A DNA stretch of 56,495 nucleotides, counting the filler, from Bipalium vagum (Eukaryota), in NCBI GenBank assembly GCA_037834085.1. It is 3 parts of 3 records of this genome, joined end to end, with 100 filler letters (N's around TTAATTAATTAA, not from the genome) between each part and the next. Parts side by side here need not be neighbours in the genome. Positions count along the whole stretch, not along the records: positions 39,195 to 56,495 come from JBBMKC010072237.1; 2 more parts are not named here. One strand, 5' to 3'. Every line of letters begins with the position of its first letter. Positions within the stretch are counted from its first letter, which is position 1. This document shows, piece after piece, positions 1-56,495 of this stretch. The notes under the pieces were generated by a model that saw only the letters and a program-made list of their open reading frames with translations, had not been told where the DNA came from and did not search any database. Position numbers and translations under genes: made by a program.

Positions 1-164
1 TCTAATTGAGTCTTATAAATGCTTCTCTGATTTTCCAAATAAAATATCAATATCTTGATTCTTTCTTCCAATATATAGTTTTGCATTGTTCCTATAATTT
101 ATCTAAAAAATAAAATTTTAAAATTATTTAAATTACAAAAAGTTATGATCATCTTTAGGTAGGA

Positions 165-187
165 AGTAACTTTTGACGCACCCTGTA
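165..187. mobile_element. Tc1/mariner-type terminal inverted repeat (right end of an element starting left of the window or decayed)
   Basis: Reverse complement reads TA-CAGGGTGCGTCAAAAGTTACT, a typical TA-flanked CAGGGTG Tc1-like terminus; no partner TIR seen. Confidence 0.4.
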
Positions 188-311
188 TATAGAAAAATAA
201 AACCTCTGTAATGTGCTTGTTATGTTAAATAAAAATTATAATATTCATGCATCTCTTTCTACGCTAGTCTCACTACTTATTGGCGCACCACGTATATAAT
301 GAAAAATAAAT

Positions 312-1018
312 TTGTTAATATTAATATTATTTCTCATCAAAGCCCGAAGCAACAACCTGGGCTTAAATTATAGAATCTTCAATCTCATAAAAAATAACAA
401 CATTGTATGCCGTAAATGTAATTCCCAACCAGAAACCCAGTCACACGTACTCAACCACTGCCCTGCCAGACCAATCATGCCAACAATTAAACATAATGCA
501 GTCCTGGCTGTTCTCTCTGATTATCACCGCAAAAATAGATTCAATGTCGAAACCGACACAGCCCTACCAGATGACAACATAAACCGCCAAATAAATAATC
601 TTATATATAATCATCCGCCAAAAAAAGTAAAGAACATACACATCCTGGACCTGATTATCCCATATGATGGGCCGAAGACTTTCGACAACAACCAAAGGGC
701 AAACAAAGAAAAGTATACGGCCCTCGCAGACAAATTAGCCCATGAAAACAGATCCTCCACACTACTCGATGTCATCAATGTGGGCTACCTAGGATCCTGG
801 GACCCAATGAACGAAATACCCCTCAAAAACCTGGGCCTGACGAAACCGCAAATCAAAGAATTGGCACAAAATCTCCAAATATCTGCAGTCCAGGAATCAT
901 ATCATATTTATCTAAACCACATCTCAAAACCAACCCCAACAACCAGACAAACCCAATGATGATTCCTGATGCACTGCCTTTATCTGTATTATACTAATTT
1001 ATTTTTATGGAAAAAAAA
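312..1018 (+). mobile_element. 5'-truncated REL-endonuclease non-LTR retrotransposon (NeSL/Utopia-like, R2 group): C-terminal zinc knuckle, REL domain and short 3' UTR
   Basis: ORF 312-959 has FLIKARSN, CCHC knuckle CRKCxxxPETQSHVLNHC, KHNAV (RHN-like), ILDLIIPYD, KEKY and VGYLGSWDPMNE. No RT domain. A-run at ~1011-1018. Confidence 0.85.
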
Positions 1019-1659
1019 TTATTATTATGTATTATCATTATTATCTATATTTGTTATCAATGCTTTATGTCTTATTCAGTTTGCCTGTGATCACTTCTAT
1101 TTTTTATGACTTAAACTCGGTTAGGGGAAAAAAAAATTTTTTTTTTGCGAGATAAGGTTAAGAGTGACGTTTGAGTTTATAAGAATGTTATTCTTTTGGA
1201 CCTTTTTATCCTACTGCTTTTCTGTCGGATGTGTACCGCGGAAAAGAGTAGAGATCGATTTAATCTCAATTTTAAGCCGATGTGTCGAGTCCCGCATAAC
1301 TATGCTTTTTATCTTTTGATTTAGCAGAAATTATCCAGGAACGAGACCGCGGACGCAGAGGATGAGAAAACAGTTTGAAAAATGGCAACAATCCGATGAG
1401 AAATCAAAAACAAATCTCTATATTACGATAGAAATGTGTTATACGAATCTAATAAATTGTGACAAACCAAAAACTGTTATCATGAATTGTACTAAGAAAT
1501 TTAATTTGACAAAATTTTTCAAATCGGATTTTAAAAAAATTTCAAAAATTTAATTTTCTTAAAATTTCCGTTTTGACATTTATTTTTGTTTTACAAAAGC
1601 CTAATTTTATTGAATATTTCTTGAAAAATATTTTGAAATTTTTCATTACATTTTATCCA

Positions 1660-2568
1660 CTAAATATACATGATAGATCCACAACCATGCATCACTGTTG
1701 GTCGGAGGCACTCGATTTTCATTTCATCTACCACAGTTCTCCACACAATAACTTTTCCATCGCTCCCAAAAACATTAAATTTGCTTTCGTCAGACCAGAG
1801 GACTGTGTTCCAATCCATATGATCACTCAGAAAGGTTCTGACCCATTTCACTCTTTTTCTTGGCCATTCGACCGTGTAAACCTATCTCTCTCAGCCGGTT
1901 TCTGATAGTTGATGGCAAAGCAATTATATTATGTGACTTCTTAACTTGTACAGAGAGTGTATCCGCCGACGTACGCAGATTTTTTTGACGCATCTTCGCA
2001 GACATTTATTATTTTTGGCCGACCACTCCGAGATTGAGATAAAAGGGTTCCATCACCGAAATATTTATTCAACAATGATTGAACAGTTGACTTCGGACAA
2101 TGAAGCAATGAGGAGATCCAACCGATGCTGTTTCCTTCATTTCTTAATTGCAGAATTGCATTTCTGAAGTCAATCGAGTGTTCTTTTGACCTACGCCCCA
2201 TTACAATGCTTTTATCGCTGAAAGAAATCAAAGTTTATTTATATAACATGTTTTTATGATGTCAATAAATAATAATTGGTTAATAAAAACTATTTACCTT
2301 TAATTTAAATAAATGGCCAATGAAATATTATTTAAACAAAATGGTATTAACAATACTGGTAGAATATAAATATTTGCACAAATTTTATTTTATGTAATTA
2401 AAATATTGTTTGGTAATTAAATTTTATCAAATGTTTTGTTGGTTGCAATGCATTACATCAAAAACTACATATAAATACTGTGTTTCACTTCATAAGTTTC
2501 TTTATATTTTCTAAATCTAAGTTTAGAAACGAAAAAGGTGATCGTACGAATACTTTTTGCAGGTACTG
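1660..2568 (-). mobile_element. Tc1-like DNA transposon, frameshifted and 3'-truncated
   Basis: TIR CAGTACCTGCAAAAAGTATTCGTACG ends at 2568 next to a (TA)n run. Fragments contain RSGRPK, STIRNRLREIGLHGR, VLWSDESKFNVFGSDG and PTVMHGCGSIM. Confidence 0.92.
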
Positions 2569-3248
2569 TATATATATATATATATATATAAATTATTTAT
2601 TTATTTTTAAATATATATTTATTTATTATAAATTTATTTATATATTTATTCATATTTATGTCAAACTAAGTTACTCTTCATAATTTAATAAATAAAATTA
2701 TTTTACGGTATATATTCATTTTTCTATGAAAAATTGAGAAAAATTATTGCACATTATTTTGTAATAGAATTTATATAACTGTCCAATTTTTTATTTTACT
2801 TCTGAAAAATATTTATAGAACTTTTTTTTTAATTCGTGGTTAAGTTTGTTCTTCGATGAGTATTTTATAAGAAATAAAATTTGTCAGATTCTCATTAATA
2901 TTCTTTTTGAGTAAATAATCTTTTAGATTCCCTAAATTAATTTGACCTGATCTTTTAGCCAGTAGCCCCAGAAATATTTGATTTTTGCTAATTTATGTTT
3001 AAGTCAATTCTTATGAAATTAATAAAAATTGCCCAGTCTCACCACTTGTATTTAGATACTTTTCATTAGATATATATCTACTCTTCGTCTACTATGTGGC
3101 ATCATGCAGAAAAAGGTTCTTTTTCTATATGAAAGGAAAGAAAAATATTTCAATCACGCTGTACATTAAAATAGAACAAACAATCAATTTAGTATTTTTT
3201 ATTTTCCTGTAAATTTTGTGATTAAAATAGTAAAATTAGTTTCATTGT

Positions 3249-3379
3249 NNNNNNNNNNNNNNNNNNNNNNNNNNNNNNNNNNNNNNNNNNNNNNNNNNNN
3301 NNNNNNNNNNNNNNNNNNNNNNNNNNNNNNNNNNNNNNNNNNNNNNNNNNNNNNNNNNNNNNNNNNNNNNNNNNNNNNN
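3249..3379. other. Assembly gap (N run)
   Basis: Run of N. Confidence 1.
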
Positions 3380-3582
3380 CTAATTTATTTATTGCAGATT
3401 AAACATCTGCCTTAATTCGAATATGATTATCGAGTACCTACATTTGATTCTAAGAGATTTATAGACCCATTCTCGACTGAAAGTTTTTGGAATATCACTT
3501 TTTCATTGAAAAAATGATTTTTAAATTTTAAGTATTAAGAAATTAATCAATTTTTACAAGATTTGAAAAAAAAATTCCGTTG

Positions 3583-3670
3583 TAATAATAATAATAATTA
3601 ATAATAATAATTAATAATAATAATTAATAATTAATAATAATTAATAATAATAAATTCCGCAATAATAATA
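3583..3670 (+). repeat. Imperfect (TAA)n microsatellite
   Basis: Seen directly; bracketed by AAATTCCG on both sides. Confidence 0.85.
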
Positions 3671-3829
3671 TATTTCATTAAATCCGATTACTTAAACAAA
3701 CTTTTCAAATATGGACCTCATCTTCTTTTAAAATTAAATTATTTACTTTATAAAAATTCATTACCATTTATTTAAAATATTTTATTAAATATTTAAAAAC
3801 CTGTAACTTAATAATTTTTACATCCAACA

Positions 3830-6210
3830 TCCCGACTGTAATTTTTCCTCTTCTACGCCTCCTCATGTGCTAATTGTACATGTTTCGCATCTTGGTCTAG
3901 ATGACAAATCTGCTTTCGTATGTATCGAACCCTTCCTGTATTCGAACTTAATGTCAAGACTGTTCAAGTAATTAATCCACGTTTGGAATTGCGACGTGAT
4001 CGGCTTCTTCATACTCATCATGAAGGTGATTGCTTTTATGGTCCGTTCTTAATCTGAACCTTCTTTTTTATAAATAATACTGAAAGTGATTGCAAAAGTA
4101 ATAAATGGACAGCAATTCCTTTCGAGTAATACAGTAACAAATTTCATGGCAGCTCATGGCGTGAGAGTCGTATGCTATCACTCGTTCTTTTCCATTTTCG
4201 TCCGGTTGAGACATAACTGCTCCTATTGAATCAAAGCTCGCATCAGTATCTAGAATAAATTCCTTCTTAATATCGGGAAAACACAGTATGGGACTTGATG
4301 TTATTCCTTTTTTCATCTCCTTGAACGCTTCTTCCATCTCAAGTGTCCATATTAATTTTTTCTCACTCTTTCCACACGTTCTCGTCAAGGACCTAGATCT
4401 TTTCGAGTATTCCTTTATAAATCTTCTATAATAGTTACAGATCCCTACAAAGCTTCTCAATCCTTTTACACATTTCGGCCTTTCGAAATTTTTAATCGTC
4501 TCCAACTTTGAAGGGTCTGTCTTTACCCCTTTCTACTCACCACATGACCGAAAAAATATTTTTCCTCTTTCAGCAAATGACACTTTTCTGGATTTATCCT
4601 TAGTCCAGCTTCGCACACTCTTCTCAGTACTTCGTTCAGAACCTTATAATGCTCACTTTCAGTCCCCGTAAATATATGTCGTCCAGATAGATCGTTGCTC
4701 CTTTTATACCACCGACGACCTTCATCATTATCTCCTGAAATGTGCCTGGAGCTGCAGTTATTCCAAAGGGCATCCTATTAAAACAATATTGTCCTTCCTT
4801 GGTAGAAAAAGCCGTCTTGATCTTTGATGTCTCCTATAATTCCACTTGATAATATGCATTACCTAAATCAATAGAGCTGAAATACTTTGCCTCACCTAAG
4901 GCGTCCAACATTTCATCGACATTTGGCATCGGAAATGCCTGCCTTTCCGTGACTGCATTTAACTGCCGAAAATCCAAACATATACGGATATCTTTCTTCT
5001 CCTTCTTCCATACACAAATCAACGGTGTTCCAAGGTGAATGCATTTCTTAATAATTCCATTGTTGTATAGGTTCTTGAATGTCTCTTATCTCTTCTCCTC
5101 TAGGTTCATCGGTTGTCTAAACGGCTTAAGATTAATCGGTTCTCCCATTGTCCGGATATGGTGTTTCGCCGGTGAGTGCAGCCTATATCCCATTTGTTGG
5201 CCATGAAAACATCCTCGTTCTCTTTTATTATGTGCACCAGCCGCCTGTTGATCTTCATTCCTGTGAGCTCTAATGCTCTCTTAAAACGCTCCCCTTCCTT
5301 GACTTCATTACCAAATTTCTTTTCAATATTACACATATCAATCTTTTCTTTCCTTTCCATCAGTTTTGATCTGCCCGGAATTTTCTTTAACCAATCTAAA
5401 TCCGAATACCTTCTGGAGATTTATTCACATTAAATCTTGTGTGACTTCCTCTACTACTGTAAAGTTCAACAGTTTTGACTCATCTGCTACCCTCTCCAGA
5501 ATGGAGCATTTTCAATTGGCAATTGTTGGCACACCTTAATCTGTCATTACTTCTCACTACTTCCACGTCTTTAAGCTTTTTCAAAATTTTCTTACTCATT
5601 ACACTGACCCCAGCTCCCGTATCTAATAAGCATTCGAATATTTGTCCTTGAACCTCTACCATTATATTTGGTTTACCGTTCATCACTGTCTGTTATAAAG
5701 AAATCTCCTCCTTTAGTCACTGCTTCCATCTCCTCAGCATCATCAACATCGTTAAAGTCTTTCTTCATGAATTTCCACACTTTAGCTCACTCTTCTTCTT
5801 TGCACCGGGCACCCCTTTGGAAATCATCGTTGACGACGTTTAATAAAGGCTCCAACTAACTCCCCAACTAGCGGAGTCTTGTCTTTTGGGTACTGGTTTT
5901 GTTGTTCTTCGTATTCGAACTGTCTATCGACGTCTACTTCCTCTTCTAATGCATTTAAATTATTAATTCTCTATATTTTTTCTGATCCTCTGTGGTTGAA
6001 AACTCCTACCAACGTTAAGGTTCGTATAACATTCCCTTTCACTATACCCATTCCTGTTGCACCTCCTACACTTTATATTTGGACAAGCTCTCCTAATATG
6101 ACCCTCTCTCTGACATCCGAAACATACTTGAGGTTTCTTTTTAGGACAATCCCTGACCCTTGTCGTACAGTTTCGAGCTAAATGACCCTTCTTATTACAT
6201 CCGTAACATT
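3830..6210 (-). mobile_element. Ty3/Gypsy LTR retrotransposon gag-pol remnant (gag zinc knuckle, protease, RT, RNase H), disrupted
   Basis: In order on the minus strand: CYGCNKKGHLARNC (~6165-6208), LLDTGAGVS protease, IRICLDFRQLN...YFSSIDLGNAYYQV RT with RMPFG and IYLDDI segments, then LRSFVGICNYYRRFI...FILDTDAS...ELL RNase H. Several stops and frameshifts. Confidence 0.95.
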
Positions 6211-6244
6211 TAATATTTGTTCATTTAGGCATGAGGTCCTTATT

Positions 6245-6880
6245 TTAAAAAATTCAAGCAATTAGTTATTCAAACCACTCCTTATAAGGATGTTACTGAG
6301 ATATTTATTAATTATTAAGTATTAATCCGTTAGCACAAGGTCTGATGATTAAAGTTGATGAGCAAAATTTCGTAGTCAAACCTGCTCAATGTACGCATGG
6401 TCAATTTTGATATGTAAGAGCGAGCTTTATCATGCAGAAGTATTAGTTTTTTGATAACTATGGCTGGCCACATACGCTAAAGGTTTTATGAAATTCTTTA
6501 CCTTCTATACTTCTTTTTCAAATAAGCAGTCTCGACAACACTTTGTAATTACAATTTATTTACTTTTCTTTACAATTTGTCAATTTTCTTGGTTTTCCCA
6601 TTGTTTTTTTATGATTCAGAACTAGTGAATGTCTTACATCAAAATCTTACAAAAAAGCTCTCTAGATGTACTGTGATTGGTTTTCAGTAATGCAAACTTG
6701 TCGGTGTGATAAGCTGAAGATCGGTTACCATGCACTTCATCTTTAAGATTTTCTCTTCTTAATCTTTAGAATTATTATTGAAAGGTACATCCGTTAGCTG
6801 TATTTAAACCAAATTTCTCGTTCATATTACGAGCCGTTTCTGGTGTTTCACACCTCTTATATTCATAAAGGTAAATTACC
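6245..6880 (-). mobile_element. Highly degenerate mariner transposase remnant
   Basis: Hand translation gives ETARNMNEKFG (HTH region) and LILLHDKARSYIS...YEILL...SDLVLTD (HDNARPH / YSPDLAP-like). Confidence 0.7.
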
Positions 6881-7749
6881 CAGATTTAGTTAATTTTCAC
6901 CATTGATTAACTTCCTCTAAATAAAATAAAGATAAAACAATTTAAAAATAAAAATTTTTATCAAATTACAGAACTAGATTTAATGTTTACATTAATTGCA
7001 ATATAATATTAAATATTGAAGCATTTAAACAAATAAAATCTTTAAAGGTCAACTGTACTAAAAACGACATTTCTTATTTCCAAATCTTATTTTATTTAAT
7101 GTTTACATTAAAAATATTTCAGATCATATAGCTTGAACTTTTAATAGTCATCAAGAAATTTGATATATGATGGGTCAAAAAATTCAATTAAAGATTTTCA
7201 TAGATATATTCAGATACCAGCAATATTTTTACTTAATATTTGTAGATTTTAAAAATAAGATTTTGTTAGAATAATATAAAATATAAAGAAAATATAAAAG
7301 AAAAAAGGTTTAATTAGAAAGTTGAATTCTAAATCGCTGATATATTGTTGACACTACCTCAATTAATCAATGTATAAACAAAAGCAAATGCTGTAATTTG
7401 GACTGAGACGCTAATTATCTCTCAAAGATTGGGATTGATTGGTGCCTATTGGCAGTGTCAACATAAATTATTCGTATCAGAGTGCGTTTTGTAAAGGGAC
7501 TGGAAAATTTACTGTTTTGTTTACAATACATTACAGATATGTAAATAAATAAATAAACAACTATATTAAAGGATGAATATACTATGGGAATAGGTAATGT
7601 GAGAGTACAATATTGTTGAGATGTTAATAAAAGTGAAAAAAGTTTAGTATAGATATAATGACAAAAATATTGGAATATGTAAAAATATATGTAAGGTTTA
7701 GAAGAGGTGAAAAACAGTTGCCTATTTTTAGTAAATAACTTAAAAATCG

Positions 7750-8400
7750 TTAATACATTCCAAACAAAGCTTTAGTAATTTGAAATTTAGAAACTTCTGC
7801 CAACGGGAAATAGTTGTGATGCAATATAATACCTTTCCGATTGAATACGACTGGTTATTGCAAACAAAATTTTTTATTCATTAAATCTATTCCTTGGATC
7901 TACAGAAAGCTACCATGAATGAGACTGTGACAGACCACAAGGGGTCACTATAATATTTTCGGATGGGACACTGATTTTTGCATTTGACGAGTACATTCAT
8001 CATGATCCTAACATTAGTTAGATTAACATTGCTTATTAAACACCATCAATTTCTAATATAACGTTACTATACAATCAAGAAGTGAATCTGATCCGTTGAA
8101 GAAGTCCAGAAGATTTTTTATCAAATCATGCGGTATCAATTTGTTCAACTTCTAATTTTATTCCAGTGCGAAGAGTGAAATTATGTTCCACGTTGGTGTG
8201 TTTCTTATTTTGCAGCTTCCTTTTCATTAGTTTATTTCGATAAGTTTTTTTTAAATTGAATATCATCAACGTGATCCTCTTCATCTTCAAGTCTGATATT
8301 TAGATCCAAAAATTTTCAAGCCATCTACCTGAGGTGGCTCTCAGATTGTTTGATTAACCAATGTCTGGATTAGGTTTTCAACATAGTTATGTAATTATAG
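7750..8400 (-). mobile_element. Highly degenerate mariner transposase remnant
   Basis: Hand translation gives LEDEE..., KLNKLIPHDL (WVPHEL-like) and LLDCIVT; many stops. Confidence 0.5.
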
Positions 8401-9977
8401 TGTAATAATATGATTGTAATTCCTGATTTTGATATCATTTCTAAAATTTTTTACAAATTTTAATCAATTAATCCGTTAAAGAAGTAACTGTCATATTGAA
8501 CTTTTAATTCATACTTTATAAAATAACATAATCTAAAAGGAAAAAAGGAAAAAAAATGCCCATTACCTTTGCACAAACTTATAATACAATTACTTTTAAA
8601 AAGAAAGTGTACGACAATTTAAGAATACAATCTTTATTGCAGATATCTTCAGACATCTTTGAAATGTGAAGGTAGCGCCATATCATTTTATATGAGTTCA
8701 AGGAAATCTTTTGAGCAAGAGTGTAAAAATTATCAATATCGAAGCCATAGTTAAGTAATATTCTCAGGAAATGTTAATTATATTTAAGACAAACAAGGAT
8801 TTTAGAGAAAATTTCTTAAAAAGATGTTACAAACTTCCCCTTTGTAATATTTTAATAAAATTGTAATTTAATTTAAAAATATGTTTATATTTTAAGATTA
8901 TATCATAATTATATAATTATTAATTATAAAATATAATTAATAAAATTCTCATCAAATTTAAATATGATTAGAAAATTAATTATATATTAAAATAATATAA
9001 TTTTAGAATAAAAATCAAAATGATATAATACATTTTCCAAAACATTCGTATGCCTAATATGTCGCTTAATTCTTTCTTACACGAAAAATATTATGGAATG
9101 GAAAATTATTTTTGTTTTCAGAATTTTTCTTCTCATATGCTTATTTTCTTCAATTATGAACACTTCTGCTATCATGTCGTTCGTATTATATATATTGTTA
9201 CTTTTATAATGCATTTCTTAGAGGAAATTGAGTTTTGTCTTGTAAAGTATTTTCACTGGATTTTATTATTTTTCGTTCAATGTGCCTATCTAATTTAAAA
9301 TGACCAAAATAAGTACATTGGGAAAAGTACATTTTTGGACATTTCGACTTCCATGTATCCATATGATTACTATCGAAGTTTAACAGAGATTTATCACAGT
9401 TTTCTGGTGAAAATTTTTAATACCGTGATGCACTGCATATTTATTGATAAAATAATATAAAAGTTATATCTTTAATTAAAAAATTATCCACTTTTCCTAT
9501 TATATTATATTCACCAAATCCGCAAGGAAATGGGTTCAGTGGATCATTGATTGAACTCAATTCAAGTTCCACTATTGTTATTTACTAACATAACCGGATT
9601 GCAATCAAATCAAAGTATTTATAAATAAATACTTTTTCTTTCTAAAAACACATAAAATAGTGATTTTAGAATAAAAAAATCAATTTTACCTAAAATTGTT
9701 TGAAAATTCTGTTAATATTATGTAAATTATTAGTAATATTAGTTTATTGTTAATAATATTTAATAATTTTATTATTATATAATATTAATGTTATTTATAT
9801 TTATACTCACACAATAAATTTAAAGTCAGGTGAGTATAACAAAGATGAAATAAAAGTTGAAAAAGTTACGAAATTAAATTAATTAATAAAATTATATATT
9901 TGAAATTTTAATTTGAAAATTTTTTTCGGAAAACTCATTAATTTTAACTTAATCAAAAGCTTAACATATTTATATAC

Positions 9978-10388
9978 CGGTATTCCAGCCCAATATGTAC
10001 AATCTTTCCATGTCAACGAAGGAGAGACAGATCTCAGATAAACTCCAAGTCCTGACATAGAGAGACCTAGTCCCAATTGCATACTGATAAGCAGAACGTT
10101 AATCCGACAAAACTGTATTTCAAATTTTTCTTTATTTTGATTTATACTGGAAAGTCGTCTTCCGGAAACCAAGGAAAAATTTCTTGAAATTGATAGATAG
10201 TTTTCCGTATTTTTGAAACCACCAGGAGAAGGAAAAATTTCCAGAGATATTGAGCTTTGGGAAGACTTTCTTTCGTTTTCGATTTTTCTTTCAACTTTCA
10301 GATTGGGCTTATTCTTTTTCGAAGTCACTGATAGCACTTCTGGTGCTGAATTGACGCGAGGCTTAGATTTCAGATGATTATTTTCCAT
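9978..10388 (-). CDS. Coding exon of a sarcospan-like / CD20-MS4A-family tetraspan membrane protein (cytoplasmic N-tail and first TM helix)
   Basis: FCRINVLLISMQLGLGLSMSGLGVYLRSVSPSLTWKDCTYWAGIP resembles sarcospan CRFPLLLALLQLALGIAVTVVGFLMASISSSLLVRDTPFWAGII. GT donor directly after the Pro codon (9977). The frame stays open up to an AG acceptor near 10508. Later exons not recognised. Confidence 0.72.
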
Positions 10389-11009
10389 GAAGTGTTTCAG
10401 AATGTGAAATGATTCCCATTTTCCATTTGAAAATATTGTCTTCCATTTAAACAGTTTCTGCAGATTACCATTTGTAGAAAATAAGCCAATCTTGTTGAAC
10501 TTAAACTCTAAAAATTAAAAGTTTACAGAAAGAATTAAGTAATTTCTACAATTCCAATAGCTCTGAAACAAATAGATCAATAAATCTGATTTTCTTACTT
10601 TTCACTCCATTACAACAGAAAAATTATGGATAAAATGATTAAAATTGAAAGCGTAATAACTGCAGTCGCCTTCGTAATTAATTCCTTTCTTGGTCGGAAT
10701 TATTGGAGCAAAATACAAAACTTTGAAATAATTGTGACGAAGAACAGGAAATAAAAACAATAAAGATAATAAAATTCGTCTTGTTATCATTTAAAGCATT
10801 TAAAATATAATGATAACAAATGATACGTAAATGAATAACACCCTATAAATAAGAAACGAAACTTTTTTTAAACTTAAATAAGTTTAATGTAATATACAAA
10901 TTGTTTAAATGTCTTATTTTAACTTAATAAGCAAATCAAGATCTTTAAAATGATATATAGAAGTAAGATAAGCATATCGGTATTATTAAATTTTTTACAT
11001 TTTCAGAAA

Positions 11010-11250
11010 TGAGTCTCAAGAATCGTATTGTATTTTTACAATAAAAACAGACATGTAGAGGGAAACTTTATTGTTAGGCATTTCGTTGATGAAGGAATAC
11101 TCAAATTAGCTGTTTACAGGTTAATATCATGTGCTGAAAACGGTGAAAGGAAAAAGTGAAATGGTCATCAACCCAAAATTGCGACAACATTCAACCTGAA
11201 ATTGTTAGAAAAAAAATTGAACAATACCTCTAGAATTGGTCAAAAATCGT
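11010..11250 (+). mobile_element. Tc1/mariner-superfamily transposase N-terminal remnant
   Basis: Translates to ...FIVRHFVDEGILKLAVYRLISCAENG, an HTH-like transposase start; frameshifted. Confidence 0.4.
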
Positions 11251-12329
11251 TTTTACCATTTTCTAACATCTTGATCCATTTATTATTTAAACTTTTAAAT
11301 AATTTACACTTTGGTTTATACATGAAATAAAAGGTCTTTTGTTCAAATCATAGGATTTTTTTTCCTTTTGAGTTTTAGTCATAAAAATAGTAAATTTTAA
11401 CTTATAGTCACTGTTTTTTTGTTTTGCATTTTTACATTTTTTCTTTATAGTCAGTCCGTCATTAAACATTGTAGAAGATTAATGCATTTAAAATCTTGTT
11501 CCTTTCCATGAGAAATTTCAACATATCCACAACTTAAGATCATATGCTCACCACAAAAAACCTGTATCCGTATTCAAAGAGAATCTAGGTTATAAAATAA
11601 ACAACCAAATGAAAACAAATATTGAACTTAGCAACATTCAGCCTATATGAAAAATAAAAATACGAATGAATGGTACTAGTGGCAGTCTTTGACAAAATAC
11701 ACAATTCAATACATTTTCCTTACATTCAGGACCCTACCAAGACAAAAATAATCTGCAATTGTTCATTCAAAGTCTACAGATGCTCAATAATCTTCCTTCA
11801 TCCAGATGCAAGGACAAACGGTCTCTGTGCTAACAACACTATGTAAACAATGCGGGCTAGAATCAGAATTACAATCAAAATTACTATACAAAATCATTTG
11901 AACACAAAGCCGAAGAAAACGACATATTTCGAAAATATGGAACCAAAATCTAGAACGTCAAACTTTATTTTCGTAGTCGAAGAATTACAATTCGTTTCAA
12001 ACTATGTGGTGGTTATCTTATTGTGTCTGTTGGAGCTTTTGATCTCTTGTTAAATAATTCTACCTAGTTTATTTAGTTTTAAAAAATTGAATTTAATTCT
12101 TGTATATATCATTAATTAATTATTTATTTATTATTTATATAATTTTTAAAACTAAATATAAAATTATTTATGTAATAAAACTAACAATGTTTAGAAGCAG
12201 AACTTTAAGATCATATGTTATTCAGTGAAATCTCATTTAGAAAAAATCAATGTTATATTCTTATTATTAGATCAAAAAGTATGAAATGCATATATATAAT
12301 AACAAACATTTATTAAAGAAATCTTTAAT

Positions 12330-13265
12330 AAGGAACAATTTATTTAATCAAAAAACCACCTTCAGCATGTATACACTTCTGCCACCTTTTTGGCAGCTCG
12401 GATACGTTTTTATTAAAAAACTCAGGTTTCAGAGATTCGACGAACTGCATAAACACACTTTGGACAGCCTCGGTGAAATGGAATTTTTTCCTTGTAATAA
12501 GTTATCCAAATTCCTGAAAAAATAATAGTTGGTAGATCCAAGGTCTGGGGAATAAGGAGGTTGATCAACGATTTCCAAATTCATCTTCACTATTTTTAGT
12601 TTCATTCGCTTTGCAATGTGTGGGCGGGCATTGTCAAGAAGAAGTATTGGTGTATCTTTGTTGAACAACCTTGGTAGTTTTTCTAAAAGATTCTTTATCA
12701 TGTTTTCCAATGAAGTACAATAAACCTCAGTCGTGATTGATTGACCTTATCCATGAAGCTATGGTATATCAACCAACGACTTGTCCACCAATAGTTTCTT
12801 TTGATGAATTTTCGACTTCTGGCAATGCTTGGGAGATTCATTTGCATCTATACATTGTGTAGATCCCTTACGATTGTCTTATAAGATACCCTTTTCATCA
12901 CATGTAACAAAGCGATGCAAAAATAGATCATTCTTGTTCCGTGAGAGCAGAGAAAGACATGCATCAAAACGCCTGTTCACAGGGATTTCTGTTAATTCAT
13001 AAAAAGTCCAACAATCAAGTTTTTTTACTTTATTTATTTGCCGTAAATGGTCCAAAATGGTTGGAATTGAAACCTGGAAAATTTCTTTTAATTCTGTGCT
13101 AGATTGGGATGTGTTTCTTTCCACTGCAGCCTTCAATTCGTCATTTCTTACCTTGATTTCAGGTCTTCATCATGACAGATTAATTAGGTCAAAATCACCA
13201 AACGACTGATGGTGTTTTGGATGGGCGCACTATCACCAAAATCTCTTTCATGTTCCGGGCAGCTT
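12330..13265 (-). mobile_element. mariner (DD34D) element, disrupted
   Basis: FLHRFVTCDEKGIL, PILLLDNARPHIA and QPPYSPDLGSTNYYFFRNLDN in the ORF track. Confidence 0.93.
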
Positions 13266-13329
13266 TTATTATTATTATACAATTATTTACAACTATGTAT
13301 TTATTTTAAATATTTACTATTGTTTTCAA

Positions 13330-14480
13330 TTCCCTATTTCGAATTTATGCTCATTATACCAACTTCTTAAAAATTTCGGGTTTTTCTGTTATAAAATAGT
13401 CTAAGCACTCTTTGACATTCTCAGTCGAATGAAATTATTTTTTGTCAAGATTATTATGACTCGATCGGAACAGATTGAAATCTGAATGATTTACTACTGT
13501 AAAGTACGATGAATAATGTATTGCTTCCCAACTGAGGCTCTTTAGTTTGTGTTTTGTAGCCAAAGCATTTTGTGGATTAAAATTGTCCTGGTGAATAACC
13601 ACATTATTTCTCTTCACTAATCTTGATTTTTTTAAGTTTCACATCCTTCAATTTTTCTACCTGATCACAATACATCTGCTCATTGATAATCTGACCACTT
13701 GGAAGCAACTCGTAATAATTAATATCTTTTCAATCCTACCAAATGCATAATATCATCTTCTTGGGCTGAAAATCTATCTTAGCAGTGGCTTACTAAGACG
13801 CACGTGGACTGCACCATGGCCACGCTTAATGTTGCTCTAGAAAACTCATTTTCATTACAATTATGATGCAGGGAACTTATTATTAATGGATCCAATCAAT
13901 TCAATTTTAATAAAACAAAACCTAAGTGCAATTAGAAACGTCCTAATCCAACAATTGTTGATGAACTAAAATATCCATCTTTTTGTCATCCAAATATTTT
14001 TAAATCGCTTCAAAACTGTGGAATATTTAATATCCAGGTTCTGTGCTATTTTTCGTATTAAGATATGCCGGTTTTCTTAAATTACGGTCAAGATTTTATC
14101 GTTATTGGTGACAGAACAACCATCTTGATACTATCCTGGAAAATAAATCCCAGAATATAAACGCGCACACCACCTCTGGTAGGAAATAGAGTTTATGACA
14201 ATCACCGTATACATTTCATATTTCAAGGCGTGCCTCTGCAACATTTATCTTTTTTAAATAAAAAAGTAAGAGCTTCTTTAGTATACTAAAATGCTGCTTC
14301 CGTTTGATTTTCTGTATTCATTTTAAAATTAAGAATATTTTTAAAAATTGTAAAATTAAATTACCGCCAAACAAATCTGAATATTATTTAATTGAATTTG
14401 GATTAATAATTATTTGAATAGAATTTGCATCTGACTTTACTAGTTGAAAATAATGCAGAACTTATTCGCAACCCAACATG
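13330..14480 (-). mobile_element. Second, older mariner element, disrupted
   Basis: KMILCIW*D and VIHQDN...LSWEAIH...SDFNLFRS; TIR-like TGTTGGGTTGCGAATAAGTTC at ~14458-14478. Confidence 0.8.
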
Positions 14481-16767
14481 TATTCAATATTTGATTATCT
14501 TAATTAATAACTACATCTGAATGTGTTTTAATGATTTATTATTTAAATTTCTTTACGAAAATTTCATTTCGTTATATACTTTCTAAATTCTTTGAAAAAA
14601 ATTATCATTTAATAACTGAAAATTTATTTATTATTTTTGATTGTAGATTAAGATTTATATTAAATTATAATTTATGTTCTAATTATAAATCTCAAAAACT
14701 GAAACTTTATGTATTAAGCTGTAATAAAGAATAAGTTATTCAAAAAATTTTTATTTTTTTTCTTAGGAATTTTTTTGTACGTACTGGACAATACTTTTTG
14801 CAGCATGTAAATTCAGAAGACATTTTTATAAGTCTTGAAATCCTTTTGAGTACATTTTAAATAGATTTTAAACAGAAATTTTTTGATTACATCAATTTAA
14901 ATATATTCTTCATTATCAAAATGCATTTAAGTGTTTTACAATCATAAATATTTATGACCTTCTGATTCTGGGAATAGATTAGATTTTGTCATCTCTCTTT
15001 CATTGATTCATTCTTTCTTTGAGACTTCATATTTTTGCAGATATAAATCTCCCTAGACCACTTAATGAATAAAAAATGGCTGAAAAGATGATATTACTAT
15101 ATAGACAGTTGTCTAAAAATTAAACTTTTTCCCTTCATACAGAATAACCAATTTTTATTATTTTCTATATTTCAGTATTAATTTATCAACAATTTACAGA
15201 TTTAAGAAACAAGACTCCGTCTTTTATATTTTACCATCACCAGGTTTAAATATTTTTAATTTTTCTTTTACTGGCGCAGTGTTAAACTATTTTAGAGTTT
15301 TTTAATGATTTTTTTATGACCTATAGAAATACACATGTATTTTTTTACCTACAAAACAATCAATGTCAATAATAGCAAGAAAGATAAAATAACAAAAGAT
15401 ATAATTGACAGCCAACAATTATATTGTTATTAATAAATTCATAGTTTCTTCAAAGCTACTATGGGATTGTAAGCACATAAATTCTTGAAGAAAATCAATA
15501 ATTCAATTTGTGCCAGTACGATGAAATTATAAGATGAACGACTAAACATTCAATATTATGGGCTCAAGATTTTGACTTATTATTGAAAACAATCAAGTGC
15601 GAAGAATGTCAACAAGAATGTTTATTAAACCCGACTAACAGAAACATCGTTTCGTCAACTGAACTATTTTATTTAGACCACCTAACAAGATACGATTTTT
15701 ATCAAAATATTTTTTATATTCTCTATTAGTTTGGCTCGAAATTTGATAAGGACTGATCTATAAATGTATATATGAAATAATATTTTATGAATTAACATTT
15801 TATATGAAAACATTTTAATAATATCGCATTTTTGAGTACCATTATTGAATGCACCATATTGAATCTCCAGTCGTTTGGTTAATAATTTTGAACTATAAAA
15901 TATGCAATGTGTGAAAAATGACCTATTATTTTCCCATGTGTAAAAAATTACCTGCATATCACCCAATGTGTTTAATTTAACCTACAATATTGCAATAAGT
16001 CACAAAAAACCATTGTCCAGAGTTTCGTAAGTAAATTACTCTTTAATAATTTATTGTTTGTAAATTAATTTTATGGTATTTTATACATAAATATTTTAAT
16101 AAAATGTTAAATAACTTAAACACTAACAATTATTAGTTGTAATAATTATTAATTAAAATTAATGTAAATATTGTTGATATTTACATTTTTATTTTACGAT
16201 TTCCCTAAAGTTTTCCATTAATTACCTCAAAAACCTTTGTTTGTTTAATTTTAATTTTATTTATAAATTCCTATTGAGACTTAATATTTGATTAAGAGCT
16301 AAAATAATTTAATACCATATTTTTATTAAGCTGCTTATCAAAATTATAAAAATTTTTTAAGATCTAAACTTGTATTCAAAATTACCAGATTATAAACAGA
16401 CAGAAGAAAAAATCTTCGATTAATTAATAAACCAATAATTAATTTAATTATAATTAATATATTTAACAATATCAATTAAATATAAAAAAGTCAATAAAGT
16501 CAAAAAAATTGACGGTCAATTGAAAGTCAAAAGAGAACTACAAATAATTTATAAAGTCTAAAAAATTATAATAGTTAATTAAAAGTCAAAATGTTACTGT
16601 AAAAGTCCAAAATTAAAAGGTCAAATTAATTGATAAATGAAATCAAAATTGTTTTAATAATTTAAATTAGCAATATTATCATTTTTAGAAATTTAATAAT
16701 AGAAAGTATATTTATTTATTGTTTATTCGTATTTTTTAATCATCCTATAAGGAGGAACATCCGAAAT

Positions 16768-17900
16768 TTGCCAAAAGTGACAACGTAAAGACAGAGAAAT
16801 TGTGAAAAAAATTAGTTCTGAATTTGTTCAAACTCTGGATAATCAATTATATTGCAAGATATGCAATACGGTTGTTTCTCATTCAAAAATGTTTTTCATG
16901 GAGAGTCACAGAAAATCTATTACACACAAAATTGGAATGAAGAATATAGTAGGTAATATAACGCAGATGTTCATAGAACATCCGAAAGATAACTATAAAA
17001 ATGATGTGGTTACTGCATTTGTCTCTGCAGACATACCATTGTGGAAATTGAGAAATCCACATATACGAAATCTTTTTCAAGGTATTGGGAAACCCTTAAC
17101 CAGTGAACAGTACTGTCGATCATTGGTTCCAGGAATGTATCAGGAAGAAATGACAAAAATGAATTCATTATTTGACGGTAAGAAGATATTTATGATTTTT
17201 GATGAAACCGATGTATCCGGCAATAGATACATAAACGTTCTTCTTGAATTATTGAATATTCCTAGTGAATCCTTTTTGGTCGATTGTGTACCATGGACAG
17301 CTCCACCGAATAGCCAAAGTGTAATTTATATTATCGATGATACAATGAAATGTATGGGAATTGGAAGAGATTATTTCTCACTCTTGCTCAGTGATGTAGC
17401 AAGATATATGACTTCGGCAAGTAAGACATTGCACGTATTGTACCCAAATCCTTTCCATGTCACTTGTATTGCTCACCTCATGCATAATTGTGTCATGAAA
17501 GCTCGAGCTTATTATGAAAATGTTGACAGTTTAATATCACGACTGAAATTAGCTACTATTAAAAACAAAGTAAGATTAAAAGATTTCATAAATATTGGAT
17601 ATCCGCCAGATACCATTGTCACACGATGAGGAAGCTGAATAAATGCAGCGTTATATTATTCTAAACATTTTCCTGAGGTTAAGAAATAGTAGAAAATTGG
17701 TCTGGGAATGGTTTTTTGGTAAAGCAAGCAGCAATGGCACTAGAATGCAAGAAATTAATGTCTTCATTAATTGAAATTCAGGAATGCTACAGTTCAATAT
17801 CTTTTTTAATTCAAAAGTTTGAAGGCAGACATTGATCTAATACTGAAACATGGGATTATCTTAATATGATTAACTTTTATAAGGATGTGTTTGCTATTAT
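16768..17900 (+). pseudogene. hAT-superfamily (CGGBP1/DUF4371-like) transposase pseudogene
   Basis: BED-like CKIC...H...H finger, IFDETD, LLSDVARYM, HVTCIAHLMHN (CxxH), then TR*GS*INAALYY, the RW motif with both Trp codons mutated to TGA; frameshifts beyond. Confidence 0.85.
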
Positions 17901-18344
17901 TGAATGGATAGATATAATGAATCGAACCCATGCAGGCAACCTTTAGTTTAAATATCGATTCATTTTGTGTGACCGATATATTTTTTCTTCACAACAACAT
18001 TTGATATGTTAAACATCAATTATCAACTGATTATCAGCAATATGAATATCGACTTTTTAAATGAAAAATTTCACTATAAACAATTTTGTGTGAAAAAATC
18101 TAAATATATTTAAAAACATTTTATGACAGTATTGCAGTGAAAAATCTAATTTTGGTGTTTGGGTGTGCACAAAGGGTTGTCATAAGTAAATAGACACCTA
18201 TAAAGCCTCTAAAACTTATTGTTTTTTCAAATTGTATCACCAAATAAGACCTCATATTATCATTTTATACTGATTACCGTCATTTATCTGTTAAATTGAT
18301 TATAGGTATATGCTATTTTCTTAATTTAAGCTATTTTAATTTTT

Positions 18345-18795
18345 AGGTCAGCACAATCTTCCGACATGAACTCAATTGAGTGGATGTGAAACATTCTTCA
18401 GAAGGCTATTCGCAAAAGGCAAAAAAGCCAACGTCACGTGCAAGCCCAATCCGGTTCAACATATATGGGACTATACTGATAGAAGAATTTATGGAAAAGG
18501 TATTAGCAACAAAAAAGATCTATAGAAACTGGTCAGGTCAGAATGGGAAGCAATTTCACAAGAATTCATCAAAACCTAACTAGGAGTAAAACTACTTGTT
18601 TGAAGGAACTAATGAAATTGAGCGGAGGATCTACAAAATACTGAACATATTTTTAATGTATTGCATTGGTAAATAACTATTCCATAACATGCAAAAAACC
18701 GTTTCTGATTATCTTTAAAATTCTTTGTTTTATAACAGTTTAAATACTAAATTGTTGAATATTTTAAGGTGCTAAATTTTTTATGGGCCGTTGTA
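18345..18795 (+). mobile_element. Tc1 3'-end remnant
   Basis: SAQSSDMNSIE (SPDLNPIE-like) at ~18348; TIR-like ...TTTTATGGGCCGTTG-TA at ~18795. Confidence 0.55.
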
Positions 18796-19439
18796 TATAA
18801 AAATTTTTCACAATTATTTTTAAAATTCACAAAATTCAAATCTATCTTTCACTTCGTATTTTACTTAATATTAAATAATAAAAAATAATTTAAATATTTT
18901 TAAAAATTTTAAAGTAATATATTAAAATTTAATTTTTAATGTAAAAGAAATGTTTTAAATATTTTCTATTAATTTAATGTTTTCCTTTTAAAAGTAAATA
19001 ATTAAATTAATATTAATAAAATTTTTAATTTATTTATTTATTTAATTAGTCGCTCTTGATTAGTAAAAATCATTAAATAATTATTCCTCGAAAGAAATGA
19101 AATAAATCTTTTAAACATTATTTGAATTTATATAAAAGAAGAAAACTAGATGAAGGTGAAATAATGAATTTATATAAATGAAAAAAATTGATAATCAAAT
19201 ATTAATTTTACAAAATGAATAAGTGAAAATATATTTGGAGAATGAAGAGATGAGAAAAAATTTATTTATTTAGATTTTAAATATATTAAATTTTAGGAAA
19301 ATAAAAAAAATTTTGAAAATAATAATTAATTTTGAATCATTTTAAAATTATTAATAAAATTTTATTTAAAAAATAGTTAATGAAAACTTCAATATTGATA
19401 AAGAGAAGTAATAAATAATAGGCTTACGTTAAAAATAAA

Positions 19440-20952
19440 TATAAACATTTTAAAGTGTATTGTAAAACTCATATCTTCTCTGTTAAAATCTATTAATTCT
19501 TCATTATCATCAATTATTCTAAATTTAATTACAGAAATATTTTTTATTAATAAAGTATAATAAACTGAAAAATATGGTATTTAAATTATTTTATAACCTT
19601 TTAAAATAATATTAGATGAGAAATCAAAATAATATTTGTATTCCCTCCATTAAAAAATCCTCCTATAATATTACAATAAACCATAATTCTACTTAGATTT
19701 GAAATATTTACTTTTTTAGAATAATGTATTCCTTGTTTATAAAATTTATTAGTTTCAAATCCTAAAAGATTTTCTAATAAATCTTTCACAGAAACTGAAC
19801 GTTACAATCTTTTGATTAAACCATTTCATTAAACAATGTAAGTGAAAATGAATTTGATTTAATTTTATGTGATATTCTTTTTTTTAACGGTTATAAAGTT
19901 TTATCATATATAAACTCATTTTCAATAACCTATAATATTTCTTTAATTCCAAATGCTGCTGGAGTTATCAATTTTTTGTTATTGATTTATTTTTACTATC
20001 TATTACTTTTACAATTATTTTATTATTGTTATTATTAATATAAATATAGAACTATAAGTTGAAAAATAAACTAAAGCTAATTTGTAATTTAAATTAGGAT
20101 CAAGTTTTAAAGGAATTTTAAATTTAAAGGAAACATTTGATTCTTTTGTTACAATTATACTTAGACGTAATAACATTTGCTCGTGAACTCATAACCCCTC
20201 ACTTTTATAAAATGTTGTGTCCGTCTCTCTCAACCTTATCTAAAACAAAACACCTACAATAATACTGTATCCGCACCCTAAGAACTGAATCAAAACACCC
20301 TCAATAAAACTTTATTGACCAAAACACAATCACAATATCGATCACCTCTAGAAGTCTCTATAAAGCCCTATAAATAATAATAAAATAAACACACTACTAT
20401 TAATGAGATGAGAGAAAAAGAGAATCACAAAGAAAGAAGTTCTTGAAAAGTAACACCAGAAATCAGCACAAACAAAAATAATAAACGGACTCACCAAGAG
20501 CGACAAAGGGTCCCCAAGTAGCCATCTAGGCCCTTCTCATGTCGCCTATGGGTTCCCAAGCTCGCTGGGTCCCCTTGTGAAATCCTTCTGCGTCCACGGA
20601 AAATCTGATATACCTACGTCGTCGTCCTGAAATTCCGTAGCCTTTCTGTGTCGTTGTCCCCAAAAATTCGTAGCTCTTTTTGCGTTGTTAGCGTTTGTGG
20701 GAAAATTGATGGGAATAGCCGTCTTTTTATATAGTCGTAGGGATCGGGCTACGATCACCAATCCATACGCTCCGAGAAGCCTATCTCCATCAATAGCCTT
20801 TAATTACTTTCCCACAACGAGATAAGAAAGATTATTATCTCCCAAGATGAGGAGTAGTTAATTCTTCTGGGCTGATATTATCTTAGGGAGGATTTTTATC
20901 TCAGGTAAATTTTTAAATTACTTTTCGAGTGTTAATTAATTTTAATTATTAA

Positions 20953-21007
<55 letters not shown>

Positions 21008-21144
21008 GTTATTGTTATTATAAATATTACTATACCCCAACACTTTACTATTTACAATAAATAATTTTGAAATTTTTTTAGGAGTATCAACTATAATTTT
21101 TTAAAATAATTTTTTAAAATGATTTTCTATTAAGATTCTTCCAT
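19440..21144 (-). pseudogene. Polinton/Maverick (adintovirus-like) minor capsid (penton) gene, decayed and split by a solo LTR
   Basis: Reconstruction: MEE...IVDTPKKISKLFIVNSK|ESNVSFKFKIPLKLDPNLNYKLALVYFSTYSSIF..NN...ITPAAFGIKEI...LLGF...GIHYS..VNISNLSRIMVYCNIIGGFFNG...GYKII*IP...YY...I..IKFRIIDDNEELIDFNREDMSFTIHF. This follows the motif order of Polinton/adintovirus pentons. Confidence 0.8.
20147..21042 (-). mobile_element. Solo LTR copy A (896 bp, Gypsy-type)
   Basis: Minus strand starts TGTTGGGG and ends ATTGTAACA. Exact TSD CTTT at 20143-20146 and 21043-21046. Contains (AAT)n, TATATAA and AATAAA; homologous to 52144-53150. Confidence 0.92.
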
Positions 21145-22229
21145 TTATTTTTTAAAAAGAAAAATAAATACACTTGAGTTTCGCATAATATGATCATTTG
21201 GTTCTGGAAAAATACCGTGTTATGCAGGGTTAGAAATGTTTATAAAATCCATCTTTAAGTTCCAAAATGATCGAAGTATGGTAGTAAGATTTATTTCTTA
21301 TATTAAACAACAGATAAGAAATGTGTTCACTCACAAGAATATTTATTGGGAAAAAATTTAAAAACATAAAAATGTATTAATCAGTCATCCATCATGAGCC
21401 CAGTTAACATTGTTATATGTTTGACTCTTTTTTAAAATGAGATTTTCATCATCAGAAGACTTAGGTGTATATTTTGATTCAGCTATTAGAAATTCTGTAA
21501 TCAGCAATTGTCTCATTTTAGCTTCTAATCCTTAATATATTTAGTGATAAGGGACCAAAATATTTTTTAATTACTTTTGAACTTCATACTTCTTTCCATT
21601 GTTGGTTCACTTTCTATAAAAAGAGTTACTAATTCATCAGCCAATCCCTAGTCATCTGATTATTTGATATTCGTAGTAACTATATCAGACTTCCGTATTT
21701 TGATAATGATGACCAAAAATTGTTATTTATATTTTCATTTCTCTCTGTTCACTTTTTTATAATTTTCATTTTAAAAAATGACTAGATATGGCGGTAGTTG
21801 AAGAATATTCAATAATTGTTCCCATTTTCTTAAAAATCTAACATATGCTATGGCTTATTTGACTGACCAGGGGAGTGAAGATTTTAAAAACAGATTTTTC
21901 GCAATTTACGAATTGTCAAAAATATATTCAAATGTTCGACATATCTATAGTTCAGTTTATGTTTCATTGAAGTTCCAAAATGAGGATGAGAGAGAAAAGC
22001 CGAAGCCGAAGTAAGAAAGGAAAGCTTTAAATTAGAGCTCATGATTTGTCCTTGGTTCTATTGATAGTGTGGAGACTACGACCAGACAGGACTCCAAAGA
22101 CACAATCAGCACCCAATTCGTGAACTTATCGATAAACTTTTTGTGCTTATAACTTTGTGATTACCACACAACACTTTATACCTTTGTTTGTGATTATCAA
22201 CAACATTTTCCAACTTTGTGATTTCATAA

Positions 22230-22329
22230 NNNNNNNNNNNNNNNNNNNNNNNNNNNNNNNNNNNNNNNNNNNNTTAATTAATTAANNNNNNNNNNNNNNN
22301 NNNNNNNNNNNNNNNNNNNNNNNNNNNNN
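22230..22329. other. Artificial 100-bp scaffold spacer: 44 N + TTAATTAATTAA + 44 N
   Basis: Six-frame stop linker at 22274-22285; identical construct at 39095-39194. Confidence 0.97.
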
Positions 22330-22419
22330 ATATAAAATAAGAATAAGAATATGTAAATAGTTGTTTTTAGAATTGTAAGCATAAATTATTTTTGAATGTT
22401 CGAAAAGGAGTAATACGAA

Positions 22420-23650
22420 AATTAACCATACGAATACATTTATTATAAGCGTACAAAAAATTGGTAGCAAAATTTTGTTTTTAATAATTAATTGGACCAC
22501 CCCTATTCTTGGTGATCATTTTACATCTCATATTCATCGAGGTAACCAGTTTTTTGCTGAAACCTGGGTTAATTTGTTGCCATTCTTCCAAGGTATACTT
22601 TTTCAGCATGTGCTTTCCAGTAATTTCTCTCCCTTTCAGTTTTCTCTTCTTAAACGCCCACAAATTTTTTATTCGGTTCATGTCCAATGATTGCCCAATC
22701 CATTTCAAGACATTTACACCGGATTGATTAAGCTAATGTGTAATAATTTTGGCCGTATGTTTTGGGTCTCAATCATTTGAAGTCAGTCTCAAGACCAAGG
22801 TGTTGCACAGATTCAAACAAATTTTCTTCTAAAATTTCCATCTATGAAGACTAAATTTCCAACACCCAAACACGACGGACATCTCCAGATCATAACCGAC
22901 CCATTACCATGCTTAACTGTCGGTTGTAGGCATTCTCATTTCATTTTTTTCTCCGGGTTTTCGCCAAACAGTAACCCTTCCTTCTGACCCAAATATGTTA
23001 AATTTACACTCGTCAGATCAAAGAACTTTATTCCAATCGATTGAAGAGTGTAACATTTATCTTACCCATGCAGCTCGTGCTTTTTGATTCATCTTCGAAA
23101 TTAAAGGTTTCTTACGTGCCATCCTCCAATGTAACCCTATGTCTGAAAGTCGGTTTTTCACAGTTGACTTGGAAATTAATATGCCATTTTGTTCCTTAAT
23201 GACTATGCTTACTTTCTCATCTGATGTTCGCCGATCTTTCTTAACAATTCTTTAGATTATTCGATCCTCTTTTGGTGTTGTTATTTTTCGTCTTTCTCGT
23301 CCGGGACTGGTTTTCATGCTTCCATCACAAGAAAACTTTTCGAAAATATATTGAATGCTGGATTTTGTACATTTTAGAATAATTGATATGTGGCCTATAC
23401 CATATTTCTCTTTTCTCATCGTCACAACAGCATTTCGGAAGTCATTCGGATATTCTTTTGTCTTTTTACCAATTAAAATATTCACTTCTGAAACAAATGC
23501 AGATAAATTTGTAAAAATACAAGAATTTAAAAATTAGCCAGTCTTACTTACATTAATAAAAGTTTAAACAAAGATTTCTTTACCATTTAATATAAATATA
23601 ATGTTATTTCCATTAAAATTTAAGGTCGTACGGATATTTATTGTGCATTA
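22420..23650 (-). mobile_element. Near full-length Tc1 element, disrupted; related to 1660-2568
   Basis: KEYPNDFRNAVV..., STVKNRLSDIGLHWRMARKKP, VL*SDECKFNIFGSEG, PTVKHGNGSVMIW and QSLDMNRIKNLW. Confidence 0.92.
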
Positions 23651-24714
23651 ATATCCATAAAATAATTTTAATTGCGATAATTTATTTTTTTTTCTTGATA
23701 ACAATTCTACAAAAACACTTTTAAACAAACGCATTGAAAATTAAAGTATTATTAACACCAAAAATTTATTTCATAAGTGAGGATTTTCCATACAAAAATT
23801 ATCTTGAAAATTATAATTAATGGAGTATATCTATATATACCAAAGTGTTGATATATGCAAGAACATAAATATTTCAACAGCAAGTATGTATCGCGACAGT
23901 TATAGATTAATAAAAGAATATTCTAGTCTAAAGAATGAAGAAAATAGAAGACCTCTTGCTTTTGACCCATAAAACAGAGAATTCTATCAAAAATAGAATT
24001 TGCGTGTGTATCCGTACATTAGCCAAGAAATTTAAAGTGTCACAGATGAAAATAAGTCGAGTAATGAAGATAGAAGGCCTAAAATATTGAGAGCATAAAA
24101 AATTCCCAAATAAACTGATACCCAAATTGAAAAAATACCAAGATGTTGTCGACTAATACGACTGATGCACATCACCAGAGAAAAAAAATGATCATCATTG
24201 ATCATGAGAAATATTGCACATTTTCAAACAGCGCAGTTAACAGAAATTGTGATTTCTACACCGATAAAATAAGCAGCAGTCCGTCTCATATCCGTTTTAC
24301 TTCTAAAAGGAAATTTCTCACAAAAAGTATTAGTTTTGTTAACCATATCAAAGAAAGTTATTCCAACTTTTCTTTTAGGAATAATAACAGGTAAAGTATT
24401 AAATGCTGATACTTATAGGGGAAAGTGTTTCTCAAAAGTAAATTCCTTCACATCATTATAACACCCCATAAACAAAAAATGAACATATTTTCATATTATT
24501 AAATCATAAATAGATAAAGATATCCATTAGAAAACAGTAAAAAGATTTGAAGTCGTTATAAAATCCTTTATTTATACAACAAGTAAACATTTTTGTTGAC
24601 CCCAAACCTGACTATATAGTCCAGTCTATGTTGAACCTCTGAAGCTCTGTTGTAGATTTTTCAAATCAAATTTTTAAACAAAAAGATATTCTTTGTTGAC
24701 GTTTCTCAGAATTT

Positions 24715-24960
24715 TGGGCTCTCCAAATCTGCTCAGAAATCCTCAACAGGCCACACTTCCGGGTAATCCAATTCTTCAACAAAACTCACGTTTTCATATC
24801 TAAGGTACTTGAGGACCTTTTTTTCGTAGTGAGATGAAGCTTTTATAGATCAAGCCAAAATACGTAATTATCGTGCTTCTTGAAGAATGGTATTAATCGA
24901 CGATTAATTTATTTATTAGGATACACATTTTGGTTAATGGCCTGCTTTGACGGCACAAAA
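24715..24960 (-). mobile_element. Tc1/mariner-superfamily catalytic-domain remnant
   Basis: RLIPFFKKHDNYVFWLDL / ASSHYEKKVLKYL / PVEDF*ADL (WPDLASSHY and PIEDFW-like motifs). Confidence 0.65.
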
Positions 24961-25784
24961 AATAATGTTTAATATTTATTTAATAGAAAAATTTTTTAAA
25001 TAAAATAAAACATTCACCAAAAATTACAAAAAAATCAAGAATTTACATAATACTTAAAATCTATATTATAAATATCAATATAATACTAATAATTCCTGAG
25101 ATACAATCTTTAGCTGTTAATGAGTTTTATTGCAACCTTCAAAAATCGATTTCAGTTGAAATGAAAACAATTTAATCCCATATGAAACTACTGAAAAAGT
25201 ATGAATCAAAAAAATCTTTTTATTATTATTTATTAATAATATAAAGATATTTCTTGTCCATAATTAAATTACCGCTTCACTAGTCTAAATATTTAAACAA
25301 ATTAAATTTTCGAAACATGAAATATAAATTCTTTAATATTTAATTTTCGGTTTTTCCTTTTATTAATTTTATTTAATTTATGAACATTATTTTTTTTTCA
25401 CATTCTATTATAAATTGCTTTATTTAAAAAATATTTTAAAGTTAAAATTTCCCGTGATGTTCCGTTTAATCCCAGGAGTTGATTTAGTTTTGTCGTAAAT
25501 CGATTTTAATGTATTGATGGTGGATATTGACAATTGTGAGCATTGTGTGATATTTTTGTGATTTAATCAATAAATATACAAAAAGACTAAGGTTTGGTTG
25601 ATTTAAAAGGAAAAGATGGAATTGACTCAAAAACCAAAATTGATTAATATAAATATTTCTTTATTTATAATTAAATTAAAACAAAAAAATTAATTCAATT
25701 TATTTATGTATGTTTTCTGAACCCCTTTTATGCCTAACTCCCTCCCCCCTTAGCTACGACCATAAAAAAAATCATTCTCAAAAT

Positions 25785-26310
25785 ACAGTGTGTTCATTAA
25801 TTATAAGAAATTCACAAAAAATGTAATAAAATTTTTATTTTAACTCATATTAAACTTAAATTTTGCAATCAGTAACAGAAATCACTTTCAATTGCAATTA
25901 CTTTTATCATACCGTTCCTGAACATGGTAAAGGGAAAACTGTTGAATTTTGAAAATATATAAATTTCAGGAGATTTTCCATCATTTATTAATTTCGTTAA
26001 AAGTTGATGAACATTGACGGGCAGAATGTTTGACTTGAAATTAATACAGCCTCCCCTCAGTCATTATTTCAGAAATTCGACCTCCTGTCATTGCAACTGT
26101 TTTGGTTCCAGAACCCATGATTCTAACGTGTCTTCCGGATCTTGGAGATTATGCTTTCGGCCTTCATGTGCTATCTTTGTGCGCATATGTTGATGGGTTT
26201 GTCAAATAATCTGTAACTGCCTGTTAATAGCAAAATAAACATTTATCAACTTATTACAGATTATCAATTACCGGAAATGACCGATTCAAGAATCTTTCAA
26301 TGCACGTCCT
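25785..26310 (-). mobile_element. Possible Tc1-like remnant
   Basis: TA-CAGTGTGTTC terminus-like sequence at ~25785 and a nearby GC-richer, weakly transposase-like stretch. Confidence 0.3.
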
Positions 26311-26399
26311 CTCATGACCCAAGCTAATCACAGCATCTATTTTTTCTCGTTCGTACTTGGTCCATTTTTTGTCTCGGGGCATTGTAATTTACAATATTT

Positions 26400-27320
26400 A
26401 CTGTTAGAAATATATTTAGATTTGTTTAAAATTATCTGTTACTCTGAAAATCTCCCATTCATGAATGTCGAGAATTTAAATTATGCCAAAATATTTATGA
26501 ATCTCTTGTAATTTATGAAGGGACTGTACATGATGATAACTGTACATTATCGACGAATACGGGTGACAGAATTTTGTTTTGCCAAAGTCATTTTGATTGG
26601 TTAGGCTTGGCAATTTTTGCATGAAGATATAAAGCTGATAAAAAAATGGTGCCGCATTTGATAAAAATCGATAAAAAGTCCATTTCTTTGCGACTTTTAC
26701 AATCATGTCTGGATCTATTTAATCATAATAAAATTGGTTTTATGCACCGTTTAGATAGTATCGTTAAAACCTGGATCCATCTCTGTTCTCCAGAGACAAA
26801 AACACAATCCACATACTGGATGAGATGCATAAAAGAAAGTCAGTAGAAGAATTTGGCATTTGTATTTAGGTTGCATAAGAAATTTAGTTACAAGGATACC
26901 TTAAGATAGCAAAAACAATCAGCTCCCGTATTACGTAACCCTATTGGACCAATTGGATGACAGAATTGGTGAAAAATGACCTGCTGGCAAAAGTTATTTT
27001 GACCATGGCAAAATTAAATAAAGACAAGTGGTTGAAAATCCATCTTATCCAAACATATTGGCACCACCAGACTTTTACTTTTCCCAAATCTGAAAAATTC
27101 CTAACCCTAAAACCATTTTCGTGAAGCAATCAAGAAGCAATTTGTACTCTCGGTATTGTGCAAAGCTCGAAAAACGTCATTACAATCACGGTATCTAATT
27201 ACTAGTAAAACATTTTCGCTGAACTAAAAGGAAATCATGGAGAAAAATATTATTTTTGATTTGTGAAGAATAAACACTGGTTTATTTTTTCATTGCCAAA
27301 CCTTTTCAAACCACCTCCAT
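26400..27320 (+). mobile_element. mariner element, disrupted
   Basis: VPHL, FMHRLDSIVKTWIHLCSPETKTQSTYW (DETWIH..PETK-like) and LAPPDFY...PNLKK; TIR-like end ~27295-27320. Confidence 0.8.
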
Positions 27321-27404
27321 CTCGGCAAACGCTGGCCGTCAACAGTGGGTTCTTTTTAAATTCATGTCATAAAAAAAGAAGCACATTTGGTAATAATTTT
27401 TATT

Positions 27405-28886
27405 TCACAACAAAAAAGGAAACCTCTTGTATCTCCTATACGATTTTTGTTTGGAGACTAAAACCCTTCGCATGAGCTCTTTCGCAGCGTTCTGCAGGAG
27501 CGGGAACAGGCGGGCTTTTTTACAAATATTTCTCAATTTCACTTGGTGCACAACTTTCTCCCTCTCAGCTATCTTGCCCCAGTTGCTCAGCATCGGATAA
27601 AGGAGAACTATTTGCTTTGCCGACCAAGCCAATTTTTTGATTTCGGGTTTGCAGGACAAATTGAATCCGTTCAGTTTTCCGAGGAAGATGTATTTGCATC
27701 TGAATACAATGTCCAAGGTGGTGAGCTTCATATAATCTTCACTTGTCTTTTCGGAATCTTCAATTCTCAATTTTGAATCCAATAGATACGACATTGAACG
27801 AAGTCCATGATTTACAAAGGTCGTCAGAAATTGCTCTACGGTCTTCTCAAAATCGACTCCTACATCGTCCCAGTCCCCTGTCTTTTCTAAACGGGCGTCC
27901 TCACAGCACCTGAAGAAGCAGGTTTCTTTTTTTATCCTATATGTACTTGAGCAGGCCGAACATACCCCCCTGGAACAGGACCGACAACAAGTTTTGCTTG
28001 TCAGTCTCAAATCTGTTTGACAAAGCTCACATTCGTTGGGCTGATGTTTAAAGACCTGTTGATACTGGTCTGAGCTGTACCTGTCAATGACTTGAATCAG
28101 AAAGGACTTGACTATTGTGAAGACCTCATCCAGCATCGTCATTCGTAAGTCGATTCTTTTGATTTGCTTTGAAGCTTCATTTAAAAATAAATCCGAGTCG
28201 ATCTCATTTAGAGAGTAAGAGAAACCCAAATCTTGAATTATCCATATTTGATCTGATATCTTTGACAAAACTTCGATCTGTTTAGATAATTCGTTAATGG
28301 AAAACGCTCTCAGAATCTCTTTCATTTTTGATCTAGTAGTCCCGTCCTGAATCTCAACACTATAATTAGACTTATAGTTTTTGAGTATCATGCGTCTGTC
28401 TTCCTTCAGTCTTATTTCATGAGACATGGATTCAAAAGATAGTTCTGAATTCTTGTCTTCCCAATCGTCAAACATCTCATATTCCATCCCGACCCTTGTC
28501 CATTTATGAAAGATGTTACACATGGCCGCCACATGCTCACTCAAAACTGATTTTGTTTTACTCCTGTAATGATCGCGAATCGTCAAGCAAATATTCAATT
28601 TCTTGATATCGTATTCGCCAATTGCAATGTTTTCTTCTTTTTTCTTACAAAGCTTGTAATGATCAATAAACTTTTCACAACTTTGGTGCCGAACCAAAGC
28701 CCCGTTGACACAGTAAGAAATGATGGTCACTATGGGCAATCTGTCAAATGGACACGTTTCATTGATCAATATCCACGACTTGATGCATTTGCAACAAAAC
28801 GAATGGCCACAACCTTCAATAGTTGCCGATTTTTTAAACACTGTCGTTTCAAAGCAAATGTTACATTCAATTCTCTCGTTTTTCAT
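27405..28886 (-). CDS. Intronless 493-aa RING-finger protein (putative E3 ubiquitin ligase) with a second degenerate RING-like domain
   Basis: Intact ATG-to-TGA ORF, visibly more GC-rich than its flanks. N-terminal CNIC-x14-CGHSFCCKC-x3-W-x6-CPFDR; second Cys cluster at aa 286-328. AATAAA immediately after the stop. Confidence 0.88.
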   Translation of the reverse strand: MKNERIECNICFETTVFKKSATIEGCGHSFCCKCIKSWILINETCPFDRLPIVTIISYCVNGALVRHQSCEKFIDHYKLCKKKEENIAIGEYDIKKLNICLTIRDHYRSKTKSVLSEHVAAMCNIFHKWTRVGMEYEMFDDWEDKNSELSFESMSHEIRLKEDRRMILKNYKSNYSVEIQDGTTRSKMKEILRAFSINELSKQIEVLSKISDQIWIIQDLGFSYSLNEIDSDLFLNEASKQIKRIDLRMTMLDEVFTIVKSFLIQVIDRYSSDQYQQVFKHQPNECELCQTDLRLTSKTCCRSCSRGVCSACSSTYRIKKETCFFRCCEDARLEKTGDWDDVGVDFEKTVEQFLTTFVNHGLRSMSYLLDSKLRIEDSEKTSEDYMKLTTLDIVFRCKYIFLGKLNGFNLSCKPEIKKLAWSAKQIVLLYPMLSNWGKIAEREKVVHQVKLRNICKKARLFPLLQNAAKELMRRVLVSKQKSYRRYKRFPFLL

Positions 28887-29109
28887 TGGCAGATTTGTGA
28901 TTAGTAATAATTTAAAGTTAAACTTGCGATATTCGTAATAAAATTAAATGATTTAAACAAATTTTGAAATTTTAAAAGATTAAAATTTCCTCATCACTTT
29001 TTTAAGAAAAAGCTCATAAAAATATGATCAAAATATTTTTTTAAAAAAATTTAAATAATAAAAACTTTATTAAAAAAATTATTAAAAATGTAATTAATAA
29101 AATAAAACA

Positions 29110-29760
29110 GCAGGGTAATTCAAAATGTCTGAGCAAAATTAAAATCCAGGATTTGTAGTGTTATAATAAATTGATTTTGTTTATTTAATCTATTGACGTC
29201 ATTCTTAAGTCTGTACATTTTAAATTGCAGAATGTCAGATCACAGAAAATAAATTTCTTCGCCTTTTCATAATGGAAAACAGGAACGAGAAATATCAAAT
29301 TTTTAAAATGTTCCAAAATTAGCTGTACATTCTCTTAAAAAACGTATTAAAGAAAAAAGGTATCAATGAATGAAAATTTGGACATGGACGGTCAAAAATG
29401 GCAAGAACACCACCTGACAAGTATAAAATTAAGATAAAAACCTAAAGAAATCCGTGTTCCCTAAAGACCTTGACGACAAAGATCGTGAAACCCATTGTGA
29501 TATCAGTCAGATCAGCGCAAAGCATTCTTAAAAAATACCTTGGAATAAACTCTAGAAAGATGGTAAAGTGAAAGCTTCTGAAAGACTTTGTGATGGAAAA
29601 ACGTCTGGAGAGGTGCATGAAATTGTTGAAAAGATGAATAAATATATATAAAAATATATTTTCATTCTTTGAATCATGATCAGGGGCACGACCCTTATGA
29701 CCTTTTATTCGAGGAAAAATATCATAAAAACATGACACAAATTTTCGTCAAAAGACGATC
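29110..29760 (+). mobile_element. Tc1-like 5' remnant (TIR-like end and HTH region)
   Basis: CAGGGTAATTCAAAATG terminus-like sequence; NGKQEREISNF..VPKLAVHSLKKRIKEKG..GHGRSKMARTP..RNP. Confidence 0.6.
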
Positions 29761-29996
29761 AAAATTTTCACTGATTGAAAAAATTCTTTTGTTTTCAAGG
29801 TTAATTATTTTTTTAAAAAATATTTGATTTTTTAAAAATATTAAAATTATGACTTTAATGAAATATTTATTTTTTTTTATTTCCAACCGATTGTAAAAGA
29901 AAAGTTGAATTTAATTTTAGAAAAAATCCTTTGGACATATTTTTTAATTTTTTTCACTCAAAAATATAAAAGAAAATTTATGAAATGAACGAATGT

Positions 29997-30490
29997 TTTT
30001 TGTGATTTTATTTTCTTTTAATAAATTTTTTTTTATTAATAAAGATTTTATTATTTTTTTTATTGTTTCAACAGTAAAAGTTATTTACAATTTATCAATG
30101 ATAATAATGTATTGAATAATAACTAAAATTAAATAAAAAATTATTTAAAAAAGAAAATTAAATAAAATATTATTTAAAAATGAAAATTAAATAAAATATT
30201 AATTTATTAAAATAATAAATCAAAATTGTAAATAACTGAACAATTATTTTGTGATTTTATATTTTTTTTTTAAAAAATTTTTTTTATCAATAAAAATTTC
30301 ATTAATGTTTTTCTTTGTTTCAAATTCAAATATTATTTACAATTTATGAATGATAATTATTATTATAATATATAAAATATAATAAGAAATAAGAAAAAAA
30401 ATAAAAAATAATTTAAAAAATAAAATTAAATAAAATATTATTTTAAAACAATAATAAATCTAAATTTTGAAAATTGTTTTTTATTTAAAT
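29997..30490. repeat. Diverged tandem duplication of a ~250-bp, almost pure A/T unit
   Basis: TGTGATTTTA at 30001 and 30250; TTATTTACAATTTAT and AAATTAAATAAAATATTA recur at a similar offset. Confidence 0.75.
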
Positions 30491-31627
30491 TTTTTTTAAT
30501 TGTTTAATATTTTTATTTATTGATATTTAAATTTTAAAAATAAGAAATATTTTACTAAGACCAAATATAAATAAAATAATATTTATGAAAAAATTAATAA
30601 ACCTAATAATAATTAAGTCTTATTTTAATAAGTAATATAAAGTAAAATTTTGATTCACTAAAAATATTCAATTATTATTATTTTTTAAAAATATAAATTA
30701 AAAAAAATTTTTTAGTGTTTTAATGGATAAGTTTCTTTTTTTAGCTTTTAATGATTTGTTCTTTTTAATACATTTTTATTTTAAATTTAATATTAATTAA
30801 TTTTTCATTTGATTTTAATATTAAATTTGTTTTAATAGTCCGATAGATAATCTCGATTTTCTTTAACCAATTTTAATAATAAAAATAAATATTTTTTAAT
30901 TATTAAACAATGAATAATAATATATATTTTATTATATTATAAAGTCGTCGCTCTTTATACTACTGGCTTCATTAAGTAGCTTAATGTTTAAATATTTTTC
31001 GAGTTATTTGATAAATATATATGAAATCTATACAAGTGACCGACAAAATATTGAATAAAGATCACATACAACACTGTTCGCCGACATTTAAATAAGATAA
31101 GTAAAGAAGATAGGCATAAAAATGGGCTGTTTCACTTTGCAGAATGTTCATTTCGAAACACGAAAGTGAGGACTTCCTGAATCGTGTGATAACTGGTGAC
31201 GAGAAATGAGTTATTATCTACTACTCCAGTCACAAAGGGAATGGCTTACATATTCCAGGGTCCTTACCAAATATTCTTTGGAAAGGCTATTGTTAGGTGT
31301 TTGGTGGTACGCCCGGGGTATATTAAGATAGATATTTGTTCTTATATTGCTTTGCGGGTGTTCCTTTCAGAAATTTTTGTAAAGGGTGGCACATTCCTAT
31401 TTTCTCACTTGAATTTTGTTTCTTTACAATATTTCAGTCCTCCTTATCCTCCAGAGAATATTAACATCCATTTGTAAATAATATATTTTTATTTCGAAAA
31501 TTATTTTCTTCACCAAAAATGTAAAAGGACATTTTTGTAATTTGAAAATGAGAGTTCATTCAAACAAATTAAAATTATATAATTATAAAAAGTTTGACTT
31601 GTTTTAATCGTACAATTATTACAAAAA

Positions 31628-31776
31628 TGTTGACCGTTTTAATCCGACTAGAAAGGATATTTCTTGTATGCTTTCCTTTCACAGAGGAAGCCAATGGCGA
31701 AGGAAATCCGGGATTGTTGCCAATGTTTAATTAAATTAATTAGAAAATTAATATGATTAAAATTAACAAATTAATA

Positions 31777-31827
<51 letters not shown>
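31628..31827 (+). repeat. (AAT)n microsatellite preceded by a TGTTG...AATCCGA segment (possible truncated LTR 5' end)
   Basis: (AAT)n at ~31775-31827; TGTTGACCGTTTTAATCCGAC at 31628 resembles the start of LTR copy C. Confidence 0.5.
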
Positions 31828-32013
31828 TGTTATGAATTTAAATTCTTTATATTCTAGAGTTTCCTTTTTTTACATAAGACAAAATCACAAAATGTTTTTT
31901 ATTATTTTTATTACAATAAAATGGAATCACTAATTAAGATCAAATTTGTCAAAACTATCAATTGTCAGTTCCTTTTGAGTCTCCACAGTTGTCTAAATAA
32001 ATATTAAGTATAA

Positions 32014-33358
32014 TGTGCTTTATTATGCTTTAATTAAATTTACTTACCTTTTGACTTTTGTCAATAACGTATTGAATCAAAACGACCACAATAAAACTTT
32101 TTTTACAACACAGATACACAATGATGATTACACAAGAAATCAATCTAATTAAATTAAATATATTCAATATTTAGTGTATCGACTTTAAACGAATTCCAGT
32201 TCTTAGGTGGTGCAAAATAGCAACAATCAGTAAAGCAATAATTATATTTATATCACAATGGCACACACAATATACAATAATAAAAAAATCGTCAAACTCA
32301 ATAAAGGAATCACTAAAAACAATAACGTCTCGAATATCTATAATATCTCGTAAAATATCTAAAATATCAGTCAACAAAATCAATCAATTAAAACAAAATA
32401 CTTATTAAATTTAACGATTAATTTAAAAAATGAATAAATTAAAACAAAAATTAAACTTAAATAATAATTATCAATTAATATTAATAATAAAGAACGTTAA
32501 AGAAAAATAATATAGAAAAACAAGATTTGTCTTACAGTTTAGCTTTGTTTAACCTTCTCGAACTACAGTTGTATCAGTTGAGCCTTTACAGTTTCTCAGA
32601 GATACTCCTCTTGTGGGAAATATAAACATAATCCTAAAGAAAAGGAAAATATTGTAAATATACTTGTGATAATTTGTGATAACGTGAAATCTGCTTTTTC
32701 AAAAAAATAATCTGCGCAATAATCAAATTTGGAATCTCCTTTTCGAACTGTAAATGATAAGCTTCCTAACAACTGTAATTAAAATGACTTTCTTGCCAGC
32801 TTTTAAGGTTGGAATTGTGAGGAAATGCTTCTCTTTATACAATGATTTTTAGCTAATCAGTTTGCAGACGAGCACCATCCAAATTCCCAAATATGCTCCT
32901 TGATGATCATTTTTGGGCTGCTAATTAATTCGTTTTTCAATTTTCTCATAAAACCTTCCCTTAATTACTCTTTAAAACTTTTCGGTTTGATTTTTAATGG
33001 GTTTTAATTAGGCTAAAAAAGGGAAAGGTTTTCAAGGACTTTTTGAGGAGTTAATTAAAATTTATTACCTCCTGAATTACTTAATTAAAAATTAATTTAT
33101 ATTTTAAAGGGGTGTTTTATGGGATATCGGATTTATTTAAGGGTTTGTTGGGGTGCCTTTGAGAAATCAATAAATCGTCCTAAATATACTGAAAATTAAA
33201 GCAATCGGTAATAGTCAAAGGAAATGATCAGATCAAGGTAAAGTATGGATCAATGGTAAATGATATAACGACGACCACTATTTAATATTAAATTATTCTA
33301 GACTTTTGAGGACTTATAATTCAAAGGTTAAAGCGATGTGCCCTCGGTTAACCCAATA
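32014..33358 (-). mobile_element. Older, diverged member of the same LTR family (copy D)
   Basis: GAATCAAAAC..CAATAAAACTTT..ACACA..CACAAT matches the U5-like part of copy A. The minus strand has TATAAAGAGAAGCATTTCCT, like TATAAAGAGACGGCTATTTCC. GGTTAACCCAATA at ~33346-33358 matches the reverse complement of the copy C start. No clean TSD. Confidence 0.6.
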
Positions 33359-34681
33359 AATATCATGAATAAAATAAATATAAAATATTTGTGATGAAAA
33401 TTGTATATTAATGAGTGAGGTAGAAGTCTTTTGAAGAGTCAATCTTAGCTTTAGGATGGCCTTAAATGAACAAACCCAGTTGGCCAAGTTTGATGTGCTT
33501 TTAGGGATAAAGAAATACAATATAAAGGTATGAAGACTAATCGCGGTCATACTTTCGAGAGTAGATCTATTGGGAATAGTCCACTGAAGACAATCCAAAG
33601 ACACCAATCATCTCAACAATCAGACACGGATTATTTTTATCATTCTGTTGACATTTGTTATGACAGACAGGGACAAATTACATTTTTTTCATTATTTCCC
33701 TTTGCTTTATCGTTGATTCTTTTAATAATACCTTAATTTATAATCATGTACACAGCGTTACCGTCTTTTACTTCCCATGTTATTCTTATTTGATAACAGT
33801 AATGGATTAACTGTACTTAAAATATTGTAAACACTCACAAAAATGGTGCATGTCGTTAAACATACCTTCAAATTCGCGGCTTTCAAATTAAATTAACTCG
33901 TTTAAACAAATGTAAATGAACACCAATTAAACTGAAACTGTTGTCAAGTATTAAAATCAAATGAAAATTCTCGCATAGCTCAAAATGTAGATTCGCGTAA
34001 TACTGGAACATTTTTTGTTAAAATATTTAAGCTTATTTCACACACCGTTTGACATTTGACAAAGAAAAACTGCACGTGCTGCAACCAAATCAGAGTAGCT
34101 GACTGGACAACCATTATTTGTAAGTAATTCTTGAGTCTATTTCAATGTCAGGGTACTGTACGTCTCATTACTAATTGACCAACCCTTTAAAAGAATAATT
34201 CGCGAATCAAAACTGTTTATTAACCTTACAAGATAACAACACGATGTCGATCGTTTTCGAAAGATACACTTCAGTCCATATTTGCTTCTGGAAAGATAAC
34301 GTTGATATTTGATCTTGAGAAATTAAAGTCACTGATGTTGATCGATTTTGGAAACGTAAGTCAAACGTGAACTTGGGCTGTGAAAGATTTTGTGAAGGCG
34401 AAGAGGCAAAATTGAAAGGAGCAGTCAAATTTTATCTCGCTCATAAAACGCTAACTTATTAGGGAGACATTTGGCAATTGTCCCGTGTGTTAGAAGGACA
34501 TTGTCAGGTTTTGAACTACTCTAGTAGACCCAGAGAACCTTAACCGAGGTCAACACAAGGTGATGCAGTCTTTTTCTGACCTTGTGCTCTATGTCATTCA
34601 GTTCGTATTGATTCATTTAAGAATTATATCGATTCAGTTTCATTTCAATTTGTATACTGTTGTTGTCCATCGAACATTACA

Positions 34682-35238
34682 CAGGGTGTCTCAAAAAATG
34701 TATACGCACTTGAAATAATTATAAATCGGAAGTTTAATGAAATGCAGTTTATTTCAAAAATTGAATACGATCTACCAGCAGAATCTTCTGAGATTCCTAG
34801 CTCAAGACTTGCTTGTCTTACAGATGTTTGTGGGTTTCGATTAACAATCCCAGTGTTCTTTCTCTTTTGTGGTACTTGTCGATATTCTCCGTCTTCCAGA
34901 ACGGCTCTTATTGATATTATCAATAGCTCCGTTTTTTTCGAATTTATCCTTTTTTCGACTGATTGTCAGTCTTGTTGGAGGATCTGTCTGAAATTCTTTC
35001 TTGAACAGGCTCTACAAATCTTATATGTTTTCTAACTTGAAATAATTTTTGATAATAAATTTTCGCTGCTTTAAGTTCAATCTACCTCTAATGATTCAAC
35101 CTTTAAAAATAAATTTATAGGTTTACAATAGCGCTAATCAATTACCAGTTATTGGAGTATTTAAACAAACTATAAAACAATTAATAAAGGACTTAACGAT
35201 TTATGTTTAAAGTGTGTATACATTTTTGAGATAGCCTG
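34682..35238 (-). mobile_element. Internally deleted Tc1/mariner element (557 bp) with both TIRs
   Basis: Left CAGGGTGTCTCAAAAAATGTATACGCACTT; right reverse complement CAGGCTATCTCAAAAATGTATACACACTT followed by TA; internal RNPQTSVRQASLELGIS. Confidence 0.85.
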
Positions 35239-36696
35239 TATTTATTAATAAACTTTGAGAATTGGGTCGATGTAATTAGGTAAATGAAAGTATTGATAGG
35301 AACCTTTGTGATATATGTAGAATCACCGGTTGTGGAGTGTATTCGGAGTGTATTCGACTTTAGTGGTGACCCTTGATACATTGTTGAGTCGATCATCTTT
35401 GTTATATATTTCACGATCGAATAAAGTTTAACATTTACGAATTTATTTCCTGCCTTACGGACTCATCAATAAAATTTGGATTCAGATAATAACGTGCTTG
35501 GTTAATATTAAAATAATAATAAAAAAACAGTGAAATAATAATTGCATTTATCATTTTTGAAATTGATAATAATAAAAATTATCATTTATTATTATTTTTC
35601 CCAACTCCTTGACACTGTCTGCGAGATTTGTGAACGCTTGAATCCATATTTAATTTTCTTCATTTTCAACCAATCAAAAGCGACTTTTATCTAAATTAAA
35701 ATGGTCCAATGATTTTCTCAATTTTTAGGAATTTTTTCTCATTTTCATAATTGGAATCATTTTTCACTTGGATTTTTCAGGTATAATTTTATTGTACTTT
35801 TATTGATTGAGGATTTTATTCATTTATTTATGTCCCGATAATAGTAATGTTGAAAAAAATGATGATAATGTATTAATACTATATATTTAACGTTCCAAAT
35901 TAGTTCAGAGTGCAATGAGGCTCATTCCTAAAGATTTTCACTTATCAAGGTTCGGATCTTTGATCCCAAATCCTGAGGGGTTTTTCGGTAAATTCGATAA
36001 GATTATGGTCGTTGGTCAAGAAACCCTTCCTGTCACAAAAGAGCTGATAAAGTTGTGAATCCAAAATGTATGGAGCATATATTTTAAATTGACACGAGAA
36101 AAGGTCTTTCTGACCTCCAAAGAAAATCCAAAGGAAATATTAAACTCACTTAATTCGATTTGATTGGTCAAAAATACAATTCTTATTAATTTAATTTTAT
36201 TATTTTCCTTTGTTTTATTTCCCTGTCTAAATACAATATGAAAATTCGGAACAGTTTTTTCATTATGATTTGTTATAATTTTATAATTATTATCAAATAT
36301 TATTGTACTATTATTATAATAATGTAAAAATATAAAATAAATAATAAAATTCGGCAATCGATCATAAGACGATCATTACCGGAGGTTCAATTGTTGATCC
36401 GATTCATGTAGTGAGTCACCAAATGCGTGGGAAGAGTTGAGCTGATCCATGTCTAGCTGTTCCCACGTATTTCTTTCTGTCTTTCAATAACCTCTGAAGG
36501 GTCTGGGATATTAAAATAATATTAAACTATTAAACTATTAGAACCATTATTAAAAACATAAAATTATATTGATTTGTCCTCTCTCTATTAACAAAATGTT
36601 ATAAAATGATTGCTTTTGTACGACATTCTTTAATCAGCATGTCTCTCAGGACTCTGAAATCGAAACCCTTCCGACCTGCTGCTGGTTATGGTTCCA

Positions 36697-36946
36697 ATGA
36701 ACAAGACCACAATTCTCATTGTCTTTTGTCTGCTGCTGAACACTGTTGTCGGTGGTAAGTTTTAATTATGTTGGAAAAGTTTATTTGACAGACAACTTTC
36801 GTCCAGTTCTTCAGAGCTACGAGGAGCAGCTGTTGAACATATTAAGAAAAAGAAACCTCAAGGTCCGTCCAAATCCGTGTCGGAACCACTGCTCAAATGC
36901 TGTCAACGTTAACATAACGTACAACGTAATTCAGATTTTGGCTTTC
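36697..36946 (+). CDS. Exons 1-2 (36697-36754, 36807-36946) of a Cys-loop ligand-gated ion channel (nAChR-like) subunit
   Basis: Spliced: MNKTTILIVFCLLLNTVVG|VLQSYEEQLLNILRKRNLKVRPNPCRNHCSNAVNVNITYNVIQILAF|. Signal peptide, EExLL helix, VRP, and the VNV..QIL beta-1 strand. 52-nt GTAAGT..CCAG phase-1 intron, then a phase-0 GTAAGT donor at the junction typical of nAChR genes. Confidence 0.8.
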
Positions 36947-37299
36947 GTAAGTTTGGACATTTTCGGTTTCAGTGAACACTGTCACTCCTTTCTCTCTAAA
37001 TAAGCGCTTTAATTATTGTTTCCGAGGTTTCACTGAAGCAACGTGACCGCAGGGGGCAAAGTTAAAGAGTCCAATATTTTACAATGGTTTTTTTGTTATG
37101 CTTTCGCTGGGCGTCCTGGTCAGAAAACTGTACAATGTATTTTTCCCAGTCTTCTTTTAAAACGACTATTGATCGCCCATTAAGAAAATTTTACAAAAAT
37201 AGAAAAAAATGGTATAGAGATGATGCGCGATCTCGACTAAGCATGAGATTCATCAGAACTTCCCAGTCAACCTCTTTCAATTTTTGGTGCGTTTTTAAA

Positions 37300-37590
37300 G
37301 AATAGAGTCATGATTACTCAATTGTTTCTCATTGGTTGAATAATTCAGACCAGATTGTTTGCATTGCTTGATTTCATCATTCTAGTTGCTGAATATAGAA
37401 TATAGAAACCATTGTTTGACCAGGTTTCAGCATCTTTTAATGTATTAATCCTTTCAATTCTAAGACACAATATATATTACCTTTTTTGAAGACAAACTTG
37501 GATTTCCAATGATTTGATGACCTTCATCTTTCTTGGATCACGACATTTTCTCACATTTTTATCAAATGTGATCCACTTTTCATCTGGAAA
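37300..37590 (-). mobile_element. mariner catalytic-domain remnant
   Basis: DEKWITFDKNVRK...KKV...LIH*KMLKPGQTMVSIFYIQQL. Confidence 0.7.
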
Positions 37591-38599
37591 AAATCAGAAA
37601 TCGATGGATTATTGATGTATTTTTAAATTGATTCTTTGTTTGATTTAATTTAAGAAAATATTGAATAAAAGTAAAAATGTTCATTTATTTTTCAATTTTT
37701 TAATTAAATAAATTTGGCTCGATCCAATAATAATGAAGAAAACAGTAAGCAATCATCAATGTTGTTCAGTCAGAAAGGAAGGAAATGTGCGAATGAAGAT
37801 GGTTGCCTCTCTGCGATATCGCCAAAATCGATAATGGCAAAGAAGAAATATTTTTGAGTCATGGGTCTTAAAAGAAATGAACTCGTGAAATGGACCAAGC
37901 CGAAATCAATGATGATTAATGTTTTCTTAAAATCAATAATAAATCGATTTAATGAAAAATTAAATAAAGTTTGAAGAGAGACTTTAATTTTGACAAAATA
38001 TTACTTTTTTCTAATATAAAATGTGTAAAAACTCACTCATTTCATTCCACATTTTGATTTCAACTCGGGGCCCTCTTCTTTTGCGATGGGTGTTTTAGTC
38101 AGAGGGATTTTAAGCTTCTTCTTATTCGCCTGAGAAACAGTTCAATTGTGCCATCATTGCAAAGTATTCCGTAGACAGGCACAAATTGGAAAAAGTTATC
38201 GGTACCGACTTTTTCCATCACTGCCCACAACACTTTGAAAACATGTTATAACACCGAAGTTGAGTTACTATTAATAGAAACAATGGTGAGACTCTTTCGG
38301 TTGGCTTTTCGATTACCTTAATAGACTGAATATAACACTGTGTGGGTTACCGAGCTCCAAAATTAGTATAGGTTCTGAAGGTAACGAAGAGTTCAACCCT
38401 ATAAATGCAAAGACGTCCGCTTTTACTACCGCGTGTTTTAGATTGTATCAACAGAAATTTCTTTCCAATTTCATCTTAATTCGCTTTTTTTCTTCGAATC
38501 CACCGGGAAGTGAAGTGTTGGGACAAATAATTAATAATTAATCTGTTGAGTCAAATCTGCTGCCTGAGCAAGGCAAGTCTAGCAGAGCGAGCATCTCAC

Positions 38600-38930
38600 A
38601 GATGGCAACTCTTCGAACAGCCTTAATTACGTCAGACAGTGATCCGTTATGTTTAACTTGGAAAGCCTTCTCAAGTCTGCTTTCTTCTGCTGCTTCCATT
38701 CTTTCCCTCTTTCAGGAGAACTAAATTATACAGGGACACACCCTACAACTTTGATCTTTGTTTCAAAGTCCAAATTTTTCTGAGACTGCCAAAAGGGTTG
38801 GCTTCACCAAAGTTGATAAAAGACGATTCTCCCGGTTCTTTTTCCTCAAGGAATACGCATCCACCACCATGCCCACAGCAAAGGAATCCGAGGTCTGGTT
38901 TGAATTTCTGGGCCACCAAACAGGTGTTCT
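38600..38930 (-). mobile_element. Possible non-LTR (RTE-like) RT C-terminal remnant
   Basis: GC-richer stretch translating to EIQTR and RLLSTLVKPTLLAVSEKFGL, weakly like RLYKTLVRPVLLYGSETW. Confidence 0.3.
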
Positions 38931-39094
38931 CCTTTCTCCCCCCCCCCCCCCCCACCAACTAAAATTCCAGCTTTATTTTATTTATAAATATTTCTCTCCG
39001 CCCTCAAATCGCGTTTTCACTGATTTCTTTTTTAGTCTCAAGCGGAAGAAACTCTCAGCATCTCCGGATGGTTCACAATCGTAAGACTTCTCTT

Positions 39095-39194
39095 NNNNNN
39101 NNNNNNNNNNNNNNNNNNNNNNNNNNNNNNNNNNNNNNTTAATTAATTAANNNNNNNNNNNNNNNNNNNNNNNNNNNNNNNNNNNNNNNNNNNN
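39095..39194. other. Artificial 100-bp scaffold spacer with six-frame stop linker
   Basis: 44 N + TTAATTAATTAA (39139-39150) + 44 N. Confidence 0.97.
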
Positions 39195-40069
39195 TTTTGT
39201 AAATCGCTAAAAGTTTTAACTTAAAGTAAAGTATTTAAACAACCGCAATTACTCTTTTGGAAACCTAATATAATAATAACATAATACCGATTTTCTCGTA
39301 TCGCTTTCAGCAACTGGTTTCAATTAGTCGTTACTCACAACAGTTGATGATCTTCCACGATCATCATCTACAAACAAATCATTTTGGAAATAATAAAACT
39401 AAAATCCGTCATTTCTTGTGGGACAATCCGATAAATTAAATAAACGTTTTTTTAATCGTTTTTCTCCAATGAATAGTTTTAAAATAATAATAAAATATTG
39501 ATTAAATTTATACCTTTAGCAAAAATGAGTTTGACAAAATTTTTCGAGATAAAAACAAAAATAAGGATAACACTAATTAAACTTATCTCACATTTTGTAC
39601 TTATGCTCAAAATTTTCTGACCTTTTTTACGATTTCTGATAAAATTTAAGATAAAATTTACTAAAACAAACTTTACATTAGTTGGGAGACAACATCGAAT
39701 GATTTGCATCTTTTACAAATGACTGGTTTTTTGTGAAATCACTTTTACGTTAGAAGAAATGAAAATTTAATATCGATTTCAGTTAAGAATGTCTACTGGA
39801 ATAACCTGTGCTATTTCGAGAGGATATCGATAATTATTCGTTTATTAAAAACTATTTCTTGTCAAAATATTGCCATTGGAAGGAAGTCAGATAGAGAAAT
39901 GGGATAAAAATATTGATTAAGCAAAATTATCTCCATTAATAATTATAATATAATTCTGTCGAATAACCCAAGGAAATATTATTATTGTTACTTAACGTAT
40001 TTGCCGAAGTAGGTCCATGGATTTGAACTAAACAGGGAACAGAATTCCCGAAAAGATAAATATAAGCAT

Positions 40070-40317
40070 ACCCTAAATTCTTGATTATAAGCCGAACTCA
40101 TGCATACACCGCTTCAAAAAAAACCAAAACTATAAAATTTTACGTAGATAAGTTGAACTCTCTATATGACTTGTTTGAAAACTTTAATACGAGATCTGAT
40201 GAGGAATTTGGCGCTTTTGATAAATAAAATTTTTGTTATTGTAATTCTTATAAATTACAAATTTACGGAGATAAGCCGAACTCATGCATACGCGGTTGTG
40301 TGAGTTTGCCCTAAATT
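40070..40317. repeat. 21-bp exact direct repeat pair with terminal hairpin; probable end of a non-autonomous DNA element
   Basis: ATAAGCCGAACTCATGCATAC at 40087 and 40271. The second copy folds with TGTGTGAGTTTG. CCCTAAATTC occurs at both ends. Confidence 0.55.
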
Positions 40318-43300
40318 CATCAATTTTCCAATAGATAAGTCGCAGCTTTTAAGCAAAAATTTAGTGTAATATTCAGTTTGAAATATTAAATAAAAAAATG
40401 TGAAATTTAAATATTATTTTTAAAATCAATTAATGATGAAAATTTTTCTTAAAGAGGAACATTTAACTTTGAAAATATATTACAAGAAAATATTATTAAT
40501 TATCATTTTATCAAATTTAATATTAAAACAAGAAAACTCTCAAGATGAGAAATCTAACAAGACAGAGCTTTAAAAGGCTCCTAAGTTCTAAACCAATCAT
40601 AAACAGCTCCTATCAACTAATTAAAACAAATTATTATAAAAACATGTACCTTCATTTATTTATTTTTATTTCAATACGCAATCTTGATAAAAACTGAACA
40701 TAAATCAAAATTTGATTGGTAAACAGACCTGTTCATCATCAATAGTGACGTTATATGAAATTGACGTTAACATTTTTATACAATTATTTTTTGTTTGAGG
40801 TAATTTTTAATGAGACCAAATCAATTTAAAAGGAAAATTTCCGATGGTGACCGCTTAGTTTTGAAGAGGTTGATCTCTCTAAGAATTAATCAAGAGGTTT
40901 CAATGATTTATTAATTTTTTATCATAAAAAAATTGATTTTCTTAATTTTCGGATTTTTAAACTTTTTCCGATATTTTCTTTTTTATTAGATTTCAAATTC
41001 TCACGTGGTCCAACCTTCTAAGAAAAACCGCAAAAATATAAAAAAAAACATTTCTTCACAAACTGAAATCCGTTTCTTTGGATGTTTTTAATGATAAAAT
41101 ACATCATAACAATGAAAATTCGGTATCTACACTTCGATCAATATCGATTCTAAATAATGCAAAAGTTGCATTAAAAATTAATGAGTTTTTTTAATTAATT
41201 CACTGTCATATGTTTATTAAATAATTTAAGCAAGCGAACATCTTGTTCAGCGTAAGTACCATTTTTAAGTTAATTTATTCTTGAATTGTGTACCCCAAAA
41301 TTTTTGGAAATCTTTGATCTTCATTGACAAAATGAATTCGATTTTTTCTTAATGCTTTCCAGATCTCAATTCTCTGAAAACAATTCACTAAATACGCATT
41401 TTAAGGGGCTACATTATTTTTTGTTTTAATACATTATTAATATCACTAATACAAATGGCGGTTTATTATACATAACAAACTTCTATTTACATTTTATGAT
41501 AAGAGAAAATTTTAATTTTTCATTATTTCCTGAAGTTTGCAACTCCGAGGCTTGCCTGGATTATCAATCAAGAAATTATCTATCAAGAAATTCGGTCAAC
41601 TGTGTCGTTTGGTCAAGCACAATAGAAGTATAGACGGTCAGAGATGTCAATGTACTTAACGTACTAGGAAAACAGTCAAAGATGGATTATTATTTTCGCA
41701 AAGCCATCTGACATTAAAAGAAATTATACTTTTTGCATATTATTGATTCTAAAATATGTCTCGGAACACGATGAATCACGCGATTTAGGTTACATCACAA
41801 CATACAATTGTGGACTTGGGTATGTTTATGACAGAATAATGTGAGTTGTGGATGAACAAGAATAGAAAAGAAATTGGAATACCTCTGATAGTTGAGATAG
41901 GAAATACTTTCTTAGGAAATATTACCGAGGTTACTAGAGTGAAGGCCATTAGATGTTTTGTAGCATTGAAAGACTCTCAGTTACATGTTTTCTTATTGAC
42001 ACATTAATCATCAAACACATTTTCCTTTGGTTTCGTGTAATTTCCGTTGGTAATGCTGACGGCAATGTTTAAAGCATAAATAATTATTTATATTAATCAT
42101 TCGGTTATTCTGCACAACATTTATTTCGTCAATCCTATTAATGAGGACATCAATACTCAGAATGTTGAAAAGATATGGATGAGAGCAAAGAGGAATTTAC
42201 GAAAGCAGTTCGAGACATTAAGAAGTTTATTTCTTTCCTATTTACACGAATTTGTATTTGGGAATAAAATCAAGAAACAATACACTTTTCTTGTCATGCA
42301 TCGAAAAATTATTGATTATCACCCATTACGATAATAATAAGTTTTATTTATCTATTTTTTCTTGATTTAAAACAAAAAACAATTGAACCCCTTTCAAGAA
42401 AATGGAGAAAAGTTTGAAACATTGCATCATCCTAACAATATCCTACCTACATGGTTGATACAGAGGAAACCTGAGAATATTTTCGATACTGTCATGAGAT
42501 ATTTCGGAATGCAGAGTAAATGACAAAAGAATTAGAGAGACTGTTAATATTTTAGAGACTGCACCAATATATTTTTCTCATAATGCTCCAAGACAGCAAT
42601 TTTAACTACAAAAGTATCCGAGTGAGTTCGTAATAGTTACGTTTTGGTTTCTCTGGGTAAATTATTGAATATTTCTAAAATCGAAGACTGTTGAAAAAAT
42701 CTGGTTAGAAAATATTGATTCAAGAAATGGTTGATTTCCAATTACAAGGAAAATTAGTATTTTTGAATGACATGAATTTATAAATTTGGTAATTACAGAC
42801 GAACATAGTAATTATAGTTTTATTAATGCGCGATGTGATTCTTCAAAATTTCACATAAAACCTATGGCAAACAAGTCAGTTGTCTATCAATGTATAAGAG
42901 AGTTTTCATCTTCCATATAGGTACGACTGGTTTCGTTAATATTAGTTAATTTACCATTTTCTGTTTCGGGAAACAGGCTGCTCCTACCTTTCTGGTTCAG
43001 GTCATTAGAAAAGGAAATATATTTAGTACATAATTTACACAAAATATTAAAACAGATAGGCCTATTATTTTGAAGACCTTTTATTTTTTGTTTAAAAAAT
43101 CAAAACAGATAATTGTTAGCTGTGCTGTAGAGAGAGATATTTGTATTTCCTAGCAATTCCTCCTGTAAACCGATGAATTGTTAATCGAACAAGAGTAATC
43201 ATTTTTCTCAGTCTATTATAAAGATATTTGAGGATATCCAGCTCCATAAAACATATCTATTGATTTTCAAGAGGCTCAAGCTATATTAGGATTATGTTAT

Positions 43301-46300
43301 TAAATTTATCGACTCAAAGATAAAATTATACAAATCAGAAATACTGTCTTTACCTTATCAATAAAAAAAAAATAATAATAATAATATAAACTTATTCTTC
43401 TGAATTTCAACGTTCACATAAAAAGTAATGTAATATATTTCTTCTAGTTTACCTGTGCTACTGGTCGCCTTTTATGTGATATCAGACCTCAACTGTTATT
43501 CTACAAACTTACGGATATTTAGATTCCGTTAATACCAAGACTCTTAAAGCCCAAGACACTGAATATTATCGAAACAAAATTCCAGATCGAAAACGTGATT
43601 ATATATTTATTGATTTCAAAAAAATTTCGGAAAGGAAAATCAAAATAATAAAGACTTTCAAAAGACTCTTCACTAATCATTTACTTTAGTAATTTTTCTC
43701 TATCTTTGGTTACGTTTGAACTGATATTTTGTGTTCAATGATGCGGCCTATGAACTCAATATTTTTCTGTTTATTTACTATTGATTATCTATCAGCTGCT
43801 CAGATGATATATATCTTGTCAATTCTCTGACTAATCTTTAGATAATACATATCAGATTTTCTTGCTTTATTATGCATCATACTTGTGTAAATGTACTCAG
43901 CTTTTTATGAGAAATGATATATTATTTCTTGTTTCATCACCAATCGGGTTTGAGATAAATTCCGAGCAAATCAATAAATTATTCTTGATTCCTCTTTGTA
44001 AAGGAGCGTTTTTCTCCTATTCGTTTTTTCTTCTATTTCCTCCTATCAGAAAAAAATCATTGATAAAAAGAGATGGCTTTTTCCAAATAATTATTTATAT
44101 TAAAAAATGTAATTTAAATATTTTTTGTTTTAATAGACCGACTATGGTAATGAAAATGTTCAGAGAAAAATAATATTTTTTCCATAAAACAATTATTTTA
44201 AGAGTGAAATTGCGTATATTTAATTTATTTCATGTTAGAAACAGATTTCCAAGACCCAGATCAGATAACCATTCTGAATTTTAACAAGAACTTCTTTTAT
44301 TTCATTTCTTTCTTTTTTCCTTAAGCACCAAATCTTGCATTAATTAATTTCAATGTGCCTTTTCTAATTACACTGAAATGGGGTGAACAAAAATTTTTGT
44401 TGTATTACGTTATGACATGAATTACTAATTTTTATCTTTAAAAAAAGTTATTAAGGTCGCCAGATTTCCTGTTACAGTTTTCCTGACTTTTCACACTCCC
44501 ATTATATTCTCATTATCACAACAATAAATGAAAATTTAATTTTAGGATAGAATAGTGATGGTTCCCTAAATGTTCTATATATTCTAGGGAATTTTTGACT
44601 TGACATTATGAAAATTGAACTGCCAGCCTCGATAAAGCCCAATGAAAATTAAATAATTATGAAAATAGTAGTACATATAATAGAAATAACCACAAGGTAT
44701 TAACAAGTATTGATTGTTGACATCTATTGGTTCATAATCAAGGCAAGACATTTTAAAATAATTTATATCAATAATTTTAATTTTCAAACAAATGTTACCA
44801 AACTATGGGACTTTAATATATCATTAATGCTCTTAAATTTTACCACTATTAATTTATAAGATTTTCAAAACACTACATTTTATAATACAATTAAAACAAT
44901 AAACAATTTTAAAATACGTAATATTTAATAAATACTTTATATAATATTTAAAACTTCTAATTAAGTATTTGTATCTTGTTATTATTTTTTAAAAATTCTG
45001 ATGTTAATAAACCAAAAAATGATAAATATAAATAAGATTTTAAAATTAAAAACTCCCATGGTCCGCCTAACCTCCTTATATTGGTAATCTGATTGATCTG
45101 TGTAAGCCTCTTGAATTTAAGAGAAAATATATTAATTATAATGACAAATTGCTTTAAAAAATTCCTGTATAACTACAGAGTAGAACTGACTTCTCTTAGA
45201 GAATCTTCATTTAAATCGAGATAGTTTTATTTATCGAGTGGTTCCGAACAAATAATGTAATAGATGGCAGATTGTTAACCTGGATATATAAATTTGTCAT
45301 AAAGGTTGTTTATACTCATTTTCCAGTTAATAACATAAAATGTTGTGACATCAGTATCAATCTTAGAAAAACTGGTGCCAACAATGCTTTTTAACCCTTC
45401 GGGGAATATCTACACTTGTCGACTATAAAAAACGGTACATATCCTTACAACAACAAGAGTATTTTTCTAACCAGATAAACTTTATAAAGGTTAATGTAAT
45501 GATTTAAAACCCCATTCTGAGTCCTTCGAGGTATTTATTTTTCTAAATCTTAAATTACAAATTTAAAAAAGTTTCTGGTTTGAAAGAGCAACCTTTTTGG
45601 CAATATAGCCAGAGTCAATGAAGCTTTCTAAGATTTACTTGGTGATTCTCAACATTCTATTCATTGGTATTAATTGATTATAAAAATGAATGCAAGCCGA
45701 ACCCATTAATAAATCAATATGAATATTTACAGCACAATCTGTAAGTAATTATCATAAAAAGCGTTATAAGAGAATAAGGACCTGTTTATATTTAATTTAT
45801 GAAAATATGTTTTTTCCAGGACATTGCAAAAACGTTGATTGATTTAATAAAATCGATAAAGGTGACATTGATAATTAATATGAAAAATAATAACTAAATT
45901 TTCATAAAATTCCGAAAAATAATTATTATGTTCTCTGAAAGATAAATAAATCTGAGATTTTTAAAAAAATTCAATGTTCAATAGTCAAAGTGAAATTTCA
46001 TTTGAAAAGAACTCGTGTTTATGTTTTAATTATCTTAGTGAAGTTTGAAATATTTAGTTAATCCCTTGTAATCTTAATCTTTTTATCATTAAAACAAAAT
46101 TAACTTACTATTTAATTTTGTCATGAAAAATTTTTAAATAAATTTTTCCTTTTTAATTAATGTCAATTTTAATTTGTTTAAATTAATAAATTTAATTCAA
46201 ATTGAATTAAACAAATTCCACATTTAAGTTGTTTTGTGATTCAATTAAAATCATTAATTCCAAAATAAACCATTGACATTTGTACAAATAGTGAAAAGTA

Positions 46301-47139
46301 ATAAAATCTTTAACTTGTATTGAAATAATAAATGTGATTAAAATTGTGTTTACGTTAGATAATAAATATTGATTTTTAATTATCATTCCATTCGTCTAAA
46401 TAAAATTTAAGTCATTACCACCAGATGAGACCAAAAAACATATAATTCACTATTTTAATGATTTTTTAGAACTTTTATTATTGTTTCTCCAACAAAAAAT
46501 TCGTAAACAATCTTAGCAACATTACATATTGACAAGACCGCGATAATATGAATAATTATTTGTCTATTATTATTAATAATTATTTTTTCTAATATTTTAA
46601 CGAAATTAATAATAATAACTATTTTTTATCTTTCCCTCCTACAATAAAAATTTAAAATTTTCTTCTGGTAAATTATTTAATAATATATTCATTTTTATCC
46701 AATGTAAAATCCCCAAATTCAGTAGCTTTTATAAATAACCACTTTTTACAAAATACTTATGTTTGACATTTAGGAAGTAGTAATTTTTTGTTTCTAACAC
46801 AATATTATTGATTAAATAAATATAGTTATAAATATTTTAATAATTTAAAATCGAAAACAGTTTTCGTTACATCGCATTTGACAACATTACTGAATCTAAT
46901 TATTCTCGAATTTTGTTTTAATCATTACCACTTAACCTGAAAAACTTAAATTGTCTGCATTTTCTTATTATTCTACATTTGATAAGATAAATATATTTTT
47001 TACCTTAATTAGTAATTTTCCGTTCAATAATTTTGATTTATGTCGACAGTGATAATAGAAAAGACATTTACGGAACATGAATAACAAATATTTTTTATTT
47101 GCAATTTTAATTAAAACAAAAAATATAATAAATTCATAC

Positions 47140-47195
47140 AATTTTTCCACTATCAATTTGATGATCTCACAAGGCAATTCCACCAATATTATCAC
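47140..47195 (-). CDS. Possible F-box motif exon
   Basis: LVELPCEIIKLIVEKL fits the F-box start LxxLPxEIxxxIxxxL and is followed by a GTATGA donor; no clear start codon or partner exons. Confidence 0.35.
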
Positions 47196-48083
47196 TTTTG
47201 CATATCAGTCTAACCTTTGGTATCATTAATAATATATAAATGAACACAGGAAAAAATTTTCTTTAAGCTCAGTATGTTTAGAATTAGCAGCCTATTCGCA
47301 AAAATGACATTATTTTTAAATATTTTTAATAATCAATATAATTCCTTCAAAATGTTAATTGTTTGTTTTAATCGTTCAAGAGAAAGAATAACAGGTATAA
47401 TACATTTTGAGTTGTAACATAAAATTCGAAGTTGAGTTTCCAGAAAAAAGAACATGAATCTGTTATGTCAACCAATTTTAATTTTTCATCAAATAGGAGC
47501 TTCCTTTGAGAGTACTATTTCCCAATTATTTCCTAAGTACCAAACTCGTAATGGTATTTATTAATGAACTCTTTACTCTCCGTAAATCTGGTAAACATAT
47601 TTATGGATATATATATATATGTAACGAAATAATAAAAAAAATTATTTTCTTTTGCACTGTAAAGCAAGGCTTGATAGAATTTCATGTTAGACTTGTTAGC
47701 TCAAATAATTCTATGAAAATCTGACAGATGCAGACATTAACTCATTATCGAATGAAATTGACTGCAGTGGAGATCATTGGATTTATCTAAATTGATCCAT
47801 CGTAGATGAAAAAAGCAGCTGTGTGAACACACCATTAATCATCTTCGGCATGGCAATGCAACACCAATCACCGTCTGACTGAGATAATAGTCGATCAAAT
47901 TAACGCATGAGTCACAGCAGATTCTTGAAGATTCAGAATTTTGGTTCATAAAAGTACAACATTCATACACCCACATAACCAGTGAAAAAGTAGTACGAAA
48001 CTTGGGTTATTTTAAGTCTTGCGTAACTGATCATCATCATATGTTAATTACATTTGGAATGAGCAGAAAGGTCTGAAGAGTTA

Positions 48084-48213
48084 NNNNNNNNNNNNNNNNN
48101 NNNNNNNNNNNNNNNNNNNNNNNNNNNNNNNNNNNNNNNNNNNNNNNNNNNNNNNNNNNNNNNNNNNNNNNNNNNNNNNNNNNNNNNNNNNNNNNNNNNN
48201 NNNNNNNNNNNNN
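48084..48213. other. Assembly gap (N run), followed by ATT-rich low-complexity sequence
   Basis: Run of N. Confidence 1.
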
Positions 48214-50193
48214 TATTACTATTACTAATTATTATTAATATTATTTTTTATTATTACTATTATTTATTATTAATATTATTTATTATTATTACTATTTTTT
48301 TATTATTATTAGCTTGTCAATTATTCAAAAAATGTACAAAATCTCATTTTGTAAATAATATAATTATCTTTTTGAATCTAATCTGGCAAAAAATAATCCA
48401 TAATTAATCATTTTTGAAACAATTCCTCAGAAAATTATATTTACGGACACAAACGAACTGGCAAGCCATCCAAAGTAAATTAAAAGTAAGAGTTATAATA
48501 GAAATATAAATTTAATTACTGTTTGTTTGGTGGTCTTGGTAAACTATAAACTACATCGATTCTCTCTAGTAGAAAGATAATAATTGATTTTATTAATGGT
48601 AAACCGTTTTTAAAGTAAATATATTTTTTCCGGAATGCTTAGCAATCCAATGTTTGGAAATCGAACCAATTAATGATACAAAATAAAGTGTTTAGAATTT
48701 CTCGTACAATAACCGTTACAGAATGTATGTTTACATTCTGCTTAGAGCATGTTAAAACAATATTGAATTTTTATTGAAAAACCCCTTACTTTTCAATTAA
48801 GTAAATAGCTAATTCAATTACTTTGTAACAAGTAAAAGGCAGTCTAAAACGACTTTATAATTATGTAGTAAGCCAAACGAGTGGGATTGGAAAACCGGAA
48901 AATAAATAAGAATTAATTTTACCGACGAAAATCCTGTTTAAAACAAGATTATTGATAGTTCACATTACTCTCAACTATTCTATTAAGGTGACAGAACAAT
49001 TGAAATAGGAGAACAGTTTTTGGAAAGAAAATATATTTGTTGCAATTAATGAAAATGTGATTATTCGTTAATTAGTTCAATGCATTGACAAAGTGTAATC
49101 AAAACGCTGCCATAACTCAATGGTGTTACATATCTTTTTGACATGATCACCAAAGAAAATCTCATTAGTTGAGAACAATAAAACTGTTGATTTATGAAAA
49201 AATCTCTAACGAAATATATATATGGATTTATATGTGGGATTTTTCGATAATCTGTGAATAGGCTAAAAAACATGAAATTAATATTGAACCGGTACGGTTG
49301 ATTTGTGACCTTGACAGAAATAGACAAACAAGATGATGAGACGTTAACAAAAATGAAAATAGATCCTGAAAATCAGGGCACCAAGGGAAGTTCAAAGACA
49401 GTGAGGTTCGACTTTCAAATTTAGAAACTTCAGAAATATGGTGGACACAATCAATATAAAATTATTAGGATAAAGAAAAAATCTCTTAGAAATTTTTTTT
49501 GTCAAATAGGCCTTATTTTCTGTGTGTTCGCTAACACAATAATTAAATAAAAATGCAGAGGGACACATATAAAAATGAGCAATTATTTCTTCTTAAAAAA
49601 TAATATTAATTGATTTTAACCTTTGTTTTAAATAAAATTGATATTCTATAAAAATGTTTTGTTCATTTATCATCGATTCTGAAAGTTAGGATTTGATGTG
49701 ATTTATTGTGGAGTGTAAGAAGAAAGGTGTAAATAAATAATATATCGAAAGACTTAACAAGAAAAACTATGAACAATAATACTGAATACATGATCGATTT
49801 CTTTGTTATGTTACAAAAAAAGTATATTGAAGACAAATACTTTTAATATTTTTATAATCGATTATGTGTTTGTGTTTTAAGATAAAAAACAATGACTTTC
49901 CTTTCAAGTAGCTTGTGGAAAGGTTTAAAACTTCAATACATTTTAAATGAAACCCTAAAGGAAAGTTCTCTTAGTTACTAAACTAAATTTTGCTTCGTTT
50001 CATAAAAAAGAAATCAAATGTCGGCTTAGATTTATGAAAATAGTACAGTATCCAGATATCTTTATGATATAAGGAATACCCGATTCTGTCATATGATATT
50101 TAGGTACAAAGACTAATCCCTTGAATTTTATGATCTCTAAAAGTCACTTTTAATCTTTATCTAAAATCGATACCAAAGGAAACAAAGATTTAC

Positions 50194-50551
50194 TTCTTCG
50201 CCTTTCAAATTTCGTCTTCCATTTTCATACGTTTTACCGAACTTGTTGCGACTGTGAATCGATGTATTGCTGGACATTGGAGAGTTGGTTCTCGAAGGAG
50301 GCGAAACATCGATTTCTTCTATTTCCGATTTGTCTTTCAATGAATGTTTCACTTCTCGACTGGAATTGGATTTGTTGCACTACAATGTCATTTCACAATC
50401 TTTAGACAATTTAAACCAGTCTTACTTTGCCAGTTGTGAAATGATTGTCTCTGATACTTTTCAATGCTTCTTCCAGAGATTTGATACTATCTGGCGGCAG
50501 AGACAGAACCCACTTTCTCAGCTCATCTTCAGTTTGACCTTTGTCTGACAT
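50194..50551 (-). CDS. Two exons (50551-50426, 50379-50194) of an uncharacterised host protein
   Basis: MSDKGQTEDELRKWVLSLPPDSIKSLEEALKSIRDNHFTTGK | 46-nt GTAAGA..TGTAG phase-0 intron | CNKSNSSREVKHSLKDKSEIEEIDVSPPSRTNSPMSS...GEE | GTAAAT. Exons are exactly 42 and 62 codons. Confidence 0.7.
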
Positions 50552-50728
50552 CGGTTTTATAATTCCAATGGCATGAAAAACAATAACAATAAGGATAACA
50601 AGGAAAGCAAAACAATTCTGTTCTAAATTCAATTATGCAGCTGATTCATATACTTTGTACAGTTAGACAATAATCATTGTTCCCATATCTATAAAAGGTA
50701 ATCGATAATACAACAGCTGTTTAATGGT

Positions 50729-50860
50729 AACGTCACACTGGTCGTATATACAGTGACGTCATCAGAGAGAGAAAAATCGTGTGTGCGCTATGGTGATTAG
50801 CATGAGTGTCGGTGTGCTTTGGCATGATATTAATAATTATGTTGAATGTGATTGGCTGGA
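50729..50860 (-). promoter_or_regulatory. Putative promoter of the 50551 gene: full CRE, half-CRE, TATA-like and CCAAT motifs
   Basis: TGACGTCA at 50754-50761, CGTCA at 50731, GTATATAC at 50744, and ATTGG (CCAAT on minus) at ~50851, about 200-300 bp upstream of the ATG. Confidence 0.4.
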
Positions 50861-51599
50861 ATCATTTTGCCAAGAGTAGCGAAATTATGGCATATCATCC
50901 AAGTATATTTAAATAGGTAGACCAGAATTGTATTGATTATTTTATAATGATTCATAGCACGTTCGACATTGTTTCTTTTTTCTGTGTCTCAGACAACATG
51001 ATGGCTATTTTAGTTTCGTTTTGTTCTTTTTAATATGCAAGAAAAAAATGTGAAAAATTGTAATTTTTTCTACTTTTGTAGCTCAGCTAGCATAATTGAT
51101 GTTTTCGAACAAAATTATTTCAGAAATGAGTGATTAATCAGTTTTTTCTAGTATTGTTAAAATAGTTACTCAAGTCGATGATGGGACTTTGCAGAAAATA
51201 CGCTTTGCCTCTAGAAAATCGCGTTTCTGATTAATAAAACAAAGAAATATTTTTATTAAAATTACATTACGAAAACACCTTTGAATTTTTCAGTGAACAA
51301 TTTAAATGGTTTTACAGGTTTTATACGTGTTGCTGTCATGGGTTTCCGCGCAGCCTACATAATTTATTTTTTAATATAATATTTAAAAATTGGCTTTATT
51401 TTTTTCTAATTAAATATATAAATAAGTTTCTGAGCTCTCGACTTTCAGGAAAGTGTTTAAGAACACATTTTGAAGGTGCTATCAAGTCAACATTTTAGTT
51501 ATCCTTTTATTATTTAGTTTGATTGTTTTTCTAAATAATGTCAATTGATTTTTTCCAGCTAAGAAGAACCACTAACAATAGTTTTATTAAAAAGTTTTA

Positions 51600-51850
51600 T
51601 GTTCTGTTGTCAAGAAAGTGTAGTTTTAAGAGCAGAATCATCAATTAACCTCATTTTGAATATTGATGATCCATACACAACTTTACCAACAGTCTGTATT
51701 GACGAAATATGTGGAATACCAGAATACATGTAGTTTCATCCTTAAACTTTCTTGGCCAATATTTAACAGTGTTAATTGATAGGACATTATTTTGATATAT
51801 ACGGAGTTTGTGCTACGGAATTATGTATTTTTTATCATGGCAACGCAACG
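51600..51850 (-). mobile_element. mariner N-terminal remnant
   Basis: NVLSINTVKYWPRKFKD resembles the mariner HTH segment (TVxxWxxxFKxG). Confidence 0.4.
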
Positions 51851-52143
51851 TTTAAAATAACTATTGTAAAAATTCAAATCTACTGTGAAAAATAACCAAC
51901 AGATAATGTGTGACACAAAATAAGACATTCAATAGTTCTTTAGATTTAAGAATAAATTTATTGTTCGTAATATTGTTAAAATAACCGTATGAAAGATACG
52001 AATACCGTTGGTTGGAATAAAATTAATATGTATTGAGGAAGCATTAACTTAAGATTTTATAAAAAACTTAATATTTTTGGAGAAAGACACATTAAAATCA
52101 ATCAGTATTTTTCATAGTTAAAAATGACTTTCTCCCATAAATC

Positions 52144-53150
52144 TGTTGGGTTTTGAAGCATAATAATAATAATTTTTAAATAATAATAATAATTTTTTAA
52201 TTAATAATAATAAATATTTTTCGTTAAATTTTTTTTATTAACTTTTTTTTGATTACCAAATCCCGCCGTGAGAATTTTCGGCAGATTACGCTAATGGATG
52301 ATCTGACAGGATTCCATTAGCCTTGATATGAGTCTATCTCGGCATTGAGATAGAGTTAATGGCTATTAGGGAAAGTAGCCGTCTCTAAGCGTAGGGATAG
52401 GTGATCGTAGACCAATCTCTACGACCATATAAAGAGACGGCTATTTCCTTTAATGGCTCAGTGCTCAACAGAAGGGCCCAAAAAAGAGAAAAAGAAAAAA
52501 CGTTCATTCCACAGGATGATTAAGGACGACAGATCGCGACATTCAGGAGAACTTCAATCAGCAGGACGATTCAGGACGAAAGACCACACTATTCAGGGAA
52601 ACTCCAATTATCAAGAGGACTACGAGCCGAAGAAAGGAAATCGAGGTATTTTCAAGTGGATATGACTTCGCAGGAGGATTCTACAAGGAGACCCAGCGAG
52701 CTTGGGAACCCCTAGGTGACCTGAGAAGGACCTAGAGGGCGACCCGGGGACCCCTTGTCGCTCTTGGTGAGGCCGTTTTGTTTTACTCTTGACTCTTTCT
52801 TTTGTGATCATTTCTTTCTTCTCTTTTATTATAATAGTAACAGTATTTTTATTTATTTATTTATTTATCATTATTCTTGTTGACATTGTTATTTATAGAC
52901 TCATTGATTAAAGGGTGATTTAACGAAGTGAATTGTCGTTTCGGTCATTATTTTCCAGTGCGATTGTGTTTTGTTCAAATAAAGTTTTATTGTAGAAGTT
53001 TGATTCAGTTCTTAATGGTGCGGATACGGTATTGTGGTGGGTGTTTTAACTCGAAAAGGTTGAGAGGAGTTACGGACACAACGATTTATAAAAAGTGAGG
53101 AGTCACGAGCACACGAGCACACGTTACTACGTCTAAGTATAATAGTAAAA
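52144..53150 (+). mobile_element. Solo LTR copy B (1007 bp)
   Basis: Starts TGTTGGG, ends TATAATAGTAAAA (terminal CA mutated). Exact TSD AATC at 52140-52143 and 53151-53154. AAT-rich 5' tract, TATAAA at ~52428, AATAAA at ~52978. Confidence 0.92.
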
Positions 53151-53597
53151 AATCTGAAAAAAGGATATTCCGCAGTGATAAAATTATTTTTCTTCACAAT
53201 GAATCGAAATGGACACCAGGTTTGGAACAGATTAGTACCAATTGAATTAGATATCTTCCAGAGAATGTGTCATTAACCTGAAGTGAAAATCTGTTAGACC
53301 AATGTCCGAGAGTACACTGAGTACAAAAGGATTTGAAGGTCTAACAGTGTTTGCTTGAAGATTGAAGAAATATGTTGTGTTGTATTTTCGAGCAGAAGAT
53401 TGATTTTGTTGGGTTAACCAAAGGTACGAAATCCGATATTATAATAATAAATAATAATAATAATTAAAATCTTTTAAATAAAAAAATTTTTCTTTTAAAT
53501 TATTCCAAAAGTCATATATCAAAATCTCGCCCTCGGCTAATGGATTTTCATGACAGTCGTTTTCATATGTCCCATTGTGGGGATGGTAAGTTTCAAT

Positions 53598-53825
53598 TAC
53601 CGTAAAGTACCGGGGATAAACCGCACCATATGTATAAGGCGCACTCATGTTTAAAAATATATTTCATTTTTCTTTAGATAAGGCGCTTATCCAAGTATAA
53701 GGCGCACAACAAATATTTGTTTTAATATTTCATTTTAATGTAAAAAATGTGTTTAATTTAAAAAAATGCCTAAAACTAGACATTCATATAGTGCAGAACA
53801 TAAGCTGAAGGTGATTTTGTTTGAT
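53598..53825 (+). mobile_element. pogo/Tigger-type transposon 5' fragment inside LTR C
   Basis: TA-CCGTAAAGTACCGGGGATAAACCGCAC terminus, repeated TAAGGCGC subterminal motifs, and ATG at 53766 giving MPKTRHSYSAEHKLKVILF (Brinker-type DBD start). Confidence 0.75.
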
Positions 53826-54152
53826 CAAACTCTATCTCGGCGTGGAGATAGACTTTCATTAATGGCTATTAGGGAAAATATCCGTCTCTAAGCGTAGGGA
53901 TTGGTGATCGTAGACCAAATTCTATTGGTATATAAAGAGACGGTTATTCCCAGAAAAGGGCCGCAAAAAAAATAAAAGGAGTTTTATATTATCATTATTA
54001 GGTAGAAGAAGACTGTTATTGTATAGCAGAAGATTATTATTTCTTGGAAGTGTTATTGCCTAGAAGGATATTGTTAATTGAAATCGAAGAATATTTCCAA
54101 GGATCATTTCGCCAGAAAAAAATTCTGTATTTTTGTGTACGTTCGTTAATGA

Positions 54153-54736
54153 TAGTTATATTACTATTATACTTAGCTCGCAAAGTTTACTGACTCCTTC
54201 ACTTTTGTCAAAACTTGTACGTAAATGAATGAATCAAAACAACTAAAAACAACACTATTATCAAATTAACAATAACAAACACAATGTCCCAATATAATCA
54301 ATAAAAATGTCTTCAATCACAAAATAAAATTTTTTAATAGTCGATCACACTAAAAATCAAATTTCTTGAATAACGATCAATTAAATAATTAAATGTCAAT
54401 ATCAATTAAAAAGAAAAACAAAATAACGATATCCTCATTTTGTCGACGACAGATCCAAAGGGTGGTTTGCTGAGCTCAATCCAATTCGTTCAGATAGCAC
54501 AGGACCCGTCGTAAGCTCCTGTCGCATAGAGGGCATAAATGGCTGTTTACTAAGTGCAGCTTTGTCCTTGATCGTAAATTTCTTCTGACACTTCTCGGAG
54601 AATTTTATGACAATCCACTGTGGATTCCAACTTTTTAAATACTATTCTGGTTAGACGACTAACCAGTCTTTTTTTGCGGTCTTTAACAAAAATTTTTACA
54701 AAGGTTAACGGGGATATATCCTTGGCTAAGCCAACA
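54153..54736 (-). mobile_element. Short related LTR (copy E) nested in opposite orientation within LTR C
   Basis: Minus strand starts TGTTGGC (54736) and ends CTAAGTATAATAGTAATATAACTA; ATGA flanks both sides (54149-54152, 54737-54740). Confidence 0.65.
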
Positions 54737-55819
54737 ATGATGACATCTCAGAAGGATTATACAAGGGTCCCAGCGAGTTTGGGAATCCCTAGGTAACCTG
54801 TAAAGGATCTAGAGAACCCTCCGGAGACCCCTTGTCGCTCAAAAAGAGACTATTTTCGATTTCTTTTTATTTTTTGTGTTCTTAATTTTAAATATTCTTT
54901 TGAACTTCATTACATTAAATATTATTTTAAATCATAAGTTATTTTAACTTGCACTTGTGTTAAATTGATTTTCAGACAGTTCAGTAGTTTTTACTTTGAT
55001 TCTTGAGTTGATTGTGATTTTTGGTGATTAGTGTGAGTAGTTCAGTTTTGCATTATAATAAAGTTTTACTGTGATTTGTTTTGATTCAACTGGGATGCGG
55101 ATAAAGTATTATTGTGGGAGTTTTGATTCAAAATGAGTTTAACTTTGTGTTAAGTGAGGAGTTAATGATTAACGAGTGAAAATTACTTTGATAGGGTATA
55201 ATAGTAACAGTTTTGCGTCGAATGATGGTTGTTGTAGATCTTGTTTTAATCTTTTTTTTAAAGATTAAAGTTTTTTTTCCTTAATAACTGTTTCCTTCGA
55301 TTTCGCGAGTTCATGGTACACGAAACTTCATTATCTTCAAACTTTCTTTTAGCTGAATTTGTCTTCAAATCGAAGTCGACTGATTTTAATTAGGTAAATC
55401 AGAATTTGCAACTTGACAACGATGGAACCCCATCATCATGTTTCCTCAACCATTTGATGTATCTTTGCAACTGATATTTCCCATATCAAATAATAACATT
55501 AATATATGTCCCAAGTTTAATTTTGACCTATTCATTTATTGCGCCGTCTAAAAATGTTTATTTAAACAAACAATATTCCTAAATCCATATAAACATTTAA
55601 TATTTAAAATAAATTTTTATTTTGAGTTTATTACAAATAAAAATAATTTTGTTGGTTATTTCAATTTTAGACCAGATTTACCGCATTCTCTAATAAATAT
55701 TTAAACAAAGTAAAATATTTCATTAATAAATAACATTAATCTTTGATATACTCTCTTCCATTATTTATAACCTCAAGTAACTTTGACATTCTGCTTACAA
55801 AAATGACTTTTTTTGATTA

Positions 55820-56340
55820 AGACTTATACAAATGATCTAATGTTCTGTAGAGATCTTTAATGATCTATAAAGATTTTCAAATCTTTTTTCCACTAATTGT
55901 TGCTTTTAATCGAACAATTAACTGGATTTAGATTTAAAAGATTATTAGATCGTTTCTCTGGTGCAAGTGATGATGGTTTTATATTAACTCGAACAATACT
56001 AATCGGGAAAAACTATCGGTGTTTCGTTTTTTTTGCAAGTGACAGCTTTCCTATTTGAGCAGTCTTTGTACCATTTACTGGTCGATTAAAGTTCATTCTA
56101 CTTTAAAATTCATTCTACTCAACCTGAAGCATCATTTTCATTAGCTGAATTAAACTTATTTCATACAATAAAGTTGTCTATCAATGATTTTTTCATAAGT
56201 TTAATGAAAATCTTGTCACCATTACTAACCATCATTGATGTGGTACCCGCAAAAAACTTGAATGACCAGATGAAGATGTTTCATGATCTTACATTGACCT
56301 AGGTTATCAACGGTTTTCTACATTACTTCAACATTGAGAA
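55820..56340 (-). mobile_element. Degenerate retroviral-type integrase core remnant
   Basis: FAGTTSMMVSNGDKIFIKLMKK...NKFNSANENDASG*VE resembles FGxPxxIVSDNG...F...S..Y....NG.VER. Confidence 0.4.
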
Positions 56341-56425
56341 ATAGTACTTAGGATTTCTGACATTGATAAAAATCAAAAATAAACAGTAAAAATAAAATTG
56401 AATGATTTTCAAAGTATTAAGTTAA

Positions 56426-56427
<2 letters not shown>

Positions 56428-56495
<68 letters not shown>
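56428..56495 (+). repeat. (ATT)n microsatellite running off the window end
   Basis: Seen directly. Confidence 0.98.

Follow-up and report, generated by a model that had tools for sequence, protein, structure and literature searches.

A sharply bounded, conserved 89-nt unit with a predicted stem-loop in an LTR family of Bipalium vagum

In long terminal repeats (LTRs) with a long R region, the conservation that remains in R has been linked to stem-loops (PMC3601003, PMC2664473). Stem-loops of the R region or LTR in MLV, HML4 and HTLV-1 act in RNA processing (PMC2664473; PMC7551171), and in foamy viruses the 5' poly(A) site is suppressed, by way of U1, by a splice donor in R (PMC3694450). The unit described here, from Bipalium vagum, resembles the retroviral R stem-loops (MLV R, HML4, HTLV-1 RxRE and HIV-1 TAR) in being a conserved, predicted stem-loop between the TATA box and the poly(A) site, in an apparently long R and with diverging surroundings (PMC2664473, PMC3601003, PMC7551171). 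It differs from them in showing no sequence or Rfam likeness and in lying 120–220 nt inside the inferred R region instead of at its 5' end. Moreover, because the unit is placed upstream of AATAAA, it cannot, unlike the HML4 and RxRE loops, span the distance from poly(A) signal to cut site. In two copies it resembles the foamy virus system in having a donor-like site that lies in R, upstream of the poly(A) signal and beside RNA predicted to be structured (PMC3694450); the site is missing in the third copy (C), and the predicted fold is unchanged when U3 is attached.

Two further systems are comparable in part. The 5' dimerisation palindromes and pseudoknots of Ty3 and Ty1 likewise involve hairpins that are G+C-rich, contain self-complementary stretches and lie towards the 5' end of the RNA of an LTR retrotransposon; the Ty3 dimer site, however, lies in GAG and not in R (PMC11381356), and no palindrome is conserved across our copies A, B and C. 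Retrozyme LTRs, which are ~350 bp long, contain hammerhead ribozymes and are flanked by 4-bp target-site duplications (PMC6765202); they also combine structured RNA in LTRs with 4-bp duplications, whereas no hammerhead core is present here and the LTRs measure ~900–1000 bp. Export of Cer1 is described as protein-dependent (PMC10309623), and no terms denoting a cis element for it were found in the passages covered. No description of the unit was found in a limited search of the open literature by listings and abstracts.

The LTR copies and their setting

The window, i.e. the whole stretch of DNA analysed (56,495 nt with filler, composed of three parts of three records of assembly GCA_037834085.1), is eukaryotic and rich in A+T; besides remnants of transposons it carries a single long ORF that is intact, a RING-finger gene. 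The window contains three copies of one LTR family:

52144..53150, plus strand: solo LTR copy B, with the 5' end TGTTGGG and an exact 4-bp target-site duplication
20147..21042, minus strand: solo LTR copy A, with TG...CA ends and an exact 4-bp target-site duplication
53407..55209, plus strand: LTR copy C, interrupted or recombined, with a flanking duplication matching at 3/4 bases

All three copies start with TGTTGGG, and each has a TATA-like box and AATAAA followed by a downstream G/T-rich stretch. LTRs of animal Metaviridae are characterised by TGTTRNR as their 5' and YNYAACA as their 3' terminal motif (PMC3601003). The former was found in 3/3 copies; the latter is exact in copy A, with one mismatch in C and one to two in B. 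The target-site duplications fit a Ty3/gypsy-type LTR (exactly 4 bp in A and B, 3/4 in C). The ends, AATAAA and the G/T-rich stretch fit the motifs of animal Metaviridae (Ty3/gypsy-type) LTRs (PMC3601003), the clade being assigned from LTR features alone because no internal region is attached to any copy: none of the ORF, Pfam and profile searches of the window turned up an internal region, or an ORF, belonging to the family beside any of the three. The same result weighs against the view that the unit is a translation element, namely a structured 5' leader that promotes or tunes gag-pol initiation. The location of the unit, which would lie 120–220 nt into a long 5' leader, agrees with such a role, but no IRES family was matched in Rfam either, and we consider it quite unlikely.

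In copy C the promoter half extends up to ~53970 and is followed by unrelated DNA up to ~54735 and then by the 3' half. In A and B the unit has TATAAA upstream and AATAAA downstream of it, whereas C has a sole TATAAA, 830 nt upstream and on the far side of ~770 nt of unrelated DNA. This copy is broken by two stretches without likeness to A and B (53530–53800 and 53970–54735), the first of which contains repeated TATAAGGCGC words and resembles a small inserted element.

The transcription signals of copy B are as follows:

52428..52462, plus strand: TATAAA (52428) and initiator-like TCAGT (52458), with a putative start at ~52460
52978..53010, plus strand: AATAAA (52978) and then a G/T-rich stretch, found in 3/3 copies

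From the sequence we infer that transcription starts at ~52460, and that the R region of copy B is ~540 nt long with the unit 220 nt inside it.

Transposon remnants were detected at 303–959 (+), 4068–5420 (−), 12429–12746 (−) and 16781–17629 (+); they include, according to Pfam, an RT/RNase H fragment and a DDE_3 fragment, and the other two resemble (by eye only) the endonuclease end of a non-LTR element and a DNA-transposon protein. No LTR of the present family lies near the RT/RNase H fragment (4068–4532). A remnant at 32070–32700 (−), LTR-like but distant, has in common the poly(A)-signal motif (E 3e-4) as well as the succession of a purine-rich and a T-rich part; in it short words recur that resemble those of the unit's loop, but the unit itself is missing. 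Further TGTTGGG words occur at 14478 (−), 33146 (+) and 38516 (+), where profile search found no LTR copies. The RING-finger gene (27405–28943, minus strand) is an intronless frame of 512 codons that has its RING finger at the N-terminus and a cysteine-rich segment further on; its relatives match little past the RING domain, and none is full-length.

Extent and conservation of the unit

The unit was located in each of the three LTR copies (positions are numbered with 52683 as 1):

52683..52771, plus strand: conserved 89-nt unit of copy B, consisting of the 76-nt block noted first and a 13-nt 3' tail
20490..20578, minus strand: conserved unit of copy A, found by alignment and covariance-model search
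54761..54848, plus strand: conserved unit of copy C (88 nt, without the donor-like site), found by alignment and covariance-model search

An earlier reading of the sequence alone had described a 76-nt block aligning without gaps between copies A (20503–20578, minus strand) and B (52683–52758). This alignment was confirmed (66/76 positions identical, 10/76 different), with one gap needed for copy C, and the end of the block was extended, since conservation continues for 13 nt on its 3' side, to 52771. Across the three copies 62 of the 89 unit positions are invariant, compared with 49/89 in the best other window, this three-way comparison being limited to windows 3' of the unit. The neighbouring LTR sequence had been described as much more diverged, which is true of the immediate flanks (B versus A identity 0.26–0.66 upstream and 0.49–0.58 downstream, compared with 0.87 in the block) but not of the poly(A)/U5 end (0.79–0.84) or the promoter (0.79). 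Between A and B the block is the best 76-nt window (0.87), the 20/931 windows that score as high all overlapping it. Between B and C its identity is 0.82, and 126/931 windows are equal or higher, with the best (0.92) in the promoter.

In a genome-wide contig set from sequencing run X1, 3036 contigs with at least 80% likeness were placed on 52630–53150. Their summed depth, which is not copy number and reflects likeness to copy B (repeats at 52832–52876 were skipped, and X1 is possibly the window's own source), amounted to 45.6k–68.4k over the unit (52684–52773); the bins on either side of it had 11.4k and 8.6k, and the poly(A) signal 8–13k. Only the unit and the LTR 3' end form peaks, and the latter (50–70k) is covered as well as the unit. 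Loose contig ends cluster at 52684 (32 ends) and 52771 (53 ends). Runs X2 and X3 yielded 32 and 2 contigs, respectively, small shares that were too few for use. Despite the limits of their depth, the X1 contigs fix the bounds of the unit at ~52683–52771. The unit is a real, sharply bounded conserved element.

Profile and covariance-model searches of the window returned only the three training copies, the next match (E 0.022) being a U3 hairpin of copy B. Exact-pattern scans for more copies gave 0 matches in viral contigs, 0 in metagenomes and 0 in prokaryote genomes. A shorter pattern picked out 12 metagenome loci; all 12 match the pattern alone, within unrelated G+C-rich flanks, and were rejected as chance.

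Predicted fold and pattern of substitutions

The following elements were predicted in the unit of copy B:

52709..52739, plus strand: apical stem-loop P3 (positions 27–57), with two small bulges, a GNRA tetraloop (52723–52726) and the both-sided pairs 27:57 and 35:48
52692..52706, plus strand: hairpin P2, drawn in the rod fold as two helix strands that flank an 8-nt bulge; 14/15 positions invariant in the three copies
52683..52758, plus strand: closing stem P1 (52683–52690 with 52751–52758), predicted for the isolated block and weak in longer context

The isolated 76-nt block gave folding z-scores of −2.79 in B (0/200 shuffles as good), −2.28 in A (5/200) and −1.67 in C (13/200), and of only −0.5 to −1.6 with 20-nt flanks. 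In an 80-nt scan the antisense strand folds equally well (in B, z −3.1 versus −2.3). The minimum-energy fold of B is a rod ending in the bulged stem 27–57, with the cap CCU-GAGA-AGG, and in this copy folds of different topology lie within 0.5 kcal/mol. The P3 loop is GAGA in B, GUAA in C and GAAA in 22% of the X1 depth, all of which are GNRA, and the variants at position 43 keep it so; the inner 3-bp stem of P3 contains a mismatch in copy A. The predicted pairing depends on context: the probability of P3 is 0.00 in the longer context of A and 0.05–0.93 in B, according to the pairing span, and that of the P2 hairpin is 0.95–1.0 in A and 0.02–0.23 in B. The closing stem ACAAGG/CCTTGT, as originally drawn, includes one G-U in copy A and is weak in context (0.00–0.03 in A and B).

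The multibranch topology proposed in the sequence-only reading was not favoured: the original, rod and pseudoknot models did about equally well on the three copies, their scores being reached by 58, 66 and 67 shuffles of 500, respectively; covariation was not significant for any of them in this test (58–67/500), with two both-sided pairs each. For the lower half of the fold, this modelling leaves the multibranch drawing not supported over rival folds. The stem containing a GA bulge (28:57, 29:56, 30:55) was rejected as the family fold in favour of 27:57: its probability is 0.00–0.01 in all three copies, two of its pairs break in C, and the register preferred in B is 27:57, with one A bulged. 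The 30:55 pair and the GA-bulge register fit copy A only.

The double substitutions between A and B at positions 30/55 and 35/48, on which the idea of compensation had been founded, are indeed present. Among the X1 variant rows listed (59 more are unlisted), the variable positions within 1–76 are 7, 27, 35, 43, 48, 57, 58 and 65. When these listed positions are compared with the fold of B, which was computed beforehand, (i) 35/48 and 27/57 are both-sided, (ii) 65 is one-sided, and (iii) 7, 43 and 58 are unpaired; random placement equals this fit with P 0.009–0.017, compared with 0.13–0.17 for the fold drawn first. Variant shares are similar within pairs (0.57/0.42 and 0.18/0.23) in the X1 table, which carries no linkage between positions; linkage is seen directly for 35+48 in copy A and for 27+57 in copy C. 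If the register is 27:57, and not otherwise, the variant at 58 would provide an additional pair. Each compensation may represent a single ancestral event, because copy C carries the variants at 27, 43 and 57 together, and there may be only two or three independent compensation events.

As C>T and G>A account for 47 of the 75 variant places in X1, paired transitions arise easily, and the apparent compensation might consist of two or three coincident subfamily-marking transitions in a DNA-level element (downstream promoter or enhancer sites, short palindromes) or in a slow-evolving G+C-rich patch. Such an explanation would also suit the z-scores that vanish with flanks, the equal folding of the antisense strand, and the distant LTR-like copy (~32070–32700), which has similar short purine words and no unit; it is at odds with the match between the variable positions and a fold predicted beforehand, with loop changes that stay GNRA and with one-sided changes that give G-U on the sense strand only, and we regard it as unlikely. 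CpG decay was rejected as a driver of the variation, since the observed/expected CpG ratio of the window (0.92) indicates that it is not a strong factor.

U3 of all three LTRs contains a long inverted repeat predicted to form another hairpin, a bulge of which holds the TATA box (52362–52457, plus strand, in B; 20705–20794, minus strand, in A; 53877–53948, plus strand, in the 5' half of C). Between copies it has 2 both-sided pairs of 37, and covarying stems are therefore not unique to the unit. The U3 windows of B fold at z ~−4 on both strands.

Taken as a claim of selected RNA structure, the original proposal is supported for the apical stem on the sense strand (two both-sided pairs, GNRA loops and G-U-tolerant changes) and not for the multibranch drawing. 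We consider the RNA stem itself probable.

Inclusion of the 3' tail brings in a different model, in which positions 13–17 pair with 76–80 and stack on a 3-bp P2 beside P1, so that the unit would form a new compact pseudoknotted RNA, self-cleaving or nuclease-blocking. All five of these loop-tail pairs are invariant in 3/3 copies, and a helix without variation therefore offers no covariation support. RNAalifold picks the loop-tail helix once the tail is included; its nested probability in context is 0.00–0.07, the tail has three other predicted partners, and a match of this length arises in 110/2000 shuffles. Many formally unpaired bases are invariant and the 5' edge of conservation is sharp, and hammerheads in retrozyme LTRs provide a precedent (PMC6765202), but no known catalytic core was found on either strand. 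On this modelling a new pseudoknotted class is very unlikely. It is just as improbable that the sharp 5' edge is a cut or stop site and the loop-tail helix the core, as that model would have it.

The suggestion that the unit acts as a ribozyme-like fold found nothing in its support, with no Rfam ribozyme family and no known core; the accompanying observation that it matches no known ribozyme consensus or Rfam family was borne out, with 0 Rfam matches at gathering in the window. Around copies A, B and C no Rfam ribozyme family was found at E≤10. In motif scans for hammerhead, HDV-like, twister and tRNA features, run without a positive control, the CUGANGA of the hammerhead core (CUGANGA and GAAA) and an HDV-like nested double pseudoknot (our own descriptor) were each found in 0/6 strand-copy pairs. 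Twister was sought by its L4 word with both pseudoknot partners; an L4-like word lies on the antisense strand of A and of B and on the sense strand of C, hence on no one strand in all three, and Rfam gave no twister match. Likenesses to the hairpin ribozyme, pistol, hatchet and group II domain V were dropped, as core bases of the consensus are missing. Weak Rfam matches (FTHFS, U4, mir-7386, rli43, MIR398, ZNRD1-AS1_1 and H19_3) with E of 0.25–8.2, far below gathering, were also set aside. There is no T-loop motif and no Rfam tRNA match that would indicate a tRNA or tRNA-derived repeat. ENE triple-helix elements have U-rich internal loops (PMC12501189), and this type was excluded, the longest U run being 2–3 in all three units. 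If it were self-cleaving, the unit would be a new ribozyme class, and no evidence here points there.

A candidate processing element beside a donor-like site

One further feature lies at the 3' edge of the unit:

52766..52772, plus strand: splice-donor-like G/GTGAG, identified in the sequence by its likeness to the donor consensus

Given that likeness, this G/GTGAG may be a 5' splice donor. From the TATA box to AATAAA no other GTRAG occurs in A or in B (we estimate that one per 550 nt would be expected by chance at this composition), and GTGAG lies 211 nt (B) and 178 nt (A) upstream of AATAAA. It is present in 2/3 copies, being not at that place in C. In A and B the stretch before it is purine-rich (0.60–0.64) and the stretch after it T-rich. 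Attaching U3 does not alter the predicted unpaired probability at the donor-like site, at any of three spans in A or B, and GT..AG ends were found in none of the 15 listed of 17 DNA joints in X1 contigs. Upstream of the unit, a purine-rich stretch in B (52470–52660; shorter in A) contains repeated TTCAGGA and GGACGA words, which in our view resemble splicing-enhancer words.

Because the donor-like site adjoins the unit, and because foamy virus, MLV, HML4 and HTLV-1 provide precedents, we tentatively favour the possibility that the unit is a protein-binding R-region element for the processing of the element's own transcript. The sense transcript of the LTR, from ~52460, would carry the 89-nt unit, which would fold in the cell into a bulged, GNRA-capped stem-loop. 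This stem-loop would bind a protein and so govern processing of the element's own RNA, and the invariant unpaired bases (13–18, 25–26, 37, 54 and 68) may form a protein or tertiary contact. The adjacent G/GTGAG would serve as a 5' splice site; splicing from it, or binding of U1 to it, would block cutting of the 5' LTR transcript at AATAAA ~200 nt downstream; alternatively, it may help the nuclear exit of full-length RNA.

With the unit in R, each end of the genomic RNA would carry a copy of it, which would also suit a replication module, i.e. a hairpin for genome dimerisation, packaging or minus-strand transfer like the 5' palindromes in Ty3, Ty1 and HIV-1. In Ty3 the dimer forms through a G+C-rich palindrome of 6 nt that is set in a short hairpin (PMC11381356). 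The short palindrome to which attention had been drawn (such as CCCGGG) is perfect in B and C but absent from A, and hence not kept in all three copies; the corresponding duplex energy is −4.0 kcal/mol in A versus −14.7 and −14.5 kcal/mol. The stretch 13–20 can pair imperfectly with itself, with a duplex energy of −6.6 kcal/mol in both A and B, but the value drops to −2.1 in C. Homodimer gain, calculated without a shuffle control, is −10 to −14 kcal/mol. An R element upstream of the donor would be on every transcript and would therefore presumably select poorly. Altogether, a replication module seems rather unlikely.

R-region structures are well studied in vertebrate retroviruses, and none was found described for this kind of LTR in the literature searched. 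The family is high-copy, its module has sharp bounds and compensation is visible, which makes the case a tractable one, with many natural variants on which covariation could be analysed and an RNA of 89 nt that lends itself to direct probing. From it one would learn how the 5' poly(A) signal is silenced in a retrotransposon whose R is unusually long.
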